The notes under the pieces were generated by a model. That model had not been told where the DNA came from. It ran no database searches and worked only from the letters and a program-made list of their open reading frames with translations. DNA of 64,000 bases, from sequence record NC_014467.1; one strand, written 5' to 3'. The translations under genes were made by a program, and so were the position numbers. Of this stretch, positions 1-64,000 are shown one piece after another. Every line of letters starts with the position of its first letter. The stretch's first letter is position 1. The stretch comes from Escherichia phage RB16.

Positions 1-175
1 GAAAATCAGAGGTTTCTGGGTATTCCCAATTACCATCATCAGAAACAATAGCACCCACTGATAAACCAGTTTCGGGGTTGCGAGTCAACGCCAGCCCCAG
101 CGGGTGCAATATTTCTTTGTTGATTTTCCAGATCAGCCCCATATCGGACAGGGTGTTGAAATCAACAATTTTCAT
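1..175 (-). CDS. hypothetical protein, 5' part only (runs off window start)
   Basis: ATG at 175-173 immediately after stop of next gene; reverse-strand translation MKIVDFNTLSDMGLIWKINKEILHPLGLALTRNPETGL... continues to position 1. Confidence 0.4.
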   Translation of the reverse strand, partial: MKIVDFNTLSDMGLIWKINKEILHPLGLALTRNPETGLSVGAIVSDDGNWEYPETSDF

Positions 176-176
176 G

Positions 177-563
177 TTATGCCTTTGGGACAACACCGAA
201 TGCCAGAAGACCCATACGATGATCGTTATCTGCCTCTTCACGGAAGAAATAGTATTGTTCATCGGAAATATCGATTACGGTGATACCCTCTTTCAGATAC
301 GGCAACAGATATAACGGGATCAGCATCAAATCAGATTCACTGCTCCATTTACGGAAACCCAGATTTTCCATTTCTTCCCGCGTCAAATCATTAGGATCTA
401 CCGGAAAGAAATTAGGCGATTTCATCAGGCGACCAGGAAGGTCACGAATATTGCTGATTGCGAATTCCGTTCCCCATGAAGTGTATTCAATAGGTTCGGC
501 GGCACGGGTTGCGGTAGCAACGAGAATCATTTGGCACAGTTGAAAAGTATTTGGATTGCTCAT
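177..563 (-). CDS. hypothetical protein (128 aa)
   Basis: ORF track; tightly packed with neighbours (4-nt overlap with NUDIX gene). Confidence 0.5.
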   Translation of the reverse strand: MSNPNTFQLCQMILVATATRAAEPIEYTSWGTEFAISNIRDLPGRLMKSPNFFPVDPNDLTREEMENLGFRKWSSESDLMLIPLYLLPYLKEGITVIDISDEQYYFFREEADNDHRMGLLAFGVVPKA

Positions 564-973
564 GATATAGATCCCACAAGTTTAGTCAGAAGGTGTCCCA
601 TAGTCTTACGCGCATGATCGCGGATCTGGCTATACGGAACATATTTGAAGTCATCCATTTCAGTAATGGTTCGACCGTTTTTAACGAAGGTTGAAGCGCA
701 AACACATTTTTCTGCTTCGGGGTAATTATTACCCACATATACGAATAACACAAGCTCTTTTTTACTCGTATAATCAATCAGACCCAGGCTCAACAGTTCG
801 TGTTGTTCAACTACAACGCCCGTTTCCTCGAAGCATTCACGGATAGCAGCATTGATCGGGGATTCGCCTTTTTCGATATGCCCCTTTGGGATGTCCCAAT
901 GAGGCGTTTCGGTTGCGTGACCCATTAAAACGCTGCCGTTATTCAGAAAGAGAATACCAGCAGACCGTTCCAT
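560..973 (-). CDS. nudE: NUDIX hydrolase (T4 NudE-like)
   Basis: Complete Nudix box GHIEKGESPINAAIRECFEETGV (G-x5-E-x7-REUxEExGU); size 137 aa. Confidence 0.8.
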   Translation of the reverse strand: MERSAGILFLNNGSVLMGHATETPHWDIPKGHIEKGESPINAAIRECFEETGVVVEQHELLSLGLIDYTSKKELVLFVYVGNNYPEAEKCVCASTFVKNGRTITEMDDFKYVPYSQIRDHARKTMGHLLTKLVGSIS

Positions 974-1212
974 TACTGTGCTCCGAACTTGCGATCGTAT
1001 GCTGCCAGCGCTTTATCTGCTGCATCAACAGCCTGTGTGTGCTTGTTGTTTGAACGCTCAGTAAACACTTCGCGGTAAATCGCAGTCCAGAGATTGCGGC
1101 GGGTATGTTCACTTTCTTCGTTGACACGAGAAGCCGCAAAAGCATTATGCTCTTTGATTAGTTGCGCCAGTTGCACATCATGATTGTTTTGTTGAATAGC
1201 TGTAGAAGTCAT
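973..1212 (-). CDS. hypothetical protein (79 aa)
   Basis: ORF track; start/stop coupled to flanking genes. Confidence 0.45.
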   Translation of the reverse strand: MTSTAIQQNNHDVQLAQLIKEHNAFAASRVNEESEHTRRNLWTAIYREVFTERSNNKHTQAVDAADKALAAYDRKFGAQ

Positions 1213-1493
1213 AATTCACCTATTTCTTTCAGTTCAGTTTTCAGTTTTTCGAGAGTTGATTGGTACTGAATGCCGTTTTCTGGGTTTGGCAGACGGGCAT
1301 AATACAGCGTACCAGTTTTGTTTATGTCGGACAACACCTCTTGATCGAGGGTAGCCGGATCAATACCGAAAGCCATTTTAAACATGGTTTCCGCGTCTGG
1401 GGCGAATCCGTGAGAGAATGCAAACCCCAGCTTTTTATCAAACTGCATCAGGGATACTTTATTCACTTTTTCCATAATGTTCTTCGTAGTCAT
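1209..1493 (-). CDS. hypothetical protein (start placed at internal Met, MTTKNIMEKV...)
   Basis: ORF 1209..1595 overlaps next gene; internal ATG at about 1493 or 1475 gives a typical short overlap. Confidence 0.4.
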   Translation of the reverse strand: MTTKNIMEKVNKVSLMQFDKKLGFAFSHGFAPDAETMFKMAFGIDPATLDQEVLSDINKTGTLYYARLPNPENGIQYQSTLEKLKTELKEIGEL

Positions 1494-1761
1494 CGCATTC
1501 AGGGAGATAAGTTTCGCAGAACATGCACAGCGTGAAGAAAGTAGGCTGGCGAATCCCGATATTATCAGGTAAGTACATCCAGAACGTGTTAGCAAACACG
1601 ATGAACGTTTTCAGGTTTTCAACGGTTACGGTACTGACACCATCATAACCGGATTGAGCAATTGCGCGTTCCAGGGGAACGGGGTATTGTTCGCAGTAAT
1701 CGACGTAATGATCGCTTGTTACAAGCGCATTAGCCGCCTTTACGAGATCGATAATTTTCAT
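1459..1761 (-). CDS. hypothetical protein (100 aa)
   Basis: ORF track. Confidence 0.45.
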   Translation of the reverse strand: MKIIDLVKAANALVTSDHYVDYCEQYPVPLERAIAQSGYDGVSTVTVENLKTFIVFANTFWMYLPDNIGIRQPTFFTLCMFCETYLPECDDYEEHYGKSE

Positions 1762-2096
1762 GCTTTTACATATTCCACTTTAACAGGTTTGGCGATAAGG
1801 TGATCTTTGGTGTAACCTTGTCCGTCGCAAACATCACAAACGATTTTGAAATCTTCCATTTGGTCGACCCATCCAGAATCAGGCAATCCAGAAGGGTACG
1901 TGTTGAAGGTTTTAACACTGTATCCTTTCCCATCACACTTAGGGCATTTATACGGGTATTTCGATTTGATCGCACTATACAATTGACCCAGTGTGGTCGA
2001 ATGATCAAAGTGTATAACAAATGCTTCAATGTCAGCAATACGCAGTTCGTTTGGCTTGATCACAGTAAACACATTTGAAGGTATGTTTGAGCGCAT
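1758..2096 (-). CDS. zinc-ribbon protein (CPKCDGKGY ... CDVCDGQGY); start probably the internal Met MRSNIPS, ORF-track alternative start at 2228
   Basis: Two CxxC pairs; upstream part of the 156-aa track ORF is overlapped in another frame by a small hydrophobic ORF. Confidence 0.45.
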   Translation of the reverse strand: MRSNIPSNVFTVIKPNELRIADIEAFVIHFDHSTTLGQLYSAIKSKYPYKCPKCDGKGYSVKTFNTYPSGLPDSGWVDQMEDFKIVCDVCDGQGYTKDHLIAKPVKVEYVKA

Positions 2097-2106
2097 AATA
2101 TATTTC

Positions 2107-2247
2107 TCACTTAAAGAATTTTTTGATGAAAGAGAGGAACAATCCACCACCGAACATGATCCAGTATCCCGCGCCGTCACCGTGAAACAGGACGTAAACC
2201 GCGACACCATAACAAAAGATTTCTGCAATATTCAGTAAGTTTCTCAT
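2107..2247 (-). CDS. small hydrophobic protein (46 aa, MRNLLNIAEIFCYGVAVYVLFHGDGAGYWIMFGGGLFLSFIKKFFK)
   Basis: Hand-translated; GGAGGGAG Shine-Dalgarno about 7 nt upstream of ATG at 2247; single predicted membrane helix; below the ORF-track size cutoff. Confidence 0.35.
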   Translation of the reverse strand: MRNLLNIAEIFCYGVAVYVLFHGDGAGYWIMFGGGLFLSFIKKFFK

Positions 2248-2336
2248 AACTCCCTCCTTTGTCTACACCAGGTATTTTACCAGAAAATAGACTACTGTCA
2301 ACAACAAAGTTTTATCAACCCACTTATCACCAGTCA

Positions 2337-2477
2337 TCAGTAGTCACCCATAGGTTGAGAAGAAGCAACGCTCAATACGCGGAAAGAACATTTGTTCCAT
2401 TCACAATATGCTTTCGCACAGTGAACACTACCTTTCATCACAAACCCGTTTGAGAACACCAACCAGTAAAGTTTCAT
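2337..2477 (-). CDS. small ORF (46 aa, MKLYWLVFSNGFVMKGSVHCAKAYCEW...)
   Basis: Strong SD AAGGAGGT 5 nt before ATG at 2477; the longer track ORF 2337..2600 would span a terminator hairpin. Confidence 0.3.
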   Translation of the reverse strand: MKLYWLVFSNGFVMKGSVHCAKAYCEWNKCSFRVLSVASSQPMGDY

Positions 2478-2513
2478 GATTACCTCCTTTGTTTCGACAC
2501 CCCTAATATAACA

Positions 2514-2545
2514 AAAGCCCTTGCACGAATGCAAGGGCTTTTTCA
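2514..2545. terminator. bidirectional rho-independent terminator hairpin
   Basis: GCCCTTGCA-cgaa-TGCAAGGGC followed by T5 on plus strand and preceded by A-run (T-run on minus strand). Confidence 0.55.
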
Positions 2546-2712
2546 AATATTTTTCAACATGCGTAGTTGAGGTGGACAATCTGGAGAAGCAATCAAACAA
2601 TCCAGGCGAGACATAACGCGACGGTATCCGTCATACTCAAACTTGATTTTAGGCGGTACGTAGTTCACGTTAATTGCGTTGCGCGTGTTAATGTTCGCTT
2701 CGTACTCAGGGA

Positions 2713-3234
2713 TCACGAACTCTCGCCGCGATGTTCGATGTGCTCCGTGATATCCTCAACAGTCTTATCAAGGTCCAGAGATTCAGCATCTTCCTTGATA
2801 ATAGTCAAATCTACAGGCAGTGTCAACAGTCTTTTCACTCCGCTGATATCTTCGATACGAGAATCATACGCAAGGGTAACATGCGGTTTGTAGTTGTCAA
2901 AATCGTAAGTCGCTCCGGCATCCATCGCATCATTGAAACGGCTATGCAGATAATCAGACTCCAGAACACCGACGATAGTGTTACCGTATTTTGTGTCCCA
3001 CTTCTCTACGTCAACCAGTCGGGCAGGTTCAGAGATACCAGAGGCAGGGAACAAATCAACCGTCTTACGGCTATACACAATCGTTGTATGAAGTTTTTCA
3101 GCAGACACCGGATTCTCTACACCCAGAAGTTTTTGCACTTGTGCAAGCGCTTCACAGGAAGCCTGATCGAACTTCGCACACATATAGATCCCCGAATCAA
3201 CTACGGGTTTCGCAACTTCAATAAAACTTTTCAT
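2713..3234 (-). CDS. 57B: gp57B-like protein (assigned by position next to gp57A/gp1)
   Basis: Synteny with T4 57B-57A-1-3 order; size 173 aa; no motif recognised. Confidence 0.45.
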   Translation of the reverse strand: MKSFIEVAKPVVDSGIYMCAKFDQASCEALAQVQKLLGVENPVSAEKLHTTIVYSRKTVDLFPASGISEPARLVDVEKWDTKYGNTIVGVLESDYLHSRFNDAMDAGATYDFDNYKPHVTLAYDSRIEDISGVKRLLTLPVDLTIIKEDAESLDLDKTVEDITEHIEHRGESS

Positions 3235-3247
3235 GTGTACTCCAAAT

Positions 3248-3270
3248 GAAAAAGGGGCCGAAGCCCCTAG
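3248..3270 (-). terminator. rho-independent terminator between gp57A and gp57B
   Basis: Minus strand AGGGGC-ttcg-GCCCCT followed by T5. Confidence 0.5.
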
Positions 3271-3288
3271 TGGTTAAACGCCTAAGCG

Positions 3289-3549
3289 TTAAGCATCTTT
3301 TGTTTCTGCGTCATCGGTTTCATCGGCTTCCGGCAGAAGTGCTTTGATAGCACCCAGCAGAGCATCAGGGGTTACACCCTGGGAACCGTCGATTTCCAGC
3401 AGACCGCAAATTTGACCGACGAGTTGGCGATGGCTTTGCAGTTCCTGATCTTTACCCTGAATGATTTCATTCAGATCGAATACACGGGCTTTCAGGATCA
3501 GTACATCGTTTTGCAGTTGCTGGGTTTGGTTTTGGGTTTGTTCAGTCAT
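3289..3549 (-). CDS. 57A: gp57A tail fibre assembly chaperone
   Basis: 86-aa acidic coiled-coil protein MTEQTQNQTQQLQNDVLILKARV..., same size class and character as T4 gp57A; directly upstream of gene 1. Confidence 0.7.
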   Translation of the reverse strand: MTEQTQNQTQQLQNDVLILKARVFDLNEIIQGKDQELQSHRQLVGQICGLLEIDGSQGVTPDALLGAIKALLPEADETDDAETKDA

Positions 3550-3560
3550 TGTTTACACTC

Positions 3561-4220
3561 TTAAAAGTTAAATACATTCAGTACGTTAGTTTTCAATTCA
3601 CCAAGCGTACCATTATTTAGGATGATAATATCAGTGGGTTGCGGTTTCAAGCCTTTCTCAGTTGAATGACTATCATCTTCCCCCGTATCACGTTCGATGA
3701 ATACAAATTTAGTCCCGAACTTGCTCAGGTATTTATATTCATGTTTTTGTCGAACGTCTGTAATGATAAAGTGATCTTTATCGGATTTCAAGATTTTCTT
3801 CAATACAATGTCAGTCCATACAGAATCGTTCTCATTGCAAACGATGTCAGTACCGAAAACCTGCATCAAACGGCGTATTGTCCAGGGATGTTTGTTTGTT
3901 TGGCAAATTTCATACGCGATGATATCAGCATTATTAAGCCAGTACCCGCGTTTAGTCAACGATTCAATGCCATTAGCAAACACCATACGCGCACATTCGT
4001 TAGACATCAACAGGGGTGCTTCCCGATCCCCTGAATAGAATGGGTTTGTTTTAGAGAGTTCTCGCAGATAGCGATTCCCTGATGCAGACATTCCATTTCT
4101 CAGGATACTCTTTATTTCATCAGCAAGCGCGATTGCTTCAACGTTCTGATAGTTATCCAAAACGAATTGAGAAACGGTGTCTTTACCTGTTCTCTTTTTT
4201 CCGCAAATACCATAAATCAT
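3561..4220 (-). CDS. 1: gp1 deoxynucleoside monophosphate kinase
   Basis: N-terminal GICGKKRTGKDT P-loop and RRLMQVFGTD motif as in T4 gp1; 219 aa. Confidence 0.85.
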   Translation of the reverse strand: MIYGICGKKRTGKDTVSQFVLDNYQNVEAIALADEIKSILRNGMSASGNRYLRELSKTNPFYSGDREAPLLMSNECARMVFANGIESLTKRGYWLNNADIIAYEICQTNKHPWTIRRLMQVFGTDIVCNENDSVWTDIVLKKILKSDKDHFIITDVRQKHEYKYLSKFGTKFVFIERDTGEDDSHSTEKGLKPQPTDIIILNNGTLGELKTNVLNVFNF

Positions 4221-4756
4221 GATTCTTTTTTCCGTGGAGTCGGCACGAGTACCTTTCCGTCTATCTCAATTTCCATATGTGCGAAGTTGAACATAGCCAT
4301 ACAGGAAACGGCTTCATCCGAGTCATTAGTGTACATAAGCTCAAGCTCTCCCAGGTTGGAGGGCCAAGCACCATAAAAGCGAAATGTCGCCACAGTTTTT
4401 GATTGCGAGTTATCCAGGATGTGTAAAGCCATTGCCTGTTGTGGTTCACTCCATCGAATTGAATCGAAGGTGTTAAAATCACAGGTTCCAAGCATCCACA
4501 GGTAAACACCCAGATACGAACGCAATTCTTCATCAACAGCAAAACGGATAGTCAACGGATCGAACTCCATTGCAGATCCAGGGATTTTCCCACGGATCAT
4601 AGGGTTCAATGGTACTTCCGTAATTGGAATGTTGACAGAAGGTAGTGTAACACCCTGAATTTGTAGTTTCAACCCTTTCATATAATCATTATCAGGAATA
4701 TCTAACATAAAGTTAGTTGGTGAAATCTGGTTCAGGATCATAGCAGTAGTGTTCAT
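4217..4756 (-). CDS. 3: gp3 tail completion and sheath stabiliser protein
   Basis: 179 aa, position after gene 1 as in T4 (T4 gp3 is about 176 aa). Confidence 0.65.
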   Translation of the reverse strand: MNTTAMILNQISPTNFMLDIPDNDYMKGLKLQIQGVTLPSVNIPITEVPLNPMIRGKIPGSAMEFDPLTIRFAVDEELRSYLGVYLWMLGTCDFNTFDSIRWSEPQQAMALHILDNSQSKTVATFRFYGAWPSNLGELELMYTNDSDEAVSCMAMFNFAHMEIEIDGKVLVPTPRKKES

Positions 4757-4789
4757 TAATGATCTCCATTTTGTAGATATTTATGTAGA

Positions 4790-4960
4790 CCGTGAGCGAA
4801 GCGAACACACGAACGAAGTGAGTGTTTTTTAACTCAACTACATAATTATATATTTATATTTTATATATAGAGAAAAATGTAGTTTTTGGTATAGTTTTTA
4901 ACCAACTGTAAACTATCCGTCTTCGCTTCGCTTGACGGAACTCGCTTCGCTCGTGATCTT
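4790..4960 (+). repeat. repeat cassette copy A: GC-rich inverted-repeat arms flanking an AT-rich core
   Basis: Arms GAGCGAAGCGA...ACGAACGAAGTGAGTG (4794-4824) and TTCGCTTCGCT...TCGCTTCGCTC (4921-4955); core about 90% identical to copy B at 41798-41966. Confidence 0.8.
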
Positions 4961-4970
4961 GAAAAACTAT

Positions 4971-4999
4971 TTGACCCTTTCAATAAATAGGTATATCAT
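4971..4999 (+). promoter_or_regulatory. sigma70-like early promoter (TTGACC-17-TATCAT) in front of the Ip-like gene; an AATAAATA late-promoter-like motif lies in the spacer
   Basis: Hexamer match and spacing; directly downstream of repeat copy A. Confidence 0.45.
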
Positions 5000-5027
5000 A
5001 CCTATACTTTCAAAAGAGATTGAAAAC

Positions 5028-5813
5028 ATGAAATCATTCAAAGAACTACTGTCTGAATCTGTTCAGACCAAAAAATTTGCTAAAACTGTTGATCTGGTTG
5101 ACCGTGGTAATGCTTCAAAAGGTCAGATCGGTTTCCTGCACTTTGCACACGGTGCTGATTACGATGTGTATGCGCCGGACTCTCACGATCTCGCCTACTT
5201 CGGTAAAGGTGTTGTTCGCCTGAAAGGTAAAACCACTGGTAAAACTCAGGCTGCATATGTTGACTGGGCGAAAGGTACGGTTTCTTTCTATAGCGGCGAT
5301 CCGGCAGATGACCTGAAATTCGACAAGCCAGCGAAATTCAAAGGCGCTTCCCTGTACAAAGAAGCCGAAGAAAATCTGGATCTGTATAATCAGTTAGCGG
5401 AAGACTTCGAAATTGATGTACCGATGGATGAAGCACTGGTGAAAGGTAAGGTGTACAAGCTCCCAAGCAACGATATGCGCTTGCTGTATACCGGACGTAC
5501 CAAAAACAAGCCTACAGGTGAATACGCTGTGTTTACGGTTGTAGATGCCTCCGGTAAGCCTCGTCTGGTATCGGGTAAACGATTTACCCAGGAATACAAA
5601 GGCGATATGCTGTCTAAACTGGTTCTCGCTGAATCGGAAGATCTGAACGAGGCCGCTAAAGGCATTCGCGAAAAAGTTATTGCGGTGTTGGTGAAGCGCG
5701 GGTTTAACGAAAAAGATGCAGAAAAGATGGTTGATAAAAACCTAAAAGATGCGATGAAAGTTCGCCCTGGTGCAACTCCAGGAAAACTAGCGGAAATCGT
5801 GAGCACCTTGTAA
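5028..5813 (+). CDS. internal-protein-like basic protein with capsid-targeting leader (Ip-like)
   Basis: N-terminus MKSFKELLSE matches the T4 internal-protein leader pattern MKTYQEFIAE cleaved by gp21 after L/I-x-E; Lys-rich 262-aa product; strong terminator downstream; ORF track gives a longer ORF from 4932. Confidence 0.6.
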   Translation: MKSFKELLSESVQTKKFAKTVDLVDRGNASKGQIGFLHFAHGADYDVYAPDSHDLAYFGKGVVRLKGKTTGKTQAAYVDWAKGTVSFYSGDPADDLKFDKPAKFKGASLYKEAEENLDLYNQLAEDFEIDVPMDEALVKGKVYKLPSNDMRLLYTGRTKNKPTGEYAVFTVVDASGKPRLVSGKRFTQEYKGDMLSKLVLAESEDLNEAAKGIREKVIAVLVKRGFNEKDAEKMVDKNLKDAMKVRPGATPGKLAEIVSTL

Positions 5814-5817
5814 AAAT

Positions 5818-5848
5818 AAAGCCCCTTCCTTTCGGTTGGGGCTTTTTT
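5818..5848. terminator. bidirectional rho-independent terminator (AAAGCCCC-loop-GGGGCTTT + T7), copy 1
   Basis: Hairpin between convergent Ip-like gene (+) and gp2 (-); near-identical hairpin at 42925-42958. Confidence 0.75.
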
Positions 5849-6702
5849 TAATATCGGTTCCAAACTTTTTTCGCGCTGTATGGTTTTCCTTTCGACTGGA
5901 AAGCCTGTGTAGGCAACCAAACTGCTTTCGCCCAGTCTTTTGGGGCTATCTCTGCAAGAGGTGATCGCAGGTGCGCAGGTAAGTATGCTTTGATCATTTG
6001 ATCTGCACCGCGCATCCCTTTCACGTTGTTCCAGTTGATTTTCAATCTGGTTTTGTTTGAAAGGCGATCTGTTGATCCGTATCCACGTTTCAAAAGTTCT
6101 TCTAAAAACTCTTGACGGGCTTTAGGTGGCGCATAGTGCAAGTTCAAACCGTACAGAACTAAATTACCCGCTTTAGAACGTCCTGAACCCAGGAAGATGA
6201 TTAGCGGGAACCGATCCCAGTATGGTAGGGTATCTTTGTATTTCGCGTCATACACGAACGTATACAATCGCCCTGTTGCTGGTTTCGCTACCCTGTGCGT
6301 TTTGATGCTGGTTTTGATGAAGTCACCAAACCAATCGGTTGAATCCTTTTGACGTTTCGCAGCAGAAACACCCACTGTAATTTTCCGTAAACTATTTCGG
6401 AAGTCGTTGATGATGTCAACTGTATGTTTTTTGCGATAGTCATTGCGTTTTCGTCGGGCTTCGGTTTCTGCTGTACGTCGCGAGATTTCATCATCAATCT
6501 GCTGTTTATAGCGGTGCATAGACTTTGTGAACGTTGCGTATGCAATCCCGTTTTCGTCCGCGAATTTTTTGGCTGTCATGCCTTTTAATTTTGCGCGTCT
6601 GAATTTAACACCCAGTTCAACCCATTCACCAAGTTTTCGCTTCGGTGGCGGTTTCGGCTTATCTTCTTCTGCGATGATCTCAAACTCAAATATAAAACTC
6701 AT
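5848..6702 (-). CDS. 2: gp2 DNA end protector protein
   Basis: 284 aa, position and size as T4 gp2; basic N-terminus. Confidence 0.7.
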   Translation of the reverse strand: MSFIFEFEIIAEEDKPKPPPKRKLGEWVELGVKFRRAKLKGMTAKKFADENGIAYATFTKSMHRYKQQIDDEISRRTAETEARRKRNDYRKKHTVDIINDFRNSLRKITVGVSAAKRQKDSTDWFGDFIKTSIKTHRVAKPATGRLYTFVYDAKYKDTLPYWDRFPLIIFLGSGRSKAGNLVLYGLNLHYAPPKARQEFLEELLKRGYGSTDRLSNKTRLKINWNNVKGMRGADQMIKAYLPAHLRSPLAEIAPKDWAKAVWLPTQAFQSKGKPYSAKKVWNRY

Positions 6703-7388
6703 AATTCCCTCCGTTTACACTTATCACCATGCCAACGTTTAAACATACCCGGCCTGAAACTATTACCGCAGTATTGGCATTCCATTTTCTCTATATTTGA
6801 AACTGCTTCCCTTATGCGTATCTTTTGTTCTTCTGTTCGGGGTTTCCCCTTTCTAGCATCTGCTGATTTTTTTACTGCATCAGGGGGCATAGTTTTTCCT
6901 GAACATGAGATAGAAATTTTTTGTTTATGTTCTTCTGATAGAGATCTCCCTACCTTAGCGTTTCTCATCTTTTCTATAGACTGTTCGTTGAATAGCCCTG
7001 GTCGAGTTTTACCTTTCAATGGATTGACCCACCCATCTTTCATTTTGCGAGATTTACCTATTTTTGCTTTACTCATTTTCTCTCGCGTTTCGCTGGATGC
7101 TGTTGTGTATGATACCCCACCCTCCCCACCAATTTTTAAATTGTATGTGTGTTCCGATAGCACGAACTCGCGATTGACAAGTTCCTTTTCTTTATCATAC
7201 ATTTCAGAAGGGGTGTCAAACACATACAATATACTTTTTGTGAAGTTGTGTATGCCATATTTGGTTTGTGCTTTCAATAAAAGTTTACCAGACCCCATAT
7301 ACGAATCATTCACATCTGTGGTTGCATGTGCGCCGATATAAATTTTATCGTTGATATTGTTTTTAATCTGATAGACTAAATATTTCAT
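6699..7388 (-). CDS. GIY-YIG homing endonuclease (Seg-like) inserted between genes 2 and 4
   Basis: N-terminal KYLVYQIKNNINDKIYIGAHATT GIY-YIG motif; C-terminal CQYCGNSF zinc finger; start chosen at the Met before the motif, which abuts the gp4 stop (7385-7387) in ATGA form. Confidence 0.8.
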   Translation of the reverse strand: MKYLVYQIKNNINDKIYIGAHATTDVNDSYMGSGKLLLKAQTKYGIHNFTKSILYVFDTPSEMYDKEKELVNREFVLSEHTYNLKIGGEGGVSYTTASSETREKMSKAKIGKSRKMKDGWVNPLKGKTRPGLFNEQSIEKMRNAKVGRSLSEEHKQKISISCSGKTMPPDAVKKSADARKGKPRTEEQKIRIREAVSNIEKMECQYCGNSFRPGMFKRWHGDKCKRREL

Positions 7389-7858
7389 TTCTCGTACCCT
7401 TTCCATCCAAAAACACGTTTGAGGGTGTCTTCGGTTATGATCTTGAACTCCCATCCTTTTGCTTTACATGCAGCATTGGCGGCTTTCCATTTGTCTATAT
7501 TTATGGAGTAAACATAGAGAGCATCAACAAATTTCTTTTTGTTGTGAACGTTGTTGTTCGCTGGCTTAGGTGGGGGCAATGTTTCTTTCATCGGTTTGAC
7601 TTCCCATAGGTAGGTCACACCGTTATCCATCTCAACATAAAAATCCATGAAGTAACGCCGTCTTTTACCGTCTGCGTTGCTGAAATAAGGTATCACAACC
7701 TCTTCACTGTTCCAGCGTTTCACATGCGGATTCCTGTCAAGCCAGTTCATTATATATTTTTCCCAGCTTGACCGATACGTTATCTTTCGAGGATCGCCTT
7801 TATATTTTGTTATGTTCTGGGGCATAAAAGACCCCTTGTACGTCTGTCTTCCAGCCAT
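7385..7858 (-). CDS. 4: gp4 head completion protein
   Basis: 157 aa, position relative to genes 2 and 53. Confidence 0.7.
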   Translation of the reverse strand: MAGRQTYKGSFMPQNITKYKGDPRKITYRSSWEKYIMNWLDRNPHVKRWNSEEVVIPYFSNADGKRRRYFMDFYVEMDNGVTYLWEVKPMKETLPPPKPANNNVHNKKKFVDALYVYSINIDKWKAANAACKAKGWEFKIITEDTLKRVFGWKGYEK

Positions 7859-7902
7859 TATAGATCCTAAATATAGTAAACATTAGATAGGGGAAATTAC
7901 AA

Positions 7903-8457
7903 ATGTTATTCTCGTTCTTTCCACCAGTTGATTACAAAGGCACACCGACTACTGATATTTTTCGGGATTATCGTTTTTACTTTAATCGCGTTATCAGAAA
8001 TTATAAGCCACGTACTTATCAACTGACCGGATCACTAAGACCCGAACAATTAGCTGAAACGCTATACGGAAACCAACAATATTATTGGGTTATCCTGATG
8101 CTCAATGATAACTATGACCCGTTTTACGGATGGATTACAGATCAGGAAACCGCTTATCAATGCGCGGTGCAGCGTTATTCAAAAGTAGGTGGTGAACAGG
8201 TTCTTTATCATATGGATGGGAAAAACAACCGATATTACAATCTGGTTGAAGATCCTAACAACCCTGGTCATTGGTATGACAAAGGTGATAAAGATATGCG
8301 GTATTTGCAATATCAAGGAACATTAGTCCCTATTGATATTTATGAAGATGCAGTGTTGAAAAATGAATCAATGCGAACCATCAAAATTATTAACCCTTCG
8401 GATATTCAATCGTTTGTAAGCGATTATATCAAGGAAATGGAAAAGGCGAATCTATGA
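7903..8457 (+). CDS. 53: gp53 baseplate wedge subunit
   Basis: 184 aa, immediately upstream of gp5 with 4-nt overlap. Confidence 0.8.
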   Translation: MLFSFFPPVDYKGTPTTDIFRDYRFYFNRVIRNYKPRTYQLTGSLRPEQLAETLYGNQQYYWVILMLNDNYDPFYGWITDQETAYQCAVQRYSKVGGEQVLYHMDGKNNRYYNLVEDPNNPGHWYDKGDKDMRYLQYQGTLVPIDIYEDAVLKNESMRTIKIINPSDIQSFVSDYIKEMEKANL

Positions 8458-10220
8458 AATTCGGTGGAAATATGCATTCCCCTTTCTTTGAGGGGGTGGT
8501 CGAAAACGTTGATGATCCTCGTCTACTGGGGCGTGTTCAGGTGCGTGTATTTGGTGAGCATCCGGCACAGAAACAAAAATCTGAAACTATCGGTATTCCG
8601 GTTGAGGAATTGCCGTGGATGATGCCTATTCAGGATATTCGCAGCGCCGCTATTTCCGGTGTTGGTTTTTCTCCGACTGGTATTACGCGCGGTAGTTTCG
8701 TTATCGGTTACTGGCGCGATAAATGGCACCAGGACGGCGTTATACTGGGAACCTTTGCTGGTGAGTACCGAGAGAAACCGGACACCCAGAAAGGCTTCTG
8801 TGACCCGTTTGGTGAGTATCCTCGTTATGTAGGTAACGATGTCAACGTACTGGCTCGCGGTGGTGCAGAAGGACGCGGTTCTTCAAGCGTGATTATTCGT
8901 GATGCTAACAGTTCGTTAGCTGTCAATCCAGATGATCGCCCACTTGATGAGATTCCAGAAGATAACCGACCTGATACTGGTGGGTTTACGATAGAAAAAA
9001 TGATCCGTGGTGATGAAGGTATTAGATTGACGTGGTATTATGATGTTAAAGGTTATACCATCGGGATCGGACACTTTTTCTTAACCGCACCACAAGGAAC
9101 AGACCCAGCAGTTGTTAACGCGGCGTTATCTAGACAAATTGGCAGAACGGTTACTGGTGTTCCTGGATCAATCACTGCTGATGAAGCGAGTGTTTTATTT
9201 CAGCAGGATTTAGCTAAAGTTCATAACGATATTCAGAATAATAGCAAAGTTCGGGAAGTGTATGTGACGTTAAACCGTCCTCGTCAAATGGCTATTGAAA
9301 ATATGTGCTTCCAAATGGGCGTTGGCGGTGTCGCCAAATTTACTAATGCTCTGGCTGCTATGAAGCGTCAGGACTGGAAAACCGCTTACAACGAACTGCG
9401 AAACTCTACATGGGCTAACCAGACGCCAGGACGTTCTTCACGCGTATCTAAAATCGTGCTGACGGGCAACCTTGAATCATACGGTGTTCAGGTTCCAGAT
9501 CCAGAAGGACGTTCATTGAGTGCTGCTTATAATGCGGTGGTTCTGCAAACAAGCAACCCAGAAGATCCTTTTGTTCCTGGTGATACCCGCGTAATGTTCG
9601 AGGAACCTAAATCGGCATACGCTGCTGAATATCCATACAACATGGTATTCGAATCCCGTTCTGGACACATTCAGGAATTCGACGACACCCCAGGCTTTGA
9701 GCGTTACAACCGCGTTCACCCAGCAGGATCATACGAAGAAATTCGTCCTGATGGAACCCGTGTTGTTAAAATCGTTGGTGATGATTATCTGATTGTTCAA
9801 CAGGGAAGAAAGGTAAACATCAAAGGTAATTTACAAGTAGTGATCGAAGGTGATGCGTTCATTTACAATATGGGTAACGTTCAACAGACTGTCGATGGAA
9901 ACGTAACTGAGTTCGTGCGCGGTAACGTAAACCAGACTGTCGAGGGTGAATATGTTGGGCGTATCAAAGGTAACGCAGAATTAACCGTCGAAAAAGATGC
10001 TACTGTAAACGTGGATCAGAATTTAATGGCTAACGTTAAACAGAATGCAACTGTTAACGTAACCGAAGATGCAACTGTTACCGCAAAAAATGCGATGATG
10101 GATATTGAACAAGACTTCGATTTAAACGCGAACAATATCACAATGGTTGCCCGACAAAATACACTAATCGATTCCGGTTCTCTGACTAAGATTACTGGCG
10201 GGACAGTCCAGGTAGGTTAA
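8454..10220 (+). CDS. 5: gp5 baseplate hub subunit and tail lysozyme
   Basis: Central T4-lysozyme-like domain (EGIRLTWYYDVKGYTIGIGHF...FQMGVGGVAKFTN...WANQTPGRSSRV) and C-terminal beta-helix repeats (VNQTVEGEYVG, NATVNVTEDATV). Confidence 0.95.
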   Translation: MKFGGNMHSPFFEGVVENVDDPRLLGRVQVRVFGEHPAQKQKSETIGIPVEELPWMMPIQDIRSAAISGVGFSPTGITRGSFVIGYWRDKWHQDGVILGTFAGEYREKPDTQKGFCDPFGEYPRYVGNDVNVLARGGAEGRGSSSVIIRDANSSLAVNPDDRPLDEIPEDNRPDTGGFTIEKMIRGDEGIRLTWYYDVKGYTIGIGHFFLTAPQGTDPAVVNAALSRQIGRTVTGVPGSITADEASVLFQQDLAKVHNDIQNNSKVREVYVTLNRPRQMAIENMCFQMGVGGVAKFTNALAAMKRQDWKTAYNELRNSTWANQTPGRSSRVSKIVLTGNLESYGVQVPDPEGRSLSAAYNAVVLQTSNPEDPFVPGDTRVMFEEPKSAYAAEYPYNMVFESRSGHIQEFDDTPGFERYNRVHPAGSYEEIRPDGTRVVKIVGDDYLIVQQGRKVNIKGNLQVVIEGDAFIYNMGNVQQTVDGNVTEFVRGNVNQTVEGEYVGRIKGNAELTVEKDATVNVDQNLMANVKQNATVNVTEDATVTAKNAMMDIEQDFDLNANNITMVARQNTLIDSGSLTKITGGTVQVG

Positions 10221-10222
10221 TC

Positions 10223-12295
10223 ATGATCATGGATTATGAATCCATCATTGATGGAATTATGCAAGATTTTCAGCATCCATGTGATGCTGAAATACCTGCT
10301 GGATCGTACAGACGTATTATCTGGCAGGGACATACAGAAGACTACCCCGCTGTCGGGGTAGAATGGGATACTGAAATAATTCCGATCGGGGCGCATCTTT
10401 ACACACAATCCCCTTTCGGACAGAAAAGCGATCCGCTTCCGGTAGTTAACTCCCCTGGAACCGATCCAGGAACTGGGGAAGCAACTGGGATTCTTGTAGA
10501 AAAGATAGGTTATTATTTCGCCACACAACAGGAGATTGATGACTATATCACTTCTATCGGGGCAACAAAACTAACTGGTAATGATTGGTACGGCGCGGAT
10601 CTGACAAAAGCAAACCTGTATAAAAACCCTGGGGAACTCGCGATGTATAAGGTCGAGAACTCTGGAGGTTATTTGCTTACTTCTGGCCCACGTTGCGATC
10701 AACGCATCAGACAGGCATATAATGAGGACACAGGCGCGTTTACAAGCATTGATTACTATTGGAATGGTAATCGTATTGCCTACATGAAACACGACGACAC
10801 AGGGGCGCACAATTGCAAATACGTGGGTATGGTGGTTAACACCAACGCCGACACAAGCATTCCCCCTGTACCTCCGGCTATGCCGTCAATTTACGGGGCA
10901 TTGCCTAGCGAAATTTCAATGATGCGCTCCGGTTTGGGTTGTCTTCCTGCAACGGTAGGTTTTGCGTACACGAATATCAGTGATGCAATGCTATCCGCAT
11001 GGAACGAAACGCGCAAGTCGTTTAAGCTCGTGTTTGATATGCTTACGGGTATCACTAAAACGGGTTCCGGTGGTATCTCCACGATGTACGATGGTTTGTC
11101 TATCGCAATGGAGGAAATCACAGCAGGTGCTCTTGCGTTGTCACAGCAAGCATGGCAAGCCGCAATTAAGGTGTTCAAAGATATTATGTCTTCTGCGTTA
11201 AACATCGTAGGTGGTGCGTGGAACATGATAAAGAGTTTTTTACCGACTGTTACGATTCTGGGTGTTTCAATAAACATCTATGATTTGATTTTTGGTGATA
11301 ACTCAGTACAGACACTGAAAGATTCATTCCAAGCGATCATTGATGCTGGTACAGAAACCTATGAGAACGTCATAAACGCAATATACAGCGCTATAGGCAG
11401 TGCATACAATTATACCGTTGAATATGTCAAGGCTGGCGCTCGCGACCTCGTGGATGCTTGCAGTACGCTTTTTGACTGGTGTATTACCATGTTTCAGAAT
11501 GGTTGTGTTGCTCTGGTGGATCTGTACGGACGAATAATGCAAATCTGGGCTATGCCTCCAACGGTTCCAAACCCTTTATGGGCTGCTGTTCTGGCTATCC
11601 GTAACATTATGATGCAAATCAAACCGCTTGATGTGATCCTGGGTGGAAACTTCCCTGGGTTTACGGCAATGGATTTGTACCAAATGGCACAGGAGAAGGT
11701 GAAAGAGTTTATCGATCAGTCGTATGCGCAAATACGCGTGTATTATGATCAGGTTAAGGATCTGTATAACACACTGACTACACAGACACAAGAAAGGGAT
11801 GCGATTAAACGCAAGTTCGATCAATACCTAAACTGGATGTGGGAACCTGTAAAGGAAGCAACGACTGCTGCTTATCAGGCTGCACTTGATGCCGCTAACG
11901 CTGCTGTGAATGCGACTAAGGCCGCATATGAGGGAATCAAAGCACAGATTGCTAATCTGCAAAATGGGATGAAAGACACCTACAGCATGGCAATGGCTGA
12001 ACTCAAGAAACTGCCTGTAATGGCTCAGATTAACCAGTTCTTAGGTTACTGTGGGGTTGCATTCGATGACCTGTTAAAAACGTATGAGAACGCGCTGACG
12101 GGCGCACAATCGCTATATAAAAACTTTGTTGACAGTTCCCGCTCGTTTAAGGACACATGCAAGGTGATTTATAACCAGATTTGTACGCTTGCTCTAAGTA
12201 AGGTAACTCAATACGTAAACAAATTATTGTCATTAATCGGACTCGCGATCACATTCGGTTCAATTAGTGTTTGCGTCCCTATGGTTCAATACTAA
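10223..12295 (+). CDS. large hypothetical protein (690 aa) directly after gp5; candidate spike-tip/baseplate-associated protein
   Basis: Long uninterrupted ORF, start 3 nt after gp5 stop; N-terminal region with His/Cys and P-A-x-G-like repeats, long helical/hydrophobic C-terminal part; no recognisable T4 counterpart. Confidence 0.7.
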   Translation: MIMDYESIIDGIMQDFQHPCDAEIPAGSYRRIIWQGHTEDYPAVGVEWDTEIIPIGAHLYTQSPFGQKSDPLPVVNSPGTDPGTGEATGILVEKIGYYFATQQEIDDYITSIGATKLTGNDWYGADLTKANLYKNPGELAMYKVENSGGYLLTSGPRCDQRIRQAYNEDTGAFTSIDYYWNGNRIAYMKHDDTGAHNCKYVGMVVNTNADTSIPPVPPAMPSIYGALPSEISMMRSGLGCLPATVGFAYTNISDAMLSAWNETRKSFKLVFDMLTGITKTGSGGISTMYDGLSIAMEEITAGALALSQQAWQAAIKVFKDIMSSALNIVGGAWNMIKSFLPTVTILGVSINIYDLIFGDNSVQTLKDSFQAIIDAGTETYENVINAIYSAIGSAYNYTVEYVKAGARDLVDACSTLFDWCITMFQNGCVALVDLYGRIMQIWAMPPTVPNPLWAAVLAIRNIMMQIKPLDVILGGNFPGFTAMDLYQMAQEKVKEFIDQSYAQIRVYYDQVKDLYNTLTTQTQERDAIKRKFDQYLNWMWEPVKEATTAAYQAALDAANAAVNATKAAYEGIKAQIANLQNGMKDTYSMAMAELKKLPVMAQINQFLGYCGVAFDDLLKTYENALTGAQSLYKNFVDSSRSFKDTCKVIYNQICTLALSKVTQYVNKLLSLIGLAITFGSISVCVPMVQY

Positions 12296-12318
12296 ATACC
12301 CGATAACGAGGGGTAATA

Positions 12319-12996
12319 ATGAATTACGATAGGATATATAAAGCTCTTATAGATAAGCGGAGGAAAACTCCGCTTAAAGACGGATATAAGGAACATCATC
12401 ACATCATTCCTAAATCTATGGGCGGTAGTGATGATTTTGATAATATGGTGTATTTGACAGCGAGAGAACATTTCGTTGCGCATCTTTTACTCGCTCGTAT
12501 ACATGGTGGTAAGATGTGGTTTGCTGTTGCTATGATGTGTGGGCGTGGATCAAGTAGCGCGAAAGGCGTTGTCCCTACTTCTCGAATATATGAGTTAGCC
12601 AAAAAACGGGTAGCCAATGAAAGAAGTATATTGTTTTCTGGGAAATTACATCCATTATACGGAAAGCCTTGTACAGAACAACGAAGAAAACGCATAGCTG
12701 AAGGACGTAAAGGGAAAACGCATACTCAGGAAACGAAACAGAAAATGTCTGAATCGAAGAAAGGATATAAACATACTCAGGAGACGAAACAGAAAATGTC
12801 TGAGTCACGGAAGAGACAAACACCTCCTACTCTGGGTAAAAAGTTACCTTCTCCATCAATCGAAAAAAGAAAGAAACTTAGTGAGGCTATTAAAAATCAG
12901 CCAATCATCAAATGTCCATATTGCGGGTTAGAAAGTAACAGCAAAGGAAATATGGTGAGGTTTCATTTCGACAACTGCAAATATAGGAAACCATGA
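12319..12996 (+). CDS. HNH homing endonuclease with tandem NUMOD3-like DNA-binding motifs
   Basis: HNH core EHHHIIPKSMGGSDDFDNMVYLTAREHFVAH; repeats GKTHTQETKQKMSESKKG / YKHTQETKQKMSESRKR; C-terminal CPYCG zinc finger. Confidence 0.85.
   Translation: MNYDRIYKALIDKRRKTPLKDGYKEHHHIIPKSMGGSDDFDNMVYLTAREHFVAHLLLARIHGGKMWFAVAMMCGRGSSSAKGVVPTSRIYELAKKRVANERSILFSGKLHPLYGKPCTEQRRKRIAEGRKGKTHTQETKQKMSESKKGYKHTQETKQKMSESRKRQTPPTLGKKLPSPSIEKRKKLSEAIKNQPIIKCPYCGLESNSKGNMVRFHFDNCKYRKP
12721..12815 (+). repeat. tandem direct repeat (about 51 bp x2) encoding the NUMOD3 motifs
   Basis: CATACTCAGGAAACGAAACAGAAAATGTCTGAATC... repeated with few substitutions. Confidence 0.7.
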
Positions 12997-14909
12997 TGGC
13001 TACAACTCGTAAGCAAATTAATCAGATCCCCGATATCTTTGTCGGGGCTACTTTTGACGAAATCAAATCTGACTTAATCAACTGGCTCCGAGGTCAGGAC
13101 GAATTCAAGGATTATGATTTCTCCGGCTCGCGCATGAACGTACTTGTGGATCTGTTATCATACTGTACACTGTACATTCAGCAAATGAGTAACACCGCAC
13201 TGTTCGAATCGTTTATTCGTACCGCTGCATTGCGTAGTTCTGTTGTCCAACAGGCTCAGGATTTGGGCTATATGCCGGACTCCCGTACCGCTGCAAATAC
13301 TGCGATCCTGATCACTGCGAAGAACCCACTGAACCCGACATCGATCCGTATTCCACGCGGTACGAAATTCATTGGTACAGTGAAAGAAACAAACAGTTTC
13401 CCGTTCGTCGTATCCGATGACGTGGTGATTGTTCGTGATAAAGACAATAACTATGTTTCGATGTTGAACATCGTACAGGGGCGTTTAGTCCGTACCGAAG
13501 TCATCTTTGATGGTTCTACGATCCTGATTCGAGATCCTAACATCGACCGTAGTCAGGTTCGCGTTACTGTCAACGGCGCTCAATGGGATGACTGGACAAA
13601 CGAAAGTATCGTAAACGCAACGGGCGCATCAACAATTTTCTACATGCGTGAAACTGTGGATGGACATACCGAAGTTTACTTTGGTGAAGGTGAAACCAGC
13701 CAACAGGTCGCAGGTGGTGCTCTGACTGCGGATTACATCGGTGGCTTGAAACCTGCAAACGGTTCAACCGTTGTTATTGAATATATTTCAACCAACGGCG
13801 AAGAAGCAAACGGTGCTGAAAACTTTGTCTACGTGGATACGTTGACAAACATTAGCATTACGAATATTGTTGAGAACCCGACTGATTCAGCGGACTATGT
13901 AGGCGCTGATGGTGGTGGTGAACCGGAAGATATCGAACGTATTCGTGAACTCGCGCCTATTATGCGTGAGACACAGCGCCGTTGTGTTACTGCATCGGAT
14001 TATGAATCGTTCCTGTCTCACCGTTTCGGTTCTGTTATTCAGGCGGTTCAGTGCTTTACTGATAAAGAAAAACCTGGCTATGCGTTCATCGCTGTTAAAC
14101 CGAAATCAGGGTTGCGCTTAACCTCTGTTCAAAAAGAGGACATGCAAAACTATCTGGCGAAGTATAACCTGGCGACTATTACGCCGTCTATCCTTGACCC
14201 GAACTACCTGTATATTGTACAAAGCGTTAAAGTAACGTATGATATCAGTAAGTTGATCGAGTCTGAGGAATGGTTGCGTGGTCAAGTAATCAATGAAATT
14301 GACAGATACTACACAGATAACGTTGAAATTTTCAACAAATCTTTCAGTAAATCCAAGATGTTGACTTATGTTGATAACGCGGACGTGTCGATCATTGGTT
14401 CTTCTGCGACTATTCAGCTATTGCGTGAACTGGATAACTATTACAGCGCCCCGATGTCTGGTATTCACTTCTTAAACCAGGTGAAATCACGTTCTGTTGT
14501 TTCGAATGGGTTCAAGTACACAAATGCTGCTGGTGATTCGTATGATGTGCGCTATGCGTCAACAGATATGAACACCACGACCGGACTCGCGAAAATGGTT
14601 ATCGGGCCATTCAAAAACGGTGATATCGGTATCGCAGCCTATACAGGAAACGATTTTGATAAATATCCTGGAGTAACCGATCGTGATAAATATTACGAAG
14701 TCGGCTATGTGGAACATTTTAATGATTTCATTAGTTTCGATCTTGGTGTCCTGAACGTTCCATCCGAGCGATTCAGCGCTGCTTACATCGAACTGACTGG
14801 TACACCTCTGGAAGAGAACATTTTCACCCGTGATGGTTCTCTGATTGTATTTGAAAACGATCTACGTCCTCAATATACAACGTTGACGATGAATCCAATC
14901 AGTCAATAA
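12993..14909 (+). CDS. 6: gp6 baseplate wedge subunit
   Basis: N-terminus IPDIFVGATFDEIKSDLINWLRGQDEFKDYDFSGSRMNVL and internal ADGGGEPEDIERIRE match T4 gp6 as I recall it; 638 aa. Confidence 0.9.
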   Translation: MMATTRKQINQIPDIFVGATFDEIKSDLINWLRGQDEFKDYDFSGSRMNVLVDLLSYCTLYIQQMSNTALFESFIRTAALRSSVVQQAQDLGYMPDSRTAANTAILITAKNPLNPTSIRIPRGTKFIGTVKETNSFPFVVSDDVVIVRDKDNNYVSMLNIVQGRLVRTEVIFDGSTILIRDPNIDRSQVRVTVNGAQWDDWTNESIVNATGASTIFYMRETVDGHTEVYFGEGETSQQVAGGALTADYIGGLKPANGSTVVIEYISTNGEEANGAENFVYVDTLTNISITNIVENPTDSADYVGADGGGEPEDIERIRELAPIMRETQRRCVTASDYESFLSHRFGSVIQAVQCFTDKEKPGYAFIAVKPKSGLRLTSVQKEDMQNYLAKYNLATITPSILDPNYLYIVQSVKVTYDISKLIESEEWLRGQVINEIDRYYTDNVEIFNKSFSKSKMLTYVDNADVSIIGSSATIQLLRELDNYYSAPMSGIHFLNQVKSRSVVSNGFKYTNAAGDSYDVRYASTDMNTTTGLAKMVIGPFKNGDIGIAAYTGNDFDKYPGVTDRDKYYEVGYVEHFNDFISFDLGVLNVPSERFSAAYIELTGTPLEENIFTRDGSLIVFENDLRPQYTTLTMNPISQ

Positions 14910-14914
14910 TTTAC

Positions 14915-14944
14915 AACCCCTGTCATTTGGCAGGGGTTTTTTGT
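14915..14944 (+). terminator. rho-independent terminator after gp6
   Basis: CCCCTG-tcatttgg-CAGGGG followed by T6. Confidence 0.65.
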
Positions 14945-14989
14945 TTGCTAAATATGGGATATAAGTAAAACGCAAATTTGGAGAAACAT

Positions 14990-17900
14990 ATGATTAAAGC
15001 GCCGTCAATTACCAGTTTGCGCGTTGATAAACTGGCTGCTAACTTCGTTTATTTGAAGTGGGATAGCGTCGGCATGGATTTTTACTATGTCGTGGAAATG
15101 GCTGAAACTCGCGGTGCGGGTGGTGCTGTGATTCCAGATGCGGATCTAACATGGTTCCAGTTGGGCTATGCGTATGTGAACGAATGGTTCTCTACTGCTG
15201 TGCAACCGGATAGCTTTTACAAATTCCGTATTAAGGTTACACATCAGGGATTTGAACCGTCTGATTGGGTTTACAGTGATGAACTCTGGACATTCACCCT
15301 TAACGCCTACGCATATTCAACCATGCGCGAATTTACACCAAGTGACGCATTTATAAACGAAAAATTCGCAAAGAACAATCAGAATTACGTGAATTTTAAT
15401 ACAGATGTGGTAATGGCAGCGTTGATGAAAGAAGACTTTGTGTTTTCTCCACTGTACACTGACGTATCCCAGATTAGTGATAAGATTCTTACACAGGAAA
15501 ACTATCACGAGATCCAGGATCACATTGAACACGTTTGTAATGACATTAACAGAACTTTTCTGGTAGCGTCAAACGGTTTGTTATATCTGTTTGAACGTTT
15601 TCAGAACATGGCTAAGGTATCCAATGACAAGGGGCAAACATGGCATTACTACAAGGCGTTTAACGACCGCGTAGGAAACCCCGTATCGCGTTCTGTCGCG
15701 TACCAAAGCACAAACACAACATATGTACTGGGTTACGACCGGATCTTCTACGGGCGCACCTCAACGGATATTCGCTGGTCTGCTGACGATGTGCGATTCT
15801 CTGCTGACGATATCATCTTTGCAAAACTGGGGAACCAGACAGGGTTAGATTTTGATGTTGACTCATACAATACCTTTGCAAAACTTCCTGGTGATGTATC
15901 GAAATATGCAGAAGCAATGGCATGTTCCGACGATTGGCTTTATGTTGCAGCGAAAAACATAGTTCGTCGTATTGCTCTGAAACAAACACCGATCGACACC
16001 GATCCGAGTTCTCCAACTTTTGGGGAAAAGATTTTCGACGAAACAAGCTATACCATTGTTCCAGGCAATGATAAAATTGTTGTTAAGAAAATGGATGTGA
16101 TGGACAGCAAACTTTACGTGCTCGTTACAGGCGAAGTTAAAGTTGCTCTGCAAGATCCAACAAAACCGGAAAACGTAGTTCCTTCTGTTGATTCTGGTGT
16201 GTATCAGTGGCAAGAAGACACTAAAACCTTTGTGCGCCTGTATGGGAACACTGAGGAAGAACGTTTCTTCATTGAACATGAATACACCAATATGTCAACA
16301 AACGGAAAAGAAATTTATATTTCTGTTGCCAACTACAAATACCCAGGAACTTTGCCAGATCCTGAACTGCTGATAACTAATCCTGAATTGGTTGCTGCTG
16401 TTAAGTATGATTTGCGTCCTGGCTATACTGCTAGTCTGTCTATCAACTTTGCTACTATTCGAGCAAATATTGATGATCCGACCGTGTGGAAATTCGGCGC
16501 ACAGGAATACTACAACGAGGCAAATTATAGCTGGTTCTTCCGTGATTCTGTTCGTACATGGATCACGAATGATAACCGTCCGTTGGTTGTGTATCCGAAA
16601 ATTGTATATGAAATGGTAACTGATACCGCTGGACCTTCTTCTACGTTGCGCGTCAACAAAGAGGTGTGGGATCGTGGACATGTTACAATTTACATTAACA
16701 ACATTAAATTTACCGGATTTACCAAATACACTAACGGTGTGTTGTTGTATAAAAGTTCTGGTGAAATTATCGGGTTCTTTGAACTGAGTTACCGCGCTCG
16801 TGATAGCCTTACGATTTTCTGGAAACCAGATAACACATTACTGATTGCGGATCTTATTCAGCAGGAAAGGGAACAACCTTATGTACCGGATTTGTCGCCC
16901 GGTTTGATTGATCCTGATTTAAGCCATATGATTACTCGCTTTGCACCACAAAGCTATCTGGATCAGGAATATTTCGAGAAGTTTGGTGAATATTATTTGC
17001 AGTTCGTTTCGTTGGGTGAAAACACCTACTATAACAAATTGCTGAACCTTATCAGGAACAAATATCCACGCGAGAAGAACTGTGTTGAATATTTGTGGTC
17101 GGAAGTAAACCGACGCAATATCTATCTGGATAAAACGAAGCGTGATCAAGTTGTGCGATTCTTTGAATCCCGTGCGAGTGATTTTTACTCCACGAAAGGT
17201 ATCGAGGCAAGTTATAAATTCCTGTTCAAACTGCTGTACAACGAAGACGTATCCGTAGAAATCGAGAGTTCAAACACTCTGGAATATGATATACTGGTTT
17301 CTTCGACTAACATCAGTCAGGACATTGTAGGGCGCACGATTTATACACCAACAGCAAGAGCAAACGTGACATATATCGAACGTGATTATGAAGACGGGCA
17401 ATTGCGATGGTCTATGACTCTGCATAACGTGATCGGTAACTTCCTTGAAGGACAGGTTGTTAAGTCAGAAAAGACTAATTTCACGGGTAGTATTCTGCGT
17501 GGTGTTCGTGGTAAGCAAATGGCGAACAACTCGATCGACTATTTCAACCGTGGGCGTTCATACTACGTGATGAAAATCCGTTCAAACCTTCCGGCTTCTC
17601 GTTATAAAGATGACGTGTTGCGGTTTGTGCATCCGGTAGGTTTTGGCTTTATCGGGATCACTATGCTGACGGTGTTCATTAACTCCGGTTTGTCGATGAC
17701 CCATAGTGAAACAATCATTGATATCCTCCGAAACTATCGCTTTGATAGCGGATATCCTAAGTATTGGCCCGATCGTGTTGCACGTCTTGACGGTAACGGA
17801 AACCAGACATTTGACCTTGTAACAGGTGAAGCATTATATGAACCACACCCTAAAGCGGGGCAACCGTTCGATGTTCCACCACAATATGACATTGATGAAC

Positions 17901-18073
17901 AACCGTTAAACGGTGTTTTGCCGTCTGCGCGTCGATTCGATCAAAGTCCTCTGTTCGATAGTTCAGCGGTTAAATACTCTCAGTTCCGTAACTTAGTGGA
18001 AAAACGATTGAAAGACGATGCGGGTAATCCTCGTGATCCGAATCCACCGACTCAGAGAAAGGTAGGAAAATAA
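14990..18073 (+). CDS. 7: gp7 baseplate wedge initiator
   Basis: About 1027 aa; start placed at MIKAPSITSLRVDKLAAN after a GGAG SD (track ORF starts 4 codons earlier); N-terminus resembles T4 gp7. Confidence 0.9.
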   Translation: MIKAPSITSLRVDKLAANFVYLKWDSVGMDFYYVVEMAETRGAGGAVIPDADLTWFQLGYAYVNEWFSTAVQPDSFYKFRIKVTHQGFEPSDWVYSDELWTFTLNAYAYSTMREFTPSDAFINEKFAKNNQNYVNFNTDVVMAALMKEDFVFSPLYTDVSQISDKILTQENYHEIQDHIEHVCNDINRTFLVASNGLLYLFERFQNMAKVSNDKGQTWHYYKAFNDRVGNPVSRSVAYQSTNTTYVLGYDRIFYGRTSTDIRWSADDVRFSADDIIFAKLGNQTGLDFDVDSYNTFAKLPGDVSKYAEAMACSDDWLYVAAKNIVRRIALKQTPIDTDPSSPTFGEKIFDETSYTIVPGNDKIVVKKMDVMDSKLYVLVTGEVKVALQDPTKPENVVPSVDSGVYQWQEDTKTFVRLYGNTEEERFFIEHEYTNMSTNGKEIYISVANYKYPGTLPDPELLITNPELVAAVKYDLRPGYTASLSINFATIRANIDDPTVWKFGAQEYYNEANYSWFFRDSVRTWITNDNRPLVVYPKIVYEMVTDTAGPSSTLRVNKEVWDRGHVTIYINNIKFTGFTKYTNGVLLYKSSGEIIGFFELSYRARDSLTIFWKPDNTLLIADLIQQEREQPYVPDLSPGLIDPDLSHMITRFAPQSYLDQEYFEKFGEYYLQFVSLGENTYYNKLLNLIRNKYPREKNCVEYLWSEVNRRNIYLDKTKRDQVVRFFESRASDFYSTKGIEASYKFLFKLLYNEDVSVEIESSNTLEYDILVSSTNISQDIVGRTIYTPTARANVTYIERDYEDGQLRWSMTLHNVIGNFLEGQVVKSEKTNFTGSILRGVRGKQMANNSIDYFNRGRSYYVMKIRSNLPASRYKDDVLRFVHPVGFGFIGITMLTVFINSGLSMTHSETIIDILRNYRFDSGYPKYWPDRVARLDGNGNQTFDLVTGEALYEPHPKAGQPFDVPPQYDIDEQPLNGVLPSARRFDQSPLFDSSAVKYSQFRNLVEKRLKDDAGNPRDPNPPTQRKVGK

Positions 18074-19065
18074 TGGCTCAACAAAACATCTACCGTGCGG
18101 TTGTAACAGGAAAATTCCGCACGGAAAACATGATGAACTTTCGTGATATGATCGGGGATGACCCCGATCACAACTCGATTTATATGTCAATAGGGAGAAC
18201 TGAACAATGGGCTGATAACGAATCAGATCCTGAATTCGCTCCCCCGTATCCAAACGATGATACAGATGGTATTGTTGATATGTGGACGCATATGATCGGG
18301 GCGACAAAAGTTCCTGGCGAAATGATTGATGCAATCGTTCCGCGTAAAGATTGGGGCGACACTCGCTATCCAAACCCTAAAATATTCTATGTGAATGATA
18401 TCGTGGTTGTCAACTCCGCACCTTACAACCGTACTGACTACGGGAAAGGATGGATGATTTACCGCGTTGTAGACGTTCCTGATATTGGTTCTTGTTCTAT
18501 TTCCAGTATCACAGGTAAAGTCGAATGTGTGCGCATTGGTGGTATCTGGACACCGACCCATGAATCTGTTGAACCTCCACGCGGAGAAGCAAACGGAATT
18601 GATATGGGCGACGGGTACAAGTGGGAATATCTTTATACGATCCCGCCTGATGTCGTTATCAACCGATGCACAAACGAACATATCGTTGTTCCGTTCCCTG
18701 ATGAACTGGAAGAAGATCCGGTACGCTGGGGTTATGACAACGTGATCAAATGGTATCCAGATATGTATGATCTGGTGTTCCGTATGAAAGTTCATTCAAT
18801 GCGATTCCGTGCGTATATGGATTCTCTATTTTTCCCACAAGCCTCGCTACCTGGCAACCGTGGATTCCGTCAAATCAGCGTGATTGTTAACCCGCTGTTG
18901 AAAAAGGCGCAACCAACAGACCCAGAAGTGAAAGCAACCGGACAATTCTATACAAAGGATCAATTCGAACTGGATTCTGGACAGATGATCTATATGGAAA
19001 ACAGACAACCGATTATTCGATCCCCAGATCAGACCGAAGAAGTCAGTATTATTTTCGAATTCTAA
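18073..19065 (+). CDS. 8: gp8 baseplate wedge subunit
   Basis: 330 aa, order and size. Confidence 0.85.
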   Translation: MAQQNIYRAVVTGKFRTENMMNFRDMIGDDPDHNSIYMSIGRTEQWADNESDPEFAPPYPNDDTDGIVDMWTHMIGATKVPGEMIDAIVPRKDWGDTRYPNPKIFYVNDIVVVNSAPYNRTDYGKGWMIYRVVDVPDIGSCSISSITGKVECVRIGGIWTPTHESVEPPRGEANGIDMGDGYKWEYLYTIPPDVVINRCTNEHIVVPFPDELEEDPVRWGYDNVIKWYPDMYDLVFRMKVHSMRFRAYMDSLFFPQASLPGNRGFRQISVIVNPLLKKAQPTDPEVKATGQFYTKDQFELDSGQMIYMENRQPIIRSPDQTEEVSIIFEF

Positions 19066-19075
19066 GGAAACCATA

Positions 19076-19939
19076 ATGGCATATCAAACAGGTAAAAAAT
19101 TAATTGACGTGGGGCAGATCGGCAACCCGTCAACTGGTGACCCGCTGTATGACGGCGGTGTTAAACTTAACGAAATCATCACCAACGTGTATAATGCGTT
19201 CGGTGATGTGCGTTTGCTGACTGCAAATGATGGTGTTGGTACAATGCTGCTTCATGCAACTGGATATTTCCAGAAGTTGCCAAGAACGTATTATTCAGCA
19301 AACCCGATCGAACTGGGTTCATTGCATGATATGGATACAGCAACAGGGCCAATTACGGTTGTTCTTCCGTCTGGTAAGGCTGGCGAAGGGTGCTATTTCA
19401 TAAATAGTAACGGTAGTATTTCTGTTGATCGTCCTGTTGTATTTCGTCCTCAAGTTGGCGATAACATCAAAGGGGTTCAGGATCAGCTTTATATCACTTC
19501 TCCTTACACCCAGATTAAATTATGGTGTGTGAAGAAAGAAGGTTCAGTAACCACATGGGATTATTCAGTCGAATCTATGTTCGGATCTAAAACAATGCCC
19601 GTGGATACTACCAAACTAATTTTGAAAGCATCACCGACCGCAATTCCTTTATTCGGTTACAGTGAATTCAGCGGGGCTAAGTTGCTCGTATATGCTGAAA
19701 ATATGACAGGTACAGTCAACAAAATGGCTGAACTTCTCCTGTCTGTGGATCGTATCGCAAGGGGCGTATATTCTACGGAATATGCTGTACTGAAAAATAG
19801 CGATGATGACATGTATTCACTTACTTTCACTGTCGGTGCTGGTGACATTGTATATGCAAACGTCCAATCGGTACTCGAAGATCGAATTAAGTTCTCGATT
19901 AAAGCGGTTGACACCATTAAATCAGGGATCGCAGCATGA
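19076..19939 (+). CDS. 9: gp9 baseplate wedge tail fibre connector
   Basis: 287 aa, order and size. Confidence 0.85.
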   Translation: MAYQTGKKLIDVGQIGNPSTGDPLYDGGVKLNEIITNVYNAFGDVRLLTANDGVGTMLLHATGYFQKLPRTYYSANPIELGSLHDMDTATGPITVVLPSGKAGEGCYFINSNGSISVDRPVVFRPQVGDNIKGVQDQLYITSPYTQIKLWCVKKEGSVTTWDYSVESMFGSKTMPVDTTKLILKASPTAIPLFGYSEFSGAKLLVYAENMTGTVNKMAELLLSVDRIARGVYSTEYAVLKNSDDDMYSLTFTVGAGDIVYANVQSVLEDRIKFSIKAVDTIKSGIAA

Positions 19940-21753
19940 AACAAGAAATTATTATTGGTAACGTGGTTGATGATGGCGCTGGCGATTACTTACGCCGTGG
20001 TGGTCAGAAAACAAACGCTAACTTTACCGAACTATACGAAAAGCTGGGTGATGGGGAGATCCCACACCCAGCGGGTGCATGGAAAACACATTCAGCACCG
20101 ACTCTGAACCCGATTTTCGGTGATTCATGGGCGCTGAATACCAGCAACAACCGTATTACTGTAAACCTCCCTAAAGGCGGCGTAGGCGATTATAACAAGG
20201 TTATTCGTCTGCGTGACGTATGGAGTAAATGGGCTGTAAACAACGTCCGTATTGTTCCTGCAACTGGTGATACCATCAAAGGATCACCAACTTACAAAGA
20301 ACTGTACAAAGATTTCATGGATGTTGAGTTAGTTTATTGTGCGCCTGGTCGTTGGGAATATGTCGAAAACAAACAGGTTGACAAAATCACAACTTCCGAT
20401 CTGGCTACTGTAGCAAAAGAAACATATATTGCTACACAAGGACAGACAGATTTCCCGAATGTGTTTGGCCCTGGTAACTCGTACAACGTCCGTGCTCTGG
20501 AAGTTTACTATCGTGGTAACTTGCTGTACATCGACGACAAAAACGGATTTGTTGAAGCAAACAGCGATTATGGTTCACCTGGTACAAACCCTGGAGAATT
20601 GATTGACCTTGATGGTACTAACATACGCCTTAAACGTCCGTGTAACGCTGGAGACACGCTTCAATTCGTAACCTATATGGATGGTATAGCGACATGGCGA
20701 TCGACGTATGAGGCGCATACTATGCGCGTATACAACACGGGTGATACTGAACTGGTAAGCGTACCTGGTGAAATCTGGGTTGGCAACCTTGCAACCAAAA
20801 AAGAATTTACCACTGCTGAATTCGGGATCAGTTCTCGTGTATTGATTAATCCGAACTCTTTCGAACTGCTGTTGAACGGTCGCCAACTTGTTAAAGCAGG
20901 TGACGCGGATCTTCCTACATTCGTGTGTGAAGGGGCAGAAGGTTATGATGAAGATAGCTGTTTAGCTAACTCCGGTGCGTGGGTTCCTTCTGGACAGGAC
21001 TACAGTTTGATCTTTGTTGATTCCATTGTAACAGGTATCAAATTCAGTCAACCTCTTGAAAGTCGCGATGTTGTTACGATCCGTTGGTTCAATAACGATA
21101 TCGGAACTGTAATGGAATGGGAAGGTGTTGGCGGTATTAAAGAGCATACCGATAAAATCTATCTGAACAACGAAGAAGAGTTAACCCTAGTTGGACGGAT
21201 TGAATATACCGACTATAACAACCCGTCGCAGAAAACGATGCGTAAAATTACGGAACCTTTCAGCGGTCGATTGCTGGATCTGCAAGCGTTTTTTGATGTG
21301 ATTCATCCGATCGGGACGATCTACGAAAACGCGCATAACGACGCAAACCCAGGCGAATACATGGGCTTCGGTATCTGGAAACGGTACGCAGAAGGTCAAT
21401 TTATCGCTGGTTGGACAACTGATGCAGCAGATAGCGATTTTGGTTTAAACAACAACGATTTGGATGGTTCTGGACAGCCTACACACACAGCAGGTGGTTC
21501 TGGTGGTGAACGTGGTTATGAAATTCATCCGATCAACGTTCCACAAATTGAATCAACCGATAAAGTTCTGATTAAGGACGACAACGGGATCATTATCATT
21601 GGTGGCTGTCAGGTTGACCCAGATGCAACAGGGCCAGGATACACTAAATACCGTGAGGATGTATTGAAAGTAAATCAGGGTAACACTACCCCAGATAAAC
21701 TTAAAACGCTCCCTCCGTATATTACTGCACATCGCTGGATAAGGGTAGCATAA
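19936..21753 (+). CDS. 10: gp10 baseplate wedge subunit and tail pin
   Basis: 605 aa, order and size. Confidence 0.85.
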   Translation: MKQEIIIGNVVDDGAGDYLRRGGQKTNANFTELYEKLGDGEIPHPAGAWKTHSAPTLNPIFGDSWALNTSNNRITVNLPKGGVGDYNKVIRLRDVWSKWAVNNVRIVPATGDTIKGSPTYKELYKDFMDVELVYCAPGRWEYVENKQVDKITTSDLATVAKETYIATQGQTDFPNVFGPGNSYNVRALEVYYRGNLLYIDDKNGFVEANSDYGSPGTNPGELIDLDGTNIRLKRPCNAGDTLQFVTYMDGIATWRSTYEAHTMRVYNTGDTELVSVPGEIWVGNLATKKEFTTAEFGISSRVLINPNSFELLLNGRQLVKAGDADLPTFVCEGAEGYDEDSCLANSGAWVPSGQDYSLIFVDSIVTGIKFSQPLESRDVVTIRWFNNDIGTVMEWEGVGGIKEHTDKIYLNNEEELTLVGRIEYTDYNNPSQKTMRKITEPFSGRLLDLQAFFDVIHPIGTIYENAHNDANPGEYMGFGIWKRYAEGQFIAGWTTDAADSDFGLNNNDLDGSGQPTHTAGGSGGERGYEIHPINVPQIESTDKVLIKDDNGIIIIGGCQVDPDATGPGYTKYREDVLKVNQGNTTPDKLKTLPPYITAHRWIRVA

Positions 21754-22415
21754 TGACACAATTTATTTCAAAGACAAGGGAGGGGGCGAAAGTCCCTTCC
21801 CGTGAAGCAGACTTTTTGCAATATGAAATGGGTACTAAAGACCCTCTTATCGGTGGTAAACGTACTATCGGTGGTGCAAACGTCGATCAGCTTCGTAAAG
21901 GGGTAGATTATCCCAACGTGCAATCAGCAATCGATGACCTGTATACTCTGTCTCAACAGATCCCGATCAACGGGGTTATCATGATGACAGAAGACAGTCC
22001 TCCGACCGCTGTTCAGCAGGTAGAGACTATAACTTTTGATGGTACTGTACAAAACACAGATCCAGACCAGACAAAAGCAACAATTCATGTTTATGGATTC
22101 CCGTTCGTGTTCGATAACACAACGAACGCATCAACCGTATGCGAAACAGTCTACAACAAGTTTACTGAATTTGTCAATGACGAAAAATATTTCGATCTGG
22201 TAACTCGCAAGGGCTTGAACGGTGAAATTCTGGAAGTTCGGTTTATTGATTGTGTTCCGCATCCGGTAACAAATACTACTGAAAACGGAATATCTATGGT
22301 AGGAACAATCGATGTACAGGCACGATCTGGTTACGGTACGTGGTCGAAACTGGGTGAGGTGGATCTTGCTGTAACTCCGGCAGTTCCAATTTTCTACTTT
22401 AAACGTATTGCGTAA
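21753..22415 (+). CDS. 11: gp11 baseplate wedge subunit and tail pin
   Basis: 220 aa, order and size. Confidence 0.85.
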   Translation: MTQFISKTREGAKVPSREADFLQYEMGTKDPLIGGKRTIGGANVDQLRKGVDYPNVQSAIDDLYTLSQQIPINGVIMMTEDSPPTAVQQVETITFDGTVQNTDPDQTKATIHVYGFPFVFDNTTNASTVCETVYNKFTEFVNDEKYFDLVTRKGLNGEILEVRFIDCVPHPVTNTTENGISMVGTIDVQARSGYGTWSKLGEVDLAVTPAVPIFYFKRIA

Positions 22416-22424
22416 GGATAACCA

Positions 22425-23816
22425 ATGAGTAACAACACAATTAACCACGTAAGCGATGCGTCCGTTTACGTGACTTTTGATCCGGCAGGTACGCAATGGC
22501 CCTCGACTTTCGTCAACGTACAGCAAGCATTAGCCTCTATAGGCCCGTGGGCGCGTACTGATGTTGGTTTGCCTAACGCGGCTCCTGGTATGCGTGGTAT
22601 TGCTGCTATTGCTACCGAGGCGATGATTGACGCAGGGACAGACAACGAAACGATCGTTACTCCTGCATTGCTGGCATATCGTTTACAAAATCCTCATGCG
22701 TCACAAACCGTTTGGGGATATACCAAATACGCAACTGATGCGGAAGCGGTTGATGTCGCAAACGATCTGGTTTCATTAACTCCGCGTTCGATCAATGTGG
22801 TTTTCAATACCAGACACGCATCAGAAACCGTGTGGGGTTCTTCTAAACTGTCAACGACAGCACAGGCAACAGCGGGTACTGATGATACAACCTCAATGAC
22901 ACCATTGAAGGTAAAACAAGCAATCTCTGCTCTGGTTCCGGTACAATCCAACGCAACAGAAAGCGCGTTCGGTTTGGTTCAGTTGGCTACGGTTTCAGAA
23001 GTCCGCGCGGGTACTATTCGCGACGGTTTCGCAATTTCACCGTATACGTTTATTCGTCTGAATGCAACAGAAAGCGATCTGGGTATTGTTCGCCTAGCAA
23101 GTCAGGCAGAAGTAAACGCAGGAACTGATGATACCAAAGCCGTTACCCCGTTAAAACTGGCTAACCTTAAAGGCTCCGGTGGTTCTTTCGGTTTGGTTAA
23201 ATTATCAACAGAAGTAAACGCAGGGCTGGCTAACACTGCTCTTTCTGCGGGTGCTAACGTAGTACCGAGCAACCGTGACAGCGCTATCACTGGTGGTGCA
23301 TTGTATCAGGGTTCAGTTGCTGCTGCTAATAAATACCAGACACATAGCGATATCGAAGCATCGTTACCGATTGGCTGTATGATGATGGCTGCATTTAACT
23401 CCGATTACGGAAACCTGTGTATTGCCAACGGTCGCGGGATGTATACATACGAATACCCAGAACTGTTTGCACGTATAGGCTATACGTATGGCGGTAGTGG
23501 TAACATCTTTAATCTTCCTGATATGCGCGGCGTAGTTGCTCGCGGATTTGATGCGGGACGTGGTTTAGACCCAGGTCGTGGATTTGGTACATACCAGCAT
23601 CACGAAGTACAGTCTCATGAGCATCCATTGCAGATGATCTATCAGTCTGGTGGTAACTTACCATCATGGCAGTGTGTTTATGAACTGCGTACTGCTGAGA
23701 AGAATGACCAGAAATTATACTGGCCTGATCCATCACTCAGTAAAGCAATGGCTGTAGGCGGTAACGAAACGCGAATGAAGAACCTTGCGGTCAACTATGT
23801 AATTCGAGTACGATAA
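22425..23816 (+). CDS. 12: gp12 short tail fibre protein
   Basis: 463 aa; repetitive SQTVWGYTKYATDAEA / SETVWGSSKLSTTAQA motifs; position before wac. Confidence 0.8.
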   Translation: MSNNTINHVSDASVYVTFDPAGTQWPSTFVNVQQALASIGPWARTDVGLPNAAPGMRGIAAIATEAMIDAGTDNETIVTPALLAYRLQNPHASQTVWGYTKYATDAEAVDVANDLVSLTPRSINVVFNTRHASETVWGSSKLSTTAQATAGTDDTTSMTPLKVKQAISALVPVQSNATESAFGLVQLATVSEVRAGTIRDGFAISPYTFIRLNATESDLGIVRLASQAEVNAGTDDTKAVTPLKLANLKGSGGSFGLVKLSTEVNAGLANTALSAGANVVPSNRDSAITGGALYQGSVAAANKYQTHSDIEASLPIGCMMMAAFNSDYGNLCIANGRGMYTYEYPELFARIGYTYGGSGNIFNLPDMRGVVARGFDAGRGLDPGRGFGTYQHHEVQSHEHPLQMIYQSGGNLPSWQCVYELRTAEKNDQKLYWPDPSLSKAMAVGGNETRMKNLAVNYVIRVR

Positions 23817-23828
23817 AGGGGTTAATCC

Positions 23829-26117
23829 ATGATTTCAAAACTTAACCCGTTACCAAAGATCCCGTTTGTTGATGGTGTCCCTTCGGACACCACACAAACC
23901 CCGATCAACTGGATAATTAACGGCGAAACTCTCGATGGTGCTAAAACCAAAGTCACTAACGAGGGTTCTTTAAACAGGTGCGGTGTTCTGGTACAAAAGA
24001 ACGCGGTGCAATTAGAAACCAACACCATTACACAGACTGCAAAAATCAACGAAGTTATCGATCAGGTTAACCTCATTAGTGAAAACCTCGCGGCTATTTC
24101 TGATGAAAGCGTGATTGACAAACTGGATCAGGTTGTTGCTGATGTAGAAGTGTTGAAAGTTGATATGACTGCGGTTCAAGGTTCTACTGCAAGCAATACC
24201 CTGAAAATCCAGGATCTCGATAAAGAGATCGGGACGTGGGACGCTTCAACAGATCCTAAACACCGTACCATTCGAAAAGATATTATTTTCCTGAAAGGGG
24301 AAATGGGTGCGTACCCTGGGTTTAACGAAAACGGCGACGTAGATCCGACATCAACGGGTTCCGGCATGAAATACAAAATCATGACGAACGCGCAAGCGAT
24401 TTCGATTCATGAAGGACGTATTACGCGCCTTGAAGATGATTGGGCTAACTCAGACGTAGGTCATTTAACTGATGAAGTAACCGATCTGCGTAACGAAATG
24501 GGGCCAAAACATTTAGCGACGTTTGAATCTGTATATGTTCGTCTAAACATTATCGGTACTGAGATCACTGGTATCAATTCCGAACTAACCAGCATCAACC
24601 AATATATCGGTCGTACTGGCACGGGTGGAACTGGTAGTATTTCTGCGCGTATGACTACAGCAGAATCGAATATCGCAACCCTGCAAACACAGATGAATGA
24701 TTCTGCTACTGGTGTATTACCTCGCGTAATTTCTTTGGAAAATGCTGTCGGTAACTCTCAGATCCCTGGTAGTATTCGTTACGACATCAGCGCAATCAAA
24801 CGTGACATCGGTGATATCAACATGATCGTCGGTGAATCAAGCGATGATGGTCTTCGTGGGGAAATGGCTCAGGTTATGACCGATATCGGTACTGATTCAC
24901 AGCCTACGAGCATCAAAGGCCGTTTGCTGAACGTTGAGAACACCCAACGTGACGATCACCAGAAACTGATTGACGTTGAATCTGTTGTTGGTAATACTTC
25001 AAGTGGACTCGTTGCGGCTAATATCGCGATGGGTAAAGCTGTTTACGGTGATGCAACGAGTTCTGATCCATTCCTGAAAGACGGTATTCAGAAAACAGCG
25101 CGTGACAGTAAAGCGGCTATCGGTGTAAACACAACCGGATCGGAAACAGGGATCTATAAACTGATTTCAGATTTGACTGCTCGTGTTGCTGCACTTGAAA
25201 GCGGTACTGGTGGCGAACTTGAACAACGTGTTTCTGATTTGGAAACCAATAAAGCATCGCATCAGGACGTTGCAAACGCATTGGTTCCGTATATTACCGA
25301 AGCGGAAGCAGATGTTAAGTACGAACCGAAGAAAATTCCGTTATCGTTTACGCAAAACCTTGTTAGGCGTGGCGATTATATCGAAGGTGATGACATTTCT
25401 TTCATGGTTACGGTAACAGGTGGTAAACTGCCTTATGTCTACCAGTGGAAGAAAGGAACCGCTGATGTAGGTACTAACGCATCGAGCATTCTGATCCAAA
25501 GCATTACCTCTGCCGACGCTGGCGTGTATAAAGTTGTTGTTACCGATGCAGACAACACCGTAATTACTTCTGACGAAGTGACGGTTGCTGTTTATCCGGT
25601 TCCTCAGTTTGATACTAACCTGGCTGACAAATCGGTGGTTGACGGTGATCCTCTGACTCTGGAAGTTGTATACAGCGGTGGTAAACCTCCGTACACTTAC
25701 GAATGGTTCAAAGATAACTCTGTTATCTCTGGGGAAACATCAGCAACATTTACCAAATCTGCTGTTACAAGCGCTGATGCTGGTGAATACTATGTTTCTG
25801 TAACTGACGCAATGAACAACCAAAACGATTCAGTGAAAGCAACCGTGACTGTAACACCTCGTCCGGCTCTTGCATTCACTACGGATCTGAGTGCTACTAA
25901 ATCATACAGCACAGGTGCTAACATGGATCTTGCTGTTGTCGTGACTGGTGGTAAAACACCATATACGTATAAATGGTTTAAAGACACTGCGGAAATTTCC
26001 GGTCAGACAGGCGCAAGCCTTACCACTGTAGCAGAAGATGGGGTGTATAAAGTCGAAGTGACGGATGCACTAACGACTAAAATAACATCAACTGAATGCA
26101 CGGTAACTGTGGCATAA
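23829..26117 (+). CDS. wac: fibritin (wac) with three C-terminal Ig-like repeats
   Basis: N-terminal LPKIPFVDGVPSD...NWIINGETLDGAKT and segmented coiled coil resemble T4 fibritin; no foldon-like C-terminus, instead three ~90-aa repeats (VTVTGGKLPYVYQWKKG..., VYSGGKPPYTYEWFKD..., VVTGGKTPYTYKWFKD...). Confidence 0.85.
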   Translation: MISKLNPLPKIPFVDGVPSDTTQTPINWIINGETLDGAKTKVTNEGSLNRCGVLVQKNAVQLETNTITQTAKINEVIDQVNLISENLAAISDESVIDKLDQVVADVEVLKVDMTAVQGSTASNTLKIQDLDKEIGTWDASTDPKHRTIRKDIIFLKGEMGAYPGFNENGDVDPTSTGSGMKYKIMTNAQAISIHEGRITRLEDDWANSDVGHLTDEVTDLRNEMGPKHLATFESVYVRLNIIGTEITGINSELTSINQYIGRTGTGGTGSISARMTTAESNIATLQTQMNDSATGVLPRVISLENAVGNSQIPGSIRYDISAIKRDIGDINMIVGESSDDGLRGEMAQVMTDIGTDSQPTSIKGRLLNVENTQRDDHQKLIDVESVVGNTSSGLVAANIAMGKAVYGDATSSDPFLKDGIQKTARDSKAAIGVNTTGSETGIYKLISDLTARVAALESGTGGELEQRVSDLETNKASHQDVANALVPYITEAEADVKYEPKKIPLSFTQNLVRRGDYIEGDDISFMVTVTGGKLPYVYQWKKGTADVGTNASSILIQSITSADAGVYKVVVTDADNTVITSDEVTVAVYPVPQFDTNLADKSVVDGDPLTLEVVYSGGKPPYTYEWFKDNSVISGETSATFTKSAVTSADAGEYYVSVTDAMNNQNDSVKATVTVTPRPALAFTTDLSATKSYSTGANMDLAVVVTGGKTPYTYKWFKDTAEISGQTGASLTTVAEDGVYKVEVTDALTTKITSTECTVTVA

Positions 26118-26121
26118 TTTA

Positions 26122-26147
26122 ACAAGGGGCGCAAGCCCCTTTTGAGG
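26122..26147 (+). terminator. rho-independent terminator after wac
   Basis: AAGGGGC-gcaa-GCCCCTTTT. Confidence 0.6.
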
Positions 26148-26152
26148 ATCAT

Positions 26153-27076
26153 ATGATTACGAACAATCCTGAACAATTGAAGGATGAAATTCTTCGTCGT
26201 CTGGGCGCACCAATCATCAAAATCGAAATCACACAAGACCAGATTTACGATTGCATTCAACGCGCACTGGATCTGTATGCGGAATATCACTACAACGGAA
26301 CAAACAAAAGTTACATTATCCTTACGTTAGGCGAAGACAACCCGCGAAACGTATTTGATTTGAGTAAAGAACATATTTTCGCGGTTACAAAAGTATTGCG
26401 TACAAATATCGGTTCATTGGTTTCTATGGACGGTACAGCGGTTTATCCGTGGTTTACTGATTTCCTGATGGGGCTTACTGGTGGTTCTCTGGGCGGTCGC
26501 TGTGCATCAAGCGTGTACGGTATGAATGCATATGGCGCGGATCTGGGGTATTTTACACAGATGATGTCATATCAACGTTCAATGCAAGAGTTGCTGGCTC
26601 CATTACCTGATTACTGGTACAACGACGACACTGGTCAGTTTTGTGTATGGGGTAAAGTCAACAACGGTGATATTATTGTCATTGAAGTGATGGTAAGATC
26701 CTTTGTCGATGTTCCTAGTGCCGTAGGAAGCGTTGCAGGATACGCTACAGCGGGTTCTAACGCAGTAGAAGACCAATCCATAGCCGACATCTACGATAAC
26801 CCGTATAACGCGGTTGTGGGCGGTGTACGAGCGGGACAGGGTACAACTGTTACTGGTGGAACCTCTGCATATAACAACCGTTGGGTAAAAGACTACTCAA
26901 CCGCGCTGGTAAAAGAAATCAACGGGCAAATTCTGGCTAAGTTTCAGGGTATGCAATTGCCTGGTGGTGTTGCTCCAGATGGAACACGACTGATTCAGGA
27001 AGCGGAAACCAAATTACAAGGATTGCGCGACGAACTGATTTCTATGTCTGACGCAGTTCCTATTATTATGGTGTAG
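26153..27076 (+). CDS. 13: gp13 neck protein
   Basis: 307 aa, order and size. Confidence 0.8.
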   Translation: MITNNPEQLKDEILRRLGAPIIKIEITQDQIYDCIQRALDLYAEYHYNGTNKSYIILTLGEDNPRNVFDLSKEHIFAVTKVLRTNIGSLVSMDGTAVYPWFTDFLMGLTGGSLGGRCASSVYGMNAYGADLGYFTQMMSYQRSMQELLAPLPDYWYNDDTGQFCVWGKVNNGDIIVIEVMVRSFVDVPSAVGSVAGYATAGSNAVEDQSIADIYDNPYNAVVGGVRAGQGTTVTGGTSAYNNRWVKDYSTALVKEINGQILAKFQGMQLPGGVAPDGTRLIQEAETKLQGLRDELISMSDAVPIIMV

Positions 27077-27084
27077 GGGGAATA

Positions 27085-27831
27085 ATGCAAAACTGGGATG
27101 AAAGTTTATTCGCTCAGTTGTCAACGGGGGAGGGAGTCGATCGCAACTTAAAGGATCAAGTCACTAACCCGTATGTAAACTGGTACAAATATAACCCAAC
27201 ACAACAGCTACATGATTCACTTACAGCAGAATCAATCCAGATGAAATCACCTGATATGTATTATGTCAGACGTGAATTTGTGAATATAGATAAAATTCTG
27301 GGTGAAGACCGAGAGTCTAAATTCACGAAATCGTGGAAGATCGCTGCATATATTGAATCATATGCTAACTATGAAGGACAGCGGGACTTCTTTAGAAAAT
27401 TCGGGTTGAGTTCTAACGACGAAATGACGCTGGTACTAAATCCGCGTTTATTTGCACATCAAACTGATGGTGGTATTCCGGTGCTGGGGGATTTGGTTTA
27501 TTTCCCAATGGATAACAGCTTGTTTGAAATTACATGGGTGGAAGCAGATCCGTTCTATCAGTTCGGTGATCGTCCTCAACGTAAAATCAACCTGGCTAAA
27601 TTCATCTACACGGGCGAAGAATTGGCTCCTGAATTGCAGCGAAACGAAGGAATCCATATCGAACCTGATGCAGAACTGGATCTTGAACCTATTCGAAATC
27701 TTGACGGGCTGGCAGATATTAACATTGAACAGTACGAAGAAGACAAAGAATTTGAAAGAGAAGGTGACGAGTTTATCGAATCTTTTGATGTTGTCAACGG
27801 TCGCGGTTCTCCGTTTGCAAGTCTACCATAA
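27085..27831 (+). CDS. 14: gp14 neck protein
   Basis: 248 aa, order and size. Confidence 0.8.
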   Translation: MQNWDESLFAQLSTGEGVDRNLKDQVTNPYVNWYKYNPTQQLHDSLTAESIQMKSPDMYYVRREFVNIDKILGEDRESKFTKSWKIAAYIESYANYEGQRDFFRKFGLSSNDEMTLVLNPRLFAHQTDGGIPVLGDLVYFPMDNSLFEITWVEADPFYQFGDRPQRKINLAKFIYTGEELAPELQRNEGIHIEPDAELDLEPIRNLDGLADINIEQYEEDKEFEREGDEFIESFDVVNGRGSPFASLP

Positions 27832-27888
27832 ATAAGTTAAATGGGTATAGGCGGAAGTCTATACCCTCTTCAAAGAGGGGTTTATGAT

Positions 27889-28614
27889 ATGGTTGCAAAA
27901 ATCTCTATAGAACAACGAGAACATCAATTAAAAGAACGTTGTGCGGAATTAGAACTATCTTTTGATGGATGGGTAGACCAATCAGCGATCACAAAATATT
28001 CAAAGTTTTATGTTGTTTGCAGTAAAGGACATAGAACAGAAAAACAGATCAAACCATTTGTCAACAAAAGTCGTCCAAACGGATGTTATTTGTGTTCTCC
28101 TAAGATGAAAATATCAAAGGAAAACAGAATCGAGGAAATCAAAACTCTTGCAGATTCAATTGGATATACATTCATAGATTTCGTTGGGGTGTATAAAGAT
28201 GCTCACACAAAAATATCAATGGTTTGCGATAAAGGCCATAATTGGGATGTAAGTATAGTTGCTTTTCTCAATCAAGGTCATCGCTGTAAAAAATGCGCAA
28301 CGTCTGGGTTCAATACGAACAAACCAGCATACGTATACGTACAATCACTATCTGGAAAATTTCTGAAATTTGGGATAACCAACAGAACACCAAAGAAAAG
28401 AATGTGTGCGCAATCAAATAAATCCGTTTATAAACACGAACTGGTTTATCAAAAATTATTCGATAAAGGTATTGATGCAATGAGTATTGAACAGAAGATC
28501 AAACAATCTCTTGTTTGTGGCGTAGTTGATAAATCAGATATGATGGATGGATATACAGAAACAACAGATATATCCAATTACGATAAACTGTTGAATATTA
28601 TAGAAGGAGTATAA
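27889..28614 (+). CDS. zinc-ribbon repeat protein with C-terminal GIY-YIG-like segment; putative free-standing endonuclease between genes 14 and 15
   Basis: Two CxKGH...CxxC modules; C-terminal PAYVYVQSLSGKFLKFGITNRTPKKR resembles a GIY-x10-YIG core; start at MVAKISIE with AGAGGGG SD (track ORF starts at 27841). Confidence 0.45.
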   Translation: MVAKISIEQREHQLKERCAELELSFDGWVDQSAITKYSKFYVVCSKGHRTEKQIKPFVNKSRPNGCYLCSPKMKISKENRIEEIKTLADSIGYTFIDFVGVYKDAHTKISMVCDKGHNWDVSIVAFLNQGHRCKKCATSGFNTNKPAYVYVQSLSGKFLKFGITNRTPKKRMCAQSNKSVYKHELVYQKLFDKGIDAMSIEQKIKQSLVCGVVDKSDMMDGYTETTDISNYDKLLNIIEGV

Positions 28615-28616
28615 AA

Positions 28617-29434
28617 TTGTTTGGATACTGGTATAATAGTTCGCTGCGTAACTACATTGTTCTTATGGGACAATTGTTTAACCATGTTCAGGTTAAAAGA
28701 GTACGCGGCGATCAAGAAAAATTTATTAAGGTTCCAATTACCTACGCATCGAAAGAGAAATTTCTTGCTTCCATGAATAAACTCAACTATGCGTATAGTC
28801 AGGAAAACGTAGCAAAGACGGAAACCATTTTACCGCGAATGAACCTATCACTGGTCGATCTGCAATATAACGCAATTCGTAAAACCAGCATAGCGGTCAA
28901 CCAAAAAATGACGCAATTGCAATCACCCCGCAAGACGATCACACAGTTTAACCCTGTGCCTTATCGTTTAATTTTTGAACTGGGTGTGTATACGCGATAT
29001 GAAGACGACATGTTTCAGATCGCAGAACAGATTTTACCGTATTTTCAACCACATTTCAACTGCAAGATTACCGAACTGCATAAGAACGAAATCACAGTTG
29101 ACCGAGACATCAAAATCAGTCTCCAGTCGGTTGCACCAGATACAACGTTTGAGGGCGAAGCATCACAGCGCCGACATGTTGAATGGTCTTTCATGTTCGA
29201 ATTGCAGGGTTATCTGTACCCGCCTGTTACTGACGTTAAGGGCGAAATCAGAACAGTATACACGGATTTCTTTGCCAATATGAACCCATTGGATAAAGAT
29301 AACTTTGAATCCGTTGATAGTCAAGCCGATCCGGTAGATCTGCCTTTGCAGGATTACACGGGCGAAGAATATATTCAGACGTATTCGCACGATAAGCCGA
29401 TCCCGTCTGGTGATGAACCTCCTAAGCCGAGGGA

Positions 29435-29438
<4 letters not shown>
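28617..29438 (+). CDS. 15: gp15 tail sheath stabiliser and completion protein
   Basis: N-terminus MFGYWYNSSLRNY and ...IFELGVYTRYEDDMFQIAEQILPYFQPHF match T4 gp15; 273 aa. Confidence 0.85.
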
Positions 29439-31778
<2,340 letters not shown>

Positions 31779-31796
31779 ATTAGAGGAAATTCTATA

Positions 31797-33788
31797 ATGG
31801 CTTTACAATCTCCAGGTATTGAAACAAAAGAAACATCGGTACAATCTACCGTTGTTCGAAATTCAACTGGTCGCGCTGCCATTGTTGGTAAATTTTCATG
31901 GGGGCCAGCTTATCAGATCCGTCAGATTTCTAACGAAGTCGAACTGGTAAACTATTTTGGTTCCCCAGACAACCTAACCGCTGATTATTTCATGAGTGCT
32001 GTTAACTTCTTGCAGTACGGTAATGATCTCCGTGTGGTTCGTGTTGTCGATAAAGATGCCGCAAAAAACGCAAGCGCAATTTTTAACCAGATCAAAACAA
32101 CCATTGCTTCGCAGGGTTCCAACTACACCGTTGGCGACGTAATTAAGGTAAAATATAGCAACAACGTAGTTGAAGAAAATGGTAAAGTGTCCAAAGTTGA
32201 CAGTAACGGCAAAATCCTTGCGGTAGTCATCCCAAGCGAAAAAATCGTTGCTCGTGCAAAACAAATCGGGACTTATCCAGATATTTCTACTGGCTGGACT
32301 ACTGAAATCGTTTCTCAGTCTTCCGGTGTGTCTGCGTCAATCACGATCGATGGTATCGAAAGCGATTCTGGTATCACTCTGTTGAACCTGGATATTGCTA
32401 AAGAAACCATTCAAGGAACTGCGTTCCAGACACTGACCCAGAAATACCAGATCCCGTCTGTTGTGGCTCTGTATCCTGGCGAACTGGGTTCTACTGTACA
32501 GGTGGAGATTATCTCCAAAGCTGCTTACGATTCTGGCGCTATGATTTCCGGTTTCCCTTCTGGGATCTCCGTTAAAAACAGCGGTCGCTCTGTGATGACT
32601 TATGGTCCACAGACCGAAAACCAGTACGCTTTTGTTGTGCGTCGTGGTGGTATTGTACAAGAATCTTTCATCGTGTCAACAGAAAAAACCGACAAAGATA
32701 TCTACGGCGTAAACATCTATATGGATGACTTTTTCGCTAACGGTGGTTCACAGTACGTATTCGGTACTTCTATGAACTGGCCTAAAGGCTTCTCCGGTAT
32801 TCTAGAATTTGGTGGTGGTTTGTCCTCAAACGACACCGTAGGCGCTGATGAACTGATGACTGGTTGGGATATGTTCGCAGACCGCGAAGCCCTGCACGTT
32901 CCTCTGCTGATTGCTGGTGCTTGCGCTGGTGAAACTGTAGAAGTAATGTCAACCGTTCAGAAACACGTTATCTCGATCGGTGACGAACGTCAGGATTGTA
33001 CTGTGTTTGTATCGCCTCCGCGTTCTCTTCTGGTGAACATTCCTCTTGCTCAGGCAGTGGATAACATCATTGAATGGCGTATGGGATATACAATCAGTGG
33101 TAACACTCCGGTAGACAACAACCTGAACGTAAGTTCAAGCTATGGCTTCCTGGATGGTAACTATAAATATCAGTATGATAAATACAATGACGTGAACCGC
33201 TGGGTTCCGCTGGCAGGTGATATCGCTGGCCTGTGTGTTTACACTGATAGCGTTGCGCAACCGTGGATGTCTCCGGCTGGTTACAACCGTGGTCAGATCC
33301 GTAACTGCATTAAACTGGCTATTGAACCGCGTACTGCACACCGTGACGCGATGTATCAAGTTCAGATTAACCCGGTAACAGGTTTTGCAGGTGGCTCTGG
33401 TTTCGTTCTGTTCGGTGATAAAACACTGACTAATGTTCCGAGTCCGTTCGATCGTATCAACGTTCGTCGCTTGTTCAACATGATCAAGAAAGACATCGGG
33501 GATAACGCGAAATACAAACTGTTTGAAAACAACGACGATTTCACCCGTGCTTCGTTCCGTATGGATACTGGTCAGTACATGACGAATATTCGTGCGCTGG
33601 GTGGTTGCTATGATTACCGTGTAATCTGCGATATCACGAACAACACGCCAGATGTAATCGATCGTAACGAGTTTGTAGCGACTGTTTACGTGAAACCGCC
33701 ACGTTCTATCAACTACATCACTCTGAACTTCGTAGCAACGTCTACAGGCGCAGATTTCGATGAATTGGTAGGGCCACAAGCCGTATAA
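31797..33788 (+). CDS. 18: gp18 tail sheath protein
   Basis: 663 aa, order, size, N-terminus MALQSPGIETKETS typical of gp18. Confidence 0.95.
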   Translation: MALQSPGIETKETSVQSTVVRNSTGRAAIVGKFSWGPAYQIRQISNEVELVNYFGSPDNLTADYFMSAVNFLQYGNDLRVVRVVDKDAAKNASAIFNQIKTTIASQGSNYTVGDVIKVKYSNNVVEENGKVSKVDSNGKILAVVIPSEKIVARAKQIGTYPDISTGWTTEIVSQSSGVSASITIDGIESDSGITLLNLDIAKETIQGTAFQTLTQKYQIPSVVALYPGELGSTVQVEIISKAAYDSGAMISGFPSGISVKNSGRSVMTYGPQTENQYAFVVRRGGIVQESFIVSTEKTDKDIYGVNIYMDDFFANGGSQYVFGTSMNWPKGFSGILEFGGGLSSNDTVGADELMTGWDMFADREALHVPLLIAGACAGETVEVMSTVQKHVISIGDERQDCTVFVSPPRSLLVNIPLAQAVDNIIEWRMGYTISGNTPVDNNLNVSSSYGFLDGNYKYQYDKYNDVNRWVPLAGDIAGLCVYTDSVAQPWMSPAGYNRGQIRNCIKLAIEPRTAHRDAMYQVQINPVTGFAGGSGFVLFGDKTLTNVPSPFDRINVRRLFNMIKKDIGDNAKYKLFENNDDFTRASFRMDTGQYMTNIRALGGCYDYRVICDITNNTPDVIDRNEFVATVYVKPPRSINYITLNFVATSTGADFDELVGPQAV

Positions 33789-33791
33789 GTC

Positions 33792-33811
33792 AAAGGGGCT
33801 TTTCAGCCCCT
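33792..33811 (+). terminator. hairpin after gp18 (weak terminator or RNA-stabilising stem-loop)
   Basis: AAAGGGGCT-tttc-AGCCCCT; no strong T-run. Confidence 0.45.
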
Positions 33812-33818
33812 ATAAATA
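33811..33818 (+). promoter_or_regulatory. T4-type late promoter motif TATAAATA upstream of gp19
   Basis: Exact TATAAATA 15 nt before ATG at 33833. Confidence 0.6.
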
Positions 33819-33832
33819 ATCCGAGGTTAAAA

Positions 33833-34318
33833 ATGCTTACTGACATTTTACGCGCCTTTGAATCCGGTGATTTCGCACGTCCGAACTTGTTCGAAGTAGA
33901 GATCCCGTATCTGGGCAAAAACTTTAAATTCAAATGTAAAGCGGCAACCATGCCAGCGGCTACAGTTGAAAAAGTTCCTGTAGGCTACCAAAACCGCAAA
34001 ATAAACCTTGCTGGTGACCGTACCTATGATGACTGGACAATCACAATCTATAACGATGACGCGCACAATACGAGAAACGCACTGGTAGCATGGTCAAATA
34101 TGCTGCACGGTATGGGTGATCAAATTAGCGGTGATATTCCAGCGAACTACAAAAAAACTGCTACGGTGAAACAGAAAAACCGTAACGAAGAGATAACCGC
34201 AGATCACACCATTCATGGTTTATTCCCAACTAACGTGGGTGAGGTTACTTTAGACTGGGATTCGAATAATGAAGTATCAACTTTCGAGTGTACCTTTGCG
34301 CTGGACTGGTGGGAATAA
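33833..34318 (+). CDS. 19: gp19 tail tube protein
   Basis: 161 aa, order and size. Confidence 0.9.
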   Translation: MLTDILRAFESGDFARPNLFEVEIPYLGKNFKFKCKAATMPAATVEKVPVGYQNRKINLAGDRTYDDWTITIYNDDAHNTRNALVAWSNMLHGMGDQISGDIPANYKKTATVKQKNRNEEITADHTIHGLFPTNVGEVTLDWDSNNEVSTFECTFALDWWE

Positions 34319-34323
34319 AGAGT

Positions 34324-34331
34324 TATAAATA
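34324..34331 (+). promoter_or_regulatory. T4-type late promoter motif TATAAATA upstream of gp20, followed by a hairpin at 34333-34350
   Basis: Exact TATAAATA 42 nt before ATG at 34373. Confidence 0.55.
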
Positions 34332-34372
34332 CAGGGGTAGCAATACCCCTATCATTATTTTTCGGAGTTACT

Positions 34373-35947
34373 ATGAACTTTTTGGGCTTTGGCAATGTAC
34401 TTAGCTTTTTCAAGAATTTCGCCCGTGAGGATGAAATTGAACTTGAACAGCAATTAAAAAATGATACAGGTTCGGTCGCGCCTCCTAAAAATAATGATGG
34501 TGCTTACGAGATCGAAACCGACCTGAATAACCAGAAATATGCTGGCGTATTCCAACAATTTTATTCTGGACAAGATCCAGCGATCCAAAACAAAGAACAA
34601 TTAATTAATACGTATCGCGGTATTATGTCTTATCCAGAAGTTGAAAACGCAGTGTCGGAAATTATCGACGATGCGATCGTTAACGAACAGGGTAAAGATA
34701 TCATCACCCTGGATCTGGCTAAAACGAATTTTAGTAAGGCTATTCAAGATAAGATCGTTGAAGAGTTCGACAACGTTCTAAATATCTATGACTTTGATAA
34801 CATGGGCGCACGTCTGTTCCGTGATTGGTATGTGGATTCCCGTATATACTTCCATAAAATCATGCACAAAGACGAAACCAAAGGTATCCGCGAACTGCGT
34901 CAACTTGACCCGCGTTGCATGGAACTGATCCGAGAATCTATCACAGAAACCCTTGATGGTGGCGTGAAAGTATTCCGGGGTTATCGCGAATTTTTCGTGT
35001 ATAGCGCTCCTAAAGCTGGCTATACATACAACGGACAGATCTACCAGGCAAACCAGAAGATTAAGATCCCGCGCTCCGCTATCGTGTACGCTCATTCCGG
35101 TCTGGAAGATTGCAGCAACAATATTATCGGATATCTTCACCGCGCTGTCAAGCCTGCAAACCAATTGCGTTTGCTTGAAGATGCGATGGTGATCTACCGT
35201 ATTACCCGTGCTCCTGAACGCCGTGTGTTCTATATCGACGTTGGACAGATGGGCGGTAACAAAGCGACTCAGTACGTGAATAACATTGCACAGGGCTTAA
35301 AAAACCGTGTTGTGTATGATGCCCGTACAGGTACTGTTAAAAACCAGCAGAACAACCTGTCAATGACAGAAGATTACTGGTTGATGCGTCGTGACGGTAA
35401 AGCGATTACAGAGGTTTCTACGCTTCCAGGCGGTCAGAACTTCTCTGATATGGATGATATCAAATGGTTTAACCGTAAGCTATATGAAGCCCTGCGTGTG
35501 CCATTAAGCCGTATGCCTCGCGATGACGGGGGTATGCAAATTGGTGGTGGTGGTGAAATCACCCGTGATGAACTCAAATTTAACAAGTTCATACGCACAC
35601 TGCAAATTCAGTTCAGTCCTGTTCTGTCAGATCCGTTAAAAACGAACCTGATTGCGAAAAAAGTCATCACCGAAGATGAATGGGACGAGAACGTTAGCAA
35701 AATTTCGTTTATCTTCCAGCAGGATTCATATTATGCGGAAGTAAAAGACATCGAGATCATGGAACGCCGTCTAACGTTGATGTCTCAGGTCGAGGGTGTA
35801 GTTGGGAAATATGTCTCCCATAAATACATCATGAAAGAGATTCTTCGAATGTCCGACGAGGATATTGACGAACAAGCGAAATTGATCGAAGAAGAATCTA
35901 AAGAAGAACGTTTTAAAAATCCAGAAGCGGAAGAGGAAAACTTTTGA
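34373..35947 (+). CDS. 20: gp20 portal vertex protein
   Basis: 524 aa (same as T4 gp20), order. Confidence 0.95.
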   Translation: MNFLGFGNVLSFFKNFAREDEIELEQQLKNDTGSVAPPKNNDGAYEIETDLNNQKYAGVFQQFYSGQDPAIQNKEQLINTYRGIMSYPEVENAVSEIIDDAIVNEQGKDIITLDLAKTNFSKAIQDKIVEEFDNVLNIYDFDNMGARLFRDWYVDSRIYFHKIMHKDETKGIRELRQLDPRCMELIRESITETLDGGVKVFRGYREFFVYSAPKAGYTYNGQIYQANQKIKIPRSAIVYAHSGLEDCSNNIIGYLHRAVKPANQLRLLEDAMVIYRITRAPERRVFYIDVGQMGGNKATQYVNNIAQGLKNRVVYDARTGTVKNQQNNLSMTEDYWLMRRDGKAITEVSTLPGGQNFSDMDDIKWFNRKLYEALRVPLSRMPRDDGGMQIGGGGEITRDELKFNKFIRTLQIQFSPVLSDPLKTNLIAKKVITEDEWDENVSKISFIFQQDSYYAEVKDIEIMERRLTLMSQVEGVVGKYVSHKYIMKEILRMSDEDIDEQAKLIEEESKEERFKNPEAEEENF

Positions 35948-36192
35948 TGAAAGAATTTATCGAAGCAATCAAAAGCGGCGATCTGGTGGAGGCTAAGAAG
36001 CAATTCTACTCCATCATGGAAGACCGTACCGAAGCCCTTCGCCAAGAAATGCGCGTTGAAATTGCAGAAGCAGTCCGAATCGAAGGTGAAACCGACGAAG
36101 ACGACAGCGACGATGATAAAGACGACAAAGACGGCGAAAAAGGCGAAAAAGACAAAAAGCCGTCTGAAAAAGACGACAAAGCCGACGAATAA
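35944..36192 (+). CDS. 67: gp67 prohead core protein
   Basis: 82-aa highly acidic protein (DEDDSDDDKDDKDGEKGEKDKK) between portal and protease genes. Confidence 0.75.
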   Translation: MMKEFIEAIKSGDLVEAKKQFYSIMEDRTEALRQEMRVEIAEAVRIEGETDEDDSDDDKDDKDGEKGEKDKKPSEKDDKADE

Positions 36193-36204
36193 GAGGTGTA
36201 AATA

Positions 36205-36612
36205 ATGCAACTCGAACTCGAAGATATTAGTACCGAACTTATCGAACCCCATTTAACCGAAGCGAAAGCCCGTGTTGATATTCTGGGGATTGATGAAGGT
36301 ACAATTAAAATTATCGAAAATTTGGCGGTCGATGAACCTCATTTAGCCCTGGCGATGATGTCCATTGTTGAGGGTTTGAGTTTAGATGAAGTCATTGTTA
36401 AACACGTCGATTCTCGCGGTAATGTGGAACGTAAAAAGGACCGCAAAACCCGTGAACGTAACGCGTATCAAACAACTGGTCTTACTAAATCTCAACGTCG
36501 CCAGATCGCGCGTCGTGCGATGAAAACAAAACGTGCGAATCCTTCTATTACAACCCGCGCACAACGCAAGCGCAAAAAAGCGCTCCGTAAACGCGCCGCA
36601 TTAGGGCTATAA
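36205..36612 (+). CDS. 68: gp68 prohead core protein
   Basis: 135 aa, basic C-terminus, position. Confidence 0.75.
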   Translation: MQLELEDISTELIEPHLTEAKARVDILGIDEGTIKIIENLAVDEPHLALAMMSIVEGLSLDEVIVKHVDSRGNVERKKDRKTRERNAYQTTGLTKSQRRQIARRAMKTKRANPSITTRAQRKRKKALRKRAALGL

Positions 36613-36614
36613 AT

Positions 36615-37262
36615 ATGAATGAATCCCAACTCAATGAAAACGGCGATATGCTGCTAATCGAGGAATGGGGTTTACCTTGTGCGGATATTTCCGATTCGAT
36701 TTTAGAATCGGTCGGTGCGTCTAAAGACGGTAAACTTCGGATTGAAGGTATTTTCCTACAGGCTGAAAAAGTAAACCATAATAAACGACTGTACCCGAAA
36801 AAAGTATTAGAAGAAGCAGTAAATGATTATATCAGAACTCAAGTTAATACCCGTCAAGCACTGGGTGAAATGAATCACCCTCCGCGCCCGAATGTGGACC
36901 CGCGAAATGCTTGCATCCTCATTGAAAAAATGTGGTGGAAAGGTAATGACGTTTGGGGCCGTGCGGTTGTTGTCGAAGGTGACAACGCGGATGGTGATAA
37001 ACTTGCGGCGTTAATTCGTGCTGGTTGGGTTCCTGGTGTTTCTTCTCGCGGACTAGGTAAACTTGCCGATTCCGGTAAAGGTTACGGTATCGTACAAGAA
37101 GGGTTTAAATTGGCTGTAGGTGTTGATGTAGTTTGGGGGCCAAGCGCTCCAGATGCTTACGTTAAACCAATAACCGAATCTCAGCAGACGAAACCGCTTG
37201 TTGAGAATATTAGTGCTGATGACGCTTTCAGAAAATTATCTGAACGTTTGAAAGGTCTATAA
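36615..37262 (+). CDS. 21: gp21 prohead core protease
   Basis: 215 aa, order and size, position before scaffold gene. Confidence 0.9.
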   Translation: MNESQLNENGDMLLIEEWGLPCADISDSILESVGASKDGKLRIEGIFLQAEKVNHNKRLYPKKVLEEAVNDYIRTQVNTRQALGEMNHPPRPNVDPRNACILIEKMWWKGNDVWGRAVVVEGDNADGDKLAALIRAGWVPGVSSRGLGKLADSGKGYGIVQEGFKLAVGVDVVWGPSAPDAYVKPITESQQTKPLVENISADDAFRKLSERLKGL

Positions 37263-37265
37263 ATA
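37258..37265 (+). promoter_or_regulatory. T4-type late promoter motif TATAAATA upstream of gp22
   Basis: Exact TATAAATA 27 nt before ATG at 37293. Confidence 0.6.
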
Positions 37266-37292
37266 ATATCATATCAAACAGGAAACTTAGAA

Positions 37293-38084
37293 ATGCTAAA
37301 AGAACAACTGTTGGCAGAAGCCCAGAACCTGGATACTCCAGTTGAGTTAGACAGCATTTTCGAATCAGTTGAACTTTCTGATGAAGTGAAAGCGAATTTC
37401 ACCACTGTATTCGAACAAGCTGTAAAAGCTAACGCTGTAAAACTCGCAGAATCCCATATCAATCAGATCGCGGAACGTTCCGATGAACTGGTTGAAGCCC
37501 AGGTTGCCGAAAAAGCTGGCGCAATCGAAACACAACTGTACGAAGATGCAAATAAATACTTCGACCACATCGCACAAGAATGGCTCTCAGAAAACAAAGA
37601 AGCCGTATCCCGCGATATTAAGGCCGACTTATTCGAATCTCTGGTTGCTGGTATGAAAGAATTGTTCGTTGATCACAACGTAATTATTCCAGAAGCCCAG
37701 GTTGATGTTGTTGCAGAACTCGAAGATGAACTGACCGAAAATCAGCAGGAAGTTAAGCGCCTGTTTGAAGCGAATCAGGCTCAGGCTAAAGAGATCGCCA
37801 ACATGAAACGCGATACAATCGTTTCAGAAAAAACCAAAGATTTAACCGAATCCCAGGTTGAGAAAGTTCAGAACCTGATCGAAGGTTTGGAATATTCCGA
37901 CAAGTTCGAATCCAAACTGACCGCAATTGTCGAAATGGTAGCGACTAAAGCGGAAAAACAGGTTGACGAGAGTACAAATACTCAGACAACCACTAAAGAC
38001 GATTTTGTTCCGGTAAATGAAAATGCTCCGGCAGAGAAATCGAAGATCAATAAATATGTTGAAGCGGCTAAACGCCTTTCCTAA
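37293..38084 (+). CDS. 22: gp22 prohead core scaffold protein
   Basis: 263-aa acidic alpha-helical protein, position before major capsid gene. Confidence 0.85.
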   Translation: MLKEQLLAEAQNLDTPVELDSIFESVELSDEVKANFTTVFEQAVKANAVKLAESHINQIAERSDELVEAQVAEKAGAIETQLYEDANKYFDHIAQEWLSENKEAVSRDIKADLFESLVAGMKELFVDHNVIIPEAQVDVVAELEDELTENQQEVKRLFEANQAQAKEIANMKRDTIVSEKTKDLTESQVEKVQNLIEGLEYSDKFESKLTAIVEMVATKAEKQVDESTNTQTTTKDDFVPVNENAPAEKSKINKYVEAAKRLS

Positions 38085-38105
38085 TCTTTTATAAGGTAAG
38101 AAACA

Positions 38106-39680
38106 ATGTCTAAGAAAAACGAATTGATGGAAAAATGGAACGATCTTCTGGAATCTCAGGAAGGTTTACCGGATATCGCTACCAAATCCAAAAAACAACT
38201 GGTCGCTGCCATTCTGGAAGCACAGGAAAAAGACGCTGAAACCGATCCGGTTTATCGCGACGAAAAAATTGTGGAATCCTTCGGTGGTTTCCTGGCAGAA
38301 GCAGAAATTGCTGGCGATCATAACTATGACCCGACCAACATCGCTTCTGGTAAATCCAGCGGTGCTATCACCAACATCGGTCCTGCTGTAATCGGTATGG
38401 TTCGCCGTGCGATCCCTAACCTGATTGCGTTCGACATTTGCGGTGTTCAGCCTATGACTGGTCCTACTGGTCAGGTGTTCGCTCTCCGTGCTGTCTACGG
38501 TAAAGATCCTCTGGCTGGCGGTACTCCGGCAGATGTTCGTGAAGCATTCCATCCGATGTTTGCCCCGGATACCATGTATTCTGGTGAAGGTGCTCACACT
38601 GCATTCTCGAAAATCACCACTGGTACAGCGATCGCTACTGGCGCTATCGTATACCACATTTTCCAGGAAACTGGTATTGCATACTTCCAGAACGTTACCT
38701 CTGGCAACGTAACTGTAACTGGTGCTGATCCGGCTGCTCTGGATGCTGCTGTAATCGCAGAGAACGAAAAAGGTACTCTGGCTGAAATCTCTGTTGGTAT
38801 GGCTACCAGTGTAGCAGAACTGCAAGAGAACTTCAACGGTTCCAGCTCTAACCCGTGGAACGAAATGGCTTTCCGTATCGACAAACAGGTTATCGAAGCC
38901 CGTAGCCGTCAACTGAAAGCACAGTATTCTGTTGAACTGGCACAGGATCTTCGCGCTGTTCACGGTATGGACGCTGACGCAGAACTGTCTGCAATTCTGG
39001 CAACTGAAATCATGCTGGAAATCAACCGCGAAATCGTTGATCTGATCAACTATACCGCTCAGGTTGGTAAATCTGGTTTCACCCAGACCGTAGGCTCTAA
39101 AGCTGGCTCCTTCGACTTCCAAGATCCGGTAGATATTCGCGGCGCTCGTTGGGCTGGTGAAAGCTACAAGGCTCTGCTGATTCAGATCGACAAAGAAGCG
39201 AACGAAATCGCACGTCAAACAGGCCGTGGTGCTGGTAACTTCATCATCGCTTCCCGTAACGTGGTTTCCGCTCTGGCTCGTATCGACAGCGGCATCACTC
39301 CGGCAAGTCAAGGTCTCCAGAAGACTCTGAACGTTGATACCACGAAAGCAGTATTCGCTGGTGTTCTGGGTGGCACTTACAAAGTGTACATCGACCAGTA
39401 CGCTCGCCAGGATTACTTCACCGTTGGCTTCAAGGGCGACAACGAAATGGATGCTGGTATCTACTACGCGCCATACGTTGCACTGACCCCGCTGCGTGGT
39501 TCTGATCCGAAGAACTTCCAGCCAGTAATGGGCTTCAAAACTCGTTACGGTATCGGTATCAACCCGTTTGCGAACTCTCGCTCTCAGGCTCCGGCAGATC
39601 GTATCACCTCTGGTATGATCAGCAAAGAAATGTGCGGTAAAAACGCATACTTCCGTAAGGTCTGGGTTAAGGGACTTTGA
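38106..39680 (+). CDS. 23: gp23 major capsid protein
   Basis: 524 aa; CGVQPMTGPTGQVFALRAVYGKDP and many other segments match T4 gp23. Confidence 0.97.
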   Translation: MSKKNELMEKWNDLLESQEGLPDIATKSKKQLVAAILEAQEKDAETDPVYRDEKIVESFGGFLAEAEIAGDHNYDPTNIASGKSSGAITNIGPAVIGMVRRAIPNLIAFDICGVQPMTGPTGQVFALRAVYGKDPLAGGTPADVREAFHPMFAPDTMYSGEGAHTAFSKITTGTAIATGAIVYHIFQETGIAYFQNVTSGNVTVTGADPAALDAAVIAENEKGTLAEISVGMATSVAELQENFNGSSSNPWNEMAFRIDKQVIEARSRQLKAQYSVELAQDLRAVHGMDADAELSAILATEIMLEINREIVDLINYTAQVGKSGFTQTVGSKAGSFDFQDPVDIRGARWAGESYKALLIQIDKEANEIARQTGRGAGNFIIASRNVVSALARIDSGITPASQGLQKTLNVDTTKAVFAGVLGGTYKVYIDQYARQDYFTVGFKGDNEMDAGIYYAPYVALTPLRGSDPKNFQPVMGFKTRYGIGINPFANSRSQAPADRITSGMISKEMCGKNAYFRKVWVKGL

Positions 39681-39710
39681 TCCTAAGCTGTTGAAAAACA
39701 ACGACTTTTT

Positions 39711-39736
39711 AAAGGGAACCTTCGGGTTCCCTTTTT
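39711..39736 (+). terminator. rho-independent terminator after gp23
   Basis: AAAGGGAACC-ttcg-GGTTCCCTTTTT. Confidence 0.75.
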
Positions 39737-39741
39737 GTTTA

Positions 39742-39749
39742 TATAAATA
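39742..39749 (+). promoter_or_regulatory. T4-type late promoter motif TATAAATA upstream of the SegD-like gene
   Basis: Exact TATAAATA 24 nt before ATG at 39773. Confidence 0.55.
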
Positions 39750-39772
39750 GTGAAAACATTCGAGGCTATATT

Positions 39773-40411
39773 ATGAAACACATCATTTATAAAATAACAA
39801 ACACCATCAATAACAAAATATATGTTGGTGCTCACTCAACCGAAGATATCAACGATTCATACATGGGTTCCGGTATTGCAATCAAAAAAGCGCAAAAGAA
39901 ATATGGTATGGAACATTTCACAAAAGAAATACTTCATGTATTTGATACCCGTGAAGAAATGTATGAGAAGGAAAGGGAAATAGTTGATATTGAATTCATA
40001 AATCGACCAGATACATATAATGCTGGTATTGGTGGTAAAGGTGCTCCAATGGCGTTGATTGGATGGAGTGATGAACAACGCAAGCTGATTTCCGAAAATA
40101 CTTCGAAAGCTATGCAAACTCCAGAAATGCGCGAACGCCTTTCAAAAATAAAAACAGGGAAGAAGCAATCAGAAGAATCCAACAGGAAGCGTTCAGAGAC
40201 TATCAAAGCTATGTACAAGGGTTCTGCATTCGACAGAACCGGATCTAAGCTCACAGACGCGCACAAGGCCAAAATAAGCCGTTCTGTGTCGATAGATGGA
40301 GTTGTTTACGCAAGCGGTTCCGATGCTTCTAAAGCGTTGGGGCTTTCTCGATCTGGCCTTGATTACCGTTTAAAGAGTGACAAATTTCCTGAATGGAAAT
40401 TCGTTGCATAA
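39773..40411 (+). CDS. segD: GIY-YIG homing endonuclease (SegD-like) between genes 23 and 24
   Basis: N-terminal HIIYKITNTINNKIYVGAHST GIY-YIG motif; same position as T4 segD; clear paralogue of the endonuclease at 6699-7388. Confidence 0.85.
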   Translation: MKHIIYKITNTINNKIYVGAHSTEDINDSYMGSGIAIKKAQKKYGMEHFTKEILHVFDTREEMYEKEREIVDIEFINRPDTYNAGIGGKGAPMALIGWSDEQRKLISENTSKAMQTPEMRERLSKIKTGKKQSEESNRKRSETIKAMYKGSAFDRTGSKLTDAHKAKISRSVSIDGVVYASGSDASKALGLSRSGLDYRLKSDKFPEWKFVA

Positions 40412-40449
40412 ATAAACAATATACTCCCTCTAATTCAGGAACCAAAGAA

Positions 40450-41748
40450 ATGAGTGATAAACACTACACAATTCACAAGTTGATGCGTCAGTCTGCGCTT
40501 CCGTCTGGTAAACGCGAAAAGGTTATCAACGAAGCAACAGGCACGACCGATATCAACGTACAGAACACGCGCCCAGAACTGGTTTCTTTGACTCGCGCTG
40601 TGAACAACCTGATCTATCATGAACTGGTTGCTGTACAAGAAACGGATTTACCAGTAGCTACCCTTTTCGGTGTTCGTTATCGCAACCCTAATGGGGACAT
40701 GACTTTCTCCAGCGCTGCAACCTATTCAGGCCGCATATCTGGACGTACAGACATCGACGATATCGATCTGGCTAAGGCATACGTCAAAGGCGATTTATTC
40801 AAGCACGATGTCACTGACGTTGTGTATGAGGTCATCGAACCTGTAAAGCTAAACGCGCTGGATACTGATAAAGACACCGCAATCATGAAAGCTGTGTTCC
40901 AAAGTAAAATTCGTTTGGTTAGCGAAGCCGCAGACACTTCAAAATATGAAACCAGTGAAGATATCGCATCAACCTCTTTCCAGATGGATCGTTGGAACAT
41001 TCCGGTTCGTTCACGTAAGTTTAAAACTGAAATGACCGTGGAATTGATGCAGGATCTGGAAGCAAACCAGTTTGAAGCCGATGGGGTAATTGAAGATATC
41101 CTGGGTACGGTTGCAAGCGAAGAAGTCAACAAAGATATTATTCAGACGCTGATCACCGTTTCCAAACGATATAACGTTGATGGTGTAGTTGTCGATGGTA
41201 TTTTTGACGGTACAACCACATACACTGCGAAGGATGCTCCAGCATTGGGCCGCATACTCTATCAATTAGCGTGCGAAATGGGCCAAGAAATGAATAGAAC
41301 GACTTCATTTGATGCAACCTACGTCCTCGCTAGTGCTCGCGTTGTAGGCGTTCTGGCTGCGTCTGGTTGGATGACCGAAACCGACGAACAACACCCGCTG
41401 GCAACTGGTAAACTTCAAAACGGTTATTATGTCTATACCGACACGAATACACCGTTTGATTATCTGCTTACCGGATGCAAATACGATCTGGGTGATATGG
41501 ATCACGTAGGTTCTCTGTTCTTCACTCCGTACACCGAAGCGGATGATGCAGGTTCAATCAAGGTATCCGTAGATCCTGCATCACTGCAACCGAAAGTTGC
41601 TATTCTGATGCGTTACGGTTTATCTGTGAACCCATACACAACGGAATCCGACTCTGAACGGTTGACCAAAGGCGATGACTGGTCGAATCTGGCTGGTAAA
41701 TCCAAACTCAGTCAAATCGTAGGTATTAAATTACCTAAGCTGGGTTAA
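40450..41748 (+). CDS. 24: gp24 head vertex protein
   Basis: About 432 aa; start at MSDKHYTIHKL after SD (track ORF begins at 40393 inside the endonuclease gene); 7/8 late-promoter-like CATAAATA at 40407. Confidence 0.9.
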   Translation: MSDKHYTIHKLMRQSALPSGKREKVINEATGTTDINVQNTRPELVSLTRAVNNLIYHELVAVQETDLPVATLFGVRYRNPNGDMTFSSAATYSGRISGRTDIDDIDLAKAYVKGDLFKHDVTDVVYEVIEPVKLNALDTDKDTAIMKAVFQSKIRLVSEAADTSKYETSEDIASTSFQMDRWNIPVRSRKFKTEMTVELMQDLEANQFEADGVIEDILGTVASEEVNKDIIQTLITVSKRYNVDGVVVDGIFDGTTTYTAKDAPALGRILYQLACEMGQEMNRTTSFDATYVLASARVVGVLAASGWMTETDEQHPLATGKLQNGYYVYTDTNTPFDYLLTGCKYDLGDMDHVGSLFFTPYTEADDAGSIKVSVDPASLQPKVAILMRYGLSVNPYTTESDSERLTKGDDWSNLAGKSKLSQIVGIKLPKLG

Positions 41749-41797
41749 TCAAGTTTTGAGAAGACCATTATAATAACAAAGATCAAGAAGGTCAAAC

Positions 41798-41966
41798 GAG
41801 CGAAGCGAGTTTTCACGAACGAAGTGAGTGATGGGTACTACTAACTACATAATTATATTTTTATATTTTATATATAGAGAAAAATGTAGTTTTTGGTATG
41901 TTTTTTAACCAGATGTAAACTAACATTCATTCGCTTCGCTCATTCATGTACTCACTTCGTTCGTAG
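41798..41966 (+). repeat. repeat cassette copy B (same element as 4790-4960)
   Basis: Arms GAGCGAAGCGA...ACGAACGAAGTGAGTG and TCGCTTCGCTC...ACTCACTTCGTTCGT flank the shared AT-rich core. Confidence 0.8.
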
Positions 41967-41968
41967 AT

Positions 41969-41996
41969 TTGACTTCTTGATCATGATGGTTATAAT
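41969..41996 (+). promoter_or_regulatory. strong sigma70-like promoter TTGACT-16-TATAAT upstream of uvsY
   Basis: Consensus-like hexamers, 24 nt before uvsY ATG. Confidence 0.6.
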
Positions 41997-42019
41997 ACTA
42001 CTTTGTTTTGAGGTGATTC

Positions 42020-42442
42020 ATGGCTGAACTAAAACTTGAAGATTTACAGGCTGAACTCGAAAAGGATATGTTGATCGACCCTCTGAAACTACAGAGTGAA
42101 TCAGCAGACATTCCTAAGATTTGGTCTAAGTGGCTTCGATATCATTCGAATGCTAAGAAAAAACTGATCCAGCTACAGGCCAGGAAAGAAGCAGAAGTGA
42201 AAGAACGTCTTCTGTATTACACTGGACGGCATGAGACTGAAATGACTGATGTCATTTACACAGGTTCAGGTGAAATTAAGATTGCGATCAATGGCGATCC
42301 GAAAATTGTTGAGGTTAACAAACTGATTCAGTATTTCGAACTGATTGCAGAATTCACCAGTAAGGCGCTGGACATTGTTAAGAACAAAGGATATTCTATC
42401 AAAAATATGTTGGAAATCCGAAAACTTGAGAGTGGTGCATAA
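42020..42442 (+). CDS. uvsY: UvsY recombination mediator protein
   Basis: 140 aa; LEDLQAELEKDMLIDPLKLQSE...WSKWLRYHSNAKKKL...ERLLYYTGR pattern matches T4 UvsY as I recall it. Confidence 0.85.
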   Translation: MAELKLEDLQAELEKDMLIDPLKLQSESADIPKIWSKWLRYHSNAKKKLIQLQARKEAEVKERLLYYTGRHETEMTDVIYTGSGEIKIAINGDPKIVEVNKLIQYFELIAEFTSKALDIVKNKGYSIKNMLEIRKLESGA

Positions 42443-42443
42443 A

Positions 42444-42623
42444 ATGTCAGAACAAGAAGACTGCAAATGTGTGGTTTGTAAAAATCCGATTCCTACTGCA
42501 ACTGGGTTTGTAACTGAATCTGGTCGTGTGTGTGGTGTGATTTGTGCTCAGTATTTGATTGAGCGTAACAAAACCGGATTGAATGAAGCCGACGATCTGA
42601 ACGAAGTTCAAATGTTGTTGTAG
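42444..42623 (+). CDS. small Cys-rich protein (59 aa), uvsY.-2-like by position
   Basis: MSEQEDCKCVVCKNP...CGVICAQ; start abuts uvsY stop; track ORF 42345..42623 extends into uvsY. Confidence 0.5.
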   Translation: MSEQEDCKCVVCKNPIPTATGFVTESGRVCGVICAQYLIERNKTGLNEADDLNEVQMLL

Positions 42624-42639
42624 GTGGAATATGAGCAAA

Positions 42640-42920
42640 GTTGATTCGGGATGTTTCGAAGACGAACACCCAGATTTTTAGGGTAGGTAAAAAGTTGCCA
42701 TAGGCAAGACAAATCAAACTATAGGACAAACTTACGGATAGCCTAACGCCGAGGTGAGAACGTTAACTTTTGTCCGAGGCGGGTTTGAGTTCGAAACGCA
42801 AGGATCGGACGCTCTAAATACTGGTGTACCCCTTGTGGGGCTTGGCTGGCTGATTAATCAGCTTACGCAGTTTAGAATAGCGGTGTCGTCACCGCGTTAA
42901 AAATCAACTATGCTTCAAAA
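42640..42920 (+). ncRNA. candidate structured non-coding region (function unknown)
   Basis: About 280 bp without plausible ORF on the plus strand, several hairpins and a perfect 14-bp palindrome GCTGATTAATCAGC; ends at a strong terminator. Confidence 0.25.
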
Positions 42921-42924
42921 TTAA

Positions 42925-42958
42925 AGCCCCTTCCTTTCGGTTGGGGCTTCTTTTTTAG
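42925..42958. terminator. bidirectional rho-independent terminator, copy 2 of the hairpin at 5818-5848
   Basis: AAAGCCCCTTCCTTTCGGTTGGGGCTT followed by T-run; between convergent plus-strand region and uvsW.1. Confidence 0.75.
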
Positions 42959-43185
42959 AACTTCTCTTCTTCTCCGGTTTCAAGTTCGGCTTTGAGTTCT
43001 TCACGCCGTCCCTTGATCGCGTCACGCATTGAAATGTCATCGGATGCTGCAACTTCAACTTCCTTGACCCGCGTATTGTAATATTTTTCCAACTCTTTCA
43101 AACCGTCCAATGTACGGCACGAAGCAACTTTATTCATGAAATCATCAATTGCGGCTTCGTTAACGAATTCAGTAAAACTTTTCAT
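42955..43185 (-). CDS. uvsW.1: UvsW.1-like small protein
   Basis: 76 aa, directly downstream of uvsW on the same strand (T4 UvsW.1 is about this size). Confidence 0.6.
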   Translation of the reverse strand: MKSFTEFVNEAAIDDFMNKVASCRTLDGLKELEKYYNTRVKEVEVAASDDISMRDAIKGRREELKAELETGEEEKF

Positions 43186-43194
43186 CTTAACCTC

Positions 43195-44694
43195 TTAAAT
43201 TTCTACCTGTTTGATCACGTAGTCGAATCGTTCTTCATTGTAGATCCGCACACGTTCCATAGCATGTTTCATGCCGTAGTTAGTTGCACTATATTTATTT
43301 TTGGCTGTCTTCGACTTCGCCAGCGTTGCCAGGTTATCGACGATATCCCATACAGTTGCAAGCGCTTTCGAACCATGCTTACGCAACACGCGCCCGATCG
43401 ACTGCTTAACAACAACGGCAGATTTGCAAGGGTGTGCAAAAATGATGTGATGCAGGTTCTTGATTGAAATACCTGTACTCAGTACCCCGATCGAACCGAT
43501 TACAATCAAACCCTTTGTTGATTCCGCAATCTTTTTCATTTCGTTGCGGTCGTCAATGTCCGTATCGCCGTTGATCAATACAACGTTGTCATAAACCTTG
43601 CTTAACTTCTCGTACAGCCATTTTCCGTGTTCTTTATACCGGAACATCACGAATGTGTTTTCGTTCTTCTCACGGGCTAATTTAAGCGCTAATTTTAGAA
43701 TCCATGCGTTGCGCCGTGTATGGCTTGTAACGTATTTGATTTCAGTCTGGTAGTCTGCACCCTTCAATTTCTTGATCTCTTCTTCTTTGTACCGAAGGAA
43801 GATTGTGTTAATTTTCAGGTTGGTGACTTGTCCATCATCCATCAAACGACGCGTATCAACTGGTTTAAAGACTTTACCGAACGCACCGATGTATTGCATC
43901 ATGTTCGTTTTCCCTTCTTTCAGGGAACCGGATAAACCCAGTTTGAAAATGCACTGATCCATTGTGTCGATAATCTTTTTGATGCTCAACCCTGTTGATA
44001 GGTGGCATTCATCAACCATCAGGCACATGAACTGCTGGAACCACTCAGCAGGCATTTTAACCGCTGATTGCCAGGTTGAAACATAGATTAGCGCGTTGCT
44101 GTTCTTAGCAGTACCGGAACGAATACCCAACATTGCCGATTTCGGAAACAGTCGATAGTTTGCGATGTCCTCAATCATTTGGTCAACCAGCGCCGTAGTT
44201 GGAACGATAATCAGCACTTTTCCGCTGTAATGTTCCAGACACCAACGGGAGATAAGACCCTGAATTAGAGATTTACCCGCTGACGTTGGCAGGTTCAGAA
44301 CTCCTCGACGGTTTTTGATACCGTGGAATACGGATTCGCGCTGATACCAGTAAGGATCGATCTGTTTGTCACCGTCATAAACTGGATGCTCGTTAACCCA
44401 CTTGTCAAAATCTTCTTGCGTGATATCCTCTGTCTCGTGGATCTTCGGATCTACCCAGATTGAATAACCGCGTGATTCTGCGAATTTTGTTACCAGATAG
44501 GCTAACCCATACGGGAGTTTTCCGTTGTAGTCCATCAGGTAAATGTACCCGTTCCATCCACCATATTTGTATTTGGCTTGATACTGATAGCCTGGAGGCT
44601 GGAATGAAAAATAGTCACGAAGTTCATAGACAATGTTTGCTTCTGCCTGAATCTGTACGTGGCTTGTGTTTAAAAATTTGACTTCAATATCCAC
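43195..44694 (-). CDS. uvsW: UvsW RNA-DNA and DNA-DNA helicase
   Basis: 499 aa; Walker A LPTSAGKSL, DECH box MVDECH, SF2 helicase C-terminal motifs. Confidence 0.85.
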   Translation of the reverse strand: MDIEVKFLNTSHVQIQAEANIVYELRDYFSFQPPGYQYQAKYKYGGWNGYIYLMDYNGKLPYGLAYLVTKFAESRGYSIWVDPKIHETEDITQEDFDKWVNEHPVYDGDKQIDPYWYQRESVFHGIKNRRGVLNLPTSAGKSLIQGLISRWCLEHYSGKVLIIVPTTALVDQMIEDIANYRLFPKSAMLGIRSGTAKNSNALIYVSTWQSAVKMPAEWFQQFMCLMVDECHLSTGLSIKKIIDTMDQCIFKLGLSGSLKEGKTNMMQYIGAFGKVFKPVDTRRLMDDGQVTNLKINTIFLRYKEEEIKKLKGADYQTEIKYVTSHTRRNAWILKLALKLAREKNENTFVMFRYKEHGKWLYEKLSKVYDNVVLINGDTDIDDRNEMKKIAESTKGLIVIGSIGVLSTGISIKNLHHIIFAHPCKSAVVVKQSIGRVLRKHGSKALATVWDIVDNLATLAKSKTAKNKYSATNYGMKHAMERVRIYNEERFDYVIKQVEI

Positions 44695-44765
44695 TATGAT
44701 TACCCTATGTACAAAGTATATAGGTATTTATTGCCTAAATATTGAATAAACACTGGAGATAGACA

Positions 44766-45422
44766 ATGAAAATTGATTACGAATTGGTAGAAGGGTTCCG
44801 TGCTCTGCCTACTAAAGAACAGAAAGGCGCACTGGCTGACTACGCTCAAAGCACCTTCGAAGTAAAACTGAACAAACAAAAATCATTCGATAACATGCTG
44901 GCTGATCTGGAAGCTGCTGTACCAGCGGAAGAAAAACCGGAACTGTTGATTGATTCCCCAGAACCAGAAATAGTTTCGTACACTGGTAGCTCTATGATGG
45001 ATGAACCTGTTGTTAACGCTCCGAACATTCCTGATGTGGTTGTCGATGTGTCGCAGGACTTTATGAATTACGTCAAAGAAGTTGCGCCGGAAGTGGCTGA
45101 CCAGATTCAATTAGTACCTGATGTTGTAGAAGCTCCTGTAACCGCTTCTGACGAGTCCAAAGCTGATACGGCATGGTTGGATGGTTTTAGTCCTACCATC
45201 GTTCTGATGGGGCGTAGCGCTCGTTCTAACGGCTATTATACGTGTCCCTGGTGGATCTATGATTGGATTAAGAAAAATCCAGATTGGTACAAAGATCCTG
45301 ACCAATGTCCACACTACAGCGCACGGGATACCCTGAAATCGCTGGTGTACTACATCAAGCGTGATGGTCAAGTTACTGTGCGTGAAACTCGCAACAGCAG
45401 TTTCGACACCTTCAAGTTTTAG
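44766..45422 (+). CDS. hypothetical protein (218 aa) with C-terminal CPWWIYDWIKKNPDWY motif
   Basis: ORF track; shares the PWWIYD-x-I...DW motif with the ORF at 46477. Confidence 0.55.
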   Translation: MKIDYELVEGFRALPTKEQKGALADYAQSTFEVKLNKQKSFDNMLADLEAAVPAEEKPELLIDSPEPEIVSYTGSSMMDEPVVNAPNIPDVVVDVSQDFMNYVKEVAPEVADQIQLVPDVVEAPVTASDESKADTAWLDGFSPTIVLMGRSARSNGYYTCPWWIYDWIKKNPDWYKDPDQCPHYSARDTLKSLVYYIKRDGQVTVRETRNSSFDTFKF

Positions 45423-45442
45423 CACTTTTTGCTAAAATCTGG

Positions 45443-45471
45443 TTGACTCATACCCCGCTTTAAAGTATATT
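45443..45471 (+). promoter_or_regulatory. sigma70-like promoter candidate (TTGACT-17-TATATT)
   Basis: Hexamer match upstream of the gene at 45522. Confidence 0.35.
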
Positions 45472-45521
45472 TGTACTCGAAGGCGGGGGAAAGGCTCTCG
45501 CAGTGAAAGAAGGAAAGCAAA

Positions 45522-45839
45522 ATGAAAAACGAAATGATGAAAAATGCTTATTATCCGGTTCTGTTTGTTTGGGGCGGGGAAAAAGTTAAAACTATCGTTA
45601 ATTCACAAGCTCCGTATTACACTGTTGGTGAAGCACTTCGTCATGCCGCCGAAGCTGATTATCCGGTATCATTTGAACCTGGTTATGCTCGTTGGAATGG
45701 TTCTAAATGGGTTGCTGATAGCTGGGACAACTACGAAGAATCAAGAATGGAACATGATCCTGATTATGTTTCTCGCCAGATGGAAGCGCACATGATTGCA
45801 GACCGTCGCCTCGATAACGAAGCTCGCGGGTTCTGGTAA
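45522..45839 (+). CDS. hypothetical protein (105 aa)
   Basis: ORF track; AGGA SD; terminator downstream. Confidence 0.5.
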   Translation: MKNEMMKNAYYPVLFVWGGEKVKTIVNSQAPYYTVGEALRHAAEADYPVSFEPGYARWNGSKWVADSWDNYEESRMEHDPDYVSRQMEAHMIADRRLDNEARGFW

Positions 45840-45844
45840 AATTT

Positions 45845-45868
45845 AAGGGGGCGAAAGCCTCCTTTTTT
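45845..45868 (+). terminator. rho-independent terminator (GNRA-loop hairpin + T6)
   Basis: AAGGGGGC-gaaa-GCCTCCTTTTTT. Confidence 0.55.
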
Positions 45869-45879
45869 ATAGGTGAAGA

Positions 45880-46449
45880 ATGAACAAATTAAACCATGAA
45901 TGTCTGAAAGATTTGTCAGATGGTAAAGAAATCGAGAACGTTATATTCCTCGATATTGACGGCGTGTTAAATAATATGCGCTCTATGAAATTCGGTGAAC
46001 ATATGGACATCGAATGTGCGCGACATCTACGCCGGATCGTCAACCATGCAAATTGTGATATCGTTGTTTCTTCAACGTGGCGCATGGGGAACACGACACA
46101 CACCCTACGCGAAATCCTGTACCCCTGGGGATTGTATCGCGTTATAGGCCGAACCTGTAGCAACATGGTTGGTAATCGTGTGCGTGGTGATGAAATAAAG
46201 GCGTGGATCGATACGTTCGGATGTAAGAACTATATGATCCTTGATGATGATTGTGATATGTTGCCAGAACAAAAAGATCACTTCGTCAGAACAGATCCTG
46301 AAATCGGGCTTACCGAAGAACAATCAACCTTTGCGATCCGCAATATATTTGGAGTAACAACCCCGTTTTGTCCTGAATGCAACGGCTACGGGCGCGTGAA
46401 CCAATACGATAAATGCGGTAGCTGTAACGGTAAAATATTGCGTCTATAA
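45880..46449 (+). CDS. HAD-like phosphatase-fold protein with C-terminal zinc ribbon
   Basis: VIFLDIDGVLNN (HAD motif I DxDGV) near N-terminus; C-terminal CPECNGYG...CGSCNGK. Confidence 0.55.
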   Translation: MNKLNHECLKDLSDGKEIENVIFLDIDGVLNNMRSMKFGEHMDIECARHLRRIVNHANCDIVVSSTWRMGNTTHTLREILYPWGLYRVIGRTCSNMVGNRVRGDEIKAWIDTFGCKNYMILDDDCDMLPEQKDHFVRTDPEIGLTEEQSTFAIRNIFGVTTPFCPECNGYGRVNQYDKCGSCNGKILRL

Positions 46450-46452
46450 ATA
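46445..46452 (+). promoter_or_regulatory. T4-type late promoter motif TATAAATA upstream of the Ig-like domain gene
   Basis: Exact TATAAATA 25 nt before ATG at 46477. Confidence 0.5.
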
Positions 46453-46476
46453 CAGAAAAACTAAGAGGTTTCAATA

Positions 46477-46980
46477 ATGGCTACTGAAAAATGGACTACG
46501 GTTCACCCTATCCCGTGGCGTAACACCAGCTTTACCTATCTTCCGTGGTGGATCTATGATATCATTGTTGCTGCTAATACGGCAGGTGGAGATTGGCGTG
46601 ATTACGCAGAAGAAAAATATGCGAAAGAATTCGACACGCTGAAACAAGCATATATCGACTATACCGATGTTGATTTCATCGAATCTCGCAACGGCTACCT
46701 GTACAAACTCAGTGATTTTACTCCGGCTGATCCGGTTGTTACTATCACCCCGAAAACTGCCCCTGCTGATTTTAAAGTAGGCGATCCTGACCTTGCTGCA
46801 ACCGATCTGTTTACTATCGATCCGAGCGGTACGGCTATGACTCTGACTGTGGATTCCTCTGGTCATGCGTCGATCGTTGGCGGTAAACTCCACGCTGTAA
46901 GCGCTGGTGATGTTGTTGTAACTGCGACCTCCGGTTCTGTTACTGCAAACCTGACTGTAAATGTTAAAGTTGCTCCATAA
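46477..46980 (+). CDS. protein with N-terminal PWWIYD motif and C-terminal bacterial Ig-like (Big_2-type) domain; possible virion decoration protein
   Basis: C-terminal DPSGTAMTLTVDSSGHASIVGGKLHAVSAGDVVVTATSGSVTANLTVNVKV typical of Ig-like beta-sandwich; late promoter motif upstream. Confidence 0.6.
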   Translation: MATEKWTTVHPIPWRNTSFTYLPWWIYDIIVAANTAGGDWRDYAEEKYAKEFDTLKQAYIDYTDVDFIESRNGYLYKLSDFTPADPVVTITPKTAPADFKVGDPDLAATDLFTIDPSGTAMTLTVDSSGHASIVGGKLHAVSAGDVVVTATSGSVTANLTVNVKVAP

Positions 46981-46995
46981 CTAAGAAGGTAAAAC

Positions 46996-47496
46996 ATGCT
47001 TCTATTCGAATTCAATGATGTATTCTCGAAGTTTAGTGATGCAATTCAGGCAAAATTCGGCAAACGTCCCGAAAACATGACAGAAACAGAATACAATACT
47101 GCTGTTTCGTCCCTGGTTCGTACAGATTTCTATGAAAAGCTGGCGATCGAGGTTTTGGGCTGGGATATGATGAAATGGGGTATGACTTATCGCGATCGCG
47201 AAGTCGGTTTTATTCTCGTCAACGAGGTTAAAAGCCCGTTGTGGGTGAATAACCAAAAAATTGCATACATGGATAAAGTGTGTGCGGAAATGGGTATTGT
47301 ACGTCTGGATTTCTGGATGTGTAAAGATCTGAATGAACTGAAAGGCCATGCTTATCGATGCCCTCTGATTTCTCGCAACGAGAAACATCGTCAAGCATGG
47401 GATAGCGCTGGCAAGTATCGCAGTGTATATCTGAATGATGACATGAACATCACTATCCAGGATGTGAACCGCGCCTTTGCGGATTACACACCATAA
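46996..47496 (+). CDS. hypothetical protein (166 aa)
   Basis: ORF track; terminator downstream. Confidence 0.5.
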   Translation: MLLFEFNDVFSKFSDAIQAKFGKRPENMTETEYNTAVSSLVRTDFYEKLAIEVLGWDMMKWGMTYRDREVGFILVNEVKSPLWVNNQKIAYMDKVCAEMGIVRLDFWMCKDLNELKGHAYRCPLISRNEKHRQAWDSAGKYRSVYLNDDMNITIQDVNRAFADYTP

Positions 47497-47499
47497 ACA

Positions 47500-47532
47500 A
47501 AAAAGGGAACCGCAATGGTTCCCTTTCTTTTT
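47500..47532. terminator. bidirectional rho-independent terminator between convergent genes
   Basis: AAAGGGAACC-gcaa-TGGTTCCCTTTCTTTTT. Confidence 0.7.
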
Positions 47533-47974
47533 ACAGCTTTCTAACTTCTTTCAACGCTTCTTCTTTGCTACCAACGAAGAGGATCGCTTTTCCTCCCGCT
47601 TTCCTGAAAGGTAATACTGCTTTCGCTCTGTCATCGAACAGTACACCCTGACTTGCATAGGCTGCTTTTTCGCCGCTGCTTTTGGTGTAGTGGAATTCAG
47701 GCAGATACCCAAACAGTTTAACAAGCGCTTTACGTTTTTGTTCTGCAACTTTTTCGGAATTGTATTTACCGACACTGGTCAAGATCGCAACCTCGCCTAA
47801 TGTTCTCATATGACAGAACAGCGCAACACCCTCTTCAATCGGTTTTAAATTTTCGTAGAAGTCGGTTTTAGATATTGCCTCTTTTGCCTTTTTGAGTTCA
47901 TCCTCTGGCATTCTTGCCGGATCACCATACATCGGTATGAAAGAACCTTCCCAATCGAACAGTACACCATCCAT
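47531..47974 (-). CDS. HAD-superfamily 5'(3')-deoxyribonucleotidase-like protein; N-terminus apparently truncated by a frameshift
   Basis: Begins MDGVLFDWEG; in-frame upstream codons read N-F-F-F-D before the ATG (47975-47989); upstream ATG at 47993 is in another frame across a T6 run. Confidence 0.55.
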   Translation of the reverse strand: MDGVLFDWEGSFIPMYGDPARMPEDELKKAKEAISKTDFYENLKPIEEGVALFCHMRTLGEVAILTSVGKYNSEKVAEQKRKALVKLFGYLPEFHYTKSSGEKAAYASQGVLFDDRAKAVLPFRKAGGKAILFVGSKEEALKEVRKL

Positions 47975-48042
47975 ATCAAAGAAAAAATTTCATATCAATT
48001 CCTCGCTTTGTGTGTGCATCATATTCATATATGTTCTCATTG

Positions 48043-48876
48043 TCAACCCCATGTGTCTGTTTTAGGTGCGTATGCTGCAACTTTAGCCACTAATTCCTTA
48101 TCAAGCTGATCGATAGATTTCTGTGCTTTGCCTTTTGCCTTAACTTTGATGTAGTTAGACTTGACAACGAACATACCGCCTTTGTCAGATTTCTTGATTT
48201 CGCTATCGATACCAACTTTGTTAAAGCTGATCCAGATATCACCATCCATGTATTGTTTCAGTGAATCACCCATGTTCAGGATCTTAGCCATAGTAAGCGC
48301 TGCTCCTTCGTGGGTATCCATAAGGATCTCTTTAGGAACCACACGGTCACGTTTCAGGTTCTGCTGCATAGCAATATGAACATCGTTCATTACCCAAACG
48401 ATATGGATGTTTTCTTTATGATATCCCAGCGTTTCAACGTCACGGGCAATGCTTGCCAGCTTGCTCATGCTTTTTAGGGTAACGTCGAAAATCAGGTTTG
48501 GTTTGCGGTCTTCTGGTGCTGCTGCAATACCAGCATAAACACGCGCCTGGTTTTTGTTGGATACGTTGAAAACGTCTGCGATCACATGATGCAGGGTTGC
48601 CACGTTATCCGGGTTTTTCAAGTTCATGGTTTTAACATCATGACCAGTTTTAGCTTTGATTTCTGCCGCCAGTTTGGTGCTACCCATTACCAGCTTTTTC
48701 AGTGCGTCAACGTCCAGTGTGATTCCTTCGATACCTAACAGTTTTTCGAGGGTAAAACCTTTACCGGAACCCGCACCGCCAGCCAGGATCACAACCTGAC
48801 CAAATTTAGGATATGCCTTGCCGCCAAACGTAATCAACGCTTCGTCAAGGGATACAAAGTCTTTGAATGATTTCAT
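48043..48876 (-). CDS. P-loop-like nucleotide-binding protein (277 aa), possible kinase
   Basis: Glycine-rich VVILAGGAGSGKGF near N-terminus (atypical Walker A, no S/T after Lys). Confidence 0.5.
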   Translation of the reverse strand: MKSFKDFVSLDEALITFGGKAYPKFGQVVILAGGAGSGKGFTLEKLLGIEGITLDVDALKKLVMGSTKLAAEIKAKTGHDVKTMNLKNPDNVATLHHVIADVFNVSNKNQARVYAGIAAAPEDRKPNLIFDVTLKSMSKLASIARDVETLGYHKENIHIVWVMNDVHIAMQQNLKRDRVVPKEILMDTHEGAALTMAKILNMGDSLKQYMDGDIWISFNKVGIDSEIKKSDKGGMFVVKSNYIKVKAKGKAQKSIDQLDKELVAKVAAYAPKTDTWG

Positions 48877-48908
48877 CTTAGAACTCCAGGGTTATTTTAA
48901 TATATTTA

Positions 48909-48938
48909 TTGACACCGTTTATTGGTTGGGTTTATAGT
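48909..48938 (+). promoter_or_regulatory. sigma70-like promoter candidate (TTGACA-18-TATAGT)
   Basis: Hexamer match upstream of the gene at 48989. Confidence 0.35.
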
Positions 48939-48988
48939 GAAGTTGTTCGACGGATAGGCCGGAAGAACTTTAACCATAAGGTAAAATC

Positions 48989-64000: not shown

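What the first reader, a model, noticed from the sequence alone, without database searches (positions are those of the whole stretch)
47972..47995. Apparent frameshift in a T6 run at the start of the NT5C-like HAD gene
The ORF begins MDGVLFDWEG, which lacks the first, nucleophilic Asp of the HAD motif DxDG. The in-frame codons just upstream read N-F-F-F-D, and an ATG at 47993 followed by AAA and a T6 run is in a different frame. Removing one T would give MKFFFDMDGVLFDWEG with a complete motif. This is either a sequencing error in a homopolymer, a recently inactivated gene, or slippage-dependent expression.
Basis: seen in the sequence. Interest (0 to 1): 0.45.

Follow-up and report, generated by a model that had tools for sequence, protein, structure and literature searches.

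The report
One-base frameshift in phage phosphatase gene
One extra T in a run of Ts, found only in this phage RB16 sequence, puts the start codon of a conserved nucleotide phosphatase gene out of frame; this is an ordinary sequencing error or recent mutation, not a special expression mechanism.

Summary
On the minus strand a good ribosome-binding site (GAGGA, 48004-48000) and ATG 47993 are followed by AAA, a T6 run (47987-47982) and a stop after five codons (M-K-F-F-L-TGA). The long ORF (47974-47531) is in the +1 frame and begins MDGVLFDW. It therefore lacks strand beta-1 and the nucleophilic Asp of the HAD motif DxDG.

The window is Escherichia phage RB16, and the 147-aa product is its RefSeq protein YP_003858526.1. 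Every relative examined has T5 and encodes MKFFFDMDGVLFDW (153-155 aa). That covers 174 phage records, 3 IMG/VR contigs, 2 Logan contigs and 31 protein homologues down to about 35% identity. The extra T is the only difference from Citrobacter phage KKP_3664 across 1,089 nt. It is also the only coding frameshift found in the window.

The repaired protein models confidently (pLDDT 97) as an NT5C-type 5'(3')-deoxyribonucleotidase.

Without reads I cannot separate a base-calling error (about 0.5) from a very recent slippage mutation (about 0.4). Programmed recoding is not supported (about 0.04), although T6 happens to create a CUU-UGA +1 shift-prone site. The finding is ordinary and of low interest, but the RB16 annotation should be flagged.

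The parts
48018..48046 (-). sigma-70/early-type promoter-like site (TTGACA-17-TATGAT, 11 of 12) just upstream of the HAD gene. Its -35 hexamer overlaps the stop codon of the upstream zeta-toxin-like kinase gene.
   Evidence: consensus scan only; function not shown. The sequence is conserved in relatives.
48000..48004 (-). Shine-Dalgarno GAGGA, 6 nt upstream of ATG 47993
   Evidence: Miller annotates a ribosome_binding_site at the homologous place.
47991..47993 (-). Ancestral (true) start codon ATG of the HAD gene, now out of frame with the body of the gene
   Evidence: It is the annotated start of the 153-aa CDS in KKP_3664, RB43, Miller, GuL6 and IME-CF2.
47982..47987 (-). T6 run carrying the one extra T (T5 in all relatives)
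47976..47981 (-). CTT TGA: the last sense codon and premature stop of the 5-codon reading frame from ATG 47993. It is by coincidence the core of a prfB-type +1 shift-prone site.
   Evidence: sequence. The comparison with prfB is from general knowledge.
47975..47977 (-). GAT codon for the nucleophilic Asp (D6 of the intact protein).
   Evidence: D6 is invariant in 32 of 32 sequences.
47531..47974 (-). ORF as it stands (147 aa, MDGVLFDW...). This is RB16 YP_003858526.1, the body of an NT5C-type HAD 5'(3')-deoxyribonucleotidase lacking residues 1-6.
47499..47529 (.). Bidirectional intrinsic-terminator-like hairpin between the HAD gene and the convergent paralogue
   Evidence: Miller annotates a terminator at the homologous place.

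Best explanation
The T6 run is a one-base insertion private to the deposited RB16 sequence, in an otherwise intact, independently expressed early-type gene for an NT5C-type HAD 5'(3')-deoxyribonucleotidase. The natural form of the gene has T5 and starts at ATG 47993, giving MKFFFDMDGVLFDW (153 aa). As written, ribosomes starting at the well-placed ATG stop after five codons. The annotated 147-aa ORF has no Shine-Dalgarno sequence of its own. It also lacks the whole first beta-strand and the Asp that forms the phospho-enzyme intermediate, so it cannot be an active phosphatase.

I think the single most likely cause is a homopolymer length miscall in the deposited sequence, meaning the phage really has T5 and a normal gene. 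A genuine, very recent replication-slippage mutation is almost as likely.

Shown: the insertion, that it is found in no other sequence, and the family and fold of the repaired protein. Inferred: error versus mutation, and the inactivity of the short form.
For: - T5 is found in all five relatives aligned.
- None of 174 phage records matches the 61-nt T6 stretch. The closest ones align it to 60 bases, and others to 63 or 61, which is in frame relative to T5.
- The only IMG/VR contig with T6 is the window's own genome, 100% identical over 13,016 nt. Three other IMG/VR contigs have T5.
- Two Logan contigs that carry the identical neighbouring protein have T5.
- The extra T is the sole difference from KKP_3664 in 1,089 nt, 47347-48435. 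There has therefore been essentially no evolutionary time for decay.
- The promoter-like site, SD, ATG and terminator are all intact.
- Single-base indels are common in GenBank records of this genus. The RB43 reference and an independent RB43 re-sequencing differ by 15 one-base indels in 47 kb, and the reference record's own annotation splits or shortens several genes in the same region (the link between particular indels and particular genes was not traced). IME-CF2 and GuL6 have essential genes (terminase, prohead protease) annotated in pieces.
- D6, D8, G9 and V10 are invariant in all 32 sequences aligned.
- In the AlphaFold model (pLDDT 97.2), residues 2-5 form strand beta-1, followed directly by D6.
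Against: - The RB16 window is otherwise clean. Comparison with 56 Miller CDSs showed no other break of this kind; the only other incomplete matches were diverged, absent, at the window edge, or explained by a 477-bp deletion. tblastn of relatives' ORFs found no other frameshift.
- The other window-private one-base indels checked (six of them) all lie between genes, as expected of real, selected variation and not of random errors. The record's error rate therefore appears low.
- The single hit falls in a dispensable accessory gene, although most of the window encodes essential virion proteins. That placement favours a real mutation by roughly threefold.
- T runs of 5-6 are classic spontaneous frameshift sites for T4-type replication (general knowledge).
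- No reads are available, so nothing here tests the error hypothesis directly.
Confidence: 0.5

Rival explanations
1. Genuine recent frameshift. A +1T replication-slippage event in the T5 run occurred in the RB16 lineage, most likely during laboratory propagation on E. coli B. It created a null or very leaky allele of a dispensable accessory gene. Possible products are the pentapeptide MKFFL and, by termination-reinitiation at the ATG 1 nt after the stop, some inactive 147-aa protein. Rare +1 slips at CUU-UGA or RNA-polymerase slippage on the run might give a small amount, perhaps 1-2% or less, of full-length enzyme.
For: - It is the only coding frameshift in an otherwise clean 64-kb window, and it sits in a non-essential gene.
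- The same window carries a bona fide 477-bp deletion, relative to Miller and KKP_3664, that removes parts of two accessory genes. Real gene loss therefore does occur in this genome.
- Identity to KKP_3664 apart from the T fits a very young lesion.
- Homopolymer +1/-1 slippage is the textbook spontaneous frameshift of T4-type phages (general knowledge).
Against: - There is no independent sequence with T6.
- A lesion with zero accompanying substitutions in 1,089 nt is exactly what a base-calling error looks like.
- Records of this genus demonstrably contain many single-base indel discrepancies.
Confidence: 0.42
2. Programmed or exploited recoding. RB16 expresses the full-length enzyme from the T6 allele by +1 ribosomal frameshifting at CUU-UGA (prfB-like, giving MKFFLDMDG...), or by transcriptional slippage on the T6 run. 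Synthesis would then be kept low or tied to release-factor 2 activity.
For: - T6 places CUU UGA in the zero frame. The +1 frame after it reads GAT ATG GAT GGT, restoring D-M-D-G.
- All expression signals are intact.
Against: - The configuration is not conserved: 0 of 174 relatives share it and all homologues are encoded in one frame.
- No SD-like stimulator lies 3 nt upstream of CUU. The only SD is 18 nt upstream.
- The stop context is UGA-U, not the weak UGA-C.
- A run of six T is shorter than the 8-9 or more that efficient transcriptional slippage usually needs (general knowledge).
- The CUU-UGA motif is an automatic by-product of shifting TTC TTT GAT by one base.
Confidence: 0.04
3. The short form is the genuine, functional protein. 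It would start at ATG 47974 and have a non-catalytic role, for example nucleotide binding, like the catalytically dead paralogue next door.
For: A conserved HAD-like neighbour (46996-47496) has lost the catalytic residues yet is strongly conserved. Non-catalytic HAD-like proteins therefore exist in these phages.
Against: - No orthologue starts at this Met, which is the internal M7 in all of them.
- No SD precedes ATG 47974.
- The truncation removes core strand beta-1, so proper folding is doubtful.
- The body of the gene is identical to the intact KKP_3664 allele, so there is no sign of adaptation to a new role.
Confidence: 0.02

Closest known systems
Orthologous CDS of Pseudotevenvirus phages: RB43ORF240c (YP_239216.1), Miller CPTMiller_00232, KKP3664_000060 (UES35599.1), IME-CF2 gp149, GuL6_235
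   Same: Same locus, same neighbours, same promoter, SD and terminator. Protein identity is 97-100% over residues 7-153. KKP_3664 is identical at the DNA level over 1,089 nt except for one T.
   Different: They have T5 and one continuous 153-aa frame starting MKFFFDMDG. The window has T6 and a broken frame.
5'(3')-deoxyribonucleotidases of the HAD superfamily (Pfam NT5C, PF06941): human mdN (1MH9, 4L6A), cdN (2I7D), S. epidermidis 3BWV
   Same: - The family profile hits them at E 1e-12 to 4e-7, with motif I aligned.
- The AlphaFold model's best PDB matches are these enzymes (Foldseek prob 1.0, TM 0.6-0.67).
- DxDG, the motif II Ser/Thr, the Lys and the DD motifs are conserved.
   Different: The phage protein is smaller (153 aa against about 195) with a reduced cap. 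The window sequence alone is below Pfam's gathering score (18.3 against 24.8 bits). Substrate specificity is untested.
prfB (release factor 2) programmed +1 frameshift site CUU UGA C
   Same: The same CUU-UGA core in the zero frame, with the needed product in the +1 frame.
   Different: There is no SD-like stimulator 3 nt upstream, the stop is followed by U and not C, and the site is not conserved in any relative. It arises trivially from the one-base insertion. It resembles the prfB site only in this hexamer.
Spontaneous homopolymer frameshifts in T4 (Streisinger slippage; rII and lysozyme hot spots), and homopolymer miscalls in sequence assemblies
   Same: A +1 change in the length of a short A:T run that breaks a reading frame.
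   Different: None. This appears to be an ordinary instance of one or the other.

Membership tests
HAD superfamily phosphatase | Motif I: hydrophobic strand followed by DxDx(T/V/G), the first Asp being the nucleophile | tested here: not met
   The ORF as written starts at M7 (MDGVL...) and lacks F3-F5 and D6. The motif is complete (FFFDMDGV) only if one T is removed. It is invariant in all 31 homologues.
HAD superfamily phosphatase | Motifs II-IV (Ser/Thr, Lys, acidic pair) | tested here: met
   ILTSVG with S73 nearly invariant. K86/K109 and D120-D121 are invariant in 32 sequences.
HAD superfamily phosphatase | Rossmann-like alpha/beta core fold | tested here: met
   AlphaFold2 model of the intact allele (P0001): pLDDT 97.2, pTM 0.90. 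61 PDB matches at E<=0.001, the listed ones nearly all HAD-fold proteins.
NT5C / 5'(3')-deoxyribonucleotidase (PF06941) | Match to the Pfam model above its gathering score | tested here: inconclusive
   The repaired window protein scores 18.3 bits against a cutoff of 24.8 (E 0.0022). 26 of 32 family members match at E<=0.01, best 2.2e-11.
NT5C / 5'(3')-deoxyribonucleotidase (PF06941) | Closest solved relatives are deoxyribonucleotidases, by sequence profile and by fold | tested here: met
   All 11 profile hits are NT5C-type proteins: 3bwv 1.2e-12, mdN about 1e-10, cdN about 8e-8, plus one esterase designed on that scaffold. The Foldseek top hits are the same proteins.
NT5C / 5'(3')-deoxyribonucleotidase (PF06941) | Mg2+-dependent dephosphorylation of dNMPs | not testable with these tools
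Programmed +1 ribosomal frameshift (prfB type) | Shift-prone codon followed by an in-frame stop (CUU UGA) | tested here: met
   CTT TGA at 47981-47976 in the frame of ATG 47993.
Programmed +1 ribosomal frameshift (prfB type) | Internal SD-like stimulator about 3 nt upstream of the shift codon | tested here: not met
   The sequence upstream of CTT is ATGAAATTTTTT. The only GAGGA is 18 nt away.
Programmed +1 ribosomal frameshift (prfB type) | Frameshift configuration conserved among orthologues | tested here: not met
   0 of 174 phage records, 0 of 3 other IMG/VR contigs and 0 of 2 Logan contigs have it. All protein homologues are in a single frame.
Transcriptional-slippage-dependent gene | Long homopolymer, typically 8-9 or more A/T (general knowledge) | tested here: not met
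   The run is six T. The longest run anywhere in the window is 7.

The most novel reading that the evidence does not exclude
T6 is real in RB16, and the phage makes a small, release-factor-2-sensitive amount of full-length deoxyribonucleotidase (MKFFLDMDG...) by +1 frameshifting at the newly created CUU-UGA five codons into the message. This would be a natural example of a spontaneous homopolymer mutation instantly creating a prfB-like recoding site.
Probability: 0.03. Interest if true: 0.4.

Novelty: already known. Interest (0 to 1): 0.1.

Why it matters
The main value is practical. The RefSeq protein YP_003858526.1, named "5'-3' deoxyribonucleotidase" of phage RB16, is an N-terminally truncated product that lacks the catalytic nucleophile. 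It should be flagged as a frameshifted gene or pseudogene, or the sequence should be corrected.

If the mutation is real, RB16 is a natural knock-out of this accessory gene. It could be compared with RB43 or KKP_3664 to ask what the enzyme does for the phage. The finding bears on no open question about recoding or HAD enzymology.

Tried and rejected
- **Independent T6 sequences.** IMG/VR returned only the window's own genome. JGI metagenome scans found neither T6 nor T5, so they say nothing either way.
- **Exact-product lookup.** The look-up of encoding contigs found no contig encoding the 147-aa product, although the cluster lookup later showed it is RB16's own protein.
- **Re-sequencing of RB16.** I hoped that Logan assemblies carrying the identical neighbouring protein RB16p228 would be RB16 itself. 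They are different phages at 97-98% identity, with T5.
- **RB16 annotation.** RB16 accessions are not in the annotated phage collection.
- **Literature.** Nothing was found on RB16 frameshifts or on this enzyme in Pseudotevenvirus. The Petrov et al. 2010 review (PMC2993671) lists RB16 as 176,789 bp (HM134276), one base more than the 176,788-bp copy seen here. It does not give the sequencing method.
- **-1 frameshifting.** Rejected, because the target frame is +1 and no X XXY YYZ heptamer lies in the zero frame.
- **An error-riddled assembly.** Rejected, because no other coding frameshift was found.

Full report
**Observation.** On the minus strand the sequence reads GAGGA (48004-48000), ATTGAT, ATG (47993-47991), AAA, TTTTTT (47987-47982), C, TTT, GAT (47977-47975), ATG (47974-47972), GAT GGT GTA CTG TTC GAT TGG. 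From ATG 47993 the frame is M-K-F-F-L-stop, with TGA at 47978-47976. The long ORF (47531-47974, 147 aa) is one base further on.

**Source of the window.** The window is a Pseudotevenvirus, an RB43-like T4-type phage. The 147-aa product is exactly ADJ55530.1 / YP_003858526.1, "5'-3' deoxyribonucleotidase [Escherichia phage RB16]", on a 176,788-bp contig. The flanking proteins are RB16 proteins too. The one IMG/VR contig that contains the T6 string is 176,788 bp long and 100% identical to the window over 13,016 nt, so it is the same genome and not an independent witness.

**Comparison with relatives.**
- KKP_3664, RB43 and Miller have T5, and their annotated CDS starts at the homologue of ATG 47993, giving MKFFFDMDGVLFDW, 153 aa. 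GuL6 and IME-CF2 agree.
- A 61-nt query across the site finds 174 phage records and none is identical. The nearest align 61 query bases to 60 record bases. More distant ones align to 63 or 61 bases, which is three bases more than the T5 form and so in frame.
- Three further IMG/VR contigs have the T5 string.
- Two Logan assemblies that carry the identical neighbouring protein have T5.
- At the protein level there are 51 homologues, and the full-length ones cover the N-terminus.
- In an alignment of 32 sequences reaching down to about 35% identity, D6, D8, G9 and V10 are invariant. Each protein has a short hydrophobic stretch before D6.

The short form is not the natural form.

**What the gene is.**
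- A profile of the family hits only NT5C-type proteins in the PDB: 3bwv at 1.2e-12, human mitochondrial mdN at about 1e-10, cytosolic cdN at about 8e-8, and one esterase designed on that scaffold. Motif I is aligned in these hits.
- 26 of 32 members match Pfam NT5C. The window protein alone is below the gathering score, 18.3 against 24.8 bits.
- AlphaFold2 on the intact allele gives pLDDT 97.2, with strand beta-1 at residues 2-5 followed immediately by D6.
- The best Foldseek matches are the same deoxyribonucleotidases, including their D41N and D12N nucleophile variants crystallised with substrates.

The protein is a small NT5C-type HAD phosphatase. The six missing residues are a core strand plus the residue that is phosphorylated during catalysis. 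From established HAD enzymology, the 147-aa form should be inactive. This is an inference and was not tested here.

**Expression signals.** A strong sigma-70-like site (TTGACA-17-TATGAT) sits at 48046-48018. The SD and ATG 47993 are intact, and a bidirectional hairpin terminator follows at 47529-47499. ATG 47974 has no SD, but it lies one base after the TGA of the five-codon frame, so some termination-reinitiation is conceivable (inference).

**How isolated the lesion is.** The extra T is the only difference from KKP_3664 in 1,089 nt, 47347-48435. Comparison with 56 annotated Miller CDSs showed no other break of this kind; the few other incomplete matches were diverged, absent, at the window edge, or explained by the 477-bp deletion described below. 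tblastn with relatives' ORFs of 90 aa or more found no other frameshift in the window. The other window-private one-base indels checked (six of them) all fall between genes. The window has 278 homopolymer runs of 5 or more bases and 55 of 6 or more, and only this one is discordant within a gene.

**Error or mutation?** I cannot decide this without reads.

Evidence for an error:
- A lone homopolymer-length difference in an otherwise identical kilobase is the signature of a miscall.
- Records of this genus contain many such discrepancies. The RB43 reference differs from the independently sequenced RB43-GVA by 15 one-base indels and 18 substitutions in 47 kb, and the reference record's own annotation splits or shortens several genes in the same region. 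I did not trace which indel affects which gene.
- IME-CF2 and GuL6 annotate essential genes (terminase large subunit, tail tube, prohead protease) in pieces.

Evidence for a real mutation:
- The RB16 window is otherwise clean.
- The hit is in a dispensable gene, although most of the window encodes essential virion proteins.
- The window also carries an undoubted 477-bp deletion affecting two accessory genes.
- Short A:T runs are the classic spontaneous frameshift sites of T4-type replication (general knowledge).

I put the probabilities at error about 0.5 and real recent mutation about 0.4.

**Recoding.** With T6 the zero frame ends in CUU UGA, the core of the prfB +1 site, and a +1 slip there would give MKFFLDMDG... 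with a complete motif. However, the motif is an automatic consequence of shifting TTC TTT GAT by one base. There is no SD-like stimulator 3 nt upstream, the stop context is UGA-U, six T is short for transcriptional slippage, and no relative shares the arrangement. At most this would give a leak of a per cent or so (inference from general knowledge). I put programmed recoding at about 0.04.

**Verdict.** This is an ordinary, record-private homopolymer indel in a known gene family. Interest is low. The useful outcome is that the RB16 annotation of this gene is a truncated product and should be flagged or corrected.

Noticed in passing
window 46996-47496 (+): The convergent neighbour, RB16 YP_003858525.1, is also named '5'-3' deoxyribonucleotidase'. 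It is a diverged paralogue of the HAD gene (hhalign 88%, E 3e-6 over 141 columns), but the aligned motif positions differ: FDMDGV becomes FEFNDV, ILTSVGK becomes ILVNEVK, and DDR becomes ISRN. It has no Pfam hit, yet it is about 95% conserved across 14 phage homologues in a cluster of 58 members. It is probably a conserved non-catalytic HAD-like protein, so the enzyme name looks wrong.
   Followed up: partly
window about 2717-2723 (minus-strand genes at 2546-3234): Relative to Miller and KKP_3664 the window lacks 477 bp. This removes the 3' end of the 57B-like gene that Miller annotates as 'RNA ligase' and the first two-thirds of the next gene (Miller CPTMiller_00189/00190). It is a real deletion in accessory genes, not a base-calling issue.
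   Followed up: partly
L006 (RB43 NC_007023 115000-162000) versus L016 (RB43-GVA HE858210.2): Two sequencings of the same phage differ by 15 single-base indels in 47 kb, several of them clustered within 20-70 nt. In the same region the reference record annotates several genes as split or shortened (hoc, ORF236, ORF250-252, ORF263-266) that are intact in RB43-GVA. The reference probably carries many base-calling errors, although individual indels were not mapped to individual genes.
   Followed up: partly
L008 (IME-CF2) 21383-22881, 31764-32099, 34156-35984; L007 (GuL6) 19607-20331: Essential genes are annotated in two pieces or truncated: uvsW, tail tube and terminase large subunit in IME-CF2, and prohead protease in GuL6. 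These are presumably sequencing frameshifts in those records.
   Followed up: no
window 48018-48046 (-): An 11-of-12 sigma-70-like promoter whose -35 hexamer TTGACA contains the stop codon of the upstream zeta-toxin-like P-loop kinase gene (48043-48876). The HAD gene may therefore be transcribed on its own as well as with the kinase.
   Followed up: no
window 45880-46449 (+): A protein combining a HAD_SAK_2 phosphatase domain (Pfam E 2e-29, the 'Swiss Army Knife' RNA-repair HAD) with a C-terminal DnaJ-type CxxCxGxG zinc finger. Three HAD-like genes thus sit within 2.1 kb, next to a Hoc-like gene and a zeta-like kinase.
   Followed up: no
OK210075.1 (Citrobacter phage KKP_3664), L004/L005: The record is titled 'complete genome' but is only 61.6 kb. 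It is largely collinear with most of this window of a roughly 177-kb Pseudotevenvirus genome, so it is a fragment.
   Followed up: no
phage records PQ657795, PQ657799, PQ657830: In some Klebsiella 'Roth' phage records, the feature annotated over the site that matches the start of this HAD gene is named 'anti-RM protein dam3'. Sibling records name it 5'-3' deoxyribonucleotidase. This is an annotation inconsistency.
   Followed up: no
PMC2993671, Table 2, versus the IMG/VR and NCBI contig: The 2010 review lists RB16 (HM134276) as 176,789 bp, while the copies seen here are 176,788 bp. This is a one-base discrepancy of unknown location.
   Followed up: no
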